From positions 30,403 to 94,402 of IMG/VR virus record IMGVR_UViG_3300034073_004910: a stretch of DNA of 64,000 nt; one strand, 5' to 3'. The stretch is from a virus. The position numbers were made by a program, and so were the translations under genes. Shown here one piece after another: positions 1 through 64,000 of this stretch (its first letter is position 1; the number at the start of each line of letters is the position of its first letter). The notes beneath the pieces are model-generated. The model did no database searches. It was not told where the DNA came from and saw only the letters and a list, made by a program, of their open reading frames with translations.

Positions 1-102
1 ACAGTTTGAAGTTGTGCATTGCACAGAGGACAATGATACGTTACAAAGTTAATGTGAGTCACTACTCTGGGCTGAGGCAGATTTTTAAGTACAGCTTTCA
101 TA

Positions 103-711
103 TTATCTTCCTGAAATTCTCCTATCGTAACTAGCAAAAGATTCGTCCCACCATTCGGGTTTATTTCTAAACTTCCACTGAGCAAACGTTGCTTTGTCGA
201 GCATATAAAAATATCTATAAGTTTGAACAGGGTCGTTTGGATTTCTTAGTTCTGGCGGGAAATGTTGGGATAAAGCTAACGCAAATTGCGTTAGCCCCAA
301 ATTGGGCATATTGTTAGGAATATTGAAATTCTTTACAATATGCTCGAGTTCACGAATTTTTCCATATCTATAGGTGTACTCATCACAAAGCTCTGCCGCA
401 TAATTAAAAGTGTAGGCATAGTTTTCATATGACGAGCGCACCCAGATAGTACACGGATGATTATACATAGTAGGCAGATACGGCGACAAAGGCCTCTCTG
501 GTAAAGGAAGGGGAGCGATTTCTTTCTTCGCTTTATTAAGAATACCAGTTTCTTCTTTGGTAAGAGCACGAGGAACAAAACCTAATAGTTTATCTACCCA
601 TAGAGCTGTGCTCATCATTTGAGCAGCTTCAAGCGGCATTTTCACTACATGCTTATCGACATGATATTCAATACTTTTTTTAAGATCGTGGTCGAGAATA
701 AAGATGTTCAC
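103..711 (-). CDS. Pyrimidine-dimer DNA glycosylase (DenV-like) family protein
   Basis: MNIFxLD...HxDKHVVKMPLEAAQM...NHPCTIW...YRYFY...WKFR..PEWW pattern typical of the family. Confidence 0.75.
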   Translation of the reverse strand: MNIFILDHDLKKSIEYHVDKHVVKMPLEAAQMMSTALWVDKLLGFVPRALTKEETGILNKAKKEIAPLPLPERPLSPYLPTMYNHPCTIWVRSSYENYAYTFNYAAELCDEYTYRYGKIRELEHIVKNFNIPNNMPNLGLTQFALALSQHFPPELRNPNDPVQTYRYFYMLDKATFAQWKFRNKPEWWDESFASYDRRISGR

Positions 712-737
712 TAAAGTTCTCTGACATTGAAAGATAT

Positions 738-766
738 ATTATATATAATTGACGTAATAAAGTCAA
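738..766 (-). promoter_or_regulatory. sigma70 promoter TTGACT-N17-TATAAT
   Basis: near-consensus hexamers upstream of 103..711. Confidence 0.8.
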
Positions 767-911
767 GAAACTTTTTCTAAAATTTGAGGCGTAGCTTTAA
801 AATTAAATACCTGAGTACGAGTCTACAGCGTTCATCCGAAAGTTCACTTACAGTGAGTTCCTGATTCATAAGCTGCTGTAAAATTTTCTCGTACTCAGGC
901 TTAATCATTAG

Positions 912-1091
912 TTATTCCTTATCATCCATTCCTTCTGTGTCTGAGTAAGCCCCAGATTTACCTCGATGTTGGTTCCAGGTAGAATAACAAACTGCAACTG
1001 CTTGCTGCTGATCGCGGCCTTCTCTTATAACTTCTGGCACACAGCGGGCAATAAAAGACTCTTCCGTTTCGTTTTTTCTAGGTTTTGGCAT
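912..1091 (-). CDS. 59-aa hypothetical protein (MPKPRKNETEESFIARCV...QQAVAVCYSTW)
   Basis: read manually; overlaps stop of upstream ORF; recalled as a conserved small phage domain. Confidence 0.7.
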   Translation of the reverse strand: MPKPRKNETEESFIARCVPEVIREGRDQQQAVAVCYSTWNQHRGKSGAYSDTEGMDDKE

Positions 1092-1521
1092 TATTTGATC
1101 TCATCAACTCTACATAACTAGAGAGTTCTCCTACTAGCTCCTCGATACGATCGAGCAACGAGTCAAAACTTTCATCGTCTTCGTCATCTTCATATGCAAC
1201 TTTATCGTTATTCAATTGCTCTACTTTATTTCGAGCCCAAGACTGCCCAGGATCACCTCCCCATAAAGCCCAGGCAATTCTCCCAGCACTAGGGTACCCC
1301 TGCTCTCCTGGGGAAAATCCTTGGCCTTGCTTATCGACTTCGTGTCGAGAAAAATAAGAATGCATACGCCGAACCGTGCGCGGAGAAAGATTTTCTTTTC
1401 GAATCAATTGATTTGCACGAGTGACTCCTACAATCGTACCACCTCGATTATATTCTTTGCGCCACTCTAAACCCCGCTTGGCTTCGGCTGCCATTGCATC
1501 TGTAGGAACTAAATCTACCAT
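1078..1521 (-). CDS. Conserved phage hypothetical protein (RMHSYFSRHEVDK...IAWALWGGD)
   Basis: ORF with GGAG RBS; recalled widespread phage domain. Confidence 0.75.
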   Translation of the reverse strand: MVDLVPTDAMAAEAKRGLEWRKEYNRGGTIVGVTRANQLIRKENLSPRTVRRMHSYFSRHEVDKQGQGFSPGEQGYPSAGRIAWALWGGDPGQSWARNKVEQLNNDKVAYEDDEDDESFDSLLDRIEELVGELSSYVELMRSNNAKT

Positions 1522-1534
1522 TGTTTACTCCATA

Positions 1535-1610
1535 TGGTGCTTCGAGATGGGATTGAACCATCGACCTGACGCTTATAAGACGCCCGCTCTTACCCCTGAG
1601 CTACCGAAGC
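1535..1610 (-). tRNA. tRNA-Ile(UAU)
   Basis: cloverleaf GCTTCGG/TCGAAGC-ACCA, anticodon arm GGCGT-CT TAT AA-GCGTC, T-loop GGTTCAATCC. Confidence 0.9.
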
Positions 1611-1614
1611 GAAT

Positions 1615-1691
1615 TGGTGGGCTGTCTGGGATTCGAACCCAGGACACCCTGGTTAAAAGCCAGGTGCTCTAACCAACTGAGCTAACAGCCC
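1615..1691 (-). tRNA. tRNA-Lys(UUU)
   Basis: cloverleaf, CCTGG-CT TTT AA-CCAGG, encoded CCA. Confidence 0.95.
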
Positions 1692-1697
1692 TTACGA

Positions 1698-1771
1698 TGG
1701 TGCGGCTTGAGAGAATCGAACTCTCACCTCTAGCTTGGAAGGCTAGGGCACTACCTTTATGCAAAAGCCGC
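1698..1771 (-). tRNA. tRNA-Gly(UCC)
   Basis: cloverleaf, CTAGC-CT TCC AA-GCTAG, encoded CCA. Confidence 0.95.
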
Positions 1772-2142
1772 TAAAGGGGAATTTCTGCTAGCCCAGATTC
1801 GCGATCTAGGTACTTGTAAGACACGTTGACTGGCTCAAATTCTTCCAGCGCCTGAAACACATCTCTTGGGTCCATAGGACCACAGGTATATACGTCAAGT
1901 TGAATAAGTCCAGGATTCGTTTCATCCCAAACATGAATCGCAATATGACTGGTCTCGATAATCACAACTCCAGTCAATCCACGATTTCCTTCGACATTTA
2001 AATAATGAGAAATAGGACCTTTACAAATTTTCATGCCAATCTTAGAGACTAGCGTAGTCATCCAGTGCTCCAAGTGCTCTGTAGCCGTTGGAGGATTTAG
2101 TACTTCTGCGCGAATGATTAAATGTACGTGTACAAGGTGCAT
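1771..2142 (-). CDS. speD: S-adenosylmethionine decarboxylase proenzyme
   Basis: GLTGVVIIETSHIAIHVWDE autocleavage region and QLDVYTCG motif. Confidence 0.9.
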   Translation of the reverse strand: MHLVHVHLIIRAEVLNPPTATEHLEHWMTTLVSKIGMKICKGPISHYLNVEGNRGLTGVVIIETSHIAIHVWDETNPGLIQLDVYTCGPMDPRDVFQALEEFEPVNVSYKYLDRESGLAEIPL

Positions 2143-2151
2143 ATATTTCTC

Positions 2152-2361
2152 TTAAAAATGTTTTGTCAAAATCTGTAGTTTTTCTTCCCACTCTGCTAGA
2201 ATTGCTACTTCCTGATCAATTGTTTTCATAATATCAGGATGCTCGCCAACTCCAACATGATTGTTCAATAGAATTTCAATATTTACTTTATGAAATTCTA
2301 TCTCTGCTTCGTACTTTTGTTTGAGAGCCTTTAAAATATTACTGCGATGAGTTATGCTCAT
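2152..2361 (-). CDS. Conserved phage hypothetical protein (69 aa, GVGEHPDI)
   Basis: start moved to the ATG just after the tRNA-Leu 3' end. Confidence 0.75.
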   Translation of the reverse strand: MSITHRSNILKALKQKYEAEIEFHKVNIEILLNNHVGVGEHPDIMKTIDQEVAILAEWEEKLQILTKHF

Positions 2362-2427
2362 ATAATTCTCTAAAAGTGGTGCGGGTAGCCGGACTCGAAC
2401 CGGCACGCTATAAAAGCGACAGATTTT

Positions 2428-3076
2428 CTTACCACTACGTGTTTCCACGCCATTACTGTTTGTGGTCTGGACTTTGTCTTTACCATAGTGTTTCCACTTT
2501 AGGTACCTCGTGTAAAGTCTCTACACTCGTCTTTCGACTAGCACGGCGTTGCCATGACTAAAGGTTTCACCGTTTTAGCGAGGTCCACTTACTAAGTTTC
2601 CCTAGTAAGGCTCTTATTTGTATAGTGCGTTACAATAACTTCTTGCGAGCTAAAAGTTTCTATATTTTGAGAAGCTTTCCCAGCGCAGCTTCTGCTGCAA
2701 AACGGCCCTTTTTTCCTTTGCTTCTATTATGTTTAGCATCGTGTAGCTTTCTCCCTTCTAGGATAAAACTAGAATGGCACACTTCACATATAAAAGTTTG
2801 AGAGCCTATTCGTTTTGCGTCAAGTTTTGCATGTGCTGAGCGGTCAATAACCGCTAAGTTATCAATATCGTTATTAGTAACGTCTCCGTCAATGTGGTCT
2901 ACGGTTTCATTTTTGGTAAACTTTCTACCAATATGGTTTTCCATAATAAACTTAGGATATGAAACAGTTTTCTTTGTTCCATCAAGAAACACAATAACTA
3001 TTCTAGATCTATTATCCTTAGCTATGTAGGGGCCATATATTTTTTTAATATTTTCGTAAACCATACACTATACTAA
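2428..3076 (-). mobile_element. Group I intron (649 nt) in the tRNA-Leu anticodon, with an endonuclease ORF in the P1 loop
   Basis: exon ends in U and intron ends in G; P1 CTT^TTA/TAAGAG with U.G at the splice site; R element GTAGAGACTTTA and S element AAGACAAAGTCC. Confidence 0.9.
2592..3064 (-). CDS. Intron-encoded HNH homing endonuclease (frame 0 stops at 2660; -1 frame runs to 2592)
   Basis: VDHIDGDVTNNDIDNL HNH motif, CEVC, and FCSRSC in the -1 frame. Confidence 0.85.
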
Positions 3077-3114
3077 AAGTCTGTTGTGTCTACCGATTCC
3101 ACCATACCCGCGTA

Positions 3115-3270
3115 TCAATCATACCAATGGCGAAGCACTCCCGCCATAATTACAAAGTTTGTAAGCAGAGTGACTATTACTATCACTGTACGAATCAAAG
3201 CTATAGTGTTTGCTTCTTTGTCCGTACTGCCGCTTTTTTCGCCTAGAGCTTTTGCCCAAAGTCTCCACAT
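3115..3270 (-). CDS. Small membrane protein (MWRLWAKALGEK..., 51 aa)
   Basis: single TM segment; start lies after tRNA-Thr. Confidence 0.65.
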   Translation of the reverse strand: MWRLWAKALGEKSGSTDKEANTIALIRTVIVIVTLLTNFVIMAGVLRHWYD

Positions 3271-3273
3271 ATT

Positions 3274-3349
3274 TGGTGCTCCCAGAGAGAATCGAACTCC
3301 CAACCTACTGATTACAAATCAGTTGCTCTACCTGTTGAGCTATGGAAGC
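3274..3349 (-). tRNA. tRNA-Thr(UGU)
   Basis: ACTGA-TT TGT AA-TCAGT anticodon arm, CCA end. Confidence 0.95.
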
Positions 3350-3386
3350 CAAAAATTGCCGAATGCTCTTTTCAAATTTGAAATAT

Positions 3387-3415
3387 AGTATACTTAAAAA
3401 AACTAAAAAAGTCAA
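3387..3415 (-). promoter_or_regulatory. sigma70 promoter TTGACT-N17-TATACT driving the tRNA cluster
   Basis: hexamers and spacing. Confidence 0.75.
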
Positions 3416-3423
3416 CATATATT

Positions 3424-3705
3424 TTAGGATATCTTTTTATTTTTGTAAGGGTTATCTTGATAGAAGGTTTTTTGAATCATCCAATTGCATGGATAGTGAA
3501 ACACATCTTTTGTTGCAGTAAAAAGCACTGTTTGATAGTCCAGCTCAAGATAACTGAGCCAGCCTGGTTGAGTTTTTTCAATTTGTTTTTTTGAAAGAAC
3601 ATCCAAAATTTTATATGGCTCAGAAACTATACATACGTCTACTCCAATAAATTGAAAGTATACTGGATGCCATGTTATGGTAGCAATTGATCCTATTGGG
3701 TGCAT
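3424..3705 (-). CDS. Hypothetical protein
   Basis: ORF in operon. Confidence 0.55.
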   Translation of the reverse strand: MHPIGSIATITWHPVYFQFIGVDVCIVSEPYKILDVLSKKQIEKTQPGWLSYLELDYQTVLFTATKDVFHYPCNWMIQKTFYQDNPYKNKKIS

Positions 3706-4097
3706 AATTGATTATGTACTATGATTGCCTCTTCTGGCGTGGAAACAACAATCGAATCAATATTTTCATAATTGTTTCGAAATGCAACTGCTAGTCTTTG
3801 ATTTCCAAATAGACAAAGATATGGTTTTTTGGAGTCGTAAAGCGATAAGCAGTTTTCATCGACCGACTGCTTACCGTGATTGTAGGCTTCTAAAGTATTT
3901 TCTGTAACTATAATTGGATGTTTCATTCCATTTACTAGTATATCGTTTTCCAACTCATAAAAGTTTGGTTGAATTAGTCTACTTTCATGAGTAACAAAGT
4001 TTGCTATAGAACTTACTGGTAGATTTACTACATAGTATGTAGTTGTAACTATCTCAAGCAAAGGAGTGGCTCGAGTTATTGTAAAGCTATCTTTCAT
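3693..4097 (-). CDS. ParB/Srx-like domain protein
   Basis: LENDILVNGMKHPIIV...LFGNQRL pattern. Confidence 0.6.
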   Translation of the reverse strand: MKDSFTITRATPLLEIVTTTYYVVNLPVSSIANFVTHESRLIQPNFYELENDILVNGMKHPIIVTENTLEAYNHGKQSVDENCLSLYDSKKPYLCLFGNQRLAVAFRNNYENIDSIVVSTPEEAIIVHNQLCTQ

Positions 4098-4410
4098 GAA
4101 TGCTTCGATAGAAGAGTATCACGCTCTGCGATTCTTTGATGTATCGCCGCAATTCCTGCACATTGTGAGACAGGTTTTCGTAGCCTTTTGGCGTAATCGC
4201 AAAAAACGGTTCATTTCCTGCTTTTGCTAAAAACTCGTCTAAATTTTTTTCTGATACGACATAAAATTCTACAGACCGTAATGTAACCGCACTTACGGGC
4301 GCGGCATGAATTATTGGAGTCGGTTCGCAGTAGTTCGGCGCAAGCTCAGGCTTTTGCTGCAAAAGCGAGCATCCGCTTAAAAGTGTTGCACAAATTATAA
4401 GTTTTTTCAC
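4087..4410 (-). CDS. o-spanin (Rz1-like lipoprotein)
   Basis: signal peptide with lipobox LLSGC; follows the i-spanin. Confidence 0.75.
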   Translation of the reverse strand: MKKLIICATLLSGCSLLQQKPELAPNYCEPTPIIHAAPVSAVTLRSVEFYVVSEKNLDEFLAKAGNEPFFAITPKGYENLSHNVQELRRYIKESQSVILFYRSIHER

Positions 4411-4820
4411 TTTAAAAGCTCAGTTTGAAATTGCTGAGTTTCAGCCTCTATAGTGTCAAATACTTGCTGCGTCGCCCGATTCACTCGTATTTGTATCAGA
4501 TTTGGCTTAGCCGCCGATAATTTTGTTAAATCGTGTTTTTGAAATATTTCTTGTGCTTTAGCTGCTTCTTCTCTAATTTTCACCGTGCGAGCATTTAAAT
4601 TATTGAGCTCTAGTGTTTGAGTATTAATGCTTTGAGAAATTCGTTCAAGTGAAGTCGAAAGTTGTTGAATTTGATAAGTTCGCACTTGTAGTTGTGCTTG
4701 AAGAGTTTTATTTGAATTTGAAAGATTATTTACGAAAATATATAAATATGTAAATAATCCTAGAGTACCAAGAATAAAAACGAGGTTAAGAATTCTTTTA
4801 AATTCCAATAGAAAGTTCAT
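4407..4820 (-). CDS. i-spanin (Rz-like)
   Basis: N-terminal TM plus coiled coil, directly after the lysozyme gene. Confidence 0.75.
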   Translation of the reverse strand: MNFLLEFKRILNLVFILGTLGLFTYLYIFVNNLSNSNKTLQAQLQVRTYQIQQLSTSLERISQSINTQTLELNNLNARTVKIREEAAKAQEIFQKHDLTKLSAAKPNLIQIRVNRATQQVFDTIEAETQQFQTELLK

Positions 4821-5301
4821 GAATTATTCTCATTTTGGCAGTTAGTCTTCGAGCTTGTTCGCCATACTGTGCATACCAAAAACTGGACTCCATTTCTTTA
4901 GCTACATTTGCCCAGTTTTTAGTATAAACAGTTGCGATTAATTCTTTCAAAGAAAGGAAATTATCGCGGCCCAGGAAGAACAGCATATTTATTAATACTT
5001 CCTGGGCCTCGGCAGGGATGGTTTCCCAGTCTGGAAAGATGATTCTGAAGTCAGAAAATGCAATGGCGAGGTCTTCTTCAAACAACTCGCGACTCTGTGC
5101 TTCAGTAATTGTATCGCCTAATTTTAACGAGCGAATAGGTAAAGGATCTTTCTTAGATATTTTATGACCTATTCCTACGGTCAGAAATCCTTCTGTATCG
5201 CTGTAAACTCTTAACTTTTTTCCTGCGTCAATCTCAAGTTGACGAATTAGACGTTTTAAATTTACTTGTCCAGCATTATGTCTAGGAAACCACCCCATCA
5301 C
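4798..5301 (-). CDS. T4-lysozyme-like (GH24) protein; catalytic Glu apparently replaced by Ala
   Basis: LEIDAGKKLRVYSDTEGFLTVGIGH aligns with T4L [25 protein letters not shown]. Confidence 0.85.
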   Translation of the reverse strand: MMGWFPRHNAGQVNLKRLIRQLEIDAGKKLRVYSDTEGFLTVGIGHKISKKDPLPIRSLKLGDTITEAQSRELFEEDLAIAFSDFRIIFPDWETIPAEAQEVLINMLFFLGRDNFLSLKELIATVYTKNWANVAKEMESSFWYAQYGEQARRLTAKMRIIHELSIGI

Positions 5302-5306
5302 TTATA

Positions 5307-5411
5307 TCAGCCGAAAGGAAGCCCAGATGCTAATTCAAAAGCACCTACGCCTACCATCAACCCAAGAAGGGTAATACCGGCTTTTTCAAAAATGTTGGAA
5401 ATCGTGTTCAT
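5307..5411 (-). CDS. 34-aa single-TM peptide (MNTISNIFEKAGITLLGLMVGVGAFELASGLPFG)
   Basis: ATGA overlap with the hsp20 stop; hydrophobic. Confidence 0.5.
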   Translation of the reverse strand: MNTISNIFEKAGITLLGLMVGVGAFELASGLPFG

Positions 5412-5794
5412 GATTGTATCTCAATATAATTGGCGGGGTTAACTGCCCGAGGCTTGAAAGTAATCTTTAATAGCCCGTCTTTAAACGTAGCGTCTGTCAC
5501 TTCAAGATTTTTTGGTACAAAAAAACTGCGCCGGAATGCTTTTCCACTTATACCCTTATGAATATAAGTTTCTGAGCTTAAACTTTTCTCTCCTTCTACA
5601 AGCAGAATACCGTTGTCAAAATGAATCTTCACTTGTTCTTTTGACCAACCTGGAAGAGCCAAATCTACTCTATAGTTCTGATCTTCAAGCTTTACGATAT
5701 TAAACCGAGGAAATGCGTCTACGTTCAGATCGCCAAAAAAGTCTGTAAAAAGCTTATCGCCACCCACAAAGAAGTGGTCAAGTAGTTTAGTCAT
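5408..5794 (-). CDS. hsp20: Small heat-shock protein Hsp20 (IbpA-like)
   Basis: FPRFNIVK...YIHKGISGKAFRRSF...ATFKDGLLKI alpha-crystallin motifs; GGAG RBS. Confidence 0.93.
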   Translation of the reverse strand: MTKLLDHFFVGGDKLFTDFFGDLNVDAFPRFNIVKLEDQNYRVDLALPGWSKEQVKIHFDNGILLVEGEKSLSSETYIHKGISGKAFRRSFFVPKNLEVTDATFKDGLLKITFKPRAVNPANYIEIQS

Positions 5795-5840
5795 AATTTA
5801 TCTCCTAAAAAATAAACCCGCCCCTTGACGGAAGCGCCAT

Positions 5841-5872
5841 AAAAAAGCTCACAGTAATACTGTGAGCTTTTT
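5841..5872. terminator. Bidirectional intrinsic terminator
   Basis: AAAAAAGCTCACAGTA-A-TACTGTGAGCTTTTT. Confidence 0.8.
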
Positions 5873-5882
5873 CAAACAAAAC

Positions 5883-6074
5883 CTATTTTTCGCTAATCGG
5901 AGTTTTTGTTACTGCTCGGAGCGCAACAATCAATCCACCAAGAATGCTGCCGACTACAGTTACTTGTTCCGGAGTCAATCCCGACTCGCTAACTGTTTGC
6001 TGAGCCCAGGAAAGAACTACAGTAACTAAACCCAGCCATACAGTTTTCGATTTGAAATAATTAACAAAATTCAT
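5883..6074 (-). CDS. Small two-TM protein, holin-like
   Basis: KSKTVW...IVALRAVTKTPI with two TM segments, near lysis genes. Confidence 0.6.
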   Translation of the reverse strand: MNFVNYFKSKTVWLGLVTVVLSWAQQTVSESGLTPEQVTVVGSILGGLIVALRAVTKTPISEK

Positions 6075-6282
6075 ACTTTTCTCCTAATTGAATTCCTAGA
6101 ATTCAATCTGCTCTTAAAAGAGCTAAGGAACGCAGCTAGAGAATTCTAGCCACATTATCGAACCCATCCTCTTCCTCGTCTTTATCCCACCAGTCCGAAC
6201 TTTCTCGAGTGGAATAAATATCGTTAACACCAGCAAACAAAAGTATAATAACTAAAAATAAATTCACTATTGTTTTCCTAAT

Positions 6283-6630
6283 TAGTGGGAGTTTTTCTGT
6301 TGCGAGGAGGTTCCTTTGGGGAACACAAAACTCCCGAAACCCCGAGAAATCATGCTGCTACAGCATATTCCTCATTATAAAAGTCATCGTTTGCTTTTAT
6401 ATTTATTTGCTTCTTCGACCGGGAAGTCCCAATCCTAACGGCTTTCGCATTGCCGGATCGTCCGCGTCTTTTTCCTGCTCTGTCGAAACCAGAACACCCC
6501 CATCAAAGTATACTCTGTCGCCGTTTTTGCTACGCTGGTAACGACCAAGACCTCAAAGAATATACTTTGGTGGAGGTGGGCGGAGTCGAACCGCCTTCCA
6601 AAACAGTTCCAATCAACATCATACGATCAT
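6283..6630 (-). ncRNA. ssrA: Circularly permuted (two-piece) tmRNA; tag ANDDFYNEEYAVAA at 6350-6394; outer ends approximate
   Basis: acceptor piece GGCGGTTCGACTCCGCCCACCTCCACCA (ends 6568) precedes coding piece GGGGGTGTTCTGGTTTCGAC (starts 6501); G3.U70 pair; tag ends in AA. Confidence 0.9.
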
Positions 6631-6700
6631 AATTGCTCAGTTTGGATTCGAACCTTGTCCGTGTATTGTCTACCCGCACGTCCCACCGTACTGACCGAGC
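6631..6700 (-). ncRNA. tRNA-like small RNA or degenerate tRNA upstream of the tmRNA
   Basis: 7-bp stem GCTCGGT/ACTGAGC, D-like arm, GGTTCGAATCC loop; poor anticodon arm and T-stem. Confidence 0.55.
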
Positions 6701-6728
6701 AAATTTATTTATTTACTTTACAGTGAGT

Positions 6729-6757
6729 ATTATAGTAAATCTTGAGCTAAAGGTCAA
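6729..6757 (-). promoter_or_regulatory. sigma70 promoter TTGACC-N17-TATAAT for the RNA genes
   Basis: hexamers and spacing. Confidence 0.8.
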
Positions 6758-7014
6758 GAATTATTTTTGGGGAGGCTAGCGTTTTTATGACTATAAAACT
6801 CCTCTAAGTGCTCTTTGAAAGTGTTATAAGTTTTGTCAAACTTATAGCTATAGAGAGTTACAAGCGAGAGCATAAAATTGTCGATTTTATCCGTAAACTC
6901 AGCCGACAGCCCAGCAAATTCTTCGCTATCCAAAACTTCTCGAAAAAGTTTCAGATCGTCAATAATTTGCCAGACTTCCATAAGCTGTTGTTCAAGATCA
7001 AATTGTTTGCTCAT
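6754..7014 (-). CDS. Hypothetical protein (QFDLEQQ family; paralog of 7689..8153)
   Basis: shared N-terminus MS.QFDLEQQ.M..W.I.DDLK. Confidence 0.75.
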   Translation of the reverse strand: MSKQFDLEQQLMEVWQIIDDLKLFREVLDSEEFAGLSAEFTDKIDNFMLSLVTLYSYKFDKTYNTFKEHLEEFYSHKNASLPKNNS

Positions 7015-7199
7015 TTTACTTTCGCCTATTTAAGATTGCTGAAGATGCTCTAGCGTATGTTGAATTACAAGTTGAGTGTAGCGCTGTAGTTCTTCGTCAT
7101 AGCTACAAGACCAGTCAATTCTTTCATTGTTTTGGTTCCACTCTTCAGCTTCCCAAAAAGCAAAACCTGCTTGACGAGCTAAAAACCAAAAAATTTCGT

Positions 7200-7406
7200 T
7201 CACAGTCCAGCACCCTCTTTCAGCATTGCATCAGCAAAAGCATAAGCATCTTTTGCATACGTGCTAAATCCGCCCGCTCGCTCAGAGTCGGCAAGCATTC
7301 CAGCGAGGGCCTGCCCCGCGAAGTAGTCACGCAGGGACATGCCCGGACAAAAGTTTTTCAAGTCTCTATGGGTCGGGAATGCCGTCCCACCATCATTCTT
7401 CATCAT
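7200..7406 (-). CDS. Conserved small phage protein (GG.AFP...GMSLRDYFA)
   Basis: recognisable motif. Confidence 0.75.
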   Translation of the reverse strand: MMKNDGGTAFPTHRDLKNFCPGMSLRDYFAGQALAGMLADSERAGGFSTYAKDAYAFADAMLKEGAGL

Positions 7407-7473
7407 TTTCTATTTCTCTTTTCGATTTCAGAAACTATTATGACACGCCTCGACCAAAGAGTCAACAACTGTT

Positions 7474-7701
7474 TTATGTCTGGCCATAATAGTCCAAGAT
7501 GCGGAGAATTGCACGAATAGTTTTTCTAATCTTTTTTAGATCGGTCTCAAGATCAGAAGAAAATACTCCTGCCGGAATATTGCCGTTTTTTCGAGATTCA
7601 TACTCTATTTGTAAGTTAGTTAAATTTTGGTGTAAATCTTGGGTAACAATCTCACAAACCATAGGATACGGAAGTTCTATTTGCATTTTTAAATCTCCCA
7701 A
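7474..7701 (-). CDS. Hypothetical protein
   Basis: ORF in operon. Confidence 0.55.
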   Translation of the reverse strand: MGDLKMQIELPYPMVCEIVTQDLHQNLTNLQIEYESRKNGNIPAGVFSSDLETDLKKIRKTIRAILRILDYYGQT

Positions 7702-8153
7702 TCAGGCGGACTAGAGCGATTCTTCAAAAATTCTCGTATCTCTTTGGCATAATGTTTAGCAACGGTTTCTGAAACCCCAGCATACTCAAAACGCTCTGCA
7801 TAAGACTCCAACATTTCTTCCGGCGTAAGCGGATAAGTTTCAGGCTTATTGATCCCCCTCATTGACTCTATACGGTCTGCTAAAGGTGTTAACGTTTCTC
7901 TGGGAGAAATGTCGGCAAGCTCGTATGGTTCAATCTTGCCAATCTCTTTCAGCATTTTCTCAAAAGTTTGAAATAGCTGATCAAACTTTAGATGATACAG
8001 CTTACTGATCCCCATCAATATGGTCGGGACTTCATCAGAGTCCTCGAACAAAGTATCAGAACTGTAGATCGACTTAAGATCGTCTACTATTCCCCAGCAG
8101 TCCATAATTTGTTGTTCTAGATCAAATTGAGTTGACATAGGTTTTCCTTTCAA
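7689..8153 (-). CDS. Hypothetical protein (QFDLEQQ family)
   Basis: paralogy with 6754..7014; likely start at MSTQF. Confidence 0.7.
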   Translation of the reverse strand: MKGKPMSTQFDLEQQIMDCWGIVDDLKSIYSSDTLFEDSDEVPTILMGISKLYHLKFDQLFQTFEKMLKEIGKIEPYELADISPRETLTPLADRIESMRGINKPETYPLTPEEMLESYAERFEYAGVSETVAKHYAKEIREFLKNRSSPPDWEI

Positions 8154-8366
8154 AACTATTCTCTTGTAATCTTCTGGCTAAGTATTTTAATAGATCCTTG
8201 TATACGATCAAATCTATTAATCCTCATGCTCTTAAAAGAAGCTCCAACTACTCTAAGACCATAACGCTCGGCTCTCACTAGCTTTTCTGCGGCCATCCTC
8301 GTTGGAGCTTCTACTTCTATCTCTGCTTTTAAGATATACTTATATTTCATCTCAGAGACTCCAGTT

Positions 8367-8840
8367 TTAATCCCAAAGATGTGAGTAATACTTTCCAAAA
8401 AGTCTAAAGCCATTTTGTATGCGATCACAATAGTCGTAATATTCTTTTGGGAGAGTAAACTCTCGTGTTTTAACTCGAAAAGATTCTTCGTCCTCTGCTT
8501 CTACCTCGGGAAAGAACTGATCTTCCCAGCTTTCGTCAATTTTATTATCAAACGCAAAGATCATCTCATCCAGTATCCAGTCCCACCGATCAAAATGAAA
8601 TTCATCGATTTCCCATACATCTTCTTTGGGGGAAGCCGAAGTAGATCGTAGGTGCTCTGGTACATCTTCGTCATCGGTATTCGGAGCACCGTGCTTAGTT
8701 GTCTTTAGCTGTTTCAGCATAGGAGAAATTATCAGCGCAAGAGTATGCTCCATATTGTAGGTATCCCACTTATCTATGCGAATCTCTATACTTCTTTCCT
8801 CGTCGTAACTGTCGGGGTAAGGACCAATATTTACATACAT
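8367..8840 (-). CDS. Conserved phage hypothetical protein
   Basis: IRIDKWDT...WDWILDEMIFAF...GFRLFGKYY.HLWD; GGAG RBS. Confidence 0.8.
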   Translation of the reverse strand: MYVNIGPYPDSYDEERSIEIRIDKWDTYNMEHTLALIISPMLKQLKTTKHGAPNTDDEDVPEHLRSTSASPKEDVWEIDEFHFDRWDWILDEMIFAFDNKIDESWEDQFFPEVEAEDEESFRVKTREFTLPKEYYDYCDRIQNGFRLFGKYYSHLWD

Positions 8841-8966
8841 AAGTAGCTCCTAGAGTTAGGCTTCGCTACCCGGCGGCGAATAGCGAAGCCTTTTGAATTG
8901 TTCAATGACTCTCTAACTTTCGGATATATAATACCGAAAACGAGCTATCAAGTCAAGAACTAAATT

Positions 8967-9314
8967 TTAGAAGTACCGACGAATTTCTGTCTCGACCCGA
9001 GAGCCAATTTCACCTTCGAAGCTGTCAAGCTGAAAGGTTTCTACTTCTCCTCGAATCTCCCAGTTATCCGCGAACGGAATCGAATAGCCAGCCTCCAGAG
9101 CAAGCCCATACTCACCGTCATAAAATGCCGGACCTACTTCGGCATACAGGTACTTTCCCTGAGCGCCAAGGCTTACAGTATTAATCGAGCTATTGTCTAC
9201 ATAGTGTTCGTCAACAAAACCGACCTCGTTTCGATACTCGCCATAGAAACGAACCTCTGCCAAAGCAGAGCTTGCAACTGCCAGCAGTCCAGCTGCGATA
9301 AGATATTTAGTCAT
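8967..9314 (-). CDS. Small outer-membrane beta-strand protein
   Basis: Sec signal (ALA-E), amphipathic strands, C-terminal Phe (EIRRYF). Confidence 0.65.
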   Translation of the reverse strand: MTKYLIAAGLLAVASSALAEVRFYGEYRNEVGFVDEHYVDNSSINTVSLGAQGKYLYAEVGPAFYDGEYGLALEAGYSIPFADNWEIRGEVETFQLDSFEGEIGSRVETEIRRYF

Positions 9315-9323
9315 ACATTCTCC

Positions 9324-9842
9324 TTAAAATTTTGTTAGCATTGAAAGAGCTTCTTCAGTGACTTCTTCTGTTCGGCGGCTCCAGCCCTTTCCAAAAACTG
9401 GAAAAGTAGAAAGTCGACGATAGTAGTCAAGTCGAAGCGTTTTAAATTCCATAATCGCCACTACAGGATTATGAATGTTTAATGCTGCACTAATGGTACG
9501 GGGCCCAAGCACGCCATCCTCTTTAGCTTTTACAATTTTTTGTAAAAATCGAACAGCGCGCGAAGGCCCCGCGTTGACACCAAAATCAAATACTATTAAA
9601 TCAATACCTACAGGTAATTGATCGCAGGACATGCGGTCCCAGTATTGCTTTCGGTAGATAGGCTCAACATCTTTTATCGTCAAAGCTTTAATGTCTTCGA
9701 CCGATACGGTTCGTTTCACCCATCGTTCATAGGTGGCTTTTGTAATGCCAAGATTTGTAGCACCTCCTGGATCTTGGGGATGGTTTACAAAGCCACCTTC
9801 GTGTTTTAGAACAATTTTTAGACAGTGATCAAACGTTTTCAT
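9324..9842 (-). CDS. Endolysin, GH108 muramidase with peptidoglycan-binding domain
   Basis: HEGGFVNHPQDPGGATNLGIT motif and FGKGWSRR C-terminus; start set to MKTFD. Confidence 0.92.
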   Translation of the reverse strand: MKTFDHCLKIVLKHEGGFVNHPQDPGGATNLGITKATYERWVKRTVSVEDIKALTIKDVEPIYRKQYWDRMSCDQLPVGIDLIVFDFGVNAGPSRAVRFLQKIVKAKEDGVLGPRTISAALNIHNPVVAIMEFKTLRLDYYRRLSTFPVFGKGWSRRTEEVTEEALSMLTKF

Positions 9843-9982
9843 TCGTGAAAGCTGCATCAGCCTTTTCAGGCTTCTTGGCAGCATTTGCCAGTGCATGATT
9901 TAATACTTTTAAGGCCTCGCTAGGCTTATCATTCCACAAAGCTTGAATTGCTTCTAGCATTGCCTCCATATTTTCATCGCAC

Positions 9983-10228
9983 TTACAATTTTTGCACGCC
10001 ATCGCTGTGTTTCTCCACCTCCACAAGAATGTTCTCACACAATCTTCGGAGCTCGTCCAATAGAACGTAGTATTTTTGTACATCAATTAATTTTTCAATT
10101 AATTCATTCGGTAGTCGACTTTTCAGCCGTTCAGCCTCTAGTTCATTTCGTAGCTGCTCGACTTCGCTGGGTAAACCTCGCTTTGGATGAGCTATTTCTA
10201 AAGCAAATCCACACTTGGTACAATGCAT
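9983..10228 (-). CDS. Hypothetical protein (CxxC)
   Basis: ORF in operon. Confidence 0.55.
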   Translation of the reverse strand: MHCTKCGFALEIAHPKRGLPSEVEQLRNELEAERLKSRLPNELIEKLIDVQKYYVLLDELRRLCENILVEVEKHSDGVQKL

Positions 10229-10231
10229 AAT

Positions 10232-10468
10232 TTAAACAAACTCTTTTAAACGTCTTACAAGAGCGTCTCTGCCCGCCTTTACTCCCGATGCTCTTTCAGA
10301 AAGATCAAGAGCATTTCGTTGAGAGTCGATAGTAGCTATCGCTTCTCTCCACAATAAAACAGCAAATTCCTCAATATCTGAAGTAGTTATACCGCTTGCA
10401 ACGCTAGGAATATCTGAGCTTGTTACAAGCCCCGCTTCGGCTGCCAGTTCAAATATACGATTTGTCAT
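10232..10468 (-). CDS. Hypothetical protein
   Basis: MTNRIFELAAEAG-type small phage protein. Confidence 0.6.
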   Translation of the reverse strand: MTNRIFELAAEAGLVTSSDIPSVASGITTSDIEEFAVLLWREAIATIDSQRNALDLSERASGVKAGRDALVRRLKEFV

Positions 10469-10470
10469 GA

Positions 10471-11304
10471 TTAATTAGGCGGAGCGTTTACTGCTGACAG
10501 TGCGCTGAGATTTCCTTGGAATCCGTATGTTCCCACATGAGTGAGAGAAATCCAAGGGCAAGCCCAAACTTTTAATCCAATATCAATAATCTTTCGCGAA
10601 AAGTAATAATCTTCGGAAAGATAACGTCGGCTAACCGGATCAATTGCACAGTCAAAGTATGCTACAATATCTCTCTCGCCGTTAAAGTCTGTCGAGTATT
10701 TGTGATCTGGCGAGTACGAATTTTCTGGGTAGGCAGCTTTAAACTGATCAAACACATGCCGTTGAATAAGCATAAATCCAGTAGCGCCTTCTAAAATTTG
10801 TACCGGCTCAGTAAGTTTAAAGCTTTCTGTGCCAGGAATCAAATTAAAAGCAAATCCTCCTCCAAACTGAGCAAGTTCATCAGGATTTTTAAGTTCAATG
10901 TTGTCTTGAACCGCCTTTTGAATACGATCCCAGTGAATTTGTTTTTTCGGATACAGCCCACAAAGCACATCATATTCAGACTTTTTATCGGCCAAAGCCA
11001 GCATTCCTAGAATATCCATAGGATTAAAAGAAATGTCAGAGTCGATAAACATCATGTGCGAACAGTCGCTACGCAAAAATCCATCTACTAGATAGTTTCG
11101 TGCTCGCTGAATCAGCGATTCATTATAGTGAAAACTAGCATCCCATTGAAGATCGTATTGGCGACAAACGGTAGAAAACTGAAGCATAGAGTGAACGTAT
11201 GGTCCAGTGCACATACCGCCGTACATAGGTGTAGCAATGAAGAGTTTTCGTTTTCGAAGCTCTTCAATATCAATCGTTATTTTTCTATCCTCTACCTTGG
11301 CCAC
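10471..11304 (-). CDS. GT-A fold glycosyltransferase-like phage protein
   Basis: LFIATPMYGG, FIDSD (DxD), ATGFMLI and YLSEDYYF motifs. Confidence 0.8.
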   Translation of the reverse strand: MAKVEDRKITIDIEELRKRKLFIATPMYGGMCTGPYVHSMLQFSTVCRQYDLQWDASFHYNESLIQRARNYLVDGFLRSDCSHMMFIDSDISFNPMDILGMLALADKKSEYDVLCGLYPKKQIHWDRIQKAVQDNIELKNPDELAQFGGGFAFNLIPGTESFKLTEPVQILEGATGFMLIQRHVFDQFKAAYPENSYSPDHKYSTDFNGERDIVAYFDCAIDPVSRRYLSEDYYFSRKIIDIGLKVWACPWISLTHVGTYGFQGNLSALSAVNAPPN

Positions 11305-11610
11305 GATATTTTTTGTAACTCCTTTTTTGATGTTTAGACATTGTGCTTCGCTTCATCATACTAGGATTACCGCTCGATGAAGTACGCTTCGGCTTGTGCT
11401 TAATCTTTTGTTGTTGTTTCGAAGCCGTTGATCCTTTAGCCATTTTTTGCCTTTTCTATTGCTTCTAAAAAGTAAATGAACGTGCCATCCGGCTGTTCTT
11501 CTACACGATAGCGAGTTGCCCAGTCGCGCGCTTCCGCTTCTGACGAAAAAAGATCAGAAAGAATGCCGCCACTAGGCAACTGCCAAGACCACGTATTTTC
11601 TAATAATCCT

Positions 11611-11904
11611 TTATTCTTCACCAACTTCACGAGGGTCGTCTCCTGCTAGAAGCGAGAGATAAAAAATTGCTTTTCGAATATCTGCTTCCATATTGTCCTT
11701 AAAAGGAGCGCGCATAAGGTACGCAAGAGCTGAGCAATAGTAATGCGGCTCTATAGACGAAGACATTACATACGACTCTGCATCAATTTTATCGCACAAC
11801 GCTTCCAAAATACTAAGAACATCGGTATCAAAAGTTTCTTCAGAGTTTACGCTCTTTACATTACAAAGCTGATAATGCTGAGGGTGATTAATAAAATCTT
11901 CCAT
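11611..11904 (-). CDS. DUF3310-like protein
   Basis: INHPQHY...YLMRA..K...DIRKAIFYL. Confidence 0.75.
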   Translation of the reverse strand: MEDFINHPQHYQLCNVKSVNSEETFDTDVLSILEALCDKIDAESYVMSSSIEPHYYCSALAYLMRAPFKDNMEADIRKAIFYLSLLAGDDPREVGEE

Positions 11905-12299
11905 TAGATATCTCCTTTTGCGCGATTTTCAGAATTTTCTACTTGAAATCCGTTTGGATAACGAGCGCTCAACTTATGAATATTTTCATTAATAACCGAT
12001 TGCGGATCGAACTCGAGTGCTCGACAGGCCGAAATCCAATAAAAGAAAATATCTCCAAGTTCGCGCTTCATGTGATAGATATTATCACCTGTCATGGGCT
12101 TGCCTTGAAAGAAGATTTTCTTCACAACTTCTTGAAACTCTCCAGTCTCGCTTCCCAGCCCAATGGCAGAAGTGAGAAGCAGCGGAGCATTGACAGTATC
12201 ATTATGCAACTCTCGAAGGCGATCTGCAAAGGACGTTAGATAAGTACTTTGATCGCTAGTAATACTCGCAATAAACTTTGAATACTGATTAAGATTCAT
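11904..12299 (-). CDS. mazG: MazG-like nucleotide pyrophosphohydrolase
   Basis: GLGSETGEFQE...RELGDI...NIHKLSARYP. Confidence 0.85.
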   Translation of the reverse strand: MNLNQYSKFIASITSDQSTYLTSFADRLRELHNDTVNAPLLLTSAIGLGSETGEFQEVVKKIFFQGKPMTGDNIYHMKRELGDIFFYWISACRALEFDPQSVINENIHKLSARYPNGFQVENSENRAKGDI

Positions 12300-12945
12300 C
12301 TTTTTTTCCGTTCAATAGTTCGAAAAGAATTTGTCCACAAGCCTGAGCAATTTTTTGATGCTCTTTTTGAGTTCCATTTGCGGAGCGCAGTTCTACATAA
12401 TGTAGCCAAGATCGCACTGTACCCGCCATATAAAGACGCGAAGGCGTCATACCTTCTGGAAGAACAGCTCTCGCTTGCTCTTTTGCTATTCCATTTTCCA
12501 GAGCACTATTATACACATCTTGAGCGTGCAATGCAAGTTCTTTTTGTAGCGTTGCCCAAAGTTCGTTCAAATTTTCATTTGTAGATTCAATGGAGTTTTG
12601 TCGATTTTTTGTATCTTGAAGCCTGGTTTCTCGAATTTCCCACTCCGTTGGGACGATTGAGTATCTTTGGCTAAACTCCTGAAAGGAAAAGCTACGATGC
12701 CGAAGTATTTGACGAGCAATGTCTCGAGTTGTATTAATTTCCATACAAACCCAAGCCATTTCAAATGGACTCCAGTGTCCATGTTTTTGCAAATAATTTA
12801 ACAGCTTAGGAGCTGTTTCTGTATTTATTTGATTTTCTGGGTTTGATACTCGAGCAACATACGCAATCAAATCAGATAAAGTTTGCAGACCAAGAGATTG
12901 TAAGTCTTCGCTAGGAGTGGAGTAAGAAATTAATTTTACATTCAT
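12289..12945 (-). CDS. thyX: Flavin-dependent thymidylate synthase
   Basis: RHRSFSFQEFSQRY signature, HWSPFE. Confidence 0.96.
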   Translation of the reverse strand: MNVKLISYSTPSEDLQSLGLQTLSDLIAYVARVSNPENQINTETAPKLLNYLQKHGHWSPFEMAWVCMEINTTRDIARQILRHRSFSFQEFSQRYSIVPTEWEIRETRLQDTKNRQNSIESTNENLNELWATLQKELALHAQDVYNSALENGIAKEQARAVLPEGMTPSRLYMAGTVRSWLHYVELRSANGTQKEHQKIAQACGQILFELLNGKKDES

Positions 12946-13114
12946 TCTAAAAGCTCTAGCTGTGTTCTCAGCGCCCAGCCATTTTTAGGCCAAGTATTAT
13001 TGTCAATATACCTAAAACAAAAGGAGTCTAACTTAGGTATATATTTTGTAAGCTCAACTACCGCATAGGGTCCACCAAAAAAGCGAACTCGAACTATGTG
13101 TCCTACTTTTAATT

Positions 13115-13309
13115 TCATAAAGGTTCGAAGTGAGTTGTAGGAGCCCAGCCTTTTTTAATTATACTTCCTGGGCTCATAATTTTAAAGTAAAAGCCATCTA
13201 CTTCTACTTCTTCACTTTGAGGAAGATATTTAGTAAGCTGAACTTCTACATAAACGTTCTCTAAAAGACGAATTTTTGCTCGATCTCCGACTTTAAAAGG
13301 GATTGTCAT
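13115..13309 (-). CDS. Hypothetical protein
   Basis: ORF in operon. Confidence 0.5.
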   Translation of the reverse strand: MTIPFKVGDRAKIRLLENVYVEVQLTKYLPQSEEVEVDGFYFKIMSPGSIIKKGWAPTTHFEPL

Positions 13310-13699
13310 ATACTATTTTAGCAGTCAGCATACTAGTATCAGTCTTGAGAATAAGCCAATCCTCTTTGTCTATTGTAAAAGTTACCCAGAGAAGATCGGG
13401 GTCTTTCTTAAAGAGCGATGCCTGTTCGTACACTTCGATCGGAGTCACGCTTTTCAGTTCGCTCCTCTTCCCGTAGCAGATGTTCGTGATACTTTTTGAC
13501 ATAAGTTCCTCGTTCTTCTGAGTTCCAGATAAGAGTTCCATATTTCCAGGCTTTTTCTGCTTGTCGACTACACGTTCCGACTTTTCGTCTTTCTAAAATT
13601 TCATACTGAATACTCATAGTCTCTCCGTAACAAACCAAACAAGTAGGCTAAGCCAAGCGACCCCGCCGACAATGAAAATAAGAGCTGCAAATCGGTCTT

Positions 13700-14065
13700 T
13701 CATAGCACTCTCATTCTGATAATTACACGACTGGGGCGATTGTCATTAATAGTGAGAGAAACTTCATTACTGCGACGAGACTCTTTCAGTTCTGCACTTG
13801 TCGCCGTCAATGTAAAGTAATGAGTGCCAGGAGCAAGATTATTTAATGCAATCGAGCGAGTAGTAGGAGAAATTGTAGTCTTTCGTGTGTACTGACCGGA
13901 AGTAGTTCCTCGATACAATGTATATTTTACAATGTCTCGAGATGGAGTTAAAGTTCGTCCGTCTTCATACTTTGTAGGAGCAACAAATCTTAATACTGTA
14001 GTTGTGTCTGCATAAGCAGCTCCGCCAATAAAAGTCAATAACAAAAGTAGTTTTTTCATAGCCAT
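13700..14065 (-). CDS. Exported fibronectin type III domain protein
   Basis: signal peptide AYA-D; Y.LY.G..SGQY...LAPGTHYF.LTA...ES..SNEVS. Confidence 0.75.
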   Translation of the reverse strand: MAMKKLLLLLTFIGGAAYADTTTVLRFVAPTKYEDGRTLTPSRDIVKYTLYRGTTSGQYTRKTTISPTTRSIALNNLAPGTHYFTLTATSAELKESRRSNEVSLTINDNRPSRVIIRMRVL

Positions 14066-14268
14066 TCCGCGAATACGATCTCTCGAGCGGCGGCCGCAGC
14101 CGCTTCTCTACTGTGGGATTTATGTTTATAAAGCCGGTTCAAAAGAGAACCGGCTGTTTCAACTAGTGCAACTTCATCTACTTGAGCTTTTTTCAGATCT
14201 TGCAATACACTGCAAATGAGTTCTTGTTTTTCAAGGCTGTTCATTCTTTAGCCCTTCGATTTCGTGGC

Positions 14269-14400
14269 CTACCACTCGTCACTCCCGAAGTATCCGTAAT
14301 CTTCGTCAGTTCCCCAACCTGCGGAGGTCATAGCAGAGTCATGATCTCCATCCATGCTGTCGTCGTAGTACTCTTCTTCTTCAAGCTCTTCTGGTTCCAT
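14269..14400 (-). CDS. 43-aa highly acidic peptide (MEPEELEEEEYYDDSMDGDHDSAMTSAGWGTDEDYGYFGSDEW)
   Basis: read manually; starts right after the stop of 14401..14658; GAGG RBS. Confidence 0.7.
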   Translation of the reverse strand: MEPEELEEEEYYDDSMDGDHDSAMTSAGWGTDEDYGYFGSDEW

Positions 14401-14658
14401 TTAACGCCTCATTTTAGCTAGGTCTTTTGCTTGTTCGTTCGAAGTTACTGGAATTGCATTTGACTTGTGCATAGTGCCGATTCCGATAACATATGTACCA
14501 GTGTACTCCATTCGTGGCTTAAGACTCGTACTTGCAGTCTTAGGAGCTACGCTTGGATAGACCTTGCGATCTTCGTAAAAGGGATTGACTCGTCTCGTAG
14601 TTTTAGCGCGAAGGCGCTCGGCTCGAGAATAAATTGCATACTCATCAATACTTTTCAT
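14401..14658 (-). CDS. Conserved phage hypothetical protein (YTGT.VIGIGTMHKSNAIPV)
   Basis: recognisable motif. Confidence 0.8.
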   Translation of the reverse strand: MKSIDEYAIYSRAERLRAKTTRRVNPFYEDRKVYPSVAPKTASTSLKPRMEYTGTYVIGIGTMHKSNAIPVTSNEQAKDLAKMRR

Positions 14659-14702
14659 TTTTTACTCTTTTCACTTACAAACTATAGTATAGAATATCCG
14701 AG

Positions 14703-14770
14703 CGAAAAAGTAAAGTCAAAAAAATTGATTGCCAAGAGCGCCCTTCAAATCAAACCAACGAATGGTTATT
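14703..14770. repeat. 68-bp direct repeat, copy 1 (copy 2 at 16000-16067)
   Basis: 67/68 identical by eye; includes the -35 region of a minus-strand promoter. Confidence 0.9.
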
Positions 14771-14903
14771 TTAGTTTCCTGATGATTGGTTCTGCTTTAA
14801 TAAAGGGAACGAACGGCCACACAAACAGTAAAGCTGCAACTACTGTTACTATTATCAGAGGCCATGCAATGGTTAGAATAACTCTGTTTAGAACTTCTTT
14901 CAT
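14766..14903 (-). CDS. 45-aa membrane peptide (MKEVLNRVILTIAWPLII...)
   Basis: ATGA-coupled to the upstream Gly-rich gene. Confidence 0.6.
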   Translation of the reverse strand: MKEVLNRVILTIAWPLIIVTVVAALLFVWPFVPFIKAEPIIRKLK

Positions 14904-15160
14904 TTCCTTCTGCCTCTTCCAGACTCGACGTTCCCGTAGCCGTAGCCGCTGCTATAGCCGTCGCCATAGCCGCAGCCACCGCCGTAGCTGTAGCCGTAGC
15001 CGTAGCCATCCCCGTTGCCGTTGCCGTAGCCATTACCGTCGCCATAGCTATAGCTATAGCCATTGCCGTCGCCGTAGCCGTAGCCGTAGCCATCGCCATC
15101 TCCGTAGCCATCGCCGTTGCCGTAGCCGTCACTGTAGCCAATCGGATAAAAGCTATTCAT
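14900..15160 (-). CDS. Gly/Tyr-rich repeat protein 3
   Basis: FYPIGY-(GYGDG)n-VESGRGRRK; coupled start/stop. Confidence 0.75.
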   Translation of the reverse strand: MNSFYPIGYSDGYGNGDGYGDGDGYGYGYGDGNGYSYSYGDGNGYGNGNGDGYGYGYSYGGGCGYGDGYSSGYGYGNVESGRGRRK

Positions 15161-15417
15161 TCCCGCCTACTTCTCCTAGACTCGACGGTCCCGTAGCCGT
15201 AGCCGTCGCTGTCGCCGTAGCTGTCGCCGTTGCCGTAGCCGTCGCCGCAGCCCTCGCCGTAGCCCTCGCCGTAGCCGTAGCCCTGGCCGTAGCCGCATCC
15301 CCAGCCGCATCCCCAGCCGCCGCCGTCGCCGTTGGCGTAGCCGTCGCCGTTGCCGTAGCCGTAGCCCTCGCCGTAGCCGTAGCCCTCGTCGTAGCCAACC
15401 GGGTAAAAGATATTCAT
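15157..15417 (-). CDS. Gly/Tyr-rich repeat protein 2
   Basis: FYPVGY-(GYGxG)n-VESRRSRRE. Confidence 0.75.
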   Translation of the reverse strand: MNIFYPVGYDEGYGYGEGYGYGNGDGYANGDGGGWGCGWGCGYGQGYGYGEGYGEGCGDGYGNGDSYGDSDGYGYGTVESRRSRRE

Positions 15418-15668
15418 TTTCTTCTCTGCCTCCCAGACTCAACGGACCCGTAGCCGGAGCCGGAGCCGCGTCCGTAGCCGTAGCCGTTGCCGTAGCCGTA
15501 GCCGCGTCCGTAGCCAGCATCGTCGGCGTAGCCGTCGTCGCCGCCGTAGCCGTTGGCGTAGCCGTCGCCGTTGCCGTAGCCGTAGGCGTTGCCGTAGCCG
15601 TTGCTGTAGCCCTTGCCAACCGGACGAAAAACGACGGCTTGATCCCCCGCCGTCACTTGAGCCCCCAT
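15414..15668 (-). CDS. Gly/Tyr-rich repeat protein 1
   Basis: FRPVG-(GYGxG)n-VESGRQRRK; probable GTG start overlapping the upstream TGA. Confidence 0.7.
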   Translation of the reverse strand: MGAQVTAGDQAVVFRPVGKGYSNGYGNAYGYGNGDGYANGYGGDDGYADDAGYGRGYGYGNGYGYGRGSGSGYGSVESGRQRRK

Positions 15669-15946
15669 CCGTCACGAACGGGCACGCAGAATATCTCCGC
15701 ACCCTCCGGCATATCTACGTCGGCAATTGGACGCAGATCGGCGTTCTCGGTCTCGACCATTTTTGCAAATCCAATGGAGTCCCAAGAAAAAACATGAATT
15801 GCTCTACTTAGGCGAATTCGACCGTTCTCGCGAGTCACATCGCCTGCGAAGATCCAGCCACGGTCAACGACCACGACCGCACGAGTACCAGTCGGACGAT
15901 TGCCAACCGGAGCATACTCAACACCATTGATGATTAAATTTTCCAT
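15653..15946 (-). CDS. Small beta-rich protein (Sm-like/DUF6948-like) heading the Gly-rich operon
   Basis: VVVVDRGWIFAGDV...IRL..A..V..W..G; family name from recollection only. Confidence 0.65.
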   Translation of the reverse strand: MENLIINGVEYAPVGNRPTGTRAVVVVDRGWIFAGDVTRENGRIRLSRAIHVFSWDSIGFAKMVETENADLRPIADVDMPEGAEIFCVPVRDGWGLK

Positions 15947-15999
15947 ATCAATTCCTTCTATGCTTTCCCAATCAACCAATATAGTATAGGCTATTCAGT

Positions 16000-16067
16000 C
16001 GAAAAAGTAAAGTCAAAAAAATTGATTGCCAGGAGCGCCCTTCAAATCAAACCAACGAATGGTTATT
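16000..16067. repeat. 68-bp direct repeat, copy 2
   Basis: matches 14703-14770; overlaps the 3' end of 16013..16312. Confidence 0.9.
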
Positions 16068-16312
16068 GCAGTTTCTTTTTCAAACAACGACACAAGTTCC
16101 AACAGCGTAAGCGGCTCTACACTTGTGAAGCTTTCTGCCCAAATACTAAACTGCGTGTAGTCGTGCTTGTGCATAGTGGGAAGAGGAATTTCGTAGTCAT
16201 TCACTTGGGCTTTACCATAGACATTGATACGCCCGCCAGCCCATTGATCGGTGTTTTTCTGAATCCACTCGTAGTTCACTGGACCCATCCAGCAAGTTGA
16301 GTATCTATACAC
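16013..16312 (-). CDS. Hypothetical protein
   Basis: ORF with RBS. Confidence 0.6.
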   Translation of the reverse strand: MYRYSTCWMGPVNYEWIQKNTDQWAGGRINVYGKAQVNDYEIPLPTMHKHDYTQFSIWAESFTSVEPLTLLELVSLFEKETAITIRWFDLKGAPGNQFF

Positions 16313-16523
16313 GACTAAGCTCCTTTCTCAGCTCCAAAATTTCATCACAAAGCCGATCAATGATACTTTCTTGAGCGTCGATCGTATCTGCAAACTCTTT
16401 AAGTTGCAAACTCATTCGAGTTATGGTAGCCAAATGCTCGTCACAAAACTGACAGTCGTACATTTTTTGCCTCAATACTTTGTAGTAGCTCAAGATATGC
16501 GAATTTTCCCATTTGAAGTACAT
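16305..16523 (-). CDS. Hypothetical coiled-coil protein
   Basis: ORF downstream of a consensus promoter; true start uncertain. Confidence 0.5.
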   Translation of the reverse strand: MYFKWENSHILSYYKVLRQKMYDCQFCDEHLATITRMSLQLKEFADTIDAQESIIDRLCDEILELRKELSRV

Positions 16524-16613
16524 ATTATAAAGTAAAAGAAGGAGTTTGTCAAGAGTTAAAATTATACATGCTAAAAATAACTCTTGACAATATGCTCAGT
16601 ATTTTTTATAATA
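16524..16613. promoter_or_regulatory. Divergent consensus sigma70 promoters, TTGACA-N17-TATAAT on both strands
   Basis: minus strand 16524-16552, plus strand 16585-16613. Confidence 0.85.
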
Positions 16614-16635
16614 TACACTTTGGAGTAATACGCGC

Positions 16636-16785
16636 ATGAGATGGAGCTACAAAGAAAATGTAATACTACAAAAAAATTATGGCAAGTGTTCATCAGAAGA
16701 GCTTTTAAAGCTACTGCCGGGCAAGAGCCTGAACAGTATTTATGCTCAGGTTCACCGACTAAGGAAAAAAGGATGGCGACTATAA
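16636..16785 (+). CDS. 49-aa Myb/SANT-like HTH protein (MRWSYKENVILQKNYG...SIYAQVHRL)
   Basis: GGAG RBS; WS..E..IL pattern; not in the ORF track. Confidence 0.7.
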   Translation: MRWSYKENVILQKNYGKCSSEELLKLLPGKSLNSIYAQVHRLRKKGWRL

Positions 16786-17027
16786 TACCCTTTCCTGTGC
16801 AGCCTTATACACGCACATCGCGACGAGAAGACTATCTTCAGTATTTTTATTATACAGTAGCGTCACTGGCAAATGAGCTGGACATGGATACGGAGAATCT
16901 AGAGGAAGACTTTGCCGTATTGTTTGAAAACATAGAAACTTTAGTAAATAAGCATCTGGAAATTTATGATTATACAAGTGAAGAATTTGGATCGAGCGAT
17001 GAAGAAGTTCAAGAGATTATCGAATGA
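16773..17027 (+). CDS. Acidic hypothetical protein (MATIIPFP...)
   Basis: AGGA RBS; start moved from 16641. Confidence 0.6.
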   Translation: MATIIPFPVQPYTRTSRREDYLQYFYYTVASLANELDMDTENLEEDFAVLFENIETLVNKHLEIYDYTSEEFGSSDEEVQEIIE

Positions 17028-17160
17028 GAAACTTCTAGATTTGAGAAAGTATGAGTACTGGGAAAAGCAAAGTGTTCGAAAGCGACGGCGACTTAACTCC
17101 GCCAAACGACGGGAATATTTACGCCAGCGAAACAGTGAGAGTAACGATACGAAGTATTGA
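16966..17160 (+). CDS. rpsU: Ribosomal protein bS21
   Basis: V.NLDRAMKKFKR...LRKYEYWEK.SVRKRR. Confidence 0.85.
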   Translation: MIIQVKNLDRAMKKFKRLSNEKLLDLRKYEYWEKQSVRKRRRLNSAKRREYLRQRNSESNDTKY

Positions 17161-17332
17161 AAGCTCTAACTGGGAGCGCCGACCTACCGAAACCAAGATC
17201 GTTCATGTACTTAGCGGTACACTTACTTTAAATGGAAAACCGGTACATTCAACTGCAACAATTTTGCCAGGTACTTGGCACAGGTTTGCAGGCCCCGCTG
17301 AAATATTAGAAGTAGTTCACTACTCTAAGTGA
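17051..17332 (+). CDS. Small cupin-like protein
   Basis: E..VHVLSGTL...I.PGTWHRF. Confidence 0.5.
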   Translation: MSTGKSKVFESDGDLTPPNDGNIYASETVRVTIRSIESSNWERRPTETKIVHVLSGTLTLNGKPVHSTATILPGTWHRFAGPAEILEVVHYSK

Positions 17333-17333
17333 G

Positions 17334-17365
17334 AAAAATAGCGAGCTTAGTCTCGCTATTTTTTT
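17334..17365. terminator. Bidirectional intrinsic terminator
   Basis: AAAAATAGCGAG-cttagt-CTCGCTATTTTTTT. Confidence 0.8.
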
Positions 17366-17377
17366 ATTTAAAAAATT

Positions 17378-18115
17378 ATGCATAAATATGAAACTGTCTT
17401 TATTTCCGACCTGCATCTTGGCAGCAAAGGCTGCCAGGCGGAGAAACTGAACGAATTTCTAAAAATTGTAGAGTGTAAAAATCTTTTTCTAGTGGGCGAT
17501 ATACTTGACGGCTGGAAAGTTGCTCAAAATAAAATGCACTGGAAAAACTCTCATACGAGCGTAATTCGTCATATTCTTCGACTGGCAAAGAATGGTACGA
17601 AAGTTCATTATGTTGTGGGCAATCACGATGAGTTTCTTCGACCCCTGTTAAAGTATTCCATGACTTTTGGACGAATTGAAATTGCAAACTCTTTTACTCA
17701 CGTTGGGCTGAACGGTAAACGATATCTAGTAGTGCATGGAGATTTTTTCGACGGCATTACTCGATTGGCTCCGTGGCTAAGCTTTTTAGGTGATCGAGCT
17801 TATGGAATATTGCTTAGTATAAACTACCGATTTAACTGGATACGCCGTAAGTTTGGTTTTGGATACTGGAGTTTGAGTGCTTGGCTGAAGCATCGAGTGA
17901 AAAGAGCAATTGACTTTTTATTTGAGTTTGAAAACAATATTACTAGCTATGCGAACCGAAAAGGTTATCAAGGAGTAATTTGTGGCCACATTCATACTGC
18001 TAGTATTAAAATGATTAACGATATTGAATACATGAACGACGGAGACTGGGTAGAATCTTGTACTGCACTGGTCGAGACCGAAGAAGGAGAATGGAGAATA
18101 TTATGCTTGTCCTGA
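17378..18115 (+). CDS. plcP: PlcP-like phospholipase C (LpxH-like metallophosphoesterase)
   Basis: SDLHLG, GDILDGW, GNHDE, HGD.FD, WL..LGD.AY, YWSLS.W.K..VK.A, ICGHIH, N.GDWVESCTALVE; coupled to a GT4 gene. Confidence 0.8.
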   Translation: MHKYETVFISDLHLGSKGCQAEKLNEFLKIVECKNLFLVGDILDGWKVAQNKMHWKNSHTSVIRHILRLAKNGTKVHYVVGNHDEFLRPLLKYSMTFGRIEIANSFTHVGLNGKRYLVVHGDFFDGITRLAPWLSFLGDRAYGILLSINYRFNWIRRKFGFGYWSLSAWLKHRVKRAIDFLFEFENNITSYANRKGYQGVICGHIHTASIKMINDIEYMNDGDWVESCTALVETEEGEWRILCLS

Positions 18116-19053
18116 TTACTGACGCCTGGCATCCGCAGGTAAATGGAGTTGTTACCACTTACACAAACATACTGAATCATTTGACAATTCCGTATGAAGT
18201 GATTTCACCTCAAAACTTTAAATCAATTTACAATCCTTTTTATCCAGAAATTCGACTGGCTTTACCTTTTGGATTGAAACAAAAATTACTTAGTTACGAA
18301 CCCAACACTTCATTTCACATTGCAACTGAAGGACCGCTCGGCTGGAGAGCTCGCAGCATATTGAACAAAGCGGGACGAAGATACAGTACAGCTTTTCATA
18401 CACGCTTTCCTGAGTACTGTAACGTACGCTTTGGAATTCCAGTAAGCTGGGGATATAAATTTATAAATAAATTTCATTCCACTTCCAGTCGAGTATTTGT
18501 ACCGTCAAATGAAATTGCAAAAGAGTTTTCGAACCGATCAACTGCTGTAATTTCTCGAGGCTACGATACGGAATATTTTTATGACGATAAGAAAATGGAA
18601 AGAAATAGCATACTGTATGTCGGACGACTGAGCAAAGAGAAAAACATAGAAGCCTTTTGTTCATTGCCGTATGACAATCTCGTAGTAGTTGGCGATGGCC
18701 CCGAGCGCAAAAGACTGGAGCGTAGATATAAAAATGTTCAGTTTGTGGGCTATAAGTTTGGACAAATTCTAGGCAATTATTATCGGCAAGCAAAAGTAAC
18801 AGTATTTCCCAGCAAAACGGATACATTTGGAATCACTTTACTGGAGGCAATGGCGTGCGGAAGCCCCGTGGCGAGTTATAACTGTAACAATACTAAAAAT
18901 ATAATTATAAATGAATTGAACGGCTATCGCAATGACAATCTACATTTTGCTGTCAAAAAGTGTTTGACGATGAACAACAAAAGTGTAGCGAAAAGCGTGA
19001 CGAAATATAACTGGCCTGAAGTGGCTCAAGAATTTCAGAAATGGCTGGTATAG
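18103..19053 (+). CDS. agt: GT4 glycosyltransferase, Agt-like diacylglycerol glycosyltransferase
   Basis: TDAWHPQVNGVV, YPEIRL, HIATEGPLG, HTRFPEY, FPSKTDTFG..LLEAMACG. Confidence 0.8.
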   Translation: MLVLITDAWHPQVNGVVTTYTNILNHLTIPYEVISPQNFKSIYNPFYPEIRLALPFGLKQKLLSYEPNTSFHIATEGPLGWRARSILNKAGRRYSTAFHTRFPEYCNVRFGIPVSWGYKFINKFHSTSSRVFVPSNEIAKEFSNRSTAVISRGYDTEYFYDDKKMERNSILYVGRLSKEKNIEAFCSLPYDNLVVVGDGPERKRLERRYKNVQFVGYKFGQILGNYYRQAKVTVFPSKTDTFGITLLEAMACGSPVASYNCNNTKNIIINELNGYRNDNLHFAVKKCLTMNNKSVAKSVTKYNWPEVAQEFQKWLV

Positions 19054-19120
19054 TTCGCACACAGTAAGATTTAATTAACCCCTACTCAAAAATAAAATAG
19101 TACTTTTTTAACTGAAAGAC

Positions 19121-19149
19121 TTGACTTCTTACAAAAGTCATGATATAAT
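19121..19149 (+). promoter_or_regulatory. sigma70 promoter TTGACT-N17-TATAAT with no downstream ORF
   Basis: hexamers and spacing. Confidence 0.75.
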
Positions 19150-19187
19150 AATAGCATATAATTTATTACAAGCGACATTAACAGTTT

Positions 19188-19317
19188 CGTGCTAGGGTCT
19201 GGGAACTAGTTTAATTGATTAGTAAGCTGCATGATCACCTCTCGGGAGCCTGAAGCGGGAGAGAGGACAGTGATGCTGTTTACAATCTAATGTTAGTTGT
19301 TTCCATACCCTAGCACG
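19188..19317 (+). ncRNA. Candidate rod-shaped ncRNA
   Basis: CGTGCTAGGGT.../...ACCCTAGCACG closes a ~130-nt bulged hairpin. Confidence 0.55.
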
Positions 19318-19610
19318 CGGTTTTTACATACCCTAAACGTGATTTCATTCTAAATATACGGTTTACATAATTGAATTTTACGGTTTGTATGGTTGAATGA
19401 ATTGAAATTGCGGTTTGTAAAAACTACAAAGTTCTAATCAATAATAAGTCGTAAAGTTTATTTGATTTATGTAATTACGTACAATATGAAGTCTAATTGC
19501 GTCAATTCGCGATTCTCGGGCGATACCGTTTATTGATTTTTGAATGAGCTGAGGAATTTAATAGCTAATAAGCTTATCTTAAATTTATAGGTAATTTTTA
19601 TTAATTGTCT

Positions 19611-19952
19611 CTAGCTTTGGGCCTTTATGCTTGCATGTTTCTCCAGTATTGCTTTTTCCAGCAGTTGAAGTTCCAGCTTAGGAGCTTTTTCTAGTCCTTG
19701 AATACGCTCTGGGTTGAGGTTCAACAACCCCGCCAGGCGTGCAATAATCTCCTTTTTGGTTTCTGGTAGCTCGCCTCGCTTATTGAGATACCGCGTCTTT
19801 TCATACACTCCTTCTCTTGCTAGCTTGCCGATGATGCTTTTTTCGCTCTTGGAATAGCGGTCCGCCAGCTCCTCAATAGCACGCCTCTTGTTCTCACTCG
19901 CCACATAAAACGATACGATCTCATTAGTAATTTCTAGGTTGTAATTGCTCAT
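19611..19952 (-). CDS. T5 A2-like DNA-binding protein (paralog 1)
   Basis: ELA..Y.KS.KSIIGKLAREGVY.K...K.G...KKE...GLEKA.K. Confidence 0.65.
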   Translation of the reverse strand: MSNYNLEITNEIVSFYVASENKRRAIEELADRYSKSEKSIIGKLAREGVYEKTRYLNKRGELPETKKEIIARLAGLLNLNPERIQGLEKAPKLELQLLEKAILEKHASIKAQS

Positions 19953-20167
19953 AAACTCAACTCCAATTGATAGGGTTCAGACAGCCGCACGTCGCAGTTT
20001 TTAATCATGGTTGAAAAAATACTGTCGTAGTTGTGAACTTCAACGGCCAGCTCGATGTTGTAGTGATCTATAATTTCTACAAGAGCTGCGATTTTAGTTT
20101 CACTTTCCGCTAATCGAGCCAGATAAGATTCTCTCGAAGTATTAGTGATAGGAAATTGTACGATCAT
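19949..20167 (-). CDS. Hypothetical protein
   Basis: GGAG RBS; coupled to the next gene. Confidence 0.6.
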   Translation of the reverse strand: MIVQFPITNTSRESYLARLAESETKIAALVEIIDHYNIELAVEVHNYDSIFSTMIKNCDVRLSEPYQLELSL

Positions 20168-20179
20168 ATTTACTCCAAT

Positions 20180-20213
20180 AAAAAACCCCGCAGAAGTTTC
20201 CCTCTGCGGGGTT
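20180..20213 (-). terminator. Intrinsic terminator
   Basis: AACCCCGCAGAG-ggaaac-TTCTGCGGGGTTTTTT. Confidence 0.85.
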
Positions 20214-20467
20214 GTATTCTGAGTAGCTCCCCGCTGCTCTCAGATTGAAAGTTTTACACTTTCTCCCGTACCTACGCTATTCATTCCAGAGTAGCGTCGC
20301 TATTTTATAGTAGCTTAGTAATTCGCTACTTGCAGCAATTCGGTCCTGAAAGGACCAAACCCCGCTGGGGTTTTAAATAGAGCTTAAATCTAACAATTTA
20401 AGATATTTTGCGCTGAAAGCGCACAACCCCGCTGAAGTTTGTGTTAACATGTAACTCAACTTCAGAA
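20180..20467 (-). ncRNA. Candidate multi-hairpin ncRNA between a consensus promoter (~20473-20501) and a terminator
   Basis: TTGACA-N17-TATAAT upstream, many hairpins, only a 25-codon ORF noted. Confidence 0.55.
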
Positions 20468-20671
20468 AATACATTATAGAGCACTTGAGCTAGAATGTCA
20501 ACAACTATTTTTCAATTGCTGCTAACTTCTGGGCTACTTGAACCGCCTCAATGTAAAGTGGATGCCCACGATGTTTAATCGCTTCGTTTCTTAGAAACCA
20601 GCGAGCATTGAGAGGAGTACCCTCTTGGCGGTTCTCAGGAACACCTAGCTTTTTCATTATGCTTGCAAAAG

Positions 20672-20926
20672 TCATGTTTCTGATCTCCGCTGTCGAAGAT
20701 CCTCAAGAGCTACGCGAAACATTTCTTTTTCCAGCGTCATGAGCGTGCTTTCGTAAATTACGGCTACGTCAGCTAACGCAGAAAAAAGTTCTGCATCAGT
20801 AAACTCGCCTTGAATTCCACAGTGCTCTTTCATCTCAGAAACTTCCAAAAGAGAGGCAACAACGCAGCCGTTACGATCTTCCCAAGATTGAAGTTCCCGC
20901 CATTTTTGTTTTGCTTTAATATTCAT
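20672..20926 (-). CDS. Hypothetical protein
   Basis: coupled ORF. Confidence 0.6.
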   Translation of the reverse strand: MNIKAKQKWRELQSWEDRNGCVVASLLEVSEMKEHCGIQGEFTDAELFSALADVAVIYESTLMTLEKEMFRVALEDLRQRRSET

Positions 20927-21141
20927 GCCTTAGGACTCCGCACCAAATAATAGGTATTGTTTTCGATGTAACAGCCGTAGTCGTGTTTTACACGAAGATA
21001 GAAAATTGCATTTTCTGTTCGTCCATGTACGAAAGCTACTGGACCTTTCCAGCATTCTTCAAAGAAGTCATTGCTTTCGCGTACAAAATGACAAATTCGT
21101 AGTTGAAGTAGAGCTGCTGCTCTGCTTTTCCACTCGTACAT
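20923..21141 (-). CDS. Hypothetical protein
   Basis: GGAG RBS. Confidence 0.55.
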   Translation of the reverse strand: MYEWKSRAAALLQLRICHFVRESNDFFEECWKGPVAFVHGRTENAIFYLRVKHDYGCYIENNTYYLVRSPKA

Positions 21142-21278
21142 TGTTGCACTCCTTGAAATACAAAAGTCGCCCCTCTCCCGCGCTTTTGTTGACTTTCCAC
21201 ACTTGTTGAAAGTCTTACCGCACTTCTATGCGAGATCAGCGTTGCGCTGCTCGTAAGAAGAGGAAGCTTTGCACTTCC

Positions 21279-21632
21279 TCAGACCTGACCAACTGCCGCA
21301 ACTTTAAGCTCTTCGAGCTTACGATACAAGCGAATCAGGTCAATTTTGCTTGCCTTGCCGAAGGATTCTACAGGAAAACCCAGAGTACCTTCGATCATGG
21401 AGACAAGCATTTCTTTGCGTACCGGGAGCTCCCCAGTCTTGGTGAGACGAGGCTGCTTCCGGTAAACACCTTCACGAGAAAGCTTAGCAATGATCGACTT
21501 TACAGGTCGATTCATTTCTTCTGCAAGCTCCTGAACCGTCTGAAGATTGGGTTCAGCCGAATAGCGCTCTACCATGTGAGCCACCATTTCGCTCGTGTAG
21601 TTCGTTGCTTCTTTCATTTGCTTTTCCCTCAT
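21279..21632 (-). CDS. T5 A2-like DNA-binding protein (paralog 2)
   Basis: NYT.E...ELAEEM.R.VKSIIAKLSREGVY.K...KASK. Confidence 0.65.
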   Translation of the reverse strand: MREKQMKEATNYTSEMVAHMVERYSAEPNLQTVQELAEEMNRPVKSIIAKLSREGVYRKQPRLTKTGELPVRKEMLVSMIEGTLGFPVESFGKASKIDLIRLYRKLEELKVAAVGQV

Positions 21633-21857
21633 TTCGAAAAACTATTATACAGGCAATCGAGGTGAAAAATCAAGTACTATTTTTTTAATCCTTGGAGCTG
21701 CTTGCTGAATAAAAATTGGTACTTGCTTTCCCGCCGAATTGAGAAACTATTATGCGCTCACCAAGCAGTAAAGTCAAGAGTCATTTTTCGATTGTAAACA
21801 AAATGTACAGACCAATGACAAGTGCTGCTAGCATTGCAAAATCCATAAGAAACTGCA

Positions 21858-22142
21858 TTAGGTACTCCCAGTTACAATTGCATTGTGAATGTCTAGAAAA
21901 CCTGCTTCTTGTGCAAGACCGTATGCAGAGCGATCAAAACCAAAAACATTATACAGCACATGCCGATAACTGCCTTGATCGACAATTTCACCCTGATGAA
22001 TACGTCGAATAACAGCACAAAACAATGCCAGTTGATCTTCTTTCGAAAAAGAATTCCAAAATTCTTCTTGCTTTTGAATTACAGCAGGCCGTCGAGCTTC
22101 GTAGCTTTGTTGAAGTGCATAAAAAAATTCAATGTTTTCCAT
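21858..22142 (-). CDS. Hypothetical protein
   Basis: coupled ORF. Confidence 0.65.
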   Translation of the reverse strand: MENIEFFYALQQSYEARRPAVIQKQEEFWNSFSKEDQLALFCAVIRRIHQGEIVDQGSYRHVLYNVFGFDRSAYGLAQEAGFLDIHNAIVTGST

Positions 22143-22498
22143 TAAATAAACTCCCGTCCTCGAAAACTATAGCCTTCTGCGTCGATCCAATCCTGCACAC
22201 TCATACCAACTTCATTGAGAGAAATATTTTTTATGCCGTCTTCAGAAACATAGTTTGGAGATTTATACGTTTCAACGTAGTTTACAAACCAGGAGTAAGT
22301 AACTCGATCTCCAAACTCATCATAAATTTGTTCGTTCTTAAGAAACTCTTTCCACTCCTGCCACGACTCTAGCTTTTCGTGAGTGTACCCACGAAAAATA
22401 AACGCATGACCAAATGCCGCAACACCGATATGATAAAGTTCATCAAATCGCTTGCAGCATTTACAGAAGTTGTTCCCTGTGTAATAATTAACTTTCAT
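22142..22498 (-). CDS. Hypothetical protein
   Basis: coupled ORF. Confidence 0.65.
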   Translation of the reverse strand: MKVNYYTGNNFCKCCKRFDELYHIGVAAFGHAFIFRGYTHEKLESWQEWKEFLKNEQIYDEFGDRVTYSWFVNYVETYKSPNYVSEDGIKNISLNEVGMSVQDWIDAEGYSFRGREFI

Positions 22499-22784
22499 TA
22501 TTCATTCCCTCTGCAAACGCTTCATAACCTTTTTGCGTCAATACAATCGTCTCATCGAAAGACTGTATCAATTCCTTTCGAACAAGAGAGCTGCAAACTC
22601 CTGAAAGAGCTCTTCCTTCCAGACCAGAAGGATATTTTGCATCATTGATACAATTCGTCCAGACTTCTGCATTTGCTTCTTCGTAGCAAGTAGGAATTCC
22701 GTAGTTCATGTGATTGAAACAATTCGTTGCAATCGCACGAAGAACTGCAAACTCTTTATTCGTTAGATTCATTTTCTTCGACAT
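22488..22784 (-). CDS. Hypothetical protein, possible winged helix
   Basis: LT.KE..VL...SSLVRKELI...LTQKG. Confidence 0.6.
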   Translation of the reverse strand: MSKKMNLTNKEFAVLRAIATNCFNHMNYGIPTCYEEANAEVWTNCINDAKYPSGLEGRALSGVCSSLVRKELIQSFDETIVLTQKGYEAFAEGMNNES

Positions 22785-23001
22785 TCCACATACGAATATA
22801 GTTTAGTGCAAATGCGACTTGATTAGCAGGATAACCACTATCCAACAGAAAAATTCTCAGATCTGGATCTTTTTGAGAATTCCAGATCTTAGGAAAACCA
22901 AATCTCCAGCCTTCTGGTGGGTCTATCCAAACTTTACCGTAATTATACATTTCAGTAATCCTCGTTATCTCGACCGGTCGTACCCCAGGAAACTGGACCA
23001 T
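22756..23001 (-). CDS. Hypothetical protein (IDPP.GW.FGFPK)
   Basis: motif recalled from phage small proteins. Confidence 0.6.
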   Translation of the reverse strand: MVQFPGVRPVEITRITEMYNYGKVWIDPPEGWRFGFPKIWNSQKDPDLRIFLLDSGYPANQVAFALNYIRMWNVEENESNE

Positions 23002-23278
23002 ATGCAGTCGACTTAATGCTGTTGTAGAGAATCACTCGCCATGCGTCGTAGTATGCTTGAGTCGAATTGTCAAACTCCTCCAAATCGTCTTCGGTAGGAG
23101 GGGGCAGTTCTTCAAAGGCTTCTTCTGCCATGATCACAGCTTGCTCATAACCATAATCTTCTGCATCTTCACGCGAACACGCCGAGATGACAAGCTCGTA
23201 GTCTTTGTTGTAGATTCCATAATTAACGAGGTACCTAGGCATGTATGCTCTCCATTTGTGATTGCAAGCTTTTTCCAA
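22952..23278 (-). CDS. Acidic hypothetical protein
   Basis: ORF downstream of a minus-strand promoter at ~23290-23318. Confidence 0.55.
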   Translation of the reverse strand: MEKACNHKWRAYMPRYLVNYGIYNKDYELVISACSREDAEDYGYEQAVIMAEEAFEELPPPTEDDLEEFDNSTQAYYDAWRVILYNSIKSTAYGPVSWGTTGRDNEDY

Positions 23279-23399
23279 ATTCGAAAAGTATTATAGGTTC
23301 ATTGGGTCGCAAAGTCAAGAGAGAAATTCGGTTTCCTAAGGATTCGATTGAGCAAAATTTTCGGGGCCCAGCAAATTTTGTCAACTACTTTTTTATAAT

Positions 23400-24130
23400 T
23401 TGGACAAAATTTTCCCCAAAATTGTATAAAACCGGATTAAATTCCTGCAATTCCACGGACCCCGCTCCGGGGGCCGGAAAAAATTGGGGTAATTTGTGCG
23501 GGGTCGGTGCAAGCCGAGTCGGGGTTTGTGCAAATTACTGCAAATTAGTGCACCCGCCCGGGCGGTTGTAAAAAGACTAGCAAAAGCAACTCGGTGGAGC
23601 AAATAAAAAATTTGACTTGACAAATAGGGGGTGCGAAAAGTATAATGGGCGCGCGCAAGTGCAGCGCAATTTGCATTGCTTTTGCACTTGGGCGCGGAAA
23701 ATATTGCATTGATTTTGCACTTGCTGGTCGGCGCGCGGGTTCAAGCGGGGTTGGAAAGCAAAACGGGGTTGCTGCAAATTTATTGATAATTAGTGCAAAT
23801 TGGTGCACCCGCCCGGGCACTCGTAAATTTAGTACTTGACATCGCTTTCGCACTTGGGCGCAGGCTCGCTGCAAATTTTTTTCTTCAAAAAAATTTTTTT
23901 AAGTGCAAAAAACTTGACTAAAGTACAAAAATGCAGCAAATTCAGCAGCATACGTAGATTTAGTACTTGCATCGCTTTTGCACTTGGGCGCAGGAGGCGC
24001 CGGGGGTTGAATGGGCAGGTAGCTTGCCGCCGGGGGGTTGAATGGGCAGGTGGGTTGACGAAATCGGGGGCAATGGCAGGTAGCTTGCGCAAACCCCGCC
24101 CGATGAGCAAGAAACTTGACGAACGCCCCC
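23400..24130. repeat. Non-coding repeat/palindrome block (TGCAAAT, GCACTTGGGCGC, AGTACTTG, GCAGGTAGCTTGC units)
   Basis: repeated motifs and no credible ORF. Confidence 0.75.
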
Positions 24131-24169
24131 AGGCGGCAAATGCGAATGAGAATCATTCGCATTTCCGGC

Positions 24170-24740
24170 GCAATGTTATAACATACCATTGAGCGAGTAA
24201 ATGAAGGGGCGCTCGTCGCGCCCCAGTCATCTATCGAGCGATCGCTTCGAGCAACCGTTCGAGTGACACCTTACTTGCCTTTTCCAGCCCATCCAGACTG
24301 TTAGCGGCCAGACTCAATGCCTGCTCAATTCGGTCTACCGTGACTTCCTTGGAAGCAACCGGCTTTCCATCCTTACGAACCCGTTCGAGTTTTTGGTAGG
24401 GAATTCCTTCCCGAATCGCTTTTGCGATGATGCTTTTGACTTTCGCATCAAACTGCTCTGCCAGCCCTTCTACCTTTTCAAGGTTGAGCGGGGCCGCATC
24501 GCGCATCGCGGTCAGAAGGGTCGGGTTAAACGTGCTAGCTTTCTCTGCCATTTTGGCTTCCTCTTTTGGCTCGCTGGCCTATCCAGCGAATGAGAGAATT
24601 ATACGCCCATCGAGCCGAAAAGGAAAGAACTCTTTTTCATATCGCTGGCCGTTTTCATGCGAAAAAATTCCTTGACAAGCGCAGCGCGCTTGTGATAAAA
24701 TCGGCGCGGCTATTGTCAAGTAAGTTGACAATTCGCCCCC
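24170..24740. repeat. ~570-bp duplicated cassette, copy 1 (copy 2 at ~28605-29170)
   Basis: near-identical downstream hairpin, gene and upstream promoter element. Confidence 0.9.
24231..24551 (-). CDS. T5 A2-like DNA-binding protein (paralog 3)
   Basis: LAEQF..KVKSIIAKA.REG..YQK...GLEKASK; GAGG RBS. Confidence 0.7.
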   Translation of the reverse strand: MAEKASTFNPTLLTAMRDAAPLNLEKVEGLAEQFDAKVKSIIAKAIREGIPYQKLERVRKDGKPVASKEVTVDRIEQALSLAANSLDGLEKASKVSLERLLEAIAR

Positions 24741-24922
24741 AGGCGCCAAATGCGAATGAGAATCAATCGCATTTGGCAAGCAAAAAATAAGGCGTTATAA
24801 CGCCTTATTTTAAATATGCATCCTCGTATGTATCAAATATAAACGCGCATTCTAGCAGAAGATTTATTATTAGCGGGTTTAGGCAAATTAGCCTAAACCC
24901 TTCTACCAGTTCCATCATATTA

Positions 24923-25594
24923 TTATGCCGCCTTTTGAACAATACGCCACGGATTAGGCGTTATTACATTGTAGGGAACCTTGCGCTTATGCTTGAAACA
25001 TTCTGCAAGAATTTCCGTTTCGATAATAGCGTCCGACAATGCAGTATGATCCTCGATAAAGTCATGATTACCGGAAATAAAACGATAGGCAAACTCTGCA
25101 CCAGTCTTAATATTACCCTTAGCAGAAACCCAACCGCTATTCTGAGCGAGTTTAATGTAAGACTTTTTGTTGAGTCTTACTTCGCAAGCAAAACGCCAGA
25201 TATCGAGTTCACGAATATCGGACGAAAACAGCGGAGCGGTATTATATTGTTCGCCCATGTTACGCAATACACGTTCATCGAATCCCAGATTATAAGCGGC
25301 TACAGTATCAATCTTATAATCAATCGCAAGATTGCGAATAGTATTAGATACCGTTTCCCATGATTCCATCTTAACAGTACCGTCGTTCAGCATGGGGGCG
25401 TAGTGCGTGAACATCTTGCGAGCGTAGAATGCGCCCATCATTCGTTCCGCATTCGTGAATACTTCGCGCACCAGTGCATTGTACTGGTGAACAATGTTAC
25501 CCTGACGATCAGTAATCGTAAGGCCAACGTCGTAAACGTGACCGTTCAGGTCGCACGTTTCGGTATCGAGAACCATAATCATTTGCTTTGCCAT
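24923..25594 (-). CDS. DEDDh 3'-5' exonuclease
   Basis: LDTET, AYNLGFD and DHTALSDA motifs; start MAKQM. Confidence 0.88.
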   Translation of the reverse strand: MAKQMIMVLDTETCDLNGHVYDVGLTITDRQGNIVHQYNALVREVFTNAERMMGAFYARKMFTHYAPMLNDGTVKMESWETVSNTIRNLAIDYKIDTVAAYNLGFDERVLRNMGEQYNTAPLFSSDIRELDIWRFACEVRLNKKSYIKLAQNSGWVSAKGNIKTGAEFAYRFISGNHDFIEDHTALSDAIIETEILAECFKHKRKVPYNVITPNPWRIVQKAA

Positions 25595-25650
25595 CTTCGC
25601 GAACCCTTGCTGTGAGTGAGAACCTACTATACTCAACGCCGAACCGGCTG

Positions 25651-26076
25651 TCAACGGTTTTCGTATCGAAAGACAAAAAATTCCTGCATCGCTCGGGCTT
25701 CCATTTCCCAAGGGGCGAGCCAATAGTCTAAATCCGTTTCGTTGGAATAAACCTTGCCTTTATATAAAACCTTATCGTTTGCAATATCTTGCAATTCTCC
25801 TTTTACCCATTGTTTAATATGCGTCATTTCATGCGCTACTAATTCCATTAGTCGCTGTTCTGACAACATAAGTTCTTCATTAATAATAATAAAGAACAAA
25901 TCGTCATCGCCCCTAAAACATGCAGCATCCGCAGCACCAGAAACAAAATTTTCTATGCAGTCTGCCGATATATCAACGCCAATGTTTTTTGGCAGCTTAT
26001 AAAAGCTTACGCAATCTTTTGCGATAGCTTTCGCAATAGTATTAAAGCGCTTAAAGCCCAAATCAACCTCGATCAT
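25651..26076 (-). CDS. HExxH zinc metallopeptidase-like protein
   Basis: VAHEMTHIKQW...PWEMEA. Confidence 0.75.
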   Translation of the reverse strand: MIEVDLGFKRFNTIAKAIAKDCVSFYKLPKNIGVDISADCIENFVSGAADAACFRGDDDLFFIIINEELMLSEQRLMELVAHEMTHIKQWVKGELQDIANDKVLYKGKVYSNETDLDYWLAPWEMEARAMQEFFVFRYENR

Positions 26077-26204
26077 TTTCGCGTTCCTTCACAACCAACA
26101 CAGATATTATAGTCTAACGGGGGCCAAAAGTAAACATGAGAATTTCGTTTAGAATCAATGACTTAGATCAACCCGACCTTCGAGTTTTTCAATTTCAGTC
26201 ATAC

Positions 26205-26390
26205 TTACCACACCAAGCGACGTACTTCCGAATCTAGCATCCATTCTTCAATGTAAACTGTTTCTACCATTTTACATTCATTATCGAGTTCAAGAGCCCG
26301 ACATTTCGCTTTTTCGAGGTCAGAATATACTGCTACCGTAACGCGACCGTTCTGCGTACTTTCAAGAACAATACCATACACTACATTCAT
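26205..26390 (-). CDS. Small protein (VYS..KA...VYIEEW family, paralog 1)
   Basis: paralogs at 27326 and 30522; GAAGGA RBS. Confidence 0.75.
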   Translation of the reverse strand: MNVVYGIVLESTQNGRVTVAVYSDLEKAKCRALELDNECKMVETVYIEEWMLDSEVRRLVW

Positions 26391-26589
26391 TTTCGCGTTC
26401 CTTCATTCGATGACAAGCATTCTAGCGGGTTTCATGCAGCCAGACTAGTGAAAGATTTTCATGGTGCCATGAGAAAAATTCGCTTGACAAGTATGGGATG
26501 GGGATGGTATAATTTCGGCGCCATATTGACAAGTAGCTTGTCAATCGCCGAGGCGCCAAATGCGAATGATTCGCATTCGCATTTGCCCG

Positions 26590-26844
26590 TTATTGGTAAA
26601 CAATCAACGCCAAAAGCGATGATTGTAAAAAGAACCCTATTCCGTTTGACGTTATATGCAAAAAGTCACGGTTGCCTATTGCGCGAATAAAATAAAGCGC
26701 CAGCCCAGCCCACACCATTAAGACTAATGAAATTTCAGGCAATTTAACATCCTGCCCGTTCAGTATTCCTATCGTAGTGGGAACCGTCGCGCCTTGAATA
26801 AATAGCATACCGAGCCATCCGCAAAATTCGCAAAGGTTTTTCAT
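26590..26844 (-). CDS. Three-TM membrane protein, PQ-loop/SemiSWEET-like
   Basis: three hydrophobic helices; ...ITSN.IG pattern in helix 3. Confidence 0.55.
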   Translation of the reverse strand: MKNLCEFCGWLGMLFIQGATVPTTIGILNGQDVKLPEISLVLMVWAGLALYFIRAIGNRDFLHITSNGIGFFLQSSLLALIVYQ

Positions 26845-27059
26845 TCCTTCACCTTGACTTCAGTAATGCTGCAAGTCAGAAAATGATCTGGAGTCGCTCC
26901 CCAGATATACCCGTTTTCAGAATGCCAAGTTATTGGGTCACCATCTAACATTTTGTGTATCGCTTTTTGCGCGGCCTTCACGCTAACGTAAAGCCCTGCA
27001 ATTGCACCGATTTCTTGGATATATACAACCGGATCTATGGTTAGCTTGTAAACGATCAT
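26841..27059 (-). CDS. Hypothetical protein
   Basis: GAAGGA RBS and own promoter. Confidence 0.65.
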   Translation of the reverse strand: MIVYKLTIDPVVYIQEIGAIAGLYVSVKAAQKAIHKMLDGDPITWHSENGYIWGATPDHFLTCSITEVKVKE

Positions 27060-27110
27060 TTTGCGTTCCTTCAGTTGAGAGAAGTATTCTAGCCCAGCGC
27101 GCGCTCGGTG

Positions 27111-27341
27111 TCAATCATTTTCTTCGGGCTTTTTCCAGTAGACTGCCAAGCGCTTGCAATTGAAGCGAATCGTGATTGATTCGTGCCCGTCGCGAATCGA
27201 AGTGTATCGCTTATAATTGGGACCAATGCTATCAACTTGAAAATCCCTGCCATTTTCCCAGTCTGCCAGCGCCTTAGCGGCTGAAGTGTAATCGCGACCA
27301 TACCCCGGAATTACTGTCATTTTATTTATTCCCTCGACCAA
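27111..27341 (-). CDS. Hypothetical protein (P.YGRDY.SA..ALADW..GRDF)
   Basis: recalled phage motif. Confidence 0.65.
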   Translation of the reverse strand: MVEGINKMTVIPGYGRDYTSAAKALADWENGRDFQVDSIGPNYKRYTSIRDGHESITIRFNCKRLAVYWKKPEEND

Positions 27342-27520
27342 ACTGTAACAGAAAATTCGCTATCCATCATCCATTCTTCAATATAAACGCTTTCTCCCAT
27401 TTCGCATTGGCTCAATAATTCTTCAGCGAGTTTCACCGCCTTATTATAATCGGAATAAACTCCGACCGTAGCATAGCTGTTGTCCGAAGGCTCGCCAAAT
27501 ACAACAGTGTATACATTCAT
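27326..27520 (-). CDS. Small protein (VYIEEW family, paralog 2)
   Basis: paralogy. Confidence 0.75.
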   Translation of the reverse strand: MNVYTVVFGEPSDNSYATVGVYSDYNKAVKLAEELLSQCEMGESVYIEEWMMDSEFSVTVWSRE

Positions 27521-27848
27521 TTTTACATCCCTCTATTCGATGACAAGCATTCTAGCGGGGTTCGTGCGAATAGACTAGTGAAATATTTTCATGATGCCAT
27601 GAGAAAAATTCGCTTGACAAGTAATGGATAGGGGTGATATAATTTTGGCGCCATATTGACAAGTAGCTTGACAATTCGCCCCGAGGCGGCAAATGCGAAT
27701 GATTCTCATTTGCATCGCTGCTCTTGTACCTCGCGCCTAACCAAATGCTTGACAATTGCGCGCTTAACATGCTTACCATGTTTAGCGGAATGCGTTCCTG
27801 CTCGCCCTGCTAAATGCGCGTTTTTAGCTACAAAATTTTGCGCTTTCA

Positions 27849-28295
27849 TTATACGTCCCTCGGGTGTATTGCGTTAATTCCCAGTATTTTAACAGTGTTT
27901 CTTACAGAATCATTATCTTCATAAAATACATTAGAAACGCGGTGAAAGTCTACATTTAATCCTGACAGTAAGTCATATTTTAGAAGTGCATCGGGCCGAT
28001 TATCGTTCTCACCTTCGCGGGACAATACGCGATCAAAGTGTAACCCATGAGTACGCAAAAAGGTAAAGTCTGCCATCTGCAATACTCGCGCAGTACAAAT
28101 TACGACAATATTACCAGCATTCCAAACGTCACGCCAAACGTTAGCGAGCGGTAAAAGTTTATCTTGCATAATCTTTTCGGGCGTAGAATTTGCTCGCCAT
28201 CCGGCAAGGCAAAAGCTACCGTCCGCATTCGCAACAGAACGATGGCTTGAATCTATGACCGTTCCATCTAAATCGAAAATGTTATATCTTGGCAT
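27849..28295 (-). CDS. HAD-superfamily phosphatase
   Basis: IFDLDGT, CTAR, K and YEDN motifs. Confidence 0.85.
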   Translation of the reverse strand: MPRYNIFDLDGTVIDSSHRSVANADGSFCLAGWRANSTPEKIMQDKLLPLANVWRDVWNAGNIVVICTARVLQMADFTFLRTHGLHFDRVLSREGENDNRPDALLKYDLLSGLNVDFHRVSNVFYEDNDSVRNTVKILGINAIHPRDV

Positions 28296-28664
28296 TTTCT
28301 TAAACCCCGTAAACGTGTGCGCTGGCAACAATGATTGCAAAAAGAACGACTCTGCTAAGAGCGGAAGTGAGTACTAATTCTGCGAGCTTTTTCATTCGTT
28401 CCGTTTCCTGATTCAATGGGAGTATTCTACCGGGTCCGAGCAAAAAGTACAAGAACTCTTTTTCATATCGCTGGCCGTTTTCATGCGAAAAAATTCCTTG
28501 ACAAAACCCATGCGGTTATCGTAAAATCGGCGCGGCTATTGACAAGTAGCTTGTCAATTCGCCGAGGCGGCAAATGCGAATGATTCTCATTTGCATTTGC
28601 CGAGCAACGTTATAACATACCATTGAGCGGGTAAATGAAGGGGCGCTCATCGCGCCCCGATCAT

Positions 28665-28985
28665 CTATCGAGCAATCGCTTCCAGCAACCGCTCGAGTGA
28701 CACCTTACTTGCCTTTTCCAGCCCATCCAGACTGTTAGTGGCCAGATTCAATGCTTGCTCAATTCGGTCTACCGTGACTTCCTTGGAAGCAACTGGCTTT
28801 CCATCCTTGCGAACCCGTTCGAGTTTCTGGTAGGGAATTCCTTCCCGAATCGCTTTTGCGATGATGCTCTTGACTTTCGCATCAAACTGCTCTGCAAGGC
28901 TCTCTACCTTTTCAAGGTTCAGAGGCGCTGCATCGCGCATCGCGGTCAGAAGGGTCGGGTTAAACGTGCTAGCTTTCTCTGCCAT
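28665..28985 (-). CDS. T5 A2-like DNA-binding protein (paralog 4)
   Basis: three residue differences from 24231..24551. Confidence 0.7.
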   Translation of the reverse strand: MAEKASTFNPTLLTAMRDAAPLNLEKVESLAEQFDAKVKSIIAKAIREGIPYQKLERVRKDGKPVASKEVTVDRIEQALNLATNSLDGLEKASKVSLERLLEAIAR

Positions 28986-29213
28986 TTTGGCTTTCTCCTT
29001 TGGCTCGCTGGCCTATCCAGCGAATGAGAGTATTCTACAGGGCCTGAGCAAAAAGTACAAGACCTTTTTTTCATATCGCTGGCCGTTTTCATGCAAAAAA
29101 ATTCCTTGACAAGCGCAGCGCGCTTATGATAAAATCGGCGCGCCCATTGTCAAGTAGCTTGACAATTCGCGCCGAGGCTACAAATGCGAAGATTTTTCAC
29201 TTGCAAACCAGGC

Positions 29214-29390
29214 CCAGGCCTGGCATTGAAATTTCACTTGCAAATTCGCCCCAGGCCTGGCATTGAAATTTCACTTGCAAACCAAACCCAGGCCTGGCAT
29301 TGAAATTTCACTTGCAAATTCGCCCCAGGCCTGGCATTGAAATTTCACTTGCAAATTCGCCCCGGGCCTGGCATTGAAATTTCACTTGCA
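29214..29390. repeat. Five tandem 37-bp repeats containing palindromes CCAGGCCTGG and TGAAATTTCA
   Basis: units at 29214, 29251, 29288, 29325, 29362. Confidence 0.9.
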
Positions 29391-29394
29391 TAGG

Positions 29395-29565
29395 TTTCTA
29401 ACTTGCATAGATTTCTAACTTGCATAGATTTCTAACTTGCATGTGCAGGTTTCTTGCCTTTCCCCTCGATGGGCAGGTAGCTTGCAGGTGAGCCCGCCGA
29501 TGGGCAGGTAGCTTGCAGGTGAGCCCGCCGATGGGCAGGTAGCTTGCAGGTGAGCCCGCCGATGC
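29395..29565. repeat. Three 17-bp (TTTCTAACTTGCATAGA) then three 31-bp (GATGGGCAGGTAGCTTGCAGGTGAGCCCGCC) tandem repeats
   Basis: direct reading. Confidence 0.9.
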
Positions 29566-29806
29566 GCAAGAGACTTGCCTTTGCCCGCCCGATGGGCAGG
29601 CAAGTTGACGAATTCCATGAGATGCGCAGAAAACTTGCATTTTCGGCGCGGTTGGCACGTTTCTTGCACATGAGTCAAAGCTGGCATGAATTTTGCATGT
29701 ACTCCACAATTGGCATGATTCTTGCAGATTCGGCGCGGTCCGCAAGATGCTTGCACAATTCCGACAAATGCGAGTAATTCGCATTTGTCGGAATTATAAG
29801 CGATTA

Positions 29807-30151
29807 TTAAGTAGTCGCTTTATGTTCTTCTAGCATACGCGCGAACAATGCGCGCTTATTATTAATAATCGCTTCGGCTTTTATTAGAATATCGAGTTCT
29901 TCTGCCGTTAACTCAATCGGATCAAGTTTCGGCAATCCTTCTGTAGCGTTCTTTTTATTATTGCAGTCATGGCAAAGGCATTGTAACCATTCAGGATCAT
30001 TTAAATCGATACCCATTGCAAGCAACGTTTTGCGTGGATAAACATGATCAATTTCAAGATTAGAACCACTACCGCAAGCTGCGCAGCGATAGTTATATGC
30101 TGCAAATACTTGCGCGCGCAGTCTCATTTCAACCTTGCTAAACTTTGCCAT
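29807..30151 (-). CDS. HNH endonuclease
   Basis: CAACG...LEIDHVYP...LQCLCHDCN; GGAG RBS; start MAKFS. Confidence 0.85.
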   Translation of the reverse strand: MAKFSKVEMRLRAQVFAAYNYRCAACGSGSNLEIDHVYPRKTLLAMGIDLNDPEWLQCLCHDCNNKKNATEGLPKLDPIELTAEELDILIKAEAIINNKRALFARMLEEHKATT

Positions 30152-30259
30152 CTCGTCTCTCCAGTACCGTTGCTCTATGGTTCCCATTATACAGGCATCC
30201 TCGAGCATGGCAATAGGCGAGTTAGACCTTTTTTTCATATCGCTGAGCTTTCTTATGCG

Positions 30260-30515
30260 AAAAAAATCCTTGACACGCTCTGGCGTGGTAAGGTAAAATC
30301 GGCGCGCCCATTGTGAAGTAGACTGACAATCATTCAGCGGCCTACATGAAAAAAATTCGCTTGACAAGTATAGGATAGGTGAGGTATAATTTTGGCGCCA
30401 TATTGGCAAGTAGACTGACAATCATTCACCGGCCTACATAAAAAAATTCGCTTGACACGCTCTGGCGTGGTAGGGTATAATCGGCGCGCCCAAATGAGAG
30501 GTATTCTCATTTGGG
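30260..30515 (+). repeat. Three tandem ~91-bp units, each with a TTGACA-N18-TA(T/A)AAT promoter-like site
   Basis: -35 hexamers at 30270, 30361, 30452. Confidence 0.85.
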
Positions 30516-30521
30516 TTACCG

Positions 30522-30710
30522 TTACTCCTCGCTTCGCCACACGACCGAGGAGGCATTTGAATTCAACAACCATTCCTCCACAAACACAAGTTCGCCAGTC
30601 TCATGTGCGAGTCGCTCGGCCTCTTGCACGGCAGCCTCGAGCGTGCTATAGATTGCTTCCAGCGAGTCAGCTTCATGATCGACTGCGGTCCCGACTACGT
30701 ATACTTGCAT
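30522..30710 (-). CDS. Small protein (VYIEEW family, paralog 3)
   Basis: paralogy; GAGG RBS. Confidence 0.7.
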   Translation of the reverse strand: MQVYVVGTAVDHEADSLEAIYSTLEAAVQEAERLAHETGELVFVEEWLLNSNASSVVWRSEE

Positions 30711-30798
30711 TTTCGCGTTCCTCTGTTTCCTGATTCAATGAGAGTATTCTACACGGTCTGCCGAGAGAGTACAAGACTTTTTTGTAACAGAATGTAAC

Positions 30799-30992
30799 GT
30801 GCGTCGACTTGTTACCGTGCGTCGACTTGTTACCGTGCGTCGACTTGTTACCAGCCCGGGGCGGTTCCGAGACTGTCAAGTAGCTTGACGCTCAGGCTAC
30901 CCCGCACGTACAACTTTTGGAATTTTTCAAAAATTGAAAATTAAAGCAATCTGCCCAAGCAATTTGCCCAAGTAATTTGCCCAAGCAATTTA
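30799..30992. repeat. Three 18-bp (GTGCGTCGACTTGTTACC) and three 13-bp (TGCCCAAGCAATT) repeats near the presumed genome end
   Basis: direct reading. Confidence 0.8.
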
Positions 30993-31027
30993 CTCTTCAA
31001 AAATTTTTACCATCAAAAAAATAATGT

Positions 31028-31056
31028 TTGACATTTCGTTTCGTAGCAACTATAAT
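31028..31056 (+). promoter_or_regulatory. Late promoter TTGACA-N17-TATAAT
   Basis: perfect consensus; ATG follows 7 nt after the -10, so the mRNA is probably leaderless. Confidence 0.8.
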
Positions 31057-31063
31057 AGTCGTC

Positions 31064-31510
31064 ATGAATTTGGTAAAAATTTCTCCTGAAAGTCTTGAAA
31101 TTGCAAATGCATATTTGCAAAATGGCAGCATTGCTAGTGTTGCAAAGGCGCTCGCACTTCCAGAAAATGAGGTGACAGAAATTCTCTCTCGCCGAGAAGT
31201 AAAAGCGTATCTAGATTCCATTTATCTAGATCACGGCTATCGAAATAGATTCAAGTTAGCAGAGACTCTCGATCTTCTCATAGACGAAAAACTTCGTGAA
31301 GCAGAAAGTACCGAGATGTACACTAACAAGGACTTAGCCGATCTGTTACACCTAGCTCATAAGATGCGTATGGATGAAATTAAAGCAATGACCGAACTTG
31401 AGAAAGCTCGAGCAACGCCGATTAAAAATCAAACCAACGTTCAGATTAATGAGACTCCATTTGGTGCTGGCAACTACGGCAAGTTAATGGAAAAACTTTT
31501 GCAATCATGA
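31064..31510 (+). CDS. terS: Terminase small subunit (T5-like)
   Basis: ISPE.LEIANAYL..G...GYRNRF..GNYGKLM; position upstream of terL. Confidence 0.85.
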   Translation: MNLVKISPESLEIANAYLQNGSIASVAKALALPENEVTEILSRREVKAYLDSIYLDHGYRNRFKLAETLDLLIDEKLREAESTEMYTNKDLADLLHLAHKMRMDEIKAMTELEKARATPIKNQTNVQINETPFGAGNYGKLMEKLLQS

Positions 31511-31794
31511 AAGAATTTCTAGCAGAACTCGGCATGAACGCCGGTCTCATTGTCGCGGGTCTGTTTGGCTCGCTTTTAACTTTGCGGGGGGATGCCGCGA
31601 AGAGGCTTGGAAGTGTTATGGTAAGTTTAGGAACAGGAGTAGGGTCCGCAAACTATTTAACTCCAGTAGTTATTGATCTACTGGGCGTTCAAAGTCGAAA
31701 TCTCGAGTTTGGAATAGCTTTTATACTAGGCTATTTGGGGCTAAATGGCATTGATTTTCTAGCTCGACGACTTTTTGAGAGCAAAAAACCATGA
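31507..31794 (+). CDS. Holin-like membrane protein
   Basis: three hydrophobic segments, basic C-terminus. Confidence 0.55.
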   Translation: MKEFLAELGMNAGLIVAGLFGSLLTLRGDAAKRLGSVMVSLGTGVGSANYLTPVVIDLLGVQSRNLEFGIAFILGYLGLNGIDFLARRLFESKKP

Positions 31795-32030
31795 TCGAAA
31801 GCGCACTTTGTCTATCCATGATATTTTTTTACGTTTCATTGCTGAATGATAAAAAAATTTGCTCTTGGTCGAAGCCGAAAGTGTGGATATTGCGTTCACT
31901 TTTTGCAGGCAGCATTGCTTCCGTAGCTTGGAGTGTATTTTACGAAACAGAATTACCCTATCTATTTCTTACTGCAATTTTTGGTTGGGGCTTTTATTAC
32001 CATCGGTATACGTTAAATGGAAATCAGTAG
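31791..32030 (+). CDS. Small membrane protein
   Basis: hydrophobic, coupled ORF. Confidence 0.55.
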   Translation: MIESALCLSMIFFYVSLLNDKKICSWSKPKVWILRSLFAGSIASVAWSVFYETELPYLFLTAIFGWGFYYHRYTLNGNQ

Positions 32031-33300
32031 ATCAGATATACAGTGCGAGTACGTTGAAGAATGTAAAACTTTCATTAAACTTCCAATTGTACCGTATCTT
32101 GAACTTCTAAACATAAATCCCATTCCATCTCAAATTGCAATTATCAATGCGATACAGAAATATCGCTTTGTGGTCGCCGCAGTTTCTCGAAGACAGGGTA
32201 AAACTTTCATCGCAAATGTCATCGGACAACTGGTTACACTAGTACCCGGGTGTAATGTGCTCATCATGGCACCCAACTACAATCTTTCTCAAATTTCTTT
32301 TGATCTACAAAGATCGCTGATAGATCATTTCAGCATTGAAGTTGAGCGAGACAACGCGAAAGATCGTGTAATTGAGCTTGTAAATCGTTCTACCATTCGC
32401 ATGGGCTCGGTAAATCAAGTCGATTCGGCAGTAGGACGCTCTTACGATCTCATTATTTTTGACGAAGCCGCTCTTGCAGACGGTGAAAATGCTTTTAACG
32501 TTGCTTTGAGACCTACGCTGGACAAACCGAACGCACGCGCGATCTTTATTTCAACTCCTCGAGGTAAAAATAACTGGTTTAGCCGCTTCTGGGCTCGGGG
32601 TTTCTCGGATGAGTACCCTCAGTGGGCTTCGATTCGCGCAACTTGGAAAGACAATCCTCGAGAAAACAAGGAAAACATTGAAGAAGCGCGTAAAACCATG
32701 TCAGCCGCAGAGTTTTCGCAGGAATATTTAGCAGACTTCAATGTTTTCGAAGGACAAGTGTGGAGATTTGATGGCGAACATTGTGTTGCCAATCTGGATG
32801 AGCTTAACATTTCCGGTATGGACATTATTGCAGGGCTGGACTGGGGCTTTCGTGACCCTACAGCCATGTGCATAGTTGCGTATGACTGGGACAAAGAAAT
32901 TTATTATCTACTCGACGAGTACTTACATGCCGAGCGAACTACTGAACAGCACGCTTTTGAAATTCAAAAGCTTTTGGACCGTTGGAATCCAGACTTTATT
33001 TTTATCGACTCTTCGGCTCAGCAAGTTCGATTTGATCTAGCACAAAATTACAACATTGCAACTACCAATGCGGAAAAAGATGTTTTAAGTGGTATTGGGC
33101 ATGTGGCGGGTATTGTAGACAACAATCGTTTAATCGTATCTCGAGATTGTAAAAATACACTTGCTGCTCTAGACGCCTATCAATGGGACGACAATCCAAA
33201 TTTGTTGAAGGAAAAGCCGAAGCATAACTATGCTAGTCACATGGCTGACGCGTTGCGATACGCTCTTTATAGTTTTAAAACTTCGTCCACGATATTTTAG
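32017..33300 (+). CDS. terL: Terminase large subunit
   Basis: SRRQGKT Walker A, IIFDEAA Walker B, ISTPRG, GLDWGF, SHMADALRY. Confidence 0.95.
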   Translation: MEISRSDIQCEYVEECKTFIKLPIVPYLELLNINPIPSQIAIINAIQKYRFVVAAVSRRQGKTFIANVIGQLVTLVPGCNVLIMAPNYNLSQISFDLQRSLIDHFSIEVERDNAKDRVIELVNRSTIRMGSVNQVDSAVGRSYDLIIFDEAALADGENAFNVALRPTLDKPNARAIFISTPRGKNNWFSRFWARGFSDEYPQWASIRATWKDNPRENKENIEEARKTMSAAEFSQEYLADFNVFEGQVWRFDGEHCVANLDELNISGMDIIAGLDWGFRDPTAMCIVAYDWDKEIYYLLDEYLHAERTTEQHAFEIQKLLDRWNPDFIFIDSSAQQVRFDLAQNYNIATTNAEKDVLSGIGHVAGIVDNNRLIVSRDCKNTLAALDAYQWDDNPNLLKEKPKHNYASHMADALRYALYSFKTSSTIF

Positions 33301-33320
33301 TACATAAAAAAATTTAGTAG

Positions 33321-33349
33321 TTGACACTTACGCCATCATTCTCTATAAT
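33321..33349 (+). promoter_or_regulatory. Late promoter TTGACA-N17-TATAAT
   Basis: perfect consensus with upstream A-tract and TAGTAG. Confidence 0.8.
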
Positions 33350-33363
33350 GTGAAAATCGAAAT

Positions 33364-33732
33364 ATGACAAAACCAGTTCGAGATTTAGTAAAATATGTTC
33401 GAGACAAAGCAAAAGCAAGGTACAATCGAGGAAACAAGTGTTTCGTCTGTGAATCATCAGATAATTTAGACTTTCATCACTTCTACAGTCTAACTGAGTT
33501 GTTGAATGTGTGGTTGCGAAAAAATCGCATCACCGTAAAAACAGAAGAAGAAATTTTAAATGTTCGAGATTTATTCATAGAAACGCATACACGAGAACTT
33601 TATGACGAGGCTGTTACGCTTTGCCACTCACATCATTTACAATTACATTCGGTCTATGGAAAAAATCCTGGGCTCGGAACCGCTGAAAAACAAAAGCGAT
33701 GGCTGGAAAAATTAAGAAATGGCATGGTATAA
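33364..33732 (+). CDS. HNH-type nicking endonuclease (T5-like)
   Basis: CFVC...LDFHH...TLCH.HH..LH; T5-like position between terL and portal. Confidence 0.8.
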   Translation: MTKPVRDLVKYVRDKAKARYNRGNKCFVCESSDNLDFHHFYSLTELLNVWLRKNRITVKTEEEILNVRDLFIETHTRELYDEAVTLCHSHHLQLHSVYGKNPGLGTAEKQKRWLEKLRNGMV

Positions 33733-34936
33733 CTTTCGCAAAACAGAGAAGTTGAATCCAGCACAGCCGAGTATCGCTTTATCGGAAGGCAGCGTTATTG
33801 AATCTCGAGAGATTGTAACAAATTATCGAATTCAATATGAAAATTTAGAAGTTGTAAATCGAGCAGTAAACATGCTCGTAGACGACATTGCAGAAATTAG
33901 CATTGCTGTCAATGAGCGTTTAACAGGAATCGTACCAGCCGCACGCCCAACCGTGGAAACGGGTGCGGTAGTTCCGGTTTTTCGACAAAAGCAAGTTTAC
34001 AATCTTTTAAATTTACAGCCCAATCCTTATCAAGATATTAATAGTTTTCGTCGCAATCTTTTTGTTGACTATCTTATCGACGGAAACATCTTTGTATACT
34101 TTGATGGCGTGTATTTGTATCATCTGCCCGCCAATCTGGTAGAAATTATACCAGACAAAAAGAACTATATTGCAGGCTACACCTATGATGGTCTGCTCGA
34201 TTTTAAGCCGTGGGAAATCATTCACGTTAAAGAAAATTCGTTTTATTCGATTTATCGTGGAGTTTCTCGCTTACGCCCAGCTTATCGCACTATGCAGCTT
34301 CTTTCGAAGATGCGTAAATTTCAGGACAACTTCTTCGACAACGGAGCAGTACCTGGACTAGTCATTAAAAGTCCTAGCACTTTAAGCGATAAAGTAAAAG
34401 AGCGTATGTTGCAGTCGTGGCAAACTCGCTATCGGCCCGACGGCGGAGGCCGCCGTCCGATTATTTTAGACGGTGGACTTGAAATTGATAGCATTAGCAA
34501 TATCAACTTCAAAGAAATGGATTTTCAGTCTTCCGTCAATTCGATTGAAAATATTATATTGAAAGCAATTGGAGTTCCTCCATTGCTTTTGGACTCGGGC
34601 AACAATGCAAACATTCGTCCGAATCATCGACTGTATTATCTGGAAACTGTAATTCCAATTCTTCGAAAGTATATGTTTGCTTTTGAAAGATTTTTCGGTT
34701 ACAATCTCACAGAGGATGCATCGAATATTCCAGCATTGCAACCGGAGTTGAGCGAACAAGCGCGTTACTATTCTACTTTAGTAAACAGTGGTATTATAAC
34801 GCCAAACGAAGCTCGACTGAAACTGGGCAAGCCTGCACTTGAAGGATTGGATGAAATTCGAATTCCTCAAAATATTGCAGGCTCCTCTGTGAATCCCGCC
34901 GTAGGCGGGCGGCCCAGTGAAGAGGAGCGAGCGTGA
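33719..34936 (+). CDS. Portal protein (HK97/T5 type)
   Basis: LNLQPNPYQ, NFFDNGAVPG, IGVPP.LL, GIITPNEAR. Confidence 0.95.
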   Translation: MAWYNFRKTEKLNPAQPSIALSEGSVIESREIVTNYRIQYENLEVVNRAVNMLVDDIAEISIAVNERLTGIVPAARPTVETGAVVPVFRQKQVYNLLNLQPNPYQDINSFRRNLFVDYLIDGNIFVYFDGVYLYHLPANLVEIIPDKKNYIAGYTYDGLLDFKPWEIIHVKENSFYSIYRGVSRLRPAYRTMQLLSKMRKFQDNFFDNGAVPGLVIKSPSTLSDKVKERMLQSWQTRYRPDGGGRRPIILDGGLEIDSISNINFKEMDFQSSVNSIENIILKAIGVPPLLLDSGNNANIRPNHRLYYLETVIPILRKYMFAFERFFGYNLTEDASNIPALQPELSEQARYYSTLVNSGIITPNEARLKLGKPALEGLDEIRIPQNIAGSSVNPAVGGRPSEEERA

Positions 34937-35268
34937 GCTACGATTACATCTCCGGTACGCTCGGAGGAGCAATGCGACGTCGTCGTCGGCGTCCTCGTGT
35001 TAGATTTGCGTATAAAACGAATAATGCAATCGAATTAACACTTACAGCTCGCGGAGAACAAGAATTTAATTTTGCATCGTATTTTAGCGGTGAAAACTTA
35101 AGTTTTAGTCTAAGCGGGGATACAGCAAATCTTTCTATTGATGAAAGCACTGGAATTGCCAATACATCACTAGTGCCAGAAGGAAGCGCGGTTTACAACT
35201 TCTACGTGACTGCAACCAGTACACTCGGAAGTGTTCAATCGCCTGTCTTCGTGCTAAGTACGGAGTAA
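34933..35268 (+). CDS. Ig-like domain protein, putative head decoration
   Basis: LSFSLSG...LSID..TG..YNFYVTAT; position after portal. Confidence 0.55.
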   Translation: MSYDYISGTLGGAMRRRRRRPRVRFAYKTNNAIELTLTARGEQEFNFASYFSGENLSFSLSGDTANLSIDESTGIANTSLVPEGSAVYNFYVTATSTLGSVQSPVFVLSTE

Positions 35269-35270
35269 TT

Positions 35271-35546
35271 ATGACAAAAGGACAATTACTTGAAACCATT
35301 GCAAACTATTTTGTTGCAAAAGGTAAATATTTAAATATGCGAGAGTACAAGCAGCAGCCTGACTTTCCTGTAAGTCCGAACTTAGTACTTCGTGCTTACG
35401 GATCGTGGGGTCGTCTACCGAGCAAGATCAAGAAGTATTATCCTGATATTGCAGCTAAGATTGGAGCGCCTGTGGCTGCCCCTAAGCCTGCGCTCAAAAA
35501 AGCAAAGGTAGCTGAGCCTGTAAATGAGCAAAGCAGCGAATCTTAA
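35271..35546 (+). CDS. Hypothetical protein
   Basis: GGAG RBS. Confidence 0.65.
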   Translation: MTKGQLLETIANYFVAKGKYLNMREYKQQPDFPVSPNLVLRAYGSWGRLPSKIKKYYPDIAAKIGAPVAAPKPALKKAKVAEPVNEQSSES

Positions 35547-37809
35547 GACAGGAGACTATGTAAAGTGGAATTCGTCTGGCGGCATAGCCAAAGGACGAAT
35601 TGAGCACACAATGAAAGAAGGCGTGTTAGGAATTCCTGGTAGTAGTTTTTCGATTACTGCTACAGAAGAAGATCCGGCAGCTTTAATTCGTATTTACAGG
35701 GACGGTAAAGAGACTGAAACTCTGGTAGGCCATAAGTTTTCTACTCTTACTAAAATTTCCCGAGAAGAAGCTTTAAAGGCTGCGGACGGAATTAATATCA
35801 TGACAAAAAATTTCTTTTTAGATACAGAGTTTAAAGCCTATGTAAGCGACGACGGGGATACTTACATTACAGGGCTTGCCAGTACTCCGGAAGTAGATCG
35901 CACTGGCGATATTATTGAATCGAATGCATGGTTAAAAGGCGGACTGGAAAATTACAAGAAAAATCCAGTAATTCTTTTTAATCACTCTTATGCGAAGCCA
36001 ATCGGTAAAGCGGTAGAAATTCAAACCGATGTAGAAGGCTTACGAATTAAAGCTAAGATTTCTCGTGCTGCGGGCGAGATTTTAGATCTTATCAAAGATG
36101 GAGTCCTTGGAGCTTTCTCCGTTGGTTTTCGAATCAAGGATGCCGATTATATGCCAGAAACCGACGGATTTCGTATCAAAGATGCAGAGTTGTTTGAAAT
36201 TTCAGTAGTATCTGTTCCTGCAAATCAATCTGCAATTTTTTCTTTGTCAAAGTCCTTTGAAAGCTCAGAGGAATATCAAAGTTTTAAACAGACCTTTATG
36301 AATGACGGCCTAGACGGGTTAGAAGAGAAAGTAAATGCTGAATCTTCGAGCGCCCCTGCGCCGGGAGAAGCGACTTCAGTCGCAACTATGGAGATAAAAA
36401 AGATGGATCCAAAAGAGTTAGAAGCACTAGTAGCTTCTGTTGCAGAAAAAACTGCACAAACATTAGCTGCTGCACAAGTCGAGCGTGAAGAAAAGTCTCG
36501 TCTTGCTGCCGAAGAAGCTGCTCGAAAAGCATCGGAAGAAAAGCAACTCTCCGATAAAATCTCGGTAGCAGTTACTACGGGGGCGGAACGACTTGTTGCA
36601 GATATTGAGAAGCGTTTTGCTGATAAGAACGCTGATCTGGAAAAGATCGTTAGCGATCTTCGCAATGAAATTTCTGAGAAGTCTCATGAAATTATGCAAA
36701 TTCGTGAATCCAAGCGAATTTTTGCCGATCGTGCAGATGGCGACTGGAAGAAGGCTTTTGCAAAAGATGCGGATGACGCATTTATTCTTGGCCTGGTTAC
36801 TCGCAAAGGCTGGCAGCAGACTTCGCTGGGTCGCCAACTGGTTGAGAAAGTTAACCAGCATTCTGGCGTTGAAGTTTCGAGTGCCGACTTTGAACAGACG
36901 GTATCGACGAACATTGAGCGTGATATTCAGAACGAGCTGATTCTGGCTCCTCTGTTCCGCGAAATTCCGATGACAGCAGCTAGCCTGATTCTGCCGATTC
37001 TGCCTGACGCTGGTTACGCAGAGTTTACGTCTTCGCAAGCTGCTGGCGGTTCTTCGCCGAAAGGTAACTTAGATCCGCGTTCGAATGCTTATGGTTCGCC
37101 CTACATCGGTGTTACCATGTCCGAGCGTGTACTGACAACCAAGAAGCTGATTTCGAAGAGCTATCTGGGCAACGAGACAGAAGAAGATGCAATTCTTCCG
37201 ATTCTGCCTCTGATTCGTGAGTCGATGGTTCGTTCGCACGCTCGTGCAATCGAAGCTTCGATTCTCGTAGGTAATCACGCTGACGGTCCTTTTGGAACTG
37301 GTGGAGCTTCGTATGACGGTCTGATTACTCTGGCCGCCGCTGATAGCGATAAGACTCAAAGCTCGACTGTAACGTATGCAAATACGGTCTTTACAGCAGC
37401 TGATCTGCTTGGTCTGCGTAAGAACATGGGCAAGTATGGCGTTCGTCCGGAAGACGTTGTTTACATCGTTAACCAGCGTACCTACTTCGAACTGCTCGAA
37501 GATGCTGAGTTCCAGGACATGAACCTGGTTGGAAATCTGGCTACGAAGATCAATGGTCAAGTTGGTCAGATCTATGGCAGCCGTGTTCTGCTCTGCGATG
37601 AGTTCGCAACTCCGGCTGCTGGAAAGTATGCCGCTATCGCAGTCTATCCGCGTAACTTCGTTGTTCCGCGTCTGCGTGGAGTTACGATTGAATCGGATTA
37701 CGATGTTGAGAATCAGCGTCGTGTGCTGGTTGCATCGCAGCGTCTTGGCTTTATTGATATTATCGACGGAGCTACGTCTAAGTGGGCACTTCAGTACCCT
37801 GGTTCGTAA
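35524..37809 (+). CDS. Fused extra N-domain + HK97 prohead protease + major capsid protein
   Basis: GLAST..VDRTGDII..NPVILFNH..PIGK..FSVGF..ELFEISVVSVPAN, then a coiled coil and HK97-fold capsid in one ORF. Confidence 0.92.
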   Translation: MSKAANLKTGDYVKWNSSGGIAKGRIEHTMKEGVLGIPGSSFSITATEEDPAALIRIYRDGKETETLVGHKFSTLTKISREEALKAADGINIMTKNFFLDTEFKAYVSDDGDTYITGLASTPEVDRTGDIIESNAWLKGGLENYKKNPVILFNHSYAKPIGKAVEIQTDVEGLRIKAKISRAAGEILDLIKDGVLGAFSVGFRIKDADYMPETDGFRIKDAELFEISVVSVPANQSAIFSLSKSFESSEEYQSFKQTFMNDGLDGLEEKVNAESSSAPAPGEATSVATMEIKKMDPKELEALVASVAEKTAQTLAAAQVEREEKSRLAAEEAARKASEEKQLSDKISVAVTTGAERLVADIEKRFADKNADLEKIVSDLRNEISEKSHEIMQIRESKRIFADRADGDWKKAFAKDADDAFILGLVTRKGWQQTSLGRQLVEKVNQHSGVEVSSADFEQTVSTNIERDIQNELILAPLFREIPMTAASLILPILPDAGYAEFTSSQAAGGSSPKGNLDPRSNAYGSPYIGVTMSERVLTTKKLISKSYLGNETEEDAILPILPLIRESMVRSHARAIEASILVGNHADGPFGTGGASYDGLITLAAADSDKTQSSTVTYANTVFTAADLLGLRKNMGKYGVRPEDVVYIVNQRTYFELLEDAEFQDMNLVGNLATKINGQVGQIYGSRVLLCDEFATPAAGKYAAIAVYPRNFVVPRLRGVTIESDYDVENQRRVLVASQRLGFIDIIDGATSKWALQYPGS

Positions 37810-37826
37810 GAACTTAGGCGATACTA

Positions 37827-37857
37827 GGAAGGAGAGGGGTTTCCCTCTCCTTCTTTA
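37827..37857 (+). terminator. Intrinsic terminator after the capsid gene
   Basis: GAAGGAGAGGG-gttt-CCCTCTCCTTC followed by TTT. Confidence 0.8.
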
Positions 37858-37898
37858 TTAATCTGATTTCCATATCAAGTTTTTTACAAGTTGATTAT

Positions 37899-38477
37899 AT
37901 GAGCGCAAATCTTATTACTATAGAAGATTATAAAACTTTGATGGGAATTACAGGCGTAAAGGATGATGAAAAACTTTATGTACTTATTCCCAGCATTAGT
38001 CAGCTTGTAAAAAACTACTGTGATAATACGATATTAGATTACTACTCCACTCCGTATACGGAGTATTTTGATATTCAGTGGGATACTTACACTGTTCAGT
38101 TAAAGTATAGCCCAATTGTTACTGTATCGCAAGTTTATGAGCGAGAAAGCCAAACTTCTGAATATCAATTGTTGGACGCAAATACAGATTATTGGATCGA
38201 CCACATTTCTGACAGCGTATTTCGTACTGATGGATCGGGTCGGTACTCAGATTGGAAGAAAGGTGTTGGAGCTGTTAAAGTTATTTACACAAACGGCTAT
38301 GAAAATACGCCGGAAGATTTAAAGCTTGCTGTAGTTGATCTCATTACTTATTATCTAAAGGACGAAAGAAAAGAACGTCGCAGCCTTGGAGCTGCAACAA
38401 TTTCTTATGCAAAAAACGCTAATGATGGCAGTTTTCCTGATTACATCAAAAGAGTTTTGGATATGTATAGAACATGA
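37899..38477 (+). CDS. Head-tail connector / head completion protein
   Basis: LIT..DYK...VK.YC...V.Y..GY...PEDLKLA; synteny. Confidence 0.8.
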   Translation: MSANLITIEDYKTLMGITGVKDDEKLYVLIPSISQLVKNYCDNTILDYYSTPYTEYFDIQWDTYTVQLKYSPIVTVSQVYERESQTSEYQLLDANTDYWIDHISDSVFRTDGSGRYSDWKKGVGAVKVIYTNGYENTPEDLKLAVVDLITYYLKDERKERRSLGAATISYAKNANDGSFPDYIKRVLDMYRT

Positions 38478-39817
38478 GCAAAACAAGGTTAAATAGGTTA
38501 TTAACAGAGTTAGAAACTGGTTTATCTGAAAATTTTAGAAAAATTATAGATTATAATAACTTATGTTTTCAATTCAGCGTAGCTCAGGTAGAAAAAGAAA
38601 TCAAAGATGAATTAGAATTGATAGGACAAGGACAAAAGCTACGAAACGGTATAGTAAGCCTTATTGCCAGAGAAGCTGTAGTAAACTTAAAAAATGCATT
38701 TACAAAAAGCAACAGTCCGACTCTAGTCAAAGATAAAGCAGAAAGAGCAAAAGAAGTAGCGGCAGGAAAAATATTTTTATCTAATAAAAGTGGTACTAAT
38801 ACTTTTAGAGCTTTAACAGAAATTTTAAAGCCTGTTAAAGCAACGATAATACAAAGAGTAAGAATTGCCGGAGTTTCTTTACCTACTGGTCCAGAAGGAG
38901 AAGAGTCTCAGTTTTTTAATATTGAGCACTTAACCACTGTCTCCGATATACGAATGGCAGACGTTATACTTAAGGCGGCGGGCAGCAAGAAAAAAGCAAC
39001 AAATTTAATAGGTAAAATAAAACAATTTTCCTCCCCCGAAGCTAAAATTATTTTTGACGAGTTTATTTTAACTGTAATAAATCAAACCAAAGGTAACAAA
39101 GGAACTATAGAAAAAGACCTAGAATTAAAGTTAGAATGGAAGTCGGAAAAAAGAAACAAGAAAGAGGGAAGAGAAGAAATCGCGGCAAGAAAAAGAATTT
39201 TAGTCGAAGAATTAAAAAGAATTATTAGCGAGCAAATTAAGCATAGACAAACTCTAGGGGCCTCAGATACAGTCGAAGAATTAACAAGTAAAAAAGTTAC
39301 TGCTCTTATTGACGAAGCGATAGCAGATACTCCCAAAATAAAAAAAAAGTTTAGAAATACAAAAATAAAAAATACAACTACAAAAGCAAAGAAAGTTGTA
39401 AAAGTACCGTCTAAAATAAAGGCTAATAAAAGCGCGCGCATGGGCCCTTCTGGCATTTCTTTACCGGAGAAAAAAGCAATGCCCGAAGTACAAGGACCAA
39501 GCGCTCTAGAGATGCTAGCGTATATTAATTCTAGATTACCGGATACTGTAGCTAAAAATATGGACTTACCAGGGCTACAATATCAAACAGGCCGCTTTGC
39601 TCAAAGCGTAAAAGCGCTTAATGTACTAAAAACTAAAGGTGGATTCCCTAGCATTGAATATACTTACCAACGAGATCCTTATCAAGTATTTGAAATGGGA
39701 GCAGGAAGAGCTCCATGGGCAACGCCAGATCGTGACCCAAGAAAACTAATTGATCGGTCTATTCGTGAAATTGCTGTGGAGCTTTTGACAGGTAGACTTT
39801 ACACACGGAGAGTTTAA
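38474..39817 (+). CDS. Neck/tail completion protein (T5-like C-terminus)
   Basis: L.Y.TGRFA.SV...DPR.LI.RSIREIA; synteny. Confidence 0.6.
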   Translation: MSKTRLNRLLTELETGLSENFRKIIDYNNLCFQFSVAQVEKEIKDELELIGQGQKLRNGIVSLIAREAVVNLKNAFTKSNSPTLVKDKAERAKEVAAGKIFLSNKSGTNTFRALTEILKPVKATIIQRVRIAGVSLPTGPEGEESQFFNIEHLTTVSDIRMADVILKAAGSKKKATNLIGKIKQFSSPEAKIIFDEFILTVINQTKGNKGTIEKDLELKLEWKSEKRNKKEGREEIAARKRILVEELKRIISEQIKHRQTLGASDTVEELTSKKVTALIDEAIADTPKIKKKFRNTKIKNTTTKAKKVVKVPSKIKANKSARMGPSGISLPEKKAMPEVQGPSALEMLAYINSRLPDTVAKNMDLPGLQYQTGRFAQSVKALNVLKTKGGFPSIEYTYQRDPYQVFEMGAGRAPWATPDRDPRKLIDRSIREIAVELLTGRLYTRRV

Positions 39818-40272
39818 TGACCGAAGCAAGACTGTACACAACCCGAAGGCTTGCTATTGTAGGAGCAATTGTAGATAAGCTTGCTCTTATTAATGGCGAC
39901 GGGGTTTATGTAACAGACGTTGGTGGAAACGTACATCCTCGCCTTAAGTACTGGGATGAAATAGAAGAATTTCCTTCAATTTGTGTAAACGCCGGAGCAG
40001 AGACTCGAGAATATCAAGGTGGCGGGTACAAAGATCGTTTTTTAAATGTAAAAATTACTTGTTATGTAAATGAAGAAGATCCAGTAAGCGCTCTAGAAGC
40101 CTTAATGGAAGATGTGGAAACCTGCCTCGAAGAAAACAGTAGACTAATGTATACTACAAGATCAGGCAAGGTAGGCTATACGCAAATGATCACAATATTA
40201 AGCTTAGATACCGACGAAGGAGTAATGGCTCCTTTAGGAATTGGCGAAATATTGTGCGAAGTACGATATTAA
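39817..40272 (+). CDS. Tail terminator protein
   Basis: FPSI....E.R.Y...TDEG...P.G; synteny. Confidence 0.75.
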   Translation: MTEARLYTTRRLAIVGAIVDKLALINGDGVYVTDVGGNVHPRLKYWDEIEEFPSICVNAGAETREYQGGGYKDRFLNVKITCYVNEEDPVSALEALMEDVETCLEENSRLMYTTRSGKVGYTQMITILSLDTDEGVMAPLGIGEILCEVRY

Positions 40273-40323
40273 TTTTGAGCTTACTAGTAAGCTCAATGCT
40301 GAGAAATCAGTTCGGAGAAAAAA

Positions 40324-41550
40324 ATGGCGGAAAAATTACAACTTAGTAGAAATACTAAAGTTTATATCAGAGATGTGGACAGCACTCTGACGAATGCCAC
40401 CCCCGTATGGTGGGAACTGCCTGTATTAGACGGGTTTGCGTTTAGTCAAGGTACAGAAAGTATCGAAATTACACTGTCCGAAGCAGCTGATTCCAATAAT
40501 AACACGCGTCGCGGTAAGCTCGCGTTTAACACAGCGTTGGCTCCTGTAGAATGGAGTTTAACAACCTATGTTCGTCCCTTTAAGAGCGTAGGCGGCCGCA
40601 CAGCCTCCGTCGGTGGATTTGTAGACAACGTCGCGGGGTATGTGCACGCTGTAGAAGAGCCTCTCTGGGCTTATATGGTCATGGGAGCTGGAGAGACTTA
40701 CACTTCGAATACAGGCAGCACTCGGGCAGCCGGCAATAACTGGGGCAGCACAACGACTGGTGTATGGTCGAATACTAGCCTTATGAGTATTGACTTTGCA
40801 AAGTCGAACAAGACCGCATTGCGTACATTTGAAATGTACTTTGCAATGTCTTCGACGGGTACGGGGTCTCCGGACACTGTTTATCGGTTAGTGGATGCTT
40901 GTGTTAACAGCGTAACTATTGACTTTGATATTGAAGGAATTGCACAGTTGCAGTGGGCTGGATTTGCAAAGCAAATTACTCATGCAAACTCTGCTCCGTT
41001 CTTGTCTGGAACTGCAAATAGCATTACAGAAGCAGTAAACTCTACAAATACATTTATTCGTAATCGACTTACTACTGCAAACGTTGGCACGAAGATGACA
41101 AACTTTGGTGGTGACGGTGTTAATAATAAGTATTACAATATCATTTTGACAGGTGGTTCGATTACCATTGAAAACAACATTACTTATTTGACCCCAGAAG
41201 AGCTTGGAAAAGTAAATATTCCTCTTGGTCATGTAACTGGAACTCGCAGCGTTTCGGGAACTTTTACAGCTTATCTTGACGACGACACAAGTGCAAACAG
41301 CTCTGGTGCATTGTTACGGGACATGGCTGCAAATACTAGCGCTGCTCGTAACGAATTTGCTGTATTGTTTTCGATTGGTGGAGCAACCGCTCCCAAAGTT
41401 GAGTTTAATATTCCCACAACTCACCTCGAAATTCCGACGCATAATATTGAAGATGTGATCGGTGTTGAGGTAAACTTTATGGGACTGCCCACAGATATTT
41501 CGAATACAAACGAAATGTCGGTTCGTTACTATGGAGTTGTACCTGCTTAA
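40324..41550 (+). CDS. Major tail tube protein (T5 pb6-like)
   Basis: LSRNTKV..PVLDGF.FSQ..FNTAL.P.EWS..TY.RP; FDI.GIA...W.G. Confidence 0.88.
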   Translation: MAEKLQLSRNTKVYIRDVDSTLTNATPVWWELPVLDGFAFSQGTESIEITLSEAADSNNNTRRGKLAFNTALAPVEWSLTTYVRPFKSVGGRTASVGGFVDNVAGYVHAVEEPLWAYMVMGAGETYTSNTGSTRAAGNNWGSTTTGVWSNTSLMSIDFAKSNKTALRTFEMYFAMSSTGTGSPDTVYRLVDACVNSVTIDFDIEGIAQLQWAGFAKQITHANSAPFLSGTANSITEAVNSTNTFIRNRLTTANVGTKMTNFGGDGVNNKYYNIILTGGSITIENNITYLTPEELGKVNIPLGHVTGTRSVSGTFTAYLDDDTSANSSGALLRDMAANTSAARNEFAVLFSIGGATAPKVEFNIPTTHLEIPTHNIEDVIGVEVNFMGLPTDISNTNEMSVRYYGVVPA

Positions 41551-41559
41551 AAAAAGTAG

Positions 41560-41588
41560 TTGACTTTTAGGTAGTATTAACTTATAAT
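41560..41588 (+). promoter_or_regulatory. Late promoter TTGACT-N17-TATAAT
   Basis: hexamers and spacing. Confidence 0.75.
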
Positions 41589-41645
41589 AGGTAACAAATA
41601 GAGGGAGAATTTTCTCCCTCTATTTTACATAACAATAAAAATTTT

Positions 41646-42089
41646 TTGGAATATATTATGACAGATTCAATTTCTTTATCTACGCTTTTAACGCCAAGCA
41701 AAACAGTAAGTTTTGAATATCCTGGATTTCCCGGCTTTTTTGTAGACCTTTGTTTTTTGTCTCGGGACGAAATGTTAAAACTGCGTAAGCGTTGTGTGAC
41801 TACAAAATTTAATCGCCGTACTCGTCAGCCTGAAGAAGAGCTGGACGAGGACAAGTTCGCTGTAGAGTATACTCAGGCTGTAATCAAAGGTTGGAAGGGT
41901 CTCAAAGTATCTTACTTAGAAGAGCTTCTGTTAGTGGATACATCGTCGCTTCCGGCAGATATGAAAGAGCTTGTCTACACTCAAGACAACGCAATCACTC
42001 TGATGAAAAACAGCTCAGACTTTGATACTTGGGTTGTGGAAACTGTGGGTGAACTTGCAAATTTTTCGAAAGCCAAGTCGAAGAAGTAA
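41646..42089 (+). CDS. Tail assembly chaperone (gpG-like)
   Basis: position before tape measure; slippery site A AAT TTT at 42059-42065. Confidence 0.8.
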   Translation: MEYIMTDSISLSTLLTPSKTVSFEYPGFPGFFVDLCFLSRDEMLKLRKRCVTTKFNRRTRQPEEELDEDKFAVEYTQAVIKGWKGLKVSYLEELLLVDTSSLPADMKELVYTQDNAITLMKNSSDFDTWVVETVGELANFSKAKSKK

Positions 42090-42466
42090 GTAAACTTATT
42101 CGACGACGCATAAAGCAAGAATCTGACATATCAATAGAGAGTTACCTAGCTATATGTGAACAGCTAGGTCGCCTGCCTGATCCTGACAAAATGCCACTGA
42201 CCGACGCTGATTTTCCCGCGGAGGCTCAAGTGGCATTTTTTATTTATAGTTATTTGCCAGATCGTTGGGACGGAGCTTCCGGAGCTTTTATGGGCAAAGA
42301 CTGGTCTTCTCTTTCTACTATTTTTGATTTATTTGAAATTGAAGACAGAAGATTTATTTTTCAGCTTATAAAGATTATAGAAATAACTTCGATAGATGCG
42401 ATAAATGATAGAATTTCTCAGAAGCGAAAATCTTCTGAAAGAGCTGCAAAAGCTAGAGCACAGTAA
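42059..42466 (+). CDS. Tail assembly chaperone -1 frameshift extension (gpT-like)
   Basis: -1 frame open from the slippery site through YLAICEQLG..PDP to 42466. Confidence 0.8.
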   Translation, partial: KFFESQVEEVSKLIRRRIKQESDISIESYLAICEQLGRLPDPDKMPLTDADFPAEAQVAFFIYSYLPDRWDGASGAFMGKDWSSLSTIFDLFEIEDRRFIFQLIKIIEITSIDAINDRISQKRKSSERAAKARAQ

Positions 42467-45400
42467 TGGCAAGAAATATAATCACTGTTGATGTAGAAGC
42501 AAGGTCTGGAGGCTCTTTTGATAGAGTTGGTCTCGAGGCTCGGCGTGCTGGAGGTGGTTTAAATCAAGCAGCAGAAGGAGCTGCCCAAGCCGATCGTAAT
42601 ATTAAAGGTGCGGCTAATGCTTCATCTAACGCCACAAAAAACTTTTCTAAAATGTCACAAGGCATGGGTGGACTTGTCGCTGCCTATGCTACCGTTGCCG
42701 CTCAAGTTTTTGCTTTATCTGCTGCGTATCAATTTTTATTAAATGCGGCAGATTTTCGTATTCTTTTGGAAGGTCAAAAAGCTTTAACAGCTACTACTGG
42801 TCTTGCTTATACTTCGATTACCAAATCTATTCAAAAAGCTACAAATGCTCAGTTAGCATATCAAGAAGCTGCTCAATCGGCAGCCATCAGTACAGCAGCA
42901 GGGCTTGGCGCAGATCAAGTTACTCGCTTAGCAGAACTTGCTGATACAATTTCGAAGACGCTAGGCCGTGATTTAACGGATACTTTTAATCGACTTGTTC
43001 GAGGTATTACAAAAGCCGAACCAGAACTGTTGGACGAATTAGGTATTGTACTTCGATTAAAAGACGCTACAGAAGAATATGCTCTTTCTGTAGGCAAGAG
43101 CGCATCCTCTTTAACTTCGTATGAAAGAACTCAAGCCGTATTTTTAAATACAGTTGGTCAAGGAGAGGAAAAATTTGGAGCGCTTGGTGATACACTCGAC
43201 GGCTCTTCAAATAAAATACGACAACTTGGCGTCGCTTTAGGCGAAGTCGCAAATAAACTAAAGCCTGTTATCAGTGCTGTAAGCGAGTTTGCTGCGGGAG
43301 CTTTAACTGAAAATCTTGCTGCGACTATTACAACTTTTGGCCTTTTGGCGGGAGGAGTACTAAAACAACTTCTTCCGAGTATTCGAGAGGTAGAAGAAAA
43401 TTATGCCGCCGCCGCGGATCGAATGGCAGAGAAACAAACAAGGTTTAATAAATCATTAGAAGAAACTCGAGCCTCTCAGCGAGTTTTGAGCCGAATGGCG
43501 GGCAGAGAAGCACAAGGCGCACAAGCGGCAATTGGTGATATTAATGCGGAAACTAGAGCAGCTCGAGCCGCTCAAGGCATACAAACGCCAATTTCTAAAA
43601 CAATGCAAAAACTTGCAACTGGACAACTTGATCCAAATTCAGCAGCTTTTAAAAAATTTAGAGCTAGTGTAGATAAAGAATTAAAACTTTTAGAACAAAG
43701 CAATGCCACAACTGTTACTCGTATGAGAACTCAATTTGTAGGCATGACACGCGCACAATTACTTGCTATGCAAAACGCCACTACACTTATGATGGGGCAG
43801 CAGACTCGATTGGAAATAAACCAACAAAGATTAATTAATGCGGGCACGATAGGCTACACAAGACTTCGACTAGCTATCAATGGCGTAGCAGCAGCACTTT
43901 CAACTGGCGCCCGTGCTGCTGCTACTTTTGGCATGGCACTATTAAGCTTTTTAGGCTGGGTTGGCCTTGCTATAACTTTAGGCACTCTTCTTTATCAGGG
44001 TATTGTAGCAATATATAACTATCTTAATAAGCCTGTAAAAACTGACGGGTTAACGCCGTTGTCAGAGAGGCTTACTTCTTTAAGTGACGAGACAAAAACA
44101 CTAGTTCAAGATTTTGAAAAAATGCAAGAAAAGGCGGACTCGTTTAACATTAAAGGAGTCTCCGGCCAAATAGAGTTTTTTGGAAATGCCGCAACCTCCC
44201 TTCCGATTGATAGTCTTATAAGTTCCCTTGGTAAATTAGATGCTAAACAAAGATTTTTTACTTCTACTCTTCTAGAGACTTCGAGCGTAGAAAGAGAAGT
44301 TGCCGCAAATAGACAAAAAGCTCAATCAAATTTAGAAGATGCTACAAATAGTAGCATAGCTAGCCTAGAAAAGTATAGAAAGAAACAAGAAGAGCTTAAA
44401 GCTTTAGAGTCTTTTTCTGAAAAGGAAGCAAATGCTATAGCTAATCTGACTACAGAAACTTATGCTTCATTAGCTGCATTTGCCAAGCTCGATCCTAGAT
44501 TAAAAGAGCAGGCTGCAATTCTCAGTGATGCTGCCGTAGAATCAAATAAACTGTCAGAGCAGTTCAAAGAAGGTAAAAAAGACGTTTTTGCTCTTAGTGC
44601 AGGGCTCTCTCGTCTCGCTAGAGATACAAAATCGGCGACAACCGAAGTTATAGCGGCTGCTCAGAAATGGAGGGATGCTTCCGCAGCTTTTTCTTCTTTA
44701 CAGCAATCTATAAAAACTTACAATGATAGAATACGGGGTTCTATAAACTTAACTGAAATTCAGCAATCTTACTTAGAACTGTCTAATATTGCCAAAAATT
44801 ATAATGATACTGTAGCAGCTCTTCCGACTAACGTTAATATTAAGACTTACCAACAATTGGAACAAGTTAAGAACGCTTACAAAGAAGTAATAAAAGTAGT
44901 TAAAGATCTTTATGAAAGACAAAAACTTCTGTCGAAGGAAAAAATTCAACTTAATATTAACGAGAAACAGCTTGGCTTAATTCAAGGAAGCTCGGAAGAG
45001 CTTATAAGATTAAGAGCTAAACAAGAAAGAGCTGCTATTGCTCTTCGGAAAAGAGAAGAAGAATTAGAAATAGAGCGCTTAAATTCAAAATTGAAAGAGC
45101 TTCGTGCAGCAGGGCTTAATATTAAGCCTGAAGCCTTAGCTACCCCAATCGGTGAGTCTATAACAGAAGCAGGAAAAACTCAAGCTGAGTTAGTCGGGGA
45201 GGCTATTGAAAGCTCAGCAGATTATCATGCTAGAGCTATTGCTGAAGCAATGACAGGAAAGTCTTTAAAAGACTTAGGAGAAGAAAACGCTGTCTTTGCT
45301 GACGTTCTCAAAAGAATAGGGGCAAGACAACAACCTAATCAACCAGTCCCCGAAGACGAGATTACGGATGTACCAATACCTTTTAGACCATTAATAATGC

Positions 45401-47280
45401 CAAAAGCAGGCTTACAGGGTGCCTTCGAAGGCGCAGCTATAGATAGCGCTGCACTTTTTGTTGATGCCCTTGATACAGAAATAAAGAATAAAGGACTTAG
45501 TTTAAAACTTTTTGATAATGAAACATTAAAATCGCAAGTTAACGAAGTTTTTGACATATATAAACAAAAAATAGAGAATGCAACTCGCGAAAGCGAGCAA
45601 CGCCTCGCGCCGCTGCGCGAAATTGCCAGTACCGCAGAAGGTTCGGAGCGAGTTCGACAACAACTTTATATTGCAGAGCAAGAAAAAGTGTTATCGGAGC
45701 GTACTGTAGAACTAACTAGAGAAAGAAATGCAGAAGTATTTAAGCTTTTATCTGCCCAAGGTAACTTACAAAGCGTACAACAGGCTATTCTTGATATAGA
45801 AACAAATACTTTAGAACTTGCTGACGAAGCGAAACAAAAAGCGCTTGATAAATTGAGATATGAAGAACAACTTTTACTTATCGCAGAAAAATACAATAAG
45901 CTGAATCAAGAAAGACAAATTCAAGAAAAGTTTTTAAGTTTATCCGCAGGATCTTATGCCGACGCAGCACGTGAAAGTCTTGCTGTTGCGAGCGCTACAA
46001 ATGAAACTAATCAAATTGCTGAAGAAATTAATGCTCGAAAATTGCGTATGTTAGATTTAACCAGTGCTTTAGAAATGGAAGCAGATGGCAAAAAGCAACA
46101 GCAATTACTCAAAGAAATTCAGGCCGAACAAAGCCTTTTAGAAAAGAATGCAGAATCTTATGCTCTTTCAAAAGCATCTCTTGAAGTTTTAAAAGAGCAG
46201 GTAAGCGTTGTATACAAAATTGGAGAGGCCGCAAAAAGTGCCCTCGGAGAAGGGCTGACTCAAGAATTTGCAAACTTTTTAAAAGGCGGATTGGTCGATG
46301 TAGAAAAAAGCTTTTTAACTATTCTTCAGGGCGTAGGAAATGCTGTTGCAGATCAGATGGCAAAAATGCTTTCTGATAGTGCAATGAATATACTCGGAAT
46401 GGGTCCTATATCTGAAGAGCAAAAAGCATTAGAGCGCGCTAAAGTAATTGCGGAAGCGCAAGCAAAAATTCATACTGATGCACTTATTCCAGTATTTGAA
46501 GCGCACGCAAATAGTATTAGAGGAGCTCTTCCAGCCGGGGCAATTAGTGGGGTCCCTCTTGTAGATGCAAATGCTGTACCGCCTGGCTTCACTTTAGAAG
46601 GAGGGCTAGCAGGAACTGCTCAACCAGAGGCGGGGCCTAAAACTCTTAGTAAAAAATTTCAAGGCTTGGGAGATGATTTAAGAAACTGGAGTAAAAACGT
46701 TAAAGAAACTTTTGCTAAAGAGGATACTCCATTTTTAGATAAGTTAGGGAGTATATTTAATCCTGAGGCTGACTGGCTTAAAGGCATGGTAGGGGGCTTG
46801 ACCGGAGTTCTCGGAGCTTTTGCCATGAGTAAGCTCGGAGGAGGGGACCCCGGATCTTGGAGAAATGCAATTGTAGGTGGAATTATTTCTGCCGCTACTG
46901 CCGGATTTGGTGGATTTATGCAAGGCGTAGGAACTTCCTTTTTTGCAGCAAATGGAGCTGTATTCCCGGGCGGTTTTCGTTCATATGCAAACGGTGGAAT
47001 GGTAAAAGAGCCTACTCTTGGGCTGGTTGGCGAAGGAAAGTATAATGAAGCAATTGTACCTTTGCCCGACGGAAGATCTATTCCAGTAATTATGCAAGGA
47101 GCCGGAGGGGATCGAACAACTGTAGGAATTAATGTTAATGTTAACTCTTCCGGTCAAGCTCAAACTAACAGTCAAGGTCAAGGAGACCGGGGAGTTGCGA
47201 TGGCTCAAGCGCTCTCGGCAGTTGTTCAACAAGAAATTAAGAGACAAAAACGTCCTGGCGGTTTATTAAGCCCGTACTAA
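42466..47280 (+). CDS. Tape measure protein
   Basis: 1604 aa helical protein, KAEPELLDELGI, C-terminal ANGG..GE..EAIVPL..RPGGLL. Confidence 0.93.
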   Translation: MARNIITVDVEARSGGSFDRVGLEARRAGGGLNQAAEGAAQADRNIKGAANASSNATKNFSKMSQGMGGLVAAYATVAAQVFALSAAYQFLLNAADFRILLEGQKALTATTGLAYTSITKSIQKATNAQLAYQEAAQSAAISTAAGLGADQVTRLAELADTISKTLGRDLTDTFNRLVRGITKAEPELLDELGIVLRLKDATEEYALSVGKSASSLTSYERTQAVFLNTVGQGEEKFGALGDTLDGSSNKIRQLGVALGEVANKLKPVISAVSEFAAGALTENLAATITTFGLLAGGVLKQLLPSIREVEENYAAAADRMAEKQTRFNKSLEETRASQRVLSRMAGREAQGAQAAIGDINAETRAARAAQGIQTPISKTMQKLATGQLDPNSAAFKKFRASVDKELKLLEQSNATTVTRMRTQFVGMTRAQLLAMQNATTLMMGQQTRLEINQQRLINAGTIGYTRLRLAINGVAAALSTGARAAATFGMALLSFLGWVGLAITLGTLLYQGIVAIYNYLNKPVKTDGLTPLSERLTSLSDETKTLVQDFEKMQEKADSFNIKGVSGQIEFFGNAATSLPIDSLISSLGKLDAKQRFFTSTLLETSSVEREVAANRQKAQSNLEDATNSSIASLEKYRKKQEELKALESFSEKEANAIANLTTETYASLAAFAKLDPRLKEQAAILSDAAVESNKLSEQFKEGKKDVFALSAGLSRLARDTKSATTEVIAAAQKWRDASAAFSSLQQSIKTYNDRIRGSINLTEIQQSYLELSNIAKNYNDTVAALPTNVNIKTYQQLEQVKNAYKEVIKVVKDLYERQKLLSKEKIQLNINEKQLGLIQGSSEELIRLRAKQERAAIALRKREEELEIERLNSKLKELRAAGLNIKPEALATPIGESITEAGKTQAELVGEAIESSADYHARAIAEAMTGKSLKDLGEENAVFADVLKRIGARQQPNQPVPEDEITDVPIPFRPLIMPKAGLQGAFEGAAIDSAALFVDALDTEIKNKGLSLKLFDNETLKSQVNEVFDIYKQKIENATRESEQRLAPLREIASTAEGSERVRQQLYIAEQEKVLSERTVELTRERNAEVFKLLSAQGNLQSVQQAILDIETNTLELADEAKQKALDKLRYEEQLLLIAEKYNKLNQERQIQEKFLSLSAGSYADAARESLAVASATNETNQIAEEINARKLRMLDLTSALEMEADGKKQQQLLKEIQAEQSLLEKNAESYALSKASLEVLKEQVSVVYKIGEAAKSALGEGLTQEFANFLKGGLVDVEKSFLTILQGVGNAVADQMAKMLSDSAMNILGMGPISEEQKALERAKVIAEAQAKIHTDALIPVFEAHANSIRGALPAGAISGVPLVDANAVPPGFTLEGGLAGTAQPEAGPKTLSKKFQGLGDDLRNWSKNVKETFAKEDTPFLDKLGSIFNPEADWLKGMVGGLTGVLGAFAMSKLGGGDPGSWRNAIVGGIISAATAGFGGFMQGVGTSFFAANGAVFPGGFRSYANGGMVKEPTLGLVGEGKYNEAIVPLPDGRSIPVIMQGAGGDRTTVGINVNVNSSGQAQTNSQGQGDRGVAMAQALSAVVQQEIKRQKRPGGLLSPY

Positions 47281-47288
47281 GTAAAATT

Positions 47289-47660
47289 ATGGCAATAGGA
47301 TTTAATGATGGAGTTGCAAATCGAATTCCCGATCGTACGATGCAAAAGCGAAGCACTGCTAGAGTTCTGCTTGCTTCCTTTGGAGATGGGTACGAGCAGC
47401 GCCTCCCTTTAGGTATCAATACCTTGAATCAAGAATATGGAGTTACATTCCGAACGCGGCCAAAAGCCGAAATAGATGATATTGTAACTTTTCTTGAGGG
47501 CACAAAAGGTGCTAATAGCTTTAACTTTACAGTGCCAAATACAAACTCTACAAATAACGAGAGCACAATTAAAGTTGTTTGTGCAGATTTTTCTACAACC
47601 TATGAATATGATGAGTTTTATACTCTTGAAGCAACTTTTAGACGAGTTTACGAACCATGA
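47289..47660 (+). CDS. Distal/minor tail protein (lambda gpM-like)
   Basis: FGDGYEQR...GIN...ATF.RVYEP. Confidence 0.88.
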   Translation: MAIGFNDGVANRIPDRTMQKRSTARVLLASFGDGYEQRLPLGINTLNQEYGVTFRTRPKAEIDDIVTFLEGTKGANSFNFTVPNTNSTNNESTIKVVCADFSTTYEYDEFYTLEATFRRVYEP

Positions 47661-48817
47661 CAGATATAGTACGCGATTTACAAAAACAAAATCCTGGCTC
47701 CTCTTTAATTGTATTATACGAATTGGAAATGCCAGATGGAGTAACTACTTGGTACTTTCACGATGGAAAAAATGCAAATACTAGTCAAAATATTACTTTT
47801 GATGGAAATACTTATGAGTGTATCCCTGTTCAATTTGATGGGGTAGACATTACTTCCGATGGGCCTGGGTCCAGGCCTACTCTTATAATCGGAAATGTAC
47901 TTACAGTATTTAAAGACGCATTAGGAGCTGGGTATACTTATGAAGATCTGCTTGGTCGAAAATTTACTCGACGCCGTACTCTTTCCGCCTATCTAACCTC
48001 CAGTCCTGCTGTGGAGCTTCCCAAAGACATTTTTTATGTTGATCGTATTGCAAGTACTTCAATTTTAAGTGTTTCAATTGAGCTTGCTTCGCCCTTTGAT
48101 ATTGAAGGAATCAAGCTTCCAGCTCGAACCATTATTGGTGGCGGTTGTAGTTGGCAATATCAAGGAGCCTCCTCTGGGTTAAGTGAAAGTCAAAAAGTGG
48201 GGGGATGTACTTGGAATCGTTTTAGCTCAATTAGTATACCCGGAGGAAGCGATTACACAAACTATGTGAACTCAAACGATGAACCTGTAGTTCCAATTGC
48301 CGCGGTTGTAGGAGCTTGGGCGGGTTCGGGAAGTGTTAATTCTATTTATTCTACTGACCAAGATGGGCTAACTCGAATTAACAAAGATCGAACTTTTACA
48401 ACTGGAGTTACGGGTAAAAATTATTGGCAAATGGTTAAAGCTTCACCAGGTACTCCAAGTGACACAAACCCAGCCTGGCGACGTGTTCGAGTATATTCAT
48501 CTTATAGCTCATCTGGTACTTATACAGTATTTACCGATCCTAGCTATAATAGTTATGTTACTTATAACTATGACGGCGGTACTCGACTATTTAAAAAAAT
48601 TTATGCAACACAAGGTAGTACGTCGGAAGGATCAACTCCTGCTTATAATAAATTTTGGGAATTAGGAGACGTTTGTGGAAAAAGACTTTTTTCTTGTACT
48701 CGAAGATTTCAATACAGACCAGCAACTTCTAGTGGACAGCCTGTTCCAAGCACCGACTATAATCAAGAAATTATACTCCCGTTTGGAGGATTTCCTGGCT
48801 CCAGATCATATAACTAA
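47657..48817 (+). CDS. Minor tail protein (lambda gpL-like)
   Basis: ELASPFD...LP.R..C.WQY..C...DVCGKRL.SC..RF...LPFGGFP. Confidence 0.88.
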   Translation: MTDIVRDLQKQNPGSSLIVLYELEMPDGVTTWYFHDGKNANTSQNITFDGNTYECIPVQFDGVDITSDGPGSRPTLIIGNVLTVFKDALGAGYTYEDLLGRKFTRRRTLSAYLTSSPAVELPKDIFYVDRIASTSILSVSIELASPFDIEGIKLPARTIIGGGCSWQYQGASSGLSESQKVGGCTWNRFSSISIPGGSDYTNYVNSNDEPVVPIAAVVGAWAGSGSVNSIYSTDQDGLTRINKDRTFTTGVTGKNYWQMVKASPGTPSDTNPAWRRVRVYSSYSSSGTYTVFTDPSYNSYVTYNYDGGTRLFKKIYATQGSTSEGSTPAYNKFWELGDVCGKRLFSCTRRFQYRPATSSGQPVPSTDYNQEIILPFGGFPGSRSYN

Positions 48818-49106
48818 TTTAGTCTTTGATTGTTGCAGAGAGTACCCGAAAGAAATCTGTGGAGTGACTTTAAATTCAAAATGGTACAAAGCTAAAAATG
48901 TGGCAGAAACTCCTAACAATGATTTTGTAATGAACGATTTAGATTGGATTAAATTTCAGTTATTAGGCAGCCCTTCAGCAATTGTTCATAGTCATCCAAG
49001 AAGCGGAGCAAATTTAAGCGAATTTGATAGAGTACAGCAGGCTCGATTTAAAATACCTTTTATAATAATCTCATTACGAGATTGGAATGTGGAAATTTAT
49101 TCATGA
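48675..49106 (+). CDS. Tail assembly protein gpK-like, JAB/MPN domain only; start uncertain
   Basis: YPKEICG...IVHSHP....S..D. Confidence 0.75.
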   Translation: MEKDFFLVLEDFNTDQQLLVDSLFQAPTIIKKLYSRLEDFLAPDHITNLVFDCCREYPKEICGVTLNSKWYKAKNVAETPNNDFVMNDLDWIKFQLLGSPSAIVHSHPRSGANLSEFDRVQQARFKIPFIIISLRDWNVEIYS

Positions 49107-49894
49107 TACGAAAAGTTCATTTAATGGGAAATTTAGGAAAACAGTTCGGAGAGGAGTGGTCAGTAAACTGCACCACTGTTTCAGAATGTCTTCGTCTTAT
49201 CGAGTGCCAAGCCACAAATTTTAGAAAATACCTTATAGAAATCGTAGAGCAGGGCACAAATTTTTCTGTTCGTACAGGAGAAGAACTAATAGGAACGGGC
49301 GAAGAGCTATTCATGAATGTAAATGCAGAAGATATTTATATTACTGAGATTCCTGCGGGCTCTGGGGGTTGGGGAAAAATTCTCGTTGGAGCTTTACTGA
49401 TTACAGCAGCAATTTTTGTACCCTATTTACCAGTGTTTCTTTCCACAGTTACTACTACAACTATAGGTGCTGGAGGACTGGCTACAGCTACCGTAACTCT
49501 TGGCACTACTGGTGCCGGGGCTTTTGCGGCGATGGCTCTTGGTAGTATAGGATTAAATTTAATCATGGCTGGAGTAAATGAACTTCTTATGCCTAAACCA
49601 GATAAAGGAAAAGCTGGTGGAGCAATATTTTCAGGCCCTGTAAATAACGTCAAACAGGGGCAGCCTGTTCCTTTGCTTTATGGTGAATTAATCGTAGGCG
49701 GATCTCCAATTTCTTCCACGTTTACAAAAGCAAAAATTAACTCAACCGGAGTAGCTTATAGCTCTGCTAGTTCAATTCCAGGCGCTACGCCTACATATAC
49801 TGGAGGCAGCCCGACACCTTTTGTTTCTGAAGGAAGTTTTAATAGTCCAATGGAAGTACTTCCGTTACTTCGTATTACACCAGAGGGGGTCTAA
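49103..49894 (+). CDS. Tail assembly protein (lambda gpI-like)
   Basis: V.L.G.LGKQFG...QG.PVPLLYGE..VG. Confidence 0.85.
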   Translation: MIRKVHLMGNLGKQFGEEWSVNCTTVSECLRLIECQATNFRKYLIEIVEQGTNFSVRTGEELIGTGEELFMNVNAEDIYITEIPAGSGGWGKILVGALLITAAIFVPYLPVFLSTVTTTTIGAGGLATATVTLGTTGAGAFAAMALGSIGLNLIMAGVNELLMPKPDKGKAGGAIFSGPVNNVKQGQPVPLLYGELIVGGSPISSTFTKAKINSTGVAYSSASSIPGATPTYTGGSPTPFVSEGSFNSPMEVLPLLRITPEGV

Positions 49895-52800
49895 ATGGGC
49901 GGCATACCAAATTATAATAAGATTAACTCTAATCCAAATCAGCCTGATACAACTAGTGCTACCTCGCAGAGTACCATACAGTTTAATAATAACGCTCAAT
50001 ATGCTCTTATCTATGATTTGATTTCAGAAGGCGAAATTAGCGGATTGGTTGAAGGAGCTAAAAGTGTATTTTTAAATGGTACTCGTCTTACTGATACAGC
50101 TTCTGCATCCTCGGTTAGTCCTATCGGCACTACTACAGGAACTTTTACAGCCAGTAGTACTACGGTAACTGCTTCTGGCGGTCTTTCTGGAACTCTGAAT
50201 AGACTAATAATTTTAGAAAGGGGCGGTAAACGTTCTTCTACTTTTTCCGGGACATCTGGTAGTAATGTACTGAATACAGGAAGTGCTTATTTTGAAAATA
50301 GTATGATTGGAGGCTCCACAAGCGGAGCGGGGTTAGCAACAACTCGCAGAATTCGAGTAGATGGTTTAGGTCCAAATGGGCGTGAATATATTGGTACAAT
50401 TGTAAAACGTATAAGCGACACTAGCGCTGAAGTTTCTCCTGCTATTTCAACTACAGGCTCTGGAAAATCAGGAGGGCTAGATCATCTTACTGTAGTTACT
50501 GCCGTAAATAGCTCATCTTCTATAACAGTAGCTCAAGCTCCTCAAAGCTCTGGCACTAAGTTTCAAATTGTTACAATTACTCCTAATAATACTATTCAAG
50601 CTCCTGTAGACGATCGCTGGAACTTTAAAAATGTAACTCTTGACTTTAGAGCTGGATCAAGAGAGCAAAGCATAGTAGAAAAAAATAGTTTACCTACTGC
50701 AAGTTTTTTGACTAGCATTGGAGAAGAACTACAATGGGGCTTAGGGTACGGTGGGGACGCAAACCCTCTGGCCTATAGTAGTGCAGCTCTTGGGGTCGGT
50801 ACAGATCCCTCAGAAGTAGATAAGATAAAAATAGGTATAGAATTTCCTGGGGGGCTTTATGTAAATACAGGGGAAAAGGCTAAAATTCAACGTACTGTTA
50901 TGGGAATTCGCGTTGAATTTCAATATACTCAAGGCGGCGTTTCAAAATCTGCTGTAATTGTTGGACCAACGTCTTCAGCAGGCTGGCCCGATGCTGTGCG
51001 AGGGTTTGATTGGATTAGCTATTTACAAAATAGAGGAGGAATAATTGGAGAGTCTACTTCACCTTTTGTGCAAGACATTGAGTTTTCTGTAGAAAAATTT
51101 AAGCCTTTTACAGATTTTTCTATTTTAGTTACCAGAACAACTCCTCATATTTCTGACGATTTTCCTACTAAAGACAATACTTTTATATTTTCTGCTCGAT
51201 TGAAGTATGTTGAACTTCAAATTGTTGATAAATTTAGTTACCCATTAAGTGCTTATGCAGCAATGAGCTTTCCTGCCGAAGGATTCTCTAATCTTCCAAC
51301 ACGCTCATATCATGTTCGCGGGCTAAAGATTAAAGTACCTAGTAACTATATTACTCGAGAAGAGAGCGCTGATAGCGTTGCAAAATATATTGGTCAGTGG
51401 GACGGAACCTTTATTACAAAGTATACCAATAATCCTGCGTGGATTTTTTACGATCTTGCAACAAACAATCGTTATGGATTAGGTAAATATATAGATCCTA
51501 CGCTTATAGATAAGTTTTCATTGTATAGAATTGCAAGATATTGCGACGAGCTTGTTCCCGACGGAAAAGGCGGCCAAGAGCCGCGATTTACGTGTAACGT
51601 TTATATTTTTCAAGCTGAAGAAGCTTATAAGCTAATGAGAGACCTGGCTAGTACTTTTAGAGCGCTTACTTACTGGGCTCAAGGTAGCTTAATCACTGTA
51701 CAGGATAGTCCAAAAGAAGCAATTTATACTTTTACGCAAGGTAATGTAATTGATGGGATATTTAATTATGAGTACTCTGGAAGAAATGCTCGATATAATG
51801 AGATTAACGTAACTTGGACAAATCCTGATCAATTTTATCAACAAGACGTATTAACGGTTACCGATCATACCGACGTTATTAAGCGTGGAAGAGTCGTACC
51901 TATGGATACGATTGCTTTTGGCTGTACTAGCGAAAGTCAAGCATACCGAGTTGCAAACTGGAATTTATTGACTTCGCAGCTTGAAACGGAATTTATCTCT
52001 TTTGGCACAGGCATAAATGCCAGCTTTTTACTGCCTGGAGATATTATAAATGTACAAGATCACCATTTACAAGCAGTTCAAGCTAGCGGACGAGTTCGGT
52101 CTGCGGCGAGCGCAACTTCTATTACTCTTGATAGAAATGTTACTTTGACTGCCGGAAGCACTTATAAACTGCATTTAATTTTTGACGGCCCCGGATGTTA
52201 TTTACAGCAAGCTTCAGCAACAATTGGGGGAACAACTTATACTCGAGGCGATTTAATTCCAGGAATTGATACTAGCGAAGAGGCCGCTCTTTTAGTAGAC
52301 GCTAGTAATAATCCTGTTGCGGTATCTTTTAGTGCGGATAGTCATGTTCAAACTAAAACTATCAATAATTCTTTGCCGTATACAGGAAATACAATTACTG
52401 TGTCATCTGCCTTTTCTTCTACTCCTTCGAGCGAAGTAATTTGGGCAATAGAAAACGCAACACTTGATGCTGCTGGAAACGCTAAACAATATCGAATTTT
52501 AAATATTAAAGAAGAAGAGAACCACACATATTCAATTGTAGCAGCATTGTACGCTCCTGAAAAATTTGAAGAGCTTGAAGCTAAAGTTAAAATTGCCGCG
52601 CCTCCATTCTCTGGGCCTCGCCCCGGGGACGATGTCCCTCCAGTAACAAACTTAAATGTTGTGTATACTCGTACAGTTCTGGACGAAGAATTCGAAGAGG
52701 TTGACAGTACTTATTATGCTCTTATTTCTTGGACACCTCCTGAAGAGACCTATAGAGACAGCGCTAATAATTCCGTTACTCGAGCCTACCCGTATGTTGT

Positions 52801-55687
52801 GGCATATCAAATTGAATATAGCTTTTTTGATATTCCTTCTACACAAATAAAAGAGTATGTGACAGAAGAAATTACGGGAGATAGAAATAGTTTACGAGTT
52901 TTTGGCGTAGCTCCTGGAACCTATGAAGTTCGTGTTCGAGTAAAAAATTCTATCGGAGAGTTTTCTCCTTGGGTCAGTCGAACTCTTACTCTTGAACCAG
53001 ACTCCTCTCTCGGCGGAGCTCAGCTTAATGGGCTGCAACTGGGCGGGGCTTTAGATACTGCTACGCGCTTTACGGATAATACTTATAGTATTACCGATAC
53101 GTTCTACACTTATACTGCACCTAACTTCAGAACATACTCAATAGAGCCAGCAACCAGCGCGCAGAGCGCGCAAAGCTTCGCTAATTTAAGTGCAAACTCT
53201 GAATACTATTTATTGTGGGATTCGAGCAATACAGAAGATCCGCTCAAAGCAGTAGCACATTACGAAGATACCAATGTTGCTTCCCCTTACGGAGCTACAA
53301 GTTCGTACTGGAGAGACGCTTATGCCGCAAATGATGGCATGGAAGCGCTTCCAGGTACGATCAGTGCAAGTCAGTTTACTAATAAAATTACTGGCACAAG
53401 CACCTTTTTTGAATCAAATCTTGCAGTTGGAAACTTTATAAAACTGTATGATTCTTCCAACTCTGCAAATTCGTTTTATACTGTCGTTACAGAAATTACA
53501 AGTAATACAGAATTGTACACGCGAGAAATTATACTTAAGAATTTTACTAACAAACAAATTCAAGTTCCCACCTATCGTGTAAACTATCGAAATGACGTAA
53601 TACTTGCAAAAATTGTTACAGATGAAAATACAGTCGCATCGCTGGAAGCTCAATATGTAACTACTACAATTGATGAACCGCAGTTTTTGGACGTATTGTC
53701 GAACGGTCAAACTTTTACTTATTATGCAAACAATGAACTGATCGGTCCTCAGCAAATTGACTTTACCGTTAATAAGCAAAATATTCTTGCAGCTACTGAG
53801 TGGGAACTTCGAGATTCGGAAGACAATCTTCTTAGCAATACTTATCTAGATGCTATAACAAACACGAGCGCTACGCTAAATGCAAATAGCTTTGGTTCAA
53901 TTACAAACAATTCATTTGTTCAAGTAACTGCTAAAGCACTTGATTTAAGCGATACCGTTTTAGTCAACAAACTTTTGTATGGACAAGATGGATTAATTGG
54001 AGAAGATGCAGTAACAATAAGAATTGCTGGATCTCGTCAAATTTTTACTTTTGACGCAAATAATGCTTTTAAGCCTGCCGGACAGTCCATTGTTTTAACT
54101 GTATCAAAACAAAACAGTACAAACACAGTAAACTGGACTTCATCTCCTTCTGTAAACTTACGAGAAGGTGTCTCTCCTTCCAGCCCCATTGTAACAACAG
54201 GAGATACTGTTTATTTATATATTGAAGATTTTGGACAAAATAATGAAGTAGTTGAATTTACTGCCACGCTAGATGGAACTTCTATTTTTGATAAGTTTAG
54301 CGTTTATAAATTGCGAGAAGGTCGAGAAGGACATACAATTGTATTAAGCAATGAAAATCATAGTATTCCTTTGGAGTATGACGGACTTTCGGGAAACTAC
54401 TTAGGCTCAGGTACGGACATTCGAGTTTGGGAAGGAACTACAGCCTTAACTTATAATGCTACGGCCGCTTCAAATGCAACCTTCAATGTAAGCGTATTAA
54501 GTAACACGAATATAACTCCTGATCCTACTCCGACTACAATTACTACTATAGTTACAAACGATACTCGTCGCTACGGTAACGCTAGTAATATAACAGCGAA
54601 TACTGCAAGCATTGTTTATACGATTGGAGTTCGTGATAAATTTGGTAATTTTAGTACTTATACGCGTCAACAAAGTTTTTCAGCAGTTCGAGAAGGTGCA
54701 CCAGGAGCTGATGGAGCTAATGGAGCCAACGGAACTCCGGCAGTAAGTATGTTTCTTTCGCGAGCTGGAGTGACTTTATTTGCTTATGCAGATGGCTACG
54801 TAACAGGCTATGCGGATGCAACAGGTCAAGCTGAACTTTATAGTGGATCTACTCGAGTTACTGAAAGTGCTTCTTGGTCGCGCACTCAGTCAACTGGACT
54901 AACTGGTACAGTTTCAAATACCGCGGGAACTAAAGGGGCTTACTCAGTTACAGCGTTATCAAATACTGTTCTTACTGGCACGCTTACAATTAATGCAAGT
55001 TATCAAGGTCAAACTTATACTAGTCGTTTTTCAGTTGCAAAAGCCGTAGGGGGTTATCAAATCGTATCTTCTCTTCCGAGCACAGATCTTTTTGAAGGAA
55101 GAGTTGTATTTTTACTTTCAGACGATAAGCTTTATCGCTATACTGTTCCTGGAGGCTGGACCGCATCGGTTCCAAACGTAGATATTAGCGGACTTATTAC
55201 GAACGCTCAAATTCAGTCTATTGCAAATACAAAACTGACGGGGACCATAACGAGCACTCAAATTGGTGCAAATGCTGTAACTACTCCAGCATTGGCGGCG
55301 GGGTCAGTAAATACTGCTCAGCTTGCAGCAAATTCTGTGATTGCAGGTAAAATTGCTGCTTTGGCAGTAAATACAATTCATTTAGCTGCGGACTCCGTGA
55401 CGGCGAATAAAATTGCTGTAAATGCAATTACAGCAGATAAAATAAACGTAGGAGCAGTAACCGCAGCAAAAATAAATGTAACAAATCTTTCTTCAATTAA
55501 AGCAGACGTAGGTATTTTAAATGCAGGAACAATTAACGTTACTAACATGACAATTACCGGAATTTCAAATACTGCGCTGAGTGTTAAAAGCGCTTTTTCA
55601 GGCGAGCGTCTTGAAATTTCGAGTGACGTTATTCGAATTTATGATTCCAGCGATGTACTACGAGTTAAATTAGGAAAACTGACATAA
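49895..55687 (+). CDS. Central tail fibre / host-specificity protein (lambda gpJ-like)
   Basis: DLISEGEI.GL, P.RSY...G.K.KVPSNY, NNPAWI.YD, YCDELVPDG.GG.EPRF; FN3 region; RVKLGKL end. Confidence 0.92.
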   Translation: MGGIPNYNKINSNPNQPDTTSATSQSTIQFNNNAQYALIYDLISEGEISGLVEGAKSVFLNGTRLTDTASASSVSPIGTTTGTFTASSTTVTASGGLSGTLNRLIILERGGKRSSTFSGTSGSNVLNTGSAYFENSMIGGSTSGAGLATTRRIRVDGLGPNGREYIGTIVKRISDTSAEVSPAISTTGSGKSGGLDHLTVVTAVNSSSSITVAQAPQSSGTKFQIVTITPNNTIQAPVDDRWNFKNVTLDFRAGSREQSIVEKNSLPTASFLTSIGEELQWGLGYGGDANPLAYSSAALGVGTDPSEVDKIKIGIEFPGGLYVNTGEKAKIQRTVMGIRVEFQYTQGGVSKSAVIVGPTSSAGWPDAVRGFDWISYLQNRGGIIGESTSPFVQDIEFSVEKFKPFTDFSILVTRTTPHISDDFPTKDNTFIFSARLKYVELQIVDKFSYPLSAYAAMSFPAEGFSNLPTRSYHVRGLKIKVPSNYITREESADSVAKYIGQWDGTFITKYTNNPAWIFYDLATNNRYGLGKYIDPTLIDKFSLYRIARYCDELVPDGKGGQEPRFTCNVYIFQAEEAYKLMRDLASTFRALTYWAQGSLITVQDSPKEAIYTFTQGNVIDGIFNYEYSGRNARYNEINVTWTNPDQFYQQDVLTVTDHTDVIKRGRVVPMDTIAFGCTSESQAYRVANWNLLTSQLETEFISFGTGINASFLLPGDIINVQDHHLQAVQASGRVRSAASATSITLDRNVTLTAGSTYKLHLIFDGPGCYLQQASATIGGTTYTRGDLIPGIDTSEEAALLVDASNNPVAVSFSADSHVQTKTINNSLPYTGNTITVSSAFSSTPSSEVIWAIENATLDAAGNAKQYRILNIKEEENHTYSIVAALYAPEKFEELEAKVKIAAPPFSGPRPGDDVPPVTNLNVVYTRTVLDEEFEEVDSTYYALISWTPPEETYRDSANNSVTRAYPYVVAYQIEYSFFDIPSTQIKEYVTEEITGDRNSLRVFGVAPGTYEVRVRVKNSIGEFSPWVSRTLTLEPDSSLGGAQLNGLQLGGALDTATRFTDNTYSITDTFYTYTAPNFRTYSIEPATSAQSAQSFANLSANSEYYLLWDSSNTEDPLKAVAHYEDTNVASPYGATSSYWRDAYAANDGMEALPGTISASQFTNKITGTSTFFESNLAVGNFIKLYDSSNSANSFYTVVTEITSNTELYTREIILKNFTNKQIQVPTYRVNYRNDVILAKIVTDENTVASLEAQYVTTTIDEPQFLDVLSNGQTFTYYANNELIGPQQIDFTVNKQNILAATEWELRDSEDNLLSNTYLDAITNTSATLNANSFGSITNNSFVQVTAKALDLSDTVLVNKLLYGQDGLIGEDAVTIRIAGSRQIFTFDANNAFKPAGQSIVLTVSKQNSTNTVNWTSSPSVNLREGVSPSSPIVTTGDTVYLYIEDFGQNNEVVEFTATLDGTSIFDKFSVYKLREGREGHTIVLSNENHSIPLEYDGLSGNYLGSGTDIRVWEGTTALTYNATAASNATFNVSVLSNTNITPDPTPTTITTIVTNDTRRYGNASNITANTASIVYTIGVRDKFGNFSTYTRQQSFSAVREGAPGADGANGANGTPAVSMFLSRAGVTLFAYADGYVTGYADATGQAELYSGSTRVTESASWSRTQSTGLTGTVSNTAGTKGAYSVTALSNTVLTGTLTINASYQGQTYTSRFSVAKAVGGYQIVSSLPSTDLFEGRVVFLLSDDKLYRYTVPGGWTASVPNVDISGLITNAQIQSIANTKLTGTITSTQIGANAVTTPALAAGSVNTAQLAANSVIAGKIAALAVNTIHLAADSVTANKIAVNAITADKINVGAVTAAKINVTNLSSIKADVGILNAGTINVTNMTITGISNTALSVKSAFSGERLEISSDVIRIYDSSDVLRVKLGKLT

Positions 55688-55980
55688 TGGCATACGGACT
55701 AGAAATTTATAACGCAAGCGGAAATACTGTGCTGTCTTATACGAGTCGCGTACCGCGGTTTGTACAAAATGGGATTTTTTCTTTAGCCTCTGGAGCGAAC
55801 GTGGATATAACAGTAGTAGGAATGCAAAATAATGACTCTTGGGAAGTTTTTATAAATGCTACTCCCCGTACATTTATTCCTGCGACTGTTACTTGCAATT
55901 TGCATTCTGGATATTTCAATGCTAAAAATAATACTATTGGACAGCTTGATAATATCGCTTATTGGGTGATACGATCATGA
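55687..55980 (+). CDS. Tail-tip accessory protein
   Basis: MAYGLEIYN..G pattern following gpJ. Confidence 0.65.
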   Translation: MAYGLEIYNASGNTVLSYTSRVPRFVQNGIFSLASGANVDITVVGMQNNDSWEVFINATPRTFIPATVTCNLHSGYFNAKNNTIGQLDNIAYWVIRS

Positions 55981-56657
55981 GTTATGGAGTTGAGATATTA
56001 AATGATAATGATAGAATTGTAATTGACACTAACTATGTAAACATAGTTCCTTTATTAGATCCTCCTACAGTAGTTGCCGGCGCGGCAGCTTACCCAGGCT
56101 ACGCTAACTCTTCAAATTCTGATTTAGTAGTTGCACAGCCTTCTACCACAGTTAATACAACGTTAGCTGTAAGAACAGGTGCAGGAGGGAGCGCTACTTG
56201 GAGTGCAGCCTCTAGGTATAATGTACTTCGTAGATTTGATAGTTTTTCTGATGATATCTTGCCGAGTTATGGGCTACTTGTTCGTAATGAATCGGCTAAT
56301 ATTATTTTTAGCTCAAATATAGGAAGAAATTTTGAAATTGTTACAATAGGAGTCTTTAATAGTTCTAAAGCAAATACTTTAAATATTGTATTACCCTCTT
56401 CAACTACATTATACTCAGATTTTAATAAATATTATTGTTGTATGGCAGGTACTTTGCTTTTTAGCTTTAATCTTTTTACCCCTCCTACTGGTTACGATTA
56501 CGTCCAAGCATACACTTTTTTATATGCTAATTCTACTCATGGCCAAATACGAATAGACAGTTATACTGCTACAAGAAATCTTGACCCGCCATATGGCACA
56601 ACATATGGCACAAGATTTTCTGATTTTCAATACATGATTTTAAAGGAGTTATCATGA
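55977..56657 (+). CDS. Tail-tip accessory protein
   Basis: MSYG.EI.N...YGL.V.N...IF.S. Confidence 0.65.
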   Translation: MSYGVEILNDNDRIVIDTNYVNIVPLLDPPTVVAGAAAYPGYANSSNSDLVVAQPSTTVNTTLAVRTGAGGSATWSAASRYNVLRRFDSFSDDILPSYGLLVRNESANIIFSSNIGRNFEIVTIGVFNSSKANTLNIVLPSSTTLYSDFNKYYCCMAGTLLFSFNLFTPPTGYDYVQAYTFLYANSTHGQIRIDSYTATRNLDPPYGTTYGTRFSDFQYMILKELS

Positions 56658-57112
56658 AACAATTTGCATCTGTAAGTTCTGATGGACAAATAGTCTCCGT
56701 CTTTTCACCCGGAAGAGACTCAGATTATTATGATGGTCAAGATTTAGGAAATAATCTTACCGCCTATGAAATTTCTTCTAATCTGGATCAAGCTACATTT
56801 TTGCACAACAACTATCGCAAAAATGGGGAATGGAAAACAAAACCGCCCCGACCCGGCGAGTATTATTTTTGGAATTTAGAAGCCGAAAACTGGATTTTCG
56901 ACTCCAATACATTATATTCACTTTTGCGAGAACAACGAGACGGCAGGCTATTTCGATCCGACTGGACTCAATTATCTGATGCTCCGTTGACAGAAAGTAA
57001 AAAACAAGAGTGGGCATTGTATCGCCAAGAACTGCGAGATCTGCCTCAAACTTATCCAAATCTAACTTCTCTCGAAGAAGTAATTTGGCCACAAGAGCCT
57101 TCAAATTCGTAA
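56654..57112 (+). CDS. Tail fibre assembly chaperone
   Basis: R..RD..L..SDWTQL.DAPL...W..YRQ.LRDLPQ...WP. Confidence 0.85.
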   Translation: MKQFASVSSDGQIVSVFSPGRDSDYYDGQDLGNNLTAYEISSNLDQATFLHNNYRKNGEWKTKPPRPGEYYFWNLEAENWIFDSNTLYSLLREQRDGRLFRSDWTQLSDAPLTESKKQEWALYRQELRDLPQTYPNLTSLEEVIWPQEPSNS

Positions 57113-57156
57113 TTTAAACTAACTCATTTTTAAAAAGCATACAAAAAAATTAGTAG

Positions 57157-57185
57157 TTGACACAAAAGTGTGTGTTTGTTATAAT
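57157..57185 (+). promoter_or_regulatory. Late promoter TTGACA-N17-TATAAT
   Basis: perfect consensus. Confidence 0.8.
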
Positions 57186-57208
57186 GAGTTCACAATGGAG
57201 GTACTATC

Positions 57209-57553
57209 ATGGCAGCAGGCACACATAATATAATCATTGACAAAGGCTCAGACTTTTCAATGCAACTTAGTTTAGTTCAGAGCGGAGCACCTGTAAGTTT
57301 GAGTGGGTACTCTGCACGTGCACATTTGCGAAGTTCAAAAAGTGTCTCAGCGCCTTTAGTTGCAACTTTTGTGTGCACTATACTGTCACCAAATACAGAT
57401 GGTAAAATTCATGTGCACATGCCAAATGCAAATACAAGTAATGTGACTCCAGGTAGATATTACTACGATCTTGAGATTTATACTGCAAACGATGCTACGG
57501 TCACACGACTTGTGCAAGGAGACGTTACTATAACGCCGGAAGTGACAAGATAA
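57209..57553 (+). CDS. Putative fibre adaptor protein
   Basis: ID.GSDF...L.GY.A.A..R...GRY.YD.E...RLV.G.V...PEVT; GGAGG RBS. Confidence 0.65.
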   Translation: MAAGTHNIIIDKGSDFSMQLSLVQSGAPVSLSGYSARAHLRSSKSVSAPLVATFVCTILSPNTDGKIHVHMPNANTSNVTPGRYYYDLEIYTANDATVTRLVQGDVTITPEVTR

Positions 57554-60500
57554 ATGAGTGAAAATCGCTTAGAAATTATCGTTCAAGAAAACGTTACTCA
57601 GGTAGTACCAGCGACTGAGCCTATAATTATTGAAACTTCTCTTGCAGTCGGCGAAGGCCCGCAAGGTGCTCAAGGATTTCAAGGCGATGCTGGCCCTACC
57701 GGCGCTCAGGGTGATGCTGGCGCTCAAGGTGACACAGGAGCTCAGGGCGACACAGGCCCGCAAGGAGATGCAGGCCCTCAAGGTGACATAGGAGTTCAAG
57801 GCGACGTAGGAGCTCAAGGCTTTCAAGGCGATGCAGGCCCACAAGGCGACGCAGGCCCTCAAGGTGATACAGGAGCTCAAGGCGACGTAGGTGCTCAAGG
57901 CTCCCAAGGCGATACTGGTGCTCAGGGCTTCCAAGGCGATACTGGTGCTCAAGGCTTTCAGGGCGATGTAGGCGCTCAAGGCGATGTAGGTGCCCAAGGC
58001 TTTCAAGGATACCAAGGCGATACTGGTGCTCAAGGCTTTCAGGGCGACACTGGTGCTCAAGGATTTCAAGGCGATATCGGGTCTCAAGGAAATGACGGAA
58101 ACTTTGGTGGCGCCACGTTTGACTACACTTTTGACACTGGAATAACTGAAGCAGACCCTGGAACGGGGAGACTGCGCTTTAATAATGCATCTGATATTAC
58201 TCTCGCCTCTGAGATGTATATTGATGACACTGACGACAATGCAACAGATATTCAGCCTTTTTTACGCACTATCGACGACTCCACTTCTACTATCAAAGGC
58301 CACTTTAGAGTTTCAAACAAATTTGATTCTTCGGACTTTGCTTTGTTTACGATCAGTGCAGTTACAGAAAACTCTGGGTACTTTAAGGTCACTTGTTCAT
58401 ATGTAAGTGGATCTTCAGCAACTTTTGATCAAAATGAAGACATTTTAATTACTTTTGCTCGAACTGGAGACAAAGGTGATACCGGTGCTCAAGGCTTTCA
58501 AGGCGATACTGGTGCTCAAGGCTTCCAAGGGGATACTGGCGCTCAAGGCTTTCAAGGCGATACAGGCGCTCAAGGATTTCAAGGCGATACGGGTGCTCAG
58601 GGCTTTCAAGGCGATATCGGTGCTCAAGGCTTCCAAGGCGATATCGGTACTCAAGGATTTCAAGGTGATGTAGGCGCTCAAGGCGATACAGGCGCTCAAG
58701 GCTTTCAGGGTGATACTGGCGCGCAAGGCTTTCAAGGCGATATAGGCGCTCAAGGCTTTCAAGGCGGTACCGGCGCTCAAGGCTTTCAGGGTGATATTGG
58801 AGCTCAAGGATTTCAAGGCGACACTGGCGCTCAAGGCTTTCAGGGTGATACTGGCGCGCAGGGCGACACTGGAGCTCAAGGCTTTCAAGGCGATACTGGC
58901 GCGCAAGGCTTTCAGGGGGATACTGGCGCGCAAGGATTTCAAGGCGATACTGGTGCGCAGGGCGATACAGGTGCTCAAGGATTTCAAGGCGATACTGGTA
59001 CTCAAGGATTTCAAGGCGACACAGGCGCTCAAGGCTTTCAAGGCGACACAGGCGCTCAAGGCTTTCAAGGCTTTCAAGGCGATACTGGCGCTCAAGGCTT
59101 TCAAGGCGACACAGGCGACACAGGCGCTCAAGGCTTTCAAGGCGACACAGGCGCTCAAGGCTTTCAAGGCGACACAGGCGCTCAAGGCTTTCAAGGCTTT
59201 CAAGGCTTTCAAGGCGATACTGGCGCTCAAGGCTTTCAGGGGGATACTGGCGCGCAAGGCTTTCAGGGCAACACTGGTGCGCAGGGCGACACTGGCGCTC
59301 AAGGCTTTCAGGGTGATACTGGCGCGCAAGGCTTTCAGGGCAATACTGGTGCGCAGGGCGACACTGGAGCTCAAGGCTTTCAAGGCGACACAGGCGGGCA
59401 GGGCGCTCAAGGCGACACTGGCGCTCAAGGCTTTCAAGGCGACACTGGCGCTCAAGGCTTTCAGGGTGATACTGGCGCGCAAGGCTTTCAGGGCGGCACT
59501 GGCGCTCAGGGTTTTCAGGGTGATACTGGCGCTCAAGGCTTTCAAGGCGACACTGGCGCTCAAGGCTTTCAGGGTGATACTGGCGCTCAAGGCTTTCAAG
59601 GCGACACTGGCGCTCAGGGTTTTCAAGGCGATACTGGCGCTCAAGGCTTTCAGGGTGATACTGGCGCGCAAGGCTTTCAGGGCAATACTGGTGCGCAGGG
59701 CGACACTGGAGCTCAAGGCTTTCAAGGCGACACAGGCGGGCAGGGCGCTCAAGGCGACACTGGCGCTCAAGGCTTTCAAGGCGACACTGGCGCTCAAGGC
59801 TTTCAGGGTGATACTGGCGCGCAAGGCTTTCAGGGCGGCACTGGCGCTCAGGGTTTTCAGGGTGATACTGGCGCTCAAGGCTTTCAAGGCGACACTGGCG
59901 CTCAAGGCTTTCAGGGTGATACTGGCGCTCAAGGCTTTCAAGGCGACACTGGAGCTCAAGGCTTTCAAGGCGACACTGGCGCTCAAGGCTTTCAGGGCAA
60001 TACTGGTGCGCAGGGCGACACTGGAGCTCAAGGCTTTCAAGGCGACACAGGCGGGCAGGGCGCTCAAGGCGACACTGGCGCTCAAGGATTTCAAGGCGAC
60101 ATAGGCGCTCAAGGCTTTCAGGGTGATACTGGCGCGCAAGGCGCTCAAGGCGACACAGGCGCTCAAGGCTTTCAAGGCGATACAGGCGCTCAAGGCTTTC
60201 AAGGCGACACTGGCGCTCAAGGCTTTCAGGGCAATACAGGTGCTCAAGGCTTTCAAGGCGATACGGGCGATACGGGCGCTCAAGGCTTCCAGGGTAGTAC
60301 GGGTGCTCAAGGGGACGCAGGCGCTCAGGGTTTTCAAGGCGACACTGGCGCTCAAGGCTTTCAGGGCAATACAGGTGCTCAAGGCTTTCAAGGCGATACA
60401 GGCGCTCAAGGTTTCCAAGGCGATATAGGTGCTCAAGGCTCACAGGGATTTCAAGGAGATACTGGCGCTCAAGGCTTTCAGGGCGATACTGGTGTTCAGG

Positions 60501-62275
60501 GATCCCAAGGGGATGCTGGTCCGGGCCTTCCTGCTGGAGGTCTTCCGGGCGAGTATATTGTTAAAAATACGTCTACTGACTATGATACAGTTTGGACTGA
60601 TCGCGTTAATGCTAAGACAATTTATGAAAATGTAAAAAATATTTCTGGTACCGCTTTAGTCAAAGGAACTCCAGTCTATCAAATCGGAGTAACAGGAAAT
60701 ACAGTTACGGTTGGTGTTGCAAGAGCAGACGATCCGGATAAATTTGCCATAGGTGTTTTAGATGAACCCTTAACTGACGAGCAAGAAGGACGAATGCTTG
60801 TTCTTGGCGAAATTAAAAACGTCAATACAGCAGGTTTTTCTTCTGGAGACAAGGTATATTTAGGTGCAACTGGAGGTTATACCAATATTCCTCCTACAGA
60901 TTCAAATACTGCTCGCCAATTTTTAGGAATTGTAATTCGTGTTGATACTGATGTAGGCTCTGGATATATTACTGGCACTTTGACAGAGGATGCAGTAAAA
61001 TATCAAAGTGGATCTTTTTATGGGTGGACTGGCAGCGCCTGGGAATTATTGGAACTTCAAGGCCCTCAAGGCGACGTAGGCGCTCAAGGCGCTCAGGGAG
61101 ATACTGGTGCTCAGGGCGCTACGGGCGCTCAAGGCGATACAGGTGCTCAGGGCGCTACGGGCGCTCAGGGCGCTACGGGGGCTCAAGGCGATACCGGTGC
61201 TCAAGGCGATACTGGAGCTCAAGGCGACTCGGGTGCTCAAGGCGATACTGGAGCTCAAGGCGACTCGGGTGCTCAAGGCGATACTGGTGCTCAGGGCGCT
61301 ACGGGCGCTCAAGGCGATACTGGTGCTCAGGGCGCTACAGGTGCTCAGGGCGCTACGGGCGCTCAAGGCGACACAGGTGCTCAAGGCGATACAGGTGCTC
61401 AGGGCGCTACGGGAGCTCAAGGCGCTACGGGAGCTCAAGGCGCTACGGGTGCTCAAGGCGATACTGGTGCTCAAGGCGCTACTGGCGCTCAAGGCGATAC
61501 TGGTGCTCAGGGCGCTACGGGCGCTCAAGGCGCTACTGGCGCTCAAGGCGATACTGGTGCTCAAGGCGACACGGGCGCTCAGGGCGCTACAGGCGCTCAA
61601 GGCGATACTGGCGCTCAAGGCGCTACGGGCGCTCAAGGCGACACGGGCGCTCAAGGCGATACTGGTGCTCAGGGCGCTACGGGAGCTCAAGGCGATACTG
61701 GTGCTCAAGGCGACACGGGCGCTCAGGGCGCTACGGGCGCTCAGGGCGCTACGGGCGCTCAAGGAGATACTGGTGCTCAGGGCGCTACAGGCGCTCAAGG
61801 CGATACTGGTGCTCAAGGCTTTCAAGGCGATACTGGTCCGACAATATATCCCGGGGCAGGGGTTGCAATATCAACAGGAACAGCGTGGGGCACCAGTAAA
61901 ACAGCTCCAAGCGGCGATATTGTTGGCACTACAGATACGCAAACTCTTACTGCTAAAACTCTTGGCAACTACACAGAAACAGTTTTTGCAATATCGGATG
62001 GCTCCACAGTAAATCTTGACCCAACAAACGGTTCTATTCAGACATGGACATTAGGAGCCAGCCGCACACCAGGACAAGCTAATTGGTCTGCTGGACAATC
62101 AATTACACTTTTAATTGACGATGGTACTGACTATGCAATTACCTGGAGTTCTCTGTCCGTTGTCTGGAAGACAGGAGGCGGCGTAGCTCCAACCCTTGAA
62201 ACTACTGGAGTTACTGTCATTGTATTATGGAAAGTTAGCACGACGATCTACGGTGCTCGGGTAGGTAACGCTTAA
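57554..62275 (+). CDS. Collagen-like fibre protein (three Gly-X-Y tracts separated by globular domains)
   Basis: [12 protein letters not shown] triplets over roughly 1100 residues. Confidence 0.9.
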
Positions 62276-62961
62276 TGCTGGCTACATACCTCAAAGGAGG
62301 GTCTTCTGTACGAGCGGAATTCGTCAGTGCCTCCGCAGCGGTAGGAGGGAGCAGTAGCTTGTCGCCATCGCTTCCAGACGGGACAGCCATAGGTGATGTT
62401 GTGTTCATTTACTGCGCAAACCGCAACGGCCTGAACAGGTGGAACACGCCTACTGACTGGGAGCTGTTAGAGGAGACCACTAGCCATTCTGTCTTTGCAA
62501 GGCGTCGAGACTCGGAGTGGTCGATGCCGACGCTTACTTATACTGGGAATATCGCGCAAAGCGTAGCGCAGGCTGTAGCTATTCGAGGCTTGTTAAATAT
62601 ATCCACGGTCGAATCAATACTAGTCGCCGAGGCCGAAGTCACGGGGACCCAGCAGGATATGCCAATTCCAGCCTTGACAATTAGCAGTGGAAGCAATCTT
62701 TTTGTGATTTGTTTTGCTACTAAAGCGGCCACATCGGTTGCCGATGGTTTTTCGGTTTCGGATCTTGATGCGCCGTCACCCTGGACCGTCGGCAGCGCCG
62801 GAAAAGGTATTAATGGCACTTCATTAATATGCGCGACGTTTTACGTGCAGCAAGTCGGAGCGGCAACGAATATAAGCTCTGATACCGCGTTAATCGTCGC
62901 CGACCAAGATGAATCGTTATTCTGCCGGTCGTCCATTTTTGCTTTTCAAACTTCTGGGTAA
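62275..62961 (+). CDS. Fibre-associated beta-sandwich protein, possible receptor-binding module
   Basis: coupled to the fibre gene; P.G...GD.V...TP..W. Confidence 0.55.
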   Translation: MLATYLKGGSSVRAEFVSASAAVGGSSSLSPSLPDGTAIGDVVFIYCANRNGLNRWNTPTDWELLEETTSHSVFARRRDSEWSMPTLTYTGNIAQSVAQAVAIRGLLNISTVESILVAEAEVTGTQQDMPIPALTISSGSNLFVICFATKAATSVADGFSVSDLDAPSPWTVGSAGKGINGTSLICATFYVQQVGAATNISSDTALIVADQDESLFCRSSIFAFQTSG

Positions 62962-63030
62962 ATCAATTTGAGATTTGTGAATAACAAAAAACTATTTTGG
63001 GCGAAGAGTAGTCCAATCGGAGCAATTTAA

Positions 63031-63573
63031 ATGTACATAAAAATTATAAATACTATTCCTGTAAAATATACTCTCTCGCAACTACGAAAAGATAATCCGC
63101 AAGTTAGTTTTCCTGTTAACATTTCTAATAACTTAGCGGAGGAGTTTGGAGTCTATCCGTTACAAGCTACCCCTCGCCCACAAATAGATTATATTACTCA
63201 AAACTGTACTGAAGGAACCCCACAGTTTATAAACGGTAGCTGGGCTCAGACTTGGGTTATCTCTGACGCCTCTCAGGAAGAAATCGCAGAAAGAAAACAA
63301 AATTTAATAGACTCGATTACTGATGAAACTCAAAACAGGTTAGATTCATTTGCTCAAACAAGATTGTACGAAGGAATATTAAGCCTTTGTTCTTACCAAA
63401 ACAGTCCAAATCTTAAATTTAGAACCGAAGGTCAGTATGGAGTGGAAGCTCGAGATGCAACATGGTCAAAACTATATGAGTTGTTAGATGAAGTACTCTC
63501 AGGTACTAGACCAATTCCTTCCGGCTATGAAGACATTGCATCTGAGCTTCCAGTATTAGAGTGGCCTAATTAA
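63031..63573 (+). CDS. Fibre-associated / tail fibre assembly-like protein
   Basis: LR.DNPQVSFP; QNRLD.FA..R.Y..ILS.CSY...RDA.W...LP.L.WP. Confidence 0.65.
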   Translation: MYIKIINTIPVKYTLSQLRKDNPQVSFPVNISNNLAEEFGVYPLQATPRPQIDYITQNCTEGTPQFINGSWAQTWVISDASQEEIAERKQNLIDSITDETQNRLDSFAQTRLYEGILSLCSYQNSPNLKFRTEGQYGVEARDATWSKLYELLDEVLSGTRPIPSGYEDIASELPVLEWPN

Positions 63574-64000
63574 ATTTGTACTATACCAGGAATTCGCGGT
63601 CCGTTCTTCAACGCGAATAACCAAGCGTCCGTAATAGCTACATTATTATCCCACCAAAAGGTATTTAATTTAGCTTCCTGAAAGCGTATCGTTTTATTAC
63701 GAATATACATTGCTTTATTTTCCCGAGTATAATACCAAAAACTATTTTCATTCCAGTAGCTTACATGAGTAGGGTCTTGCCAGGCGCCTCTACCGTCTGT
63801 GCTCGGTACTTGAATAAATGCCCACCCGCCATGAGCTAATACTCGATGAATTTCGCTCATAATTTTTTGTTTGTCGTAAAGATGTTCAATAATGTGCGAG
63901 GCGTTAAGTACTCCGACACTGTTGTCTTCTAGTGGAATTCCTTCGTTTAAATTTGCGATTATATCTGCATCCTGCTGATCAATTGTTAGACACCCCGGTT
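63570..64000 (-). CDS. Class I SAM-dependent methyltransferase, 5' end outside the window
   Basis: PL.DNSVG...ASHIIEHL...EIHRVL..GG...DPTHVS. Confidence 0.8.
   Translation of the reverse strand, partial: PGCLTIDQQDADIIANLNEGIPLEDNSVGVLNASHIIEHLYDKQKIMSEIHRVLAHGGWAFIQVPSTDGRGAWQDPTHVSYWNENSFWYYTRENKAMYIRNKTIRFQEAKLNTFWWDNNVAITDAWLFALKNGPRIPGIVQI

Follow-up and report, generated by a model that had tools for sequence, protein, structure and literature searches.

Replacement of phospholipids by glycolipids is a major form of phosphorus saving in bacteria, in oceans, lakes and infections, and the locus analyzed here raises the question of whether a phage carries the enzymes for such a replacement and to what end. 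The window (the whole stretch of DNA that was analyzed, 64,000 nt) belongs to a 94,402-bp IMG/VR record with a CheckV completeness of 91% and includes the hallmark genes for terminase, portal, protease/capsid and a T5-type major tail protein; the carrier is an uncultured T5-like freshwater/subsurface phage of 94 kb and of lytic type. A tmRNA matched the Rfam family beta_tmRNA at 85.5 bits, barely over the threshold of 84. Two genes on the plus strand are at issue, plcP (17378..18115, 245 aa) for a PlcP-type metallophosphoesterase, i.e. the phospholipase C of lipid renovation, and agt (18103..19053, 316 aa) for a GT4 glycosyltransferase of the Agt/GTcp clade, a predicted diacylglycerol glycosyltransferase. 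The initial annotation had placed both ORFs at these positions within a small plus-strand island and had described the motifs of both proteins as intact. The two ORFs were re-found in the ORF list, the island (ORFs from 16641 to 19053) was located between minus-strand genes ending at 16523 and beginning at 19611, and the catalytic and metal-binding residues proved invariant in alignments, as detailed below. The ORF list gave two candidate starts for agt, 18058 and 18103, with the end at 19053 for both; the ATG at 18103 is favored since it is supported by the relatives and by a GGAG ribosome-binding site in front of it, and would give an overlap of 13 nt with the end of plcP, whose stop codon lies at 18113-18115. 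We estimate a probability of about 0.65 that the pair is a phage-borne bacterial PlcP-Agt operon converting host phospholipid into glycolipid, with phosphorus for phage DNA as the favored benefit. The operon was identified from the integrity of the genes, from family assignment by sequence, fold and synteny, from the distinctness of PlcP from LpxH and from its recurrence in phages.

Judged by its sequence, the product of the first gene is a PlcP-type enzyme, for which Mn-dependent hydrolysis of PE, PG and PC is predicted. It matched Pfam Metallophos at 5e-13, and the five metallophosphoesterase motifs (D11/H13, D41/D44, N82/H83, H120 and H204/H206) were invariant in a 40-sequence alignment. 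The aa identity was 49.8% to the orthologue of P. aeruginosa PA3219 and 45.3% to that of S. meliloti SMc00171, values comparable to the 46.6% shared by these two orthologues and to the 46–51% published for pairs of characterized PlcPs. The references used for PlcP and Agt are species-level orthologues from other strains, chosen by gene neighborhood (that of PA3219 by the adjoining PA3218 glycosyltransferase and cyaB), rather than the exact proteins assayed, and the functions of the studied PlcPs are taken from PMC8528852 and PMC4796936. An AlphaFold2 model (pLDDT 83.4) showed a metallophosphoesterase core with helices at residues 121–194 inserted as a lid. Genes for phosphorus-free lipid synthesis that are paired with plcP include agt, btaBA and pgt, and here the 3′ end of plcP is overlapped by an Agt-type glycosyltransferase gene, corresponding to the “type 2” arrangement of PMC4796936.

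The second gene product is, on the same kind of evidence, an Agt-type GT4 enzyme with diacylglycerol as predicted acceptor and UDP-Glc, UDP-GlcA or UDP-Gal as predicted donor. It matched Pfam Glycos_transf_1 (1e-22) and Glyco_transf_4 (3e-07), with invariant GT4 catalytic and donor-binding residues (H99, R175, E179, K180, D240, T241, G243 and E248). Full-length alignment with P. aeruginosa Agt1 gave 39% aa identity over 323 columns, and the Kordiimonas glycosyltransferases encoded downstream of plcP gave 39–41%, values well above the <25% that separates the Agt/GTcp clade from other GT4 families; similarity to E. coli WaaG and WaaB was restricted to the C-terminus (27%), and 39 Agt-type rows were separated from WaaG/WaaB in the tree (99). 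The Agt/GTcp clade has been defined by a GRVAXEKN (GRxxxEKN) motif, an FPSXTDTFG motif, an N-terminal Gly-rich motif and a His-Asp dyad in which Asp replaces the usual GT4 Glu (PMC8231724). The counterparts in the phage protein are GRLSKEKN (174–181), FPSKTDTFG (235–243) and QVNGVV (12–17), and the dyad is formed by H99, equivalent to the published His104, and D240. The AlphaFold2 model (pLDDT 93.3) adopted a retaining GT-B fold with MshA as rank-2 match and with BshA, PimB′ and sucrose-phosphate synthase also among the top folds. The C-terminal loop on the donor side, ASYNCNNTKNIIIN, departs from the consensus AAYPVTGPxDVI, which may affect the choice of sugar or even activity. The protein carries a short deletion and belongs to a sub-clade otherwise found in contigs of T4-like phages.

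The association of the two families was examined in bacterial, viral and metagenome loci with room downstream of the plcP homologue. The counts with an Agt-type glycosyltransferase following were 26/32 in bacteria, 42/66 in IMG/VR and 38/49 in metagenomes; the pairing is therefore not attributable to chance. Bacteria have kept the tandem, as have many viral contigs, those of T4-like and probable jumbo phages among them. The phosphate-binding gene pstS occurred in the same locus as the homologue in 14/80 IMG/VR and 15/79 metagenome loci, and directly adjoins it in Pelagibacter phage Mosig and in one probable jumbo-phage contig. Mosig, which infects HTCC1062, and Synechococcus phage S-SRM01 are cultured phages with a plcP. 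In two samples of 401 genomes each, the best aa identities were 55% for a class represented by a MAG with the label Rickettsiales and 53% for that of a Porticoccaceae MAG; the genomes counted included G245, G713, G546, G701 and G444, and no claim depends on any one of these five alone. One sequence of G713 (row L143) entered both trees and the alignments A1 and A2. Relatives at 60–71% identity were all in viral or metagenome contigs, and for this reason no donor or host is named. Of the PlcP rows, 27 formed a virus-associated clade. A Coraliomargaritaceae MAG includes a 212-kb contig with a PlcP of the viral clade, and that MAG yielded no gene for a T4-type major capsid protein (Gp23, PF07068). 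In the literature, no paper was found that describes the PlcP-Agt lipid swap as a phage trait.

The plus-strand island is headed by a sigma-70-type promoter at 16584..16612 (+) with a perfect 12/12 match, TTGACA-17-TATAAT, and a second perfect 12/12 promoter at 16552-16524 faces the opposite direction. Promoter-like sites were no more numerous in this region than expected from shuffling, and the call therefore relies on the two perfect matches and their position, not on site count. The promoter at 16584..16612 is likely to drive the island, with plcP-agt reached by read-through. Between the promoter and the pair, the first island gene (16641..17027, +, 128 aa), which is without a Pfam or PHROG family, is 51% conserved in L149 and L151, two contigs of the sister phage. 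A 64-aa ORF (16966..17160, +), 75% conserved in the same contigs, weakly resembles ribosomal protein bS21 (E of only 0.014 to phrog_21469, “ribosomal protein S21”) and had no Pfam match. A strong hairpin followed by a T-run (17326..17370, +), spotted by eye, lies 8 nt ahead of the start codon of plcP; folding gave a dG of −17.7 kcal/mol and a z of −3.8. It resembles a terminator, attenuator or RNA-stability element, and a consensus terminator scan of the region found none and did not flag it. As a terminator-like hairpin directly precedes plcP, it is uncertain whether transcripts starting at the upstream promoter reach the pair. Pho-box control, another feature by which PlcP operons are recognized, was not found near the island: a search with CTGTCATNNNNCTGTCAT at up to 3 mismatches gave no match there, this consensus being one that may differ from the host's own, and the whole window gave 3 matches where 4.1 were expected. 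The failure of the initial annotation to see a Pho box by eye was thus borne out.

Taking these features together, a course of events in the infected cell can be proposed. PlcP, a Mn-dependent, LpxH-like enzyme with a helical lipid-binding lid, would cleave host PE, PG and PC into diacylglycerol and a phospho-head group, and translationally coupled Agt would use a host UDP-sugar to attach glucose or glucuronate to the diacylglycerol, giving a phosphorus-free glycolipid and keeping the bilayer intact. E. coli makes neither the glucosyl nor the glucuronosyl glycolipid. Host phosphatases and metabolism would then free the head-group phosphate, most plausibly for phage DNA synthesis in phosphorus-poor fresh or subsurface water. 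PlcP itself releases phospho-head groups and not free phosphate; no phage-encoded phosphatase was identified. From textbook counts, the few million phospholipids of a small cell roughly correspond to ten or more 94-kb genomes. With a host-type promoter and no Pho box, lipid conversion could be imposed irrespective of host phosphate signaling. We infer what the two enzymes catalyze, when they are expressed and that phosphorus gain is the selected benefit. This purpose, which the initial annotation had also proposed, receives indirect support from the frequent linkage of plcP and pstS in other phage contigs, and is weakened in the present phage by the lack of both a Pho box and pstS, which makes the tie to phosphate stress an indirect one here; pstS was not found in this phage, and phoH is present elsewhere in its genome. 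It is conceivable, and put forward tentatively, that PlcP and exchangeable Agt-type partners form a mobile viral module exchanged among unrelated lineages of aquatic phages (T5-like siphophages, T4-like myophages and probable jumbo phages). In the present phage, expression from a host-type promoter would let the virus strip phosphorus from the membrane regardless of signaling, and infection would then drive a shift from phospholipid to glycolipid in phosphorus-poor waters.

The same biochemistry could serve a different end, in that a changed envelope might block adsorption or DNA entry of competing phages, alter receptors or keep the membrane stable until timed lysis; effects on receptors or superinfection had also been named in the initial annotation. 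A constitutive-type promoter without a Pho box at the head of the island and the absence of pstS from the phage would fit this explanation, and lipid renovation has been argued to alter membrane proteins and phage adsorption (PMC9804370). However, plcP repeatedly travels with pstS in other phages, which points to phosphorus economy, and a lipid change in the inner membrane is an indirect route to masking receptors on the outer surface, so that we regard an envelope-directed benefit as unlikely. Less probable still is that the phosphoesterase is a nuclease or general phosphodiesterase and that the GT4 enzyme acts on a polysaccharide, a protein or a teichoic-type polymer, with no link to lipids. 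The best PHROG matches of the first protein were indeed to “DNA repair exonuclease” and SbcD-like families (E 1e-10 to 1e-4), and the acceptors of the very large GT4 family are many, but the PHROG matches were limited to the shared N-terminal motifs, and PlcP-Agt is indicated by full-length similarity, the lid insertion, the motifs of the glycosyltransferase clade and conservation of the tandem alike.

The distinction between PlcP and LpxH deserves closer attention, as the source annotations of the first gene read “UDP-2,3-diacylglucosamine pyrophosphatase LpxH” and virus surveys place such genes under lipopolysaccharide (LPS) biosynthesis (PMC10653327, PMC9611531), which would make the pair one that modifies LPS. 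LpxH is also the nearest solved structure: the two proteins have in common a calcineurin-like metallophosphoesterase core, an inserted helical lid and the metal motifs, and the top 23 PDB fold matches of the PlcP model were all LpxH, covering the full length but at only 18–20% identity in structural alignment. At the sequence level, phmmer of PlcP against the PDB gave no match, LpxH structures included, and similarity to E. coli LpxH was 27% over 128 N-terminal residues only, against 45–50% to the PlcP references. The scores against the LpxH equivalogs, 50.9 bits for NF003743 (cut-off 134) and 39.2 bits for TIGR01854 (cut-off 190), fell below the family cut-offs, with matches covering only residues 5–123, the N-terminal half. 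In gammaproteobacterial genomes with a PlcP relative, a true LpxH scoring 247–293 bits was also present in 5/5, showing the two to be paralogous within the same genomes. The initial annotation had named grouping with LpxH as the outcome that would speak against it. In a Maximum Likelihood tree, LpxH, used as the PlcP outgroup in the literature, was cleanly split from 60 PlcP-type rows, which include the window protein and both references, with support of 100/100 and a branch of 6.2 substitutions per site. A constraint holding LpxH together with the window protein was not rejected in an AU test (p 0.61); with a stem of such length, the attachment point of LpxH is arbitrary, and this value therefore bears on the root of the PlcP tree and not on membership. 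Orthologue similarity, the split from LpxH, the published Agt motifs and conserved synteny thus all agree with the plcP-agt-like identity first proposed, the survey label lpxH for the viral gene appears to be wrong, and we consider an LPS-modifying LpxH pair very improbable.

Equally improbable is that the pair arose by chimeric assembly or is a passenger in decay, without function in the phage: the source is a metagenome assembly and the island is transcribed against its neighboring genes, but the pair and its two junctions with flanking phage DNA are spanned by contigs from other freshwater studies, the sister phage has plcP at the same position (71% protein identity, a divergence at which synonymous sites are saturated), all catalytic residues are intact, and the composition of the pair (GC3 0.36) is like that of phage core genes (0.37–0.39). 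Megablast of the region against GenBank phages gave no match, and no RNA run was among the sequencing runs listed for the stretch. Based on the hallmark genes, the core-like GC3 and the junctions bridged in independent freshwater runs, the PlcP-Agt pair appears to be genuinely resident in the phage.

If phages use this pathway, phosphorus-related phage genes would extend from uptake (pstS, phoA) to the mining of an internal pool. Counts of viral “lpxH” in metagenome surveys would then reflect lipid renovation rather than LPS synthesis, and infection may account for part of the signal in the lipid ratios by which phosphorus stress is gauged. The present locus would add a small T5-like phage to the carriers of plcP, with a version uncoupled from the Pho box.

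Among known systems, the closest counterparts are the bacterial PlcP-Agt operons, such as PA3219-PA3218 of P. aeruginosa (PMC8528852) and plcP with PB7211_960/GTcp of SAR11 HTCC7211 (PMC4796936, PMC8231724), with further examples of lipid renovation in S. meliloti (SMc00171), B. cenocepacia (BCAL2364-2365; PMC13691135) and M. trichosporium OB3b (PMC9239053). Phaeobacter sp. MED193, like OB3b, is a laboratory strain in use for work on the pathway. The phage pair shares with these operons the two protein families, gene order, overlapping or tight spacing and catalytic motifs, and its identities (45–50% for PlcP, 39% to Agt1) are within the between-reference range. It differs from them in its lytic-type T5-like carrier, in the lack of a Pho box and of dagK, in being preceded by a consensus promoter of host type and by a hairpin, and in a glycosyltransferase of the T4-like-phage sub-clade that shows a short deletion and diverges in its donor-side loop. 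The pstS, phoA and phoH genes of cyanophages and pelagiphages are likewise host-derived genes of aquatic phages that affect the phosphorus economy of the infected cell, but serve external phosphorus uptake, whereas PlcP-Agt would mobilize the internal pool of membrane phospholipid; plcP and pstS are physically linked in Mosig and in many viral contigs, but not in this phage. Viral lipid metabolism also includes the fatty-acid desaturases of cyanophages and the sphingolipid synthesis genes of Emiliania huxleyi virus. The enzymes and chemistry of these systems differ from those of the present pair and, to our knowledge, none removes the head-group phosphate of bacterial phospholipids; what they have in common with the proposed action of PlcP-Agt is that viral enzymes rewrite the membrane lipids of the host.

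The window covers bases 30403–94402 of a 94,402-bp IMG/VR virus record (CheckV completeness 91%). Its genes include those for a large terminase, a portal and a protease/capsid, together with a major tail protein gene whose product shares ~33% identity with its counterparts in T5-like Vibrio phages; four tRNAs and one permuted tmRNA are also present. This two-piece, phage-encoded tmRNA (6345–6664, minus strand; tag ANDDFYNEEYAVAA) scored 116 bits against the Rfam tmRNA_permuted model and 85.5 bits against beta_tmRNA (threshold 84). At 0.36 each, the GC3 values of plcP and agt were close to those of the genes for terminase, portal and tail (0.37–0.39), and the stretch carrying the pair recurs in sequencing runs of multiple freshwater and aquatic studies, with contigs spanning both genes at ~98% identity and crossing the junctions at 17285–17511 and 19006–19220. 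A GC-rich block of three Gly/Tyr-repeat ORFs (14703–15999) was absent from a variant in an independent freshwater run, where one contig joins 14702 straight to 16000; read depth over the repeats was many-fold above that of the flanks, indicating similar repeats in many other genomes of those samples.

As described in the initial annotation, the pair lies in a small plus-strand island, which is bounded by minus-strand genes ending at 16523 and beginning at 19611. The island is headed by a perfect TTGACA-17-TATAAT promoter (16584–16612, plus strand), paired with a divergent second promoter that is also perfect. This is followed by a 128-aa ORF with no function assigned, a 64-aa bS21-like ORF (16966–17160) with a weak match to phrog_21469 (E 0.014), no Pfam match and 75% conservation in contigs L149 and L151 of a sister phage, and a strong hairpin with a T-run (17326–17370) directly before plcP (gene 1; 17378–18115, 245 aa). 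The most likely start of agt (gene 2; 18103–19053, 316 aa) is the ATG at 18103, which has GGAG 9–12 nt upstream and gives an N-terminus in agreement with all relatives, so that the two genes overlap by 13 nt. Directly downstream of agt are a promoter close to consensus (TTGACT-17-TATAAT plus an upstream TG, 19121–19149), a long imperfect hairpin (19188–19317; 130 nt, dG -60.5, z -5.0) and four or five copies of an (A/G)CGGTTT motif. The region 19121–19430 showed no ORF or Rfam match and could be an ncRNA or an origin/iteron region.

The database label of gene 1 is LpxH, the lipid A enzyme, but its sequence identifies the predicted product as PlcP-type. Pfam returned only the general metallophosphoesterase domain, scores for the NCBIfam LpxH equivalogs were 50.9 bits (cut-off 134) and 39.2 bits (cut-off 190), with coverage of residues 5–123 only, and a phmmer search of all PDB sequences gave no match despite the many LpxH structures there. 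Named PlcP references were drawn from PLSDB, which includes some chromosomal DNA filed as plasmids. In the P. aeruginosa record, the plcP homologue is followed by a glycosyltransferase (GT) gene and a convergent adenylate cyclase gene, an order we take to be PA3219-PA3218-PA3217 (cyaB); in the 3.72-Mb S. meliloti record labelled pSymB, the homologue lies near a LuxR-type regulator, presumably SMc00171 beside sinR. These S. meliloti and P. aeruginosa records (including CP090106.1 and NZ_CP137508.1) are probably mislabelled or misassembled, three P. aeruginosa “plasmids” of 96–167 kb carrying an apparently chromosomal PA3217–PA3219 region. Gene 1 shared 49.8% identity with the P. aeruginosa reference and 45.3% with that of S. 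meliloti, the two references sharing 46.6% and characterised PlcPs having published pairwise identities of 46–51%. Identity to E. coli LpxH (b0524) was 27% over 128 N-terminal residues, and P. aeruginosa PlcP matched LpxH equally weakly. All five gammaproteobacterial genomes holding a ~50%-identical relative of gene 1 also encode a separate true LpxH, with LpxH-profile scores of 247–293 bits for the latter and 40–56 bits for the relative, like the phage protein.

This assignment, anticipated in the initial annotation, was borne out in a maximum likelihood tree of 67 sequences, in which a branch with a length of 6.2 substitutions per site (support 100/100) separated the seven LpxH from all other sequences, with the window protein and both references on the non-LpxH side. 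When the LpxH stem, which is very long, was attached to the branch of the window protein, an AU test did not reject the topology (p 0.61); the result leaves the root of the PlcP tree unfixed and is not evidence that gene 1 is LpxH. In the AlphaFold2 model (pLDDT 83), helices are inserted into the phosphoesterase core at residues 121–194. The best 23 PDB matches of the model were all LpxH at 18–20% identity, a predicted fold consistent with PlcP as a paralogue resembling LpxH and having a lipid-binding lid. The metal-binding residues were all invariant. Identification of gene 1 as LpxH was thus rejected on the sub-threshold equivalog scores, the separate clade and the true LpxH coexisting in the relatives' genomes. 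Viral “lpxH” genes have been filed under LPS synthesis in surveys (PMC10653327, PMC9611531), and full-text searches found no paper linking PlcP to phage genes.

Counting only loci with room downstream of the PlcP homologue, an Agt-type GT follows in 26/32 bacterial, 42/66 IMG/VR and 38/49 metagenome loci. Phage origin can be demonstrated for many of the viral contigs: a gene for a T4-type major capsid protein was present in four of five long IMG/VR PlcP contigs (127–262 kb; two rated complete), a virion protein is encoded next to plcP-agt on a 350-kb contig, and a 113-kb contig (L037, rated 32% complete) carries a phage-type DNA polymerase gene followed by pstS, plcP and genes for a RimK-like protein, another phosphoesterase and an Agt-type GT. 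A related metagenome contig, Ga0214917_10000315, carries at 6968–13777 pstS, a gene with no assigned function and plcP, then genes for a RimK-like protein, a second metallophosphoesterase (phrog_1649) and an Agt-type GT; the cluster adjoins a phage DNA polymerase and is a probable jumbo-phage locus. Among 50,697 GenBank phage records, PlcP homologues were found only in two uncultured records and in two named phages, Synechococcus phage S-SRM01 and the cultured Pelagibacter phage Mosig, and an Agt-type GT in none.

The window PlcP fell within a 27-row clade (91/97) of sequences from viral and metagenome contigs, from Mosig and from a small number of MAG contigs, of which at least one is a misbinned pelagimyophage contig. 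The MAG “Rickettsiales bacterium MED606” includes NZIN01000059.1 (17,579 bp), a record that also appears in IMG/VR as a viral contig; this contig encodes a PlcP almost identical to that of Mosig and is probably a pelagimyophage fragment; a Crocinitomicaceae MAG has a T4-type capsid gene on a contig other than that of its PlcP entry (L006). The closest relatives of the window PlcP (71%) were on short contigs of a T5-like sister phage with shared flanking genes, whereas the sister GT (L150, 933–1856) shared only 39% identity with the window agt and belonged to a different clade; the window agt instead grouped with GTs from T4-like phage contigs (support 99). The two genes therefore differ in history, which suggests that the GT partner of plcP has been exchanged among phages.

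By analogy, the most likely benefit of the pair would be phosphorus supply, because pstS is linked to plcP in other phages, occurring in the same locus in 14/80 IMG/VR and 15/79 metagenome cases, often directly downstream, and adjoining the PlcP homologue in Mosig. One 94-kb genome demands ~189,000 phosphates, and by a rough estimate the needs of about ten genomes could be supplied from a few million phospholipids. Several features of this 94-kb T5-like phage argue against simple phosphate stress as the explanation: the constitutive-type promoter, the hairpin before plcP, no pstS found by tblastn of the whole phage genome and no Pho box found near the island, where a dedicated search agreed with the earlier inspection by eye. 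A PhoH-family protein (PF02562, 142 bits) is encoded outside the window (record coordinates 18709–19284, minus strand). The main rival explanation is that the pair changes the host envelope, for example against superinfection, and lipid renovation has been argued to alter phage adsorption (PMC9804370).

In the known pathway, PlcP turns phospholipid into diacylglycerol, which Agt turns into monoglucosyl- or glucuronosyl-diacylglycerol (PMC4796936, PMC8528852, PMC8231724, PMC13691135); the phage PlcP would likewise release diacylglycerol from host phospholipid, and the phage Agt would glycosylate it to the same products. The Agt/GTcp clade is characterized by GRVAXEKN and FPSXTDTFG motifs, a His-Asp dyad in which Asp takes the place of the glutamate typical of GT4, a Gly-rich motif at the N-terminus and <25% identity to other GT4 families (Wei et al., PMC8231724). 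Gene 2 carries GRLSKEKN, FPSKTDTFG, H99, D240 and QVNGVV, and its predicted product is Agt-type, in line with the intact GT4 motifs and Agt likeness first noted. It shared 39% identity over its full length with the P. aeruginosa Agt1 orthologue and 39–41% with Kordiimonas GTs downstream of plcP, GTkg being from this genus (PMC8231724), as against 27% with E. coli WaaG and WaaB in the C-terminal domain only. The model (pLDDT 93) has a retaining GT-B fold, with MshA, the template used for GTcp, as second-best structural match. The donor-side loop reads ASYNCNNTKNIIIN in place of the AAYPVTGPxDVI of most members, so that sugar specificity may differ.

Follow-up and report, generated by a model that had tools for sequence, protein, structure and literature searches.

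Gene-less sigma70-type promoters with an 18-bp spacer and a GGCGC discriminator oppose the leftward genes of a T5-like phage

The stretch of DNA analysed here (the window) comprises 64,000 nt of an uncultured T5-like phage, positions 30,403 to 94,402 of IMG/VR record IMGVR_UViG_3300034073_004910. Its central part carries a series of small-gene cassettes read leftward (Table 1), and every gene around the promoters described below lies on the minus strand, an assignment made in the original prediction and now backed by homology. The region looks like the pre-early terminal repeat of T5-type phages (10.1101/866236), with which it shares a Dmp homologue, a terminase-side neighbourhood, ORF-less repeat blocks and AAATGAGAATCATT-type palindromes similar to those of T5 repeat region 3. 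Read depth over about 24.6–30.8 kb is roughly twice that of the contig in two runs, although depth is a poor measure of copy number. The DNA carrying the promoters is probably the part that enters the cell first, in line with the original prediction. Likeness to A2 in the region is weak, and while the T5 terminal repeat contains DnaA boxes, paired inside inverted repeats, none (TTWTNCACA) is found between 12.5 and 48.7 kb here.

Table 1 Features of the promoter array region. Coordinates are those of the window; each single-promoter span begins at its -35 position.
Feature	Position	Strand	Remarks
Leftward small-gene cassettes	24231..30710	-	Opposed by the promoters
106-aa gene, two copies	24231-24551 and 28665-28985	-	
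Exonuclease-like gene	24923-25600	-	Homology
DUF7336-like paralogs, three	Among them 26205-26390 and 27326-27520	-	Homology
Dmp-like HAD phosphatase gene	27849-28298	-	Homology to T5 Dmp
HNH gene	29807-30163	-	Homology
HExxH 141-aa gene	Within 24231..30710	-	
GGCGC-class promoter 1	23617..23652	+	TTGACA-N18-TATAAT-g-GGCGC; would fire into repeat region A
GGCGC-class promoter 2	24672..24707	+	TAAAAT, TG extended -10; upstream of, pointing away from, first 106-aa gene
GGCGC-class promoter 3	26484..26521	+	Upstream of, divergent from DUF7336-like gene 26205-26390
GGCGC-class promoter 4	27614..27651	+	Upstream of, divergent from DUF7336 gene 27326-27520
GGCGC-class promoter 5	28498..28533	+	Between Dmp-like gene and second 106-aa gene
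GGCGC-class promoter 6	29106..29141	+	Would fire into repeat region B
Three tandem GGCGC-class promoters	30270..30487	+	-35 at 30270, 30361, 30452; 91 bp apart
Palindrome 1	24712..24732		ATTGWCAAG-N3-STTGWCAAT, 4-5 nt after GGCGC[C/G]
Palindrome 1, other copies	26525-26545, 27655-27675, 28538-28558, 29146-29166		
Palindrome 1, degenerate copies	30310-30330 and 30402-30422		
Hairpin 2	24745..24777		CAAATGCGAATGA..TCATTCGCATTTG, Fur-box-like core AATGAnnnTCATT
Hairpin 2, other copies	26558-26584, 27693-27715, 28568-28602		
Hairpin 2, promoter-less copies	About 24137-24183 and 29755-29797		
Bidirectional terminator hairpin	24784..24811		Ends the ~105-nt predicted transcript of promoter 2 and the convergent exonuclease-like gene region
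Repeat region A	23650..24190	+	ORF-less; GCACTTG and GGGCAGGTAGCTTGC motifs; downstream of promoter 1
Repeat region B	29160..29800	+	ORF-less; downstream of promoter 6

A search of the window for TTGACA-N18-TAWAAT returns exactly nine matches, all on the plus strand and all where the original prediction had placed them, against 0.04 expected by chance; nine matches were reached in 0 of 100 shuffled sequences. Each site agrees with the sigma70 hexamers at 11–12 of 12 positions across an 18-bp spacer, has an A-tract upstream of it, near -40 to -50 (for example GAAAAAATTC), and carries GGCGC 1–3 nt past the -10, and in the whole 94.4-kb record GGCGC follows this motif only at these nine sites, at an offset of 1 or 3 nt. 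Consistent with the earlier statement that no credible plus-strand ORF follows, a Shine-Dalgarno sequence with a start codon and an ORF of at least 45 aa lies downstream of none of the nine, and the plus-strand frames that overlap the promoters start within the promoter itself. Each promoter has the terminator of a leftward gene on one side and the promoter of the following gene on the other, and points against both. After the last of the tandem promoters comes a hairpin at 30488-30516, and promoter 6 is overlapped by a minus-strand promoter match (TTGACA-16-TATCAT at 29153-29126).

The spacer sets these sites apart from the rest of the genome, in which we find 27 other promoter matches with at least 11 of 12 hexamer positions. 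Spacers of 18 bp are present in 9/9 GGCGC promoters and 2/27 others (Fisher p = 6e-7), the latter having 17 bp in 19 cases. Because the nine 18-bp spacers fall into five unrelated sequence families, their shared length is not simply copied sequence. Early-type promoters of this genome combine 17 bp with an ATAT discriminator, and late-type promoters also have 17 bp; in T5, the temporal promoter classes differ mainly in the discriminator, the early ones having ATATT (PMC7472727). The distinct design first described, in which gene-less promoters antisense to the genes combine an A-tract, consensus hexamers, an 18-bp spacer and a GC-rich discriminator, is supported, and on these sequence features the GGCGC promoters are best read as a genuine, separate class of sigma70-type promoter, whose defining elements would be a UP-like A-tract, consensus -35 and -10 hexamers (often with TG), the 18-bp spacer, a short T-run and the GGCGC discriminator. 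Promoters of the rrnB P1 type, which are stringently controlled and drive rRNA, likewise have a UP-like A-tract upstream and a GC-rich GCGCC-type discriminator, but they combine a 16-bp spacer with an imperfect -35, whereas in the present promoters 18 bp separate two perfect hexamers, and they drive nothing.

The class recurs widely. The exact motif TTGACA-N17/18-TATAATTTTGGCGC is present in at least 118 IMG/VR stretches, and our survey of the element covered 80 IMG/VR loci with 293 GGCGC-promoter copies. No locus among the 80 has copies on both strands. The spacer is 18 bp in 263 of the 293 copies and 17 bp in 30 (Fisher p = 4e-44 for the spacer-length difference of the IMG/VR elements); 18 bp is therefore typical (90%) and not universal, since one related clade (L025, L045 and L047) has the same GGCGC promoters with 17-bp spacers. 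An ORF with Shine-Dalgarno sequence and start is absent after 273/287 elements (95%) versus 58/137 other consensus promoters. GGCGC and the convergent gene's stop codon are separated by a median of 80 nt, the -35 and the divergent gene's start codon by a median of 116 nt. Five genomes of about 100 kb contain 5–8 copies each, in one cluster of 5–8 kb on one strand, and in relatives with a terminase identity of no more than 55–64% the cluster is found upstream of the terminase. The closest relatives (terminase 87–88% identical) have only one or two comparable promoters, indicating that the array is dispensable. Phage early regions are usually taken to consist of genes and of promoters serving those genes. 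In this lineage of large T5-like environmental phages, each genome retains 5–9 maximal-affinity promoters that drive nothing, all of them opposed to the genes and located in DNA that is probably the first to enter the cell. This degree of conservation argues for a function in transcription control or in the handling of incoming DNA that lies outside current models, and the staging of the pre-early programme and of two-step injection in T5-type phages has long been a question.

A strong hairpin comes after GGCGC in 187/254 elements (74%) versus 27 in the control, starting 0–4 nt past GGCGC in 116 of the 187, and a terminator-like hairpin with a T-run is found in 141/289 elements versus 39 in the control. 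By our own reading of the listed sequences, the L055 hairpin copies carry compensatory changes, and hairpin 2 of the window has a near-identical copy in L042, a phage with a 55% identical terminase. The predicted transcripts fold much more stably than shuffles, with z = -4.6 to -10.2 in four of the five units folded and -2.1 in the 27651 unit. Some would end at a terminator before the convergent gene; the units at 26484 and 27614 have no plus-strand terminator, and their predicted transcripts would overlap that gene. The earlier suggestion of short hairpin or antisense RNAs fits this anatomy. A stronger version, which we consider unlikely, is that the RNA products are what matters: abundant short 5'-triphosphate hairpin RNAs made from strong pre-early promoters, together with two repeat RNAs of about 0.6 kb from promoters 1 and 6, would act in trans, for instance as decoys that engage a host defence or an RNA-binding factor, or by antisense pairing with pre-early mRNA 3' ends in the manner of lambda oop or P22 sar. 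It accounts for the folding, for the frequency of hairpins and for the ORF-less tandem repeats that promoters 1 and 6 face, those of region B comprising 37-bp x5.3, 17-bp x3.5 and 31-bp x3.3 arrays along with sigma54-like TGGCAY-N5-TTGCA units. However, hairpin sequences vary freely among phages and among copies, making a common trans target unlikely, and the hairpins are mostly the terminators of convergent genes. Moreover, no tRNA, rRNA or Rfam family is matched downstream of the nine promoters, and hairpin 2 and a site related to palindrome 1 (near 30864-30887) also occur without a promoter.

The reading we favour, if with a confidence that stops somewhat short of even, is that these promoters form a separate sigma70 class acting in cis to insulate or trim the leftward cassettes. 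Each would belong to an intergenic module that recurs through the terminal-repeat-like, pre-early cassette region, and because it points against both neighbours, its product could be no more than a short hairpin RNA or an antisense transcript extending into the upstream gene. A polymerase bound or starting there would meet, head-on at the terminator, the polymerase finishing the upstream cassette, and this encounter could block or trim read-through and possibly also the mRNA 3' end, so that each cassette would be under the control of its own promoter alone. With their class-specific spacer and discriminator, the GGCGC promoters may react differently from gene promoters to supercoiling, to the growth state of the host or to a phage factor. 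In favour of this reading are the distinctness of the class, its strong conservation, the plasticity of the cassettes, and a placement relative to neighbouring genes and hairpins that agrees with the model. The anatomy, the conservation and the separate character of the class are observed; that transcription starts at these sites and insulates the cassettes is inferred. Being short and portable, GGCGC elements could serve as compact insulators. Several observations sit uneasily with insulation. An antisense promoter is costly compared with a better terminator, and the closest relatives manage with their one or two. In about half of the elements the hairpin is not followed by a plus-strand T-run, and some of these would therefore produce long antisense RNAs with no clean stop. 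The model also leaves unexplained why GGCGC is invariant when its offset from the -10 varies between 0 and 4 nt, and why 37% of copies have a covarying inverted repeat around the -10.

A gene promoter stands back-to-back with 91/274 elements, in many copies at 30–50 bp with an A/T tract between. The high-affinity GGCGC site might then help a weak divergent partner by recruiting polymerase and making local negative supercoiling, so that pre-early genes could be transcribed from DNA that has just been injected and is linear and possibly nicked. In our reading the window partners do have poor -35 hexamers (TTGTAC..TAGAAT), and the virion DNA of T5-type phages is nicked (PMC10644984). A clear partner is seen for only a third of the elements, however, and face-to-face and tandem arrangements do not suit such a role. 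Transcripts of 30–100 nt also generate little torque, and we rate this explanation as rather improbable.

A different possibility is that bound polymerase, and not transcription, is the point. The original prediction proposed a trap for host holoenzyme that shuts off the host, which a simple count does not support: a cell has thousands of RNA polymerase molecules, and 9 sites per entering genome (18 if the repeat is doubled) are far too few to titrate them. A global decoy is therefore unlikely, the more so as the closest relatives have so few comparable promoters. A local occupancy element on the DNA itself, whether trap, anchor or brake and analogous to the injection-stop region of T5, is also unlikely in our view. 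Holoenzyme would bind the consensus elements tightly, while the 18-bp spacer and GC-rich start would slow opening and escape, so that the DNA entering first could be retained or made to pause in transfer. All the binding elements match consensus although nothing more than a hairpin would be produced, and the array coincides with the putative terminal repeat, where T5 has dense arrays of protein sites (DnaA boxes and palindromes; 10.1101/866236) and the present phage has no DnaA boxes. Yet the sites lie scattered between genes along 7 kb, with no single stop point, one clade uses 17-bp spacers, and the promoters, which by analogy with T5 gene order would face the leading end, have no obvious pulling or braking geometry. 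More specific forms are very improbable: promoter-bound host holoenzyme could control two-step DNA transfer by clamping the terminal repeat in place of the T5 DnaA-box region or, as a variant, GGCGC could be a virion nick site, in which case the promoters would open only on incoming, nicked parental DNA.

That GGCGC is an independent DNA-level site, either the T5-type nick site of this lineage or a GC clamp aiding termination of the convergent gene, seems to us highly improbable. The T5 nick site, R/GCGCRGG, is GCGC-centred and cut on one strand only (PMC3517423; T5 sites CCCTGCGC), the GGCGC copies would lie on the same strand as the T5 sites relative to the terminase, and the distance of GGCGC from the -10 is loose where its adjacency to the hairpin is tight. 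Against this, only 2/9 window copies approach the T5 consensus, though the GGCGC core is strand-uniform; the following bases in relatives are C/A and then A, not RGG; and T5 nicks are scattered genome-wide, away from promoters.

The cassette region is plastic. It contains repeated modules of about 200 bp and a duplication of about 550 bp (24150-24700 versus 28590-29135), and in related strains 26078-27529 is absent (the joint was seen in two runs) and 30060-30816 is divergent, both inside the region. These features would suit a module that is mainly a recombination handle for cassette swapping, with the antisense promoter carried along, much as proposed for the PeSL cassettes of T4-like phages (PMC4122927). 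Homology alone would suffice for that purpose, however, leaving unexplained the perfect hexamers, GGCGC, the fixed length of unrelated spacers and the antisense orientation in 80/80 loci, and we think it quite improbable. PeSLs, in which a near-consensus sigma70 promoter and a stem-loop are repeated between genes (Arbiol et al. 2010, PMC2839356; Comeau et al. 2014, PMC4122927), are the nearest described thing, but with the promoter inverted. Both are repeated composites of a promoter and a stem-loop, occur among the small accessory genes of a plastic region and are tied to strain insertions and deletions. The PeSL promoter, however, has N17, runs along the genes toward a Shine-Dalgarno sequence and start codon, and has its stem-loop upstream, whereas the present element has N18 and GGCGC, runs against the genes, is ORF-less and has its hairpin downstream. 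The statement that no such design had been described accordingly holds for T5, whose terminal repeat has no consensus promoter and whose whole genome has one perfect match, elsewhere; it needs tempering for PeSLs, which are close in form.

Temperate phages offer a parallel in the short cis-antisense RNAs and convergent promoters of lambda oop, P22 sar/Pant and 186 pR/pL, where a strong gene-less promoter opposing a gene yields a short RNA and/or transcriptional interference; face-to-face promoter pairs also occur in the relatives L025 and L042. In the temperate phages each switch is single and specific and overlaps a defined target, whereas a genome of the phages studied here has 5–9 copies, whose downstream sequences are interchangeable and whose transcripts would mostly end short of the target gene. 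Tandem sets like that at the right-hand end of the array recur in L045 and L047, with their promoters 91–95 bp apart.

The GGCGC promoter family is real and widespread. A search of the 64-kb window for TTGACA-N18-TA(T/A)AAT returns exactly nine matches (promoters 1–9) where 0.04 are expected, all on the plus strand within 23617–30481, and the window's six perfect promoters whose spacer is 17 bp are located elsewhere, away from this array. Read side by side, each of the nine carries an A-tract immediately 5' of the -35 and GGCGC 1 or 3 nt beyond the -10, with a TG extended -10 in four, and across the whole 94.4-kb IMG/VR virus record, of which the window spans bases 30403–94402, GGCGC follows the -10 at these sites alone; every site of the original prediction was thus recovered with its A-tract, N18 spacer and GGCGC. 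It was likewise right that no credible plus-strand ORF lies downstream of any of the nine and that the surrounding genes are on the minus strand, several with homology support (exonuclease-like, HAD phosphatase, HNH endonuclease and three DUF7336-like small proteins). A plus-strand ORF at 30494–30733 was rejected, as the opposite frame encodes a DUF7336-like paralog. Each promoter sits 5' of the next leftward gene and faces away from it, aimed at the 3' end of the preceding leftward gene, and promoters 7–9 stand in tandem at a 91-bp spacing.

Among promoters in this genome with 11 or more of the 12 hexamer positions matched, the spacer is 18 bp in 9/9 GGCGC promoters vs 2/27 others, 19 of these 27 having 17 bp (Fisher p = 6e-7). 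The claimed division between 18-bp array sites and 17-bp promoters elsewhere therefore holds for all of the former and for most, but not all, of the latter. The 17-bp promoters form two groups, an early type, whose discriminator is ATAT, and a late type with a AAAAAAATTAGTAG-TTGACA upstream context; T5 temporal classes are likewise separated mainly by discriminator, with ATATT on early promoters (PMC7472727). Because the nine 18-bp spacers belong to five unrelated sequence families, their common length is not merely copied sequence.

The phage's terminase shares 47.7% identity with its counterparts in Klebsiella Sugarlandvirus-type Demerecviridae, indicating a distant T5-like phage. Related loci were collected via the terminase, and the same promoter and GGCGC elements occur in phages whose terminases are only 55–64% identical, always co-oriented with the terminase and within a block of opposite-strand small genes. 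An exact scan for TTGACA-N17/18-TATAATTTTGGCGC finds at least 118 IMG/VR stretches, with fewer than one expected by our estimate. We counted 293 elements in 80 fetched loci, none of which (0/80) has copies on both strands, and five complete ~100-kb genomes carry 5–8 copies each in one 5–8 kb cluster on one strand; tandem sets at roughly 80–95-bp spacing recur across different clades. The spacer is 18 bp in 263 elements, 17 bp in 30 and never 16 or 19, so the proposed conservation of the 18-bp length is borne out in most copies and fails in one clade, where 17 bp is found throughout. The distance between the -10 and the invariant GGCGC ranges from 0 to 4 nt. That GGCGC is itself a nick or termination site, the T5 nick consensus being R/GCGCRGG (PMC3517423), seems to us most improbable. 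In the closest relatives (terminase 87–88% identical), comparable promoters number just one or two and none of them abuts GGCGC; the array is therefore dispensable. DNA similarity searches against near and distant GenBank phages, and with a relative's element, gave nothing useful; a scan of 185,579 species genomes for the host gave 19 matches, mostly on small MAG contigs from many phyla, which are probably mis-binned phage.

In 37% of the relatives' copies, and in none in the window, the -10 lies inside an inverted repeat, GCCAAAATTATA-N3-TATAATTTTGGC, with 11–14-bp arms. These T-run/A-run arms appear to covary in individual copies (TTT/AAA, ATT/AAT, C/G), which suggests that they may form a hairpin, cruciform or dimeric binding site over the -10. 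A bottom-strand -35 for this palindromic -10 type was looked for in the relatives and was absent. Face-to-face pairs of perfect promoters, their -10 hexamers only ~33 bp apart, occur in related loci L025 and L042, where both polymerases could not be bound at once.

An SD-plus-start ORF is absent after 273/287 elements vs 58/137 other consensus promoters (mostly with 17-bp spacers). A strong hairpin follows 187/254 non-redundant elements vs 27 in the control, beginning 0–4 nt past GGCGC in 116 of the 187, and 141/289 vs 39 are followed by a terminator-like hairpin that has a T-run. In the window, 7/9 promoters have an imperfect palindrome (palindrome 1), ATTGACAAG-tag-CTTGTCAAT, 4–5 nt beyond GGCGC[C/G]; four of these seven units then carry a hairpin (hairpin 2) with a 13–16-bp stem and a Fur-box-like core, and the promoter 2 unit terminates in a clean bidirectional terminator. 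Small or leaderless peptides within hairpin 2 (MRMI...) were rejected on our reading, as they have no SD and their C-termini are not conserved, and so was the idea that palindrome 1 hides a minus-strand promoter, for which just 1/7 units (29153–29126; partly our reading) was convincing. Since both structures are also found without a promoter, they are not just pieces of a single RNA. Rfam, searched at both gathering and E-value thresholds, returns just tRNAs and a tmRNA elsewhere and one spurious miRNA match.

What is conserved is all that RNA-polymerase binding needs, together with position and orientation, whereas the downstream sequence varies freely provided that a hairpin forms, in most cases the terminator of the convergent gene. 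The pattern points to a cis role in which polymerase binds or starts there, and not to a common RNA product; functional small or antisense RNAs are rather unlikely. We tentatively favor a punctuation or insulation element, a reading drawn from sequence. Polymerase at the antisense promoter would collide at the terminator with polymerase finishing the upstream cassette, which could lessen read-through and perhaps trim the mRNA 3' end, and a separate spacer and discriminator may let supercoiling, growth state or some phage factor act on this class in its own way. A tblastn search found no homologue of T5 gp026, an RNA-polymerase-binding protein that influences discriminator contacts. The convergent gene's stop codon lies a median of 80 nt downstream of the elements and the divergent gene's start codon a median of 116 nt upstream; that the elements help a weak divergent promoter on relaxed, nicked DNA is distinctly unlikely.

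In T5, the HAD phosphatase has a homologue, Dmp (38% identity over 89 residues, E = 1e-16), whose pre-early gene lies in the terminal repeat, and the AAATGAGAATCATT palindromes in repeat region 3 of T5 are similar to hairpin 2. The public runs listed as carrying this sequence, with subsurface and freshwater source sites, are all represented by DNA contigs, and no RNA run is among them. Logan contig depth over ~24.6–30.8 kb is 70–83 and 10–13 in two runs vs 37.1 and 6.6 for the adjoining late-gene contig, although such depth gauges copy number poorly and is inflated by internal repeats. The contigs break at 30823–30827 (24649–30827 vs 30823–32000), within an 18-bp x3 tandem repeat. The ~2x depth matches the expectation for a collapsed direct terminal repeat, possibly with one end near 30.8 kb. 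The Dmp homologue, the T5-like palindromes and the depth together make the proposed "first-injected DNA" plausible, and from T5 gene order we infer that the leading end would be at about 30.8 kb and that the promoters would be aimed at it. This polarity, and the hairpins or terminators that follow the promoters at once, led us to set aside T7-like transcription-driven DNA pulling. A DNA-level anchor or brake, as had been proposed for such DNA, is fairly improbable, and the numbers alone make a global decoy trapping holoenzyme unlikely.

Of described elements, the PeSL cassettes of T4-like phages (PMC2839356; PMC4122927) come closest; in these the promoter points with the genes, the spacer is N17 and the stem-loop lies upstream. 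The GGCGC design is a variant that is inverted, lacks a gene and has a discriminator of its own. T5 has no GGCGC elements, and its only perfect consensus promoter sits elsewhere with a 17-bp spacer. A recombination handle like the PeSLs draws support from two strain differences, but we regard it as very unlikely: in runs X5 and X7, from two other studies, related strains have 26078 joined to 27529, which removes a promoter module along with five small genes, and the stretch with the three tandem promoters has a different sequence in X5 only. A 106-aa gene and its promoter module have been copied in a recent ~550-bp duplication. Identity with T5 A2 was not supported, with no alignment to the 106-aa protein and only E = 0.049 for its 117-aa paralog (40% identical). 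A 141-aa protein with an HExxH motif (HEMTH), assigned to no Pfam or PHROG family, has a conserved position adjoining the exonuclease-like gene, as seen in related loci L010 and L042.

Coordinates of features in the window and in related phages
Feature	Coordinates	Strand
Promoters 1–9 (-35)	23617, 24672, 26484, 27614, 28498, 29106, 30270, 30361, 30452	+
Palindrome 1 (example)	24712–24732	
Fur-box-like palindrome CAAATGCGAATGA..TCATTCGCATTTG, core AATGAnnnTCATT	24137–24183, 24745–24777, 26558–26584, 27693–27715, 28568–28602; related locus L042 255–285; T5 (L044) 9470–9640	
Palindrome 1 and hairpin 2 without promoter	24137–24183, 29755–29797, about 30864	
-10 inverted repeat (examples)	relatives' genomes G008 71667–71704, G010 31405–31440; related loci L049, L055	
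Face-to-face promoter pairs	L025 1250/1340, 3282/3376, 3904/4000; L042 767/877	
ORF-less repeat blocks	23650–24190, 29160–29800	
37-bp x5.3 tandem array	29195–29390	
Sigma54-type matches	24014–24088, 29472–29725	+
~550-bp duplication	24150–24700 vs 28590–29135	
117-aa paralog	21279–21632	
141-aa HExxH protein	25651–26076	-
HAD phosphatase	27849–28298	-
Stretch divergent in X5	30060–30816	

A near-identical copy of the Fur-box-like palindrome occurs in a phage with just 55% terminase identity. Run X1 has a contig of far greater depth (244) that links two such boxes 25 nt apart, and the box is therefore also present elsewhere in that sample. The two ORF-less repeat blocks lie downstream of promoters 1 and 6, respectively, and immediately 3' of promoter 6 is the 37-bp array, whose unit size and layout recall those of repeat antitoxin RNAs in type III toxin-antitoxin systems; no toxin gene was found near it. 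Nine matches to sigma54-type spacing (GGCA-N6-TTGC, e.g. TGGCACGTTTCTTGCA and GGGCAGGTAGCTTGCA) recur at a ~30-bp period within both blocks. Their units share a core, GTAGCTTG, with the post-promoter palindrome and with a site at 30880 just ahead of the late promoter at 31028.

Follow-up and report, generated by a model that had tools for sequence, protein, structure and literature searches.

Repeated palindromes in the presumed early region of a T5-like phage are candidate sites for host Fur

The window, the whole stretch of 64,000 nt of viral DNA that was analysed (IMGVR_UViG_3300034073_004910:30403-94402), contains a region in which all genes are encoded on the minus strand and nine ORF-less sigma-70 promoters face in the plus direction, an arrangement that the first-pass annotation had not recorded. 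Seven palindromes are located between positions 24138 and 30513 of this region (Table 1), matching the pattern AATGMGAATnATTCKCATT with zero to two mismatches (chance expectation 0.15), four of them exactly. Every box is positioned from 12 nt inside to 148 nt beyond a minus-strand stop codon, also a new observation. The local density is extreme, with six boxes of at most one mismatch inside 6.4 kb of phage early genes, and the element is confined to this region, no further copies being found elsewhere in the whole 94,402-bp contig. The 27-mer at 24138-24164 lies exactly where the first-pass annotation had placed it, and its variants at 24748, 26558, 27691 and 28572 are borne out, with one to three mismatches and 0 matches in 100 shuffles. 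Three additional copies had been described as degenerate. This description holds for the half-site remnant at 29181, but the copies at 29765 and 30491 are really a short form of 21-23 bp. The region adjoins the terminase genes TerS/TerL, as the right repeat of T5 does, and solely from this position it would be the pre-early region, which enters the cell first. No end repeats are present in the contig, and the copies are dispersed rather than clustered.

Table 1. Candidate Fur boxes and neighbouring elements in the window
Feature	Coordinates	Strand	Description	Context
Candidate Fur box 1	24138..24164	.	27-bp form; 19/19; heptamers TGCGAAT, then TGAGAAT-c-ATTCGCA	66 nt 3' of stop of minus gene 24231-24551; sigma-54-like repeats before box, no sigma-70 promoter
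Sigma-70 promoter, ORF-less	24672..24701	+	TTGACA-N18-TAAAAT, A-rich upstream element, GGCGC discriminator	
Other 8 of 9 ORF-less sigma-70 promoters	23617, 26484, 27614, 28498, 29106, 30270, 30361, 30452	+ (all)		
pal1	24712..24732	.	Palindrome ATTGWCAAGTARSTTGWCAAT	Between promoter and candidate Fur box
pal1, other copies	26525-26545, 27655-27675, 28538-28558, 29146-29166; degenerate at 30310, 30402			
Candidate Fur box 2	24748..24774	.	27-bp form; 18/19	46 nt past -10 of promoter 24672-24701
Bidirectional terminator	24780-24812			After candidate Fur box 2
Candidate Fur box 3	26558..26584	.	Exact 19-mer AATGCGAATGATTCGCATT plus one additional ATTCGC hexamer	44 nt past a -10; 5 nt from stop of minus ORF 26590-26844
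Candidate Fur box 4	27691..27717	.	19/19; right flank degenerate	47 nt past a -10; overlaps end of small minus ORF 27706-27849
Candidate Fur box 5	28572..28598	.	19/19; middle heptamer flipped relative to box 1	44 nt past a -10; 66 nt 3' of stop of minus gene 28665-28985 (paralog of 24231-24551)
Degenerate remnant	29181..29203	.	Left half-site only, 15/19	45 nt past -10 of promoter 29106-29135; runs into 37-bp tandem repeats
Candidate Fur box 6	29765..29787	.	Short single 7-1-7, TGCGAGT-a-ATTCGCA, 18/19 to the 19-mer, inside 15-5-15 palindrome	19 nt from stop of HNH gene (29807-30151, minus); sigma-54-like sites precede box
Candidate Fur box 7	30491..30513	.	Short form, GAG/CTC half-sites, 17/19	9 nt past -10 of promoter 30452-30481, the arrangement in related phages; 8 nt from stop of minus ORF 30522-30710

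Most copies had been reported some 45-50 bp downstream of a promoter with an 18-bp spacer. Five copies do follow the -10 of a TTGACA-N18-TAWAAT promoter by 44-47 nt, but the copy at 30491 follows its -10 by only 9 nt, and those at 24138 and 29765 lack an upstream sigma-70 promoter. None of the phage boxes covers the -35/-10 promoter elements of a regulated gene, the boxes downstream of a -10 (by 9 or 44-47 nt) having no ORF downstream. Most of the boxes stand 44-47 nt behind a promoter without a gene to regulate, unlike host Fur boxes. The pal1 palindrome shows no enrichment over control in five bacterial genomes. A terminator scan reported no box as an intrinsic terminator (GC-rich stem and U-tract), the stems having 4 GC pairs in 11 and the tail only TTT. 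A search of Rfam over 23000-31500 gave no real match, the single, spurious miRNA match falling far below the gathering score, and megablast revealed no close relatives among deposited phages.

The palindromes share the architecture of Fur boxes, a 19-bp inverted repeat of heptamer/hexamer units (7-1-7, with an optional extra hexamer). A single 7-1-7 unit, TGMGAAT-n-ATTCKCA, makes up the short form, while the 27-bp form comprises the same unit plus a third heptamer in either orientation, and the apparent loop of the 27-mers, always nGAAT or ATTCn, is this third heptamer. Among 52 distinct phage sites, retrieved with the core pattern at no more than one mismatch, the main variable is base 3 of the heptamer (A or C), which sometimes differs on one side only. 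The difference in arm spacing between the 21- and 27-bp forms was considered as an argument against a dimeric protein and rejected, as it amounts to exactly one Fur heptamer and also occurs in chromosomal Fur sites. The 14/19 match of GCGAATGAGAATCATTCGC to the E. coli Fur consensus, on which the first-pass annotation had relied, is correct, and the identification as a Fur box is now further supported by this heptamer architecture and by a 19/19 match of the core to the box upstream of iron-uptake genes in Burkholderiales-type bacteria.

At least 120 stretches of bacterial genomes contain the exact core, AATGCGAATnATTCGCATT, where about nine would be expected by chance (our own estimate). Most of them are from Burkholderiales, with some from Xanthomonadales and Alphaproteobacteria. 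Nearly all of these chromosomal sites are intergenic. The neighbouring ORFs of about 710-770 aa code for TonB-dependent receptors in all five cases tested, while three of five smaller neighbouring ORFs code for parts of Fbp-type iron ABC transporters, the remaining two having no family match. Because it is sited just upstream of such receptors and transporters, the core is the working Fur box of this mostly Burkholderiales clade. Sites with at most one mismatch are found in 31 of 101 Burkholderiales genomes, with a maximum of five per genome, compared to the six in 6.4 kb of the phage, while a reversed-pattern control gave 0 sites in the same 101 genomes. The additional hexamer seen in the phage is present at 20 of the 120 chromosomal sites, and one of these sites (bacterial locus L139) is identical to the phage box at 26558 in 26 of 27 positions. 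Host boxes fill the -35/-10 spacer (bacterial loci L135, L178 and L201). Published Fur motifs of Xanthomonas (AATGAgAATcATTctCATT; PMC1790865) and Caulobacter (ATTGCGAAnnnTTCTCAAT; PMC2724300) agree with the phage core. The phage tmRNA matches the Rfam family beta_tmRNA, of the betaproteobacterial permuted type, which fits a host of a betaproteobacterial, Burkholderiales-type clade. An alphaproteobacterial host, hinted at by the tmRNA tag, was rejected on the basis of this Rfam assignment. No Fur-family gene is encoded in the phage contig.

A purely structural explanation would hold that the element is an RNA or DNA stem-loop opening very short ORF-less transcripts, as a hairpin at the 5' end, a weak terminator in both directions or a cruciform, its likeness to a Fur box being just one inherited flavour that no protein recognises. 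Copies of this stereotyped promoter in 112 related viral loci have unrelated perfect palindromes behind them at about +5, often accompanied by a T-run, and a convergent gene points its 3' end at the promoter in 60 cases versus 12. One such palindrome flavour, TGATGTTATAACATCA, is not above control in 151 Burkholderiales genomes. With unrelated palindromes behind the same promoter, one of them not host-enriched, palindromy as such seems to be the common requirement, and the occurrence of other palindromes at the same spot in relatives suggests that hairpin formation matters too. The plus-strand RNAs of the phage are predicted to form two to three hairpins (z-scores -4.2 to -7.7), and each of the boxes lies where a minus-strand gene has its 3' end. 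Covariation that keeps the pairing but not the Fur-contact bases, which the first-pass annotation had named as evidence against Fur, is seen only outside the core. The flanks beyond the Fur core vary between copies yet remain complementary (CGGC/GCCG, ATTCCGAC/GTCGGAAT, CCC/GGG), which points to selection for a hairpin, whereas bases within the core are invariant bar one position (A/C with T/G), which is partly uncompensated. Several single 7-1-7 sites have an uncompensated C/T pair within the stem. Furthermore, a chance palindrome would not give a 19/19 match to a 19-bp regulatory consensus in four copies, nor its heptamer variants, and T5 and this phage share the core while other palindrome flavours vary between phages. 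Together with the lack of a terminator-scan or Rfam match, these features make a hairpin without a protein partner unlikely.

The boxes could also represent an operator for a phage-encoded DNA-binding protein, either the 106-aa paralogs or an A2-like protein, which would shut off or time the early promoters. Each of the duplicated 106-aa genes has a box immediately 3' of it (24138 and 28572), and relatives such as L014 have a homologous gene ahead of the box. In relatives the box covers promoter positions of about +5 to +31, where operators typically lie. The first-pass annotation had labelled the 106-aa paralogs A2-like, a label without sequence support, since no similarity of the protein to T5 A2 could be detected and Pfam gave no match. 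One paralog has no match in PHROGs, while the other has a marginal match to which no function is assigned there. A weak A2-like match (E = 4e-4) is located elsewhere in the contig, outside the window, while no T5 A1 homolog was found in the contig. A phage protein would, moreover, leave the identity of the site with a bacterial chromosomal Fur box unexplained, and such an operator is considered improbable.

In the lead idea of the first-pass annotation, titration of Fur by the sites would derepress the iron regulon of the host. Multicopy Fur boxes do titrate Fur, which is the principle of the FURTA assay, and the phage sites both reach consensus strength and far exceed the site density of all 101 sampled bacterial genomes. 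Fur is, however, present at several thousand molecules per cell, while the phage carries only seven sites (14 in the case of a terminal repeat), making a sponge quantitatively unlikely before replication. Titration would become workable only at hundreds of genome copies, which is late for an early-region element, and a fixed placement at promoters and gene ends would be superfluous for a sponge. Titration is given as little credence as a phage-encoded operator protein.

We favour, with moderate confidence, the reading that the palindromes are predicted consensus-strength sites for host Fur, of the betaproteobacterial box type, acting as a Fur-operated switch or roadblock on the early region. 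Being abundant and already present, Fur could occupy the predicted sites immediately once this DNA is inside the cell, and the phage DNA that enters first is thus probably a target of an abundant host protein. Each predicted site falls within a leader transcribed from a strong ORF-less promoter of the plus strand and also at the 3' end of an early gene on the minus strand. Fur loaded with metal would therefore block these promoters or act on them as a roadblock, and would insulate the gene cassettes. Under iron starvation the sites would stand empty, and transcription here would thus hinge on the iron status of the host. Both Fur binding and these effects are inferred from sequence, and a role as an iron sensor is possible. 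A virulent phage can carry more consensus Fur sites than an entire bacterial chromosome, which bears on how phages read or disturb host metal homeostasis.

Homologous sequences occur in phage T5. The T5 sequence at 9655-9681, AAATGAGAATCATTATCATTTGCATTT, is identical to the copy at 24138 in 22 of 27 positions, while the large terminases of the two phages are only 47% identical. The T5 genome (121,750 bp) contains eight matches, all within the two terminal repeats (four per repeat) and none in the unique 101 kb. They are found at 9552-9715, beside the estimated FST shear point at 9618 in the injection-stop region, and the cluster is conserved in 534 phage records. By sequence, the palindromes described here are the apparent counterpart of the DRC/palE-palH repeats in this injection-stop region of the T5 terminal repeat. 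The function of the T5 repeats was described as "impossible to guess" (Davison, bioRxiv 10.1101/866236), and no link between T5 and Fur was found in the literature searched. The box might follow the Fur dialect of the host (ATTATC in T5 versus GCGAAT here), an idea weakened by the occurrence of ATTATC hexamers in Burkholderiales sites too and not relied on here. More tentatively, and with rather low probability, T5-like phages as a group may carry top-affinity Fur-box clusters only in the first-entering DNA as a landing pad for abundant host DNA-binding proteins already in the cell, where Fur would pause, anchor or ratchet the DNA or iron-gate the pre-early programme. In T5 the candidate boxes are located at the injection-stop point, beside DnaA boxes. 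Those of the present phage are beside ORF-less consensus sigma-70 promoters and sigma-54-type sites. Were this landing-pad function true, fur, or iron, would be a host determinant of two-step injection. The injection-stop repeats of T5 have been known for decades, and reading them as Fur boxes would give them a concrete host partner, one that is abundant, requires no new protein synthesis and is tied to the iron-regulated receptors used by T5-like phages.

In Fur-repressed small RNA genes (RyhB, PrrF1/2 and NrrF), a strong promoter with a Fur box at the start site drives a transcript of some 100 nt that ends at an intrinsic terminator. The unit at 24672-24812 has all four parts: its consensus promoter is followed by a candidate Fur box in the leader, and the predicted transcript of about 110 nt runs to a Rho-independent terminator. 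The same layout is present in the relatives L010 and L014. Unlike RyhB-type RNAs, the predicted phage RNA consists almost wholly of palindromes, with no conserved single-stranded seed and no Rfam match, and several of the phage units lack a plus-strand terminator. In comparison with the 19-bp operators (9-1-9 / 7-1-7) of Betaproteobacteria, Xanthomonadales and Alphaproteobacteria, the phage core is identical and uses the same heptamers and optional hexamer. Bacterial boxes, however, overlap the -35/-10 of iron-uptake genes, whereas those of the phage follow ORF-less promoters and are placed at the 3' ends of genes, form part of longer palindromes with GC flanks and are about a thousand times denser than in a bacterial chromosome. 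Repeat Region 3 of T5 (DRC1-4, palE, palG and palH; NC_005859 feature 'iss'; 10.1101/866236) contains the same element, and in both phages it is restricted to non-coding repeats of the region beside the terminase genes. In T5 the copies are packed in tandem into a single promoter-free cluster of about 170 bp and use more ATTATC hexamers, while in the present phage each gene-cassette junction over 6.4 kb has one copy, mostly behind a promoter.

The 27-bp palindrome AAATGCGAATGAGAATCATTCGCATTT, which the first-pass annotation had placed at 24138-24164, was found there, and the variants it had named at 24748, 26558, 27691 and 28572 are present with one to three mismatches, where none is expected by chance. 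A repeat finder added the further copies it had suspected, at 29181 (a degenerate remnant), 29765 and 30491, while the 94,402-bp viral contig as a whole, whose bases 30403-94402 form the window, contains no additional ones. Seven window sites fit the 19-bp Fur-box pattern AATGMGAATnATTCKCATT with zero to two mismatches, against 0.15 expected, and six of these seven have at most one. The palindromes are real and highly non-random. Entire cassettes of junction element plus gene have been copied by segmental duplication (24128-24427 and 28562-28861, 93% identity; 26382-26545 and 27512-27675, 87%), yielding two 106-aa and two ~62-aa paralogs.

The exact core, AATGCGAATnATTCGCATT, was sought in one genome per species from ~185,000 prokaryote species, and occurs in at least 120 bacterial stretches, against about nine expected by the author's chance estimate. 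Among the matches listed, these are overwhelmingly from Burkholderiales and other Betaproteobacteria, with some Xanthomonadales and Alphaproteobacteria, and are intergenic almost throughout. All five of the flanking ORFs of ~710-770 aa tested code for TonB-dependent receptors, and three of the five smaller ones tested for FbpC/FbpA-type iron ABC transporter components, the other two lacking a family match. In hosts the box often occupies the 18 bp between the TTGACA and TAnnnT elements of a promoter (bacterial loci L135, L178 and L201). This intergenic placement beside iron-uptake genes, often within a promoter spacer, argues that the exact core is a working Fur box of a Burkholderiales-centred bacterial group. 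The extra hexamer is also found on chromosomal sites (20 of 120 among the matches listed), and one of these (L139) shares 26 of 27 positions with the box at 26558 in the phage. Sites with at most one mismatch are present in 31 of 101 Burkholderiales genomes (44 sites, maximally five per genome), while a reversed-pattern control gave none in the same 101 genomes.

The 21-bp form in related phages, AAATGCGAATnATTCGCATTT, is a single 7-1-7 unit, two inverted heptamers around 1 bp (TGCGAAT-n-ATTCGCA). Since the central five bases of the 27-mer are nGAAT or ATTCn without exception, the 27-mer reads as a 7-1-7 unit to which a third heptamer, facing either way, has been added, and this arrangement corresponds in sequence to F-F-x-R, the classical Fur-box layout. 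The complete 12-1-12 form occurs in one relative (L095). The Xanthomonas Fur consensus (AATGAgAATcATTctCATT; PMC1790865) and validated Caulobacter Fur sites (ATTGCGAAnnnTTCTCAAT; PMC2724300) likewise agree with the phage palindrome. With the exact core upstream of bacterial iron genes, the heptamer layout and the published motifs, these comparative data support well the earlier identification of the palindromes as Fur boxes, and binding of host Fur (ferric uptake regulator) to the phage sites is judged moderately likely.

The phage is a distant T5-like siphovirus, with a large terminase that shares 47% identity with counterparts in Klebsiella T5-like phages. It encodes a permuted (two-piece) tmRNA with a score above the gathering threshold of the Rfam beta_tmRNA family, a match with which a betaproteobacterial host, and hence the betaproteobacterial form of the box, would fit. 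No Fur-family gene of the phage's own was found in the contig.

Features of the window and of T5 (T5 coordinates where so marked)
Feature	Position	Strand	Sequence or remark
tRNA genes	within 1535-3349		four
tmRNA, betaproteobacterial type	6345-6664	minus	tag ANDDFYNEEYAVAA
Exonuclease-like protein	24923-25597	minus
DUF7336 protein	26205-26390	minus
HAD/PNKP-type phosphatase	27849-28295	minus
HNH endonuclease	29807-30151	minus
Sigma-54-type -24/-12 sites	24074, 29471, 29502, 29533, 29653, 29682, 29711	plus	29653 perfect, TGGCACGtttcTTGCA
Tandem array	30795-30852		3 x 18 bp, TACCGTGCGTCGACTTGT
Tandem array	30944-30991		3 x 13 bp, AAGCAATTTGCCC
Small terminase, large terminase, portal, protease-capsid fusion genes	from 31028 on
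T5 element	9551 (T5)		AAATACGAATCATTATCATTCGTATT
T5 elements	9587 and 9610 (T5)		AAATGAGAATCATT
T5 element	9655 (T5)		AAATGAGAATCATTATCATTTGCATTT; 22/27 identical to the 24138 copy
T5 element	9690 (T5)		AAATGAGATTGATTCTCATTATCATTCGCATT

Every gene from 24231 to 30710 is on the minus strand and all nine perfect or near-perfect sigma-70 promoters (sites within 23617-30481) are on the plus strand; the promoters therefore face gene 3' ends and have no ORF downstream. They follow the pattern TTGACA-N18-TAWAAT, carry a GGCGC discriminator as well as an A-rich upstream element, and stand back to back with weaker gene promoters of the TTGTAC-N17-TAGAAT type. The plus-strand order at each junction is promoter, a separate palindrome (pal1, ATTGACAAGTAGCTTGTCAAT), GC-rich spacer, box and the stop codon of the preceding minus-strand gene. 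The spacing first reported, with most boxes ~45-50 bp downstream of an 18-bp-spacer promoter, holds for five boxes, which begin 44-47 nt past the -10 element, but not for one beginning 9 nt past it, nor for two without a sigma-70 promoter, which sigma-54-like -24/-12 sites precede instead. Sites of this type number 14 in the contig, against 3.3 in shuffles, and seven of the 14 fall in this cluster, spaced 29-31 bp apart within a tandem-repeat region; in the related locus L020 each Fur box adjoins a perfect TGGCACG-N4-TTGCA. The divergent gap immediately before the small terminase gene contains the two short tandem arrays, which may act as a signal for packaging or for the terminus.

In the relatives and at 30491 the box lies over promoter positions ~+5 to +31, and Fur bound there would block initiation as a repressor does. 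At the remaining junctions it would form a roadblock ~45 bp downstream of the promoter, and also a barrier where the minus-strand gene ends. The sites would be filled in iron-replete and vacant in iron-starved cells, and through such blocks iron would control transcription of the region. The Fur sponge first proposed is unlikely early in infection, as cells hold thousands of Fur molecules, which a dozen sites cannot titrate.

On a purely structural reading, palindromy itself, as a hairpin in a short RNA or in DNA, is what matters. The promoter (TTGACA-N18-TAWAAT-YKGGCGC) also occurs in 112 other viral loci. Of these promoters, 60 point toward the 3' end of a convergent gene as against 12, and 23 are ambiguous; in nearly all loci a perfect palindrome follows at ~+5, widely different in sequence among phages and often ending in a T-run. 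Neither pal1, in five bacterial genomes, nor one alternative palindrome, in 151 Burkholderiales genomes, is enriched. Because palindromes follow the promoter almost throughout, and the Fur-core flanks vary yet stay complementary in several copies, a hairpin is probably a general feature of these junctions. The first-pass annotation had named covariation that keeps pairing while losing Fur-contact bases as evidence against Fur; the flanks outside the core do covary, but the core itself is constant save for an A/C position, where the pair is uncompensated in several single 7-1-7 sites. Also against a role of structure alone, no box passes a terminator scan or matches an Rfam family.

The Fur box is the palindrome flavour conserved from T5 to this phage. 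In T5 the same element stands in the left terminal repeat, within its injection-stop region. The T5 site at 9656 matches at 18 of 19 positions the 19-mer AATGATAATnATTATCATT quoted for Shewanella and Bacillus in Fur-motif papers (PMC1790865, PMC2724300). All eight matches in whole T5 fall within the two terminal repeats, with none in the 101-kb unique part, and the cluster is conserved across 534 deposited phage records. Within the dmp coding sequence, at T5 233-247 and in its RTR copy, there is a perfect Fur 7-1-7 unit, TGATAATCATTATCA. The annotated major nick of T5 at 9748/9749, between AA and GCGCA, adjoins the Fur-box cluster; in the window the ORF-less promoters all have GGCGC as their discriminator, GCCACTGGCGCA occurs in tandem arrays in relatives (L111), and nick sites and ORF-less promoters may be connected. 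Fur-like arrays may extend beyond T5-like phages, since the T5 cluster as query gave partial matches in ~150-kb phages of other groups, e.g. Justusliebigvirus and Escherichia phage Ro121lw. A more adventurous reading, based on co-location in T5 only, is that Fur, with RNA polymerase, sigma-54 holoenzyme or DnaA, holds or pauses the incoming DNA. Davison named the T5 elements DRC1-4, palE, palG and palH, estimated the first-step-transfer shear point at 9618 and considered the function of the elements beyond guessing, discussing DnaA boxes and not Fur (10.1101/866236). A literature search found no paper connecting the T5 repeats to Fur; as far as it showed, the proposed link between the phage Fur boxes and the T5 injection-stop repeats is new, and it is open to direct experimental test.
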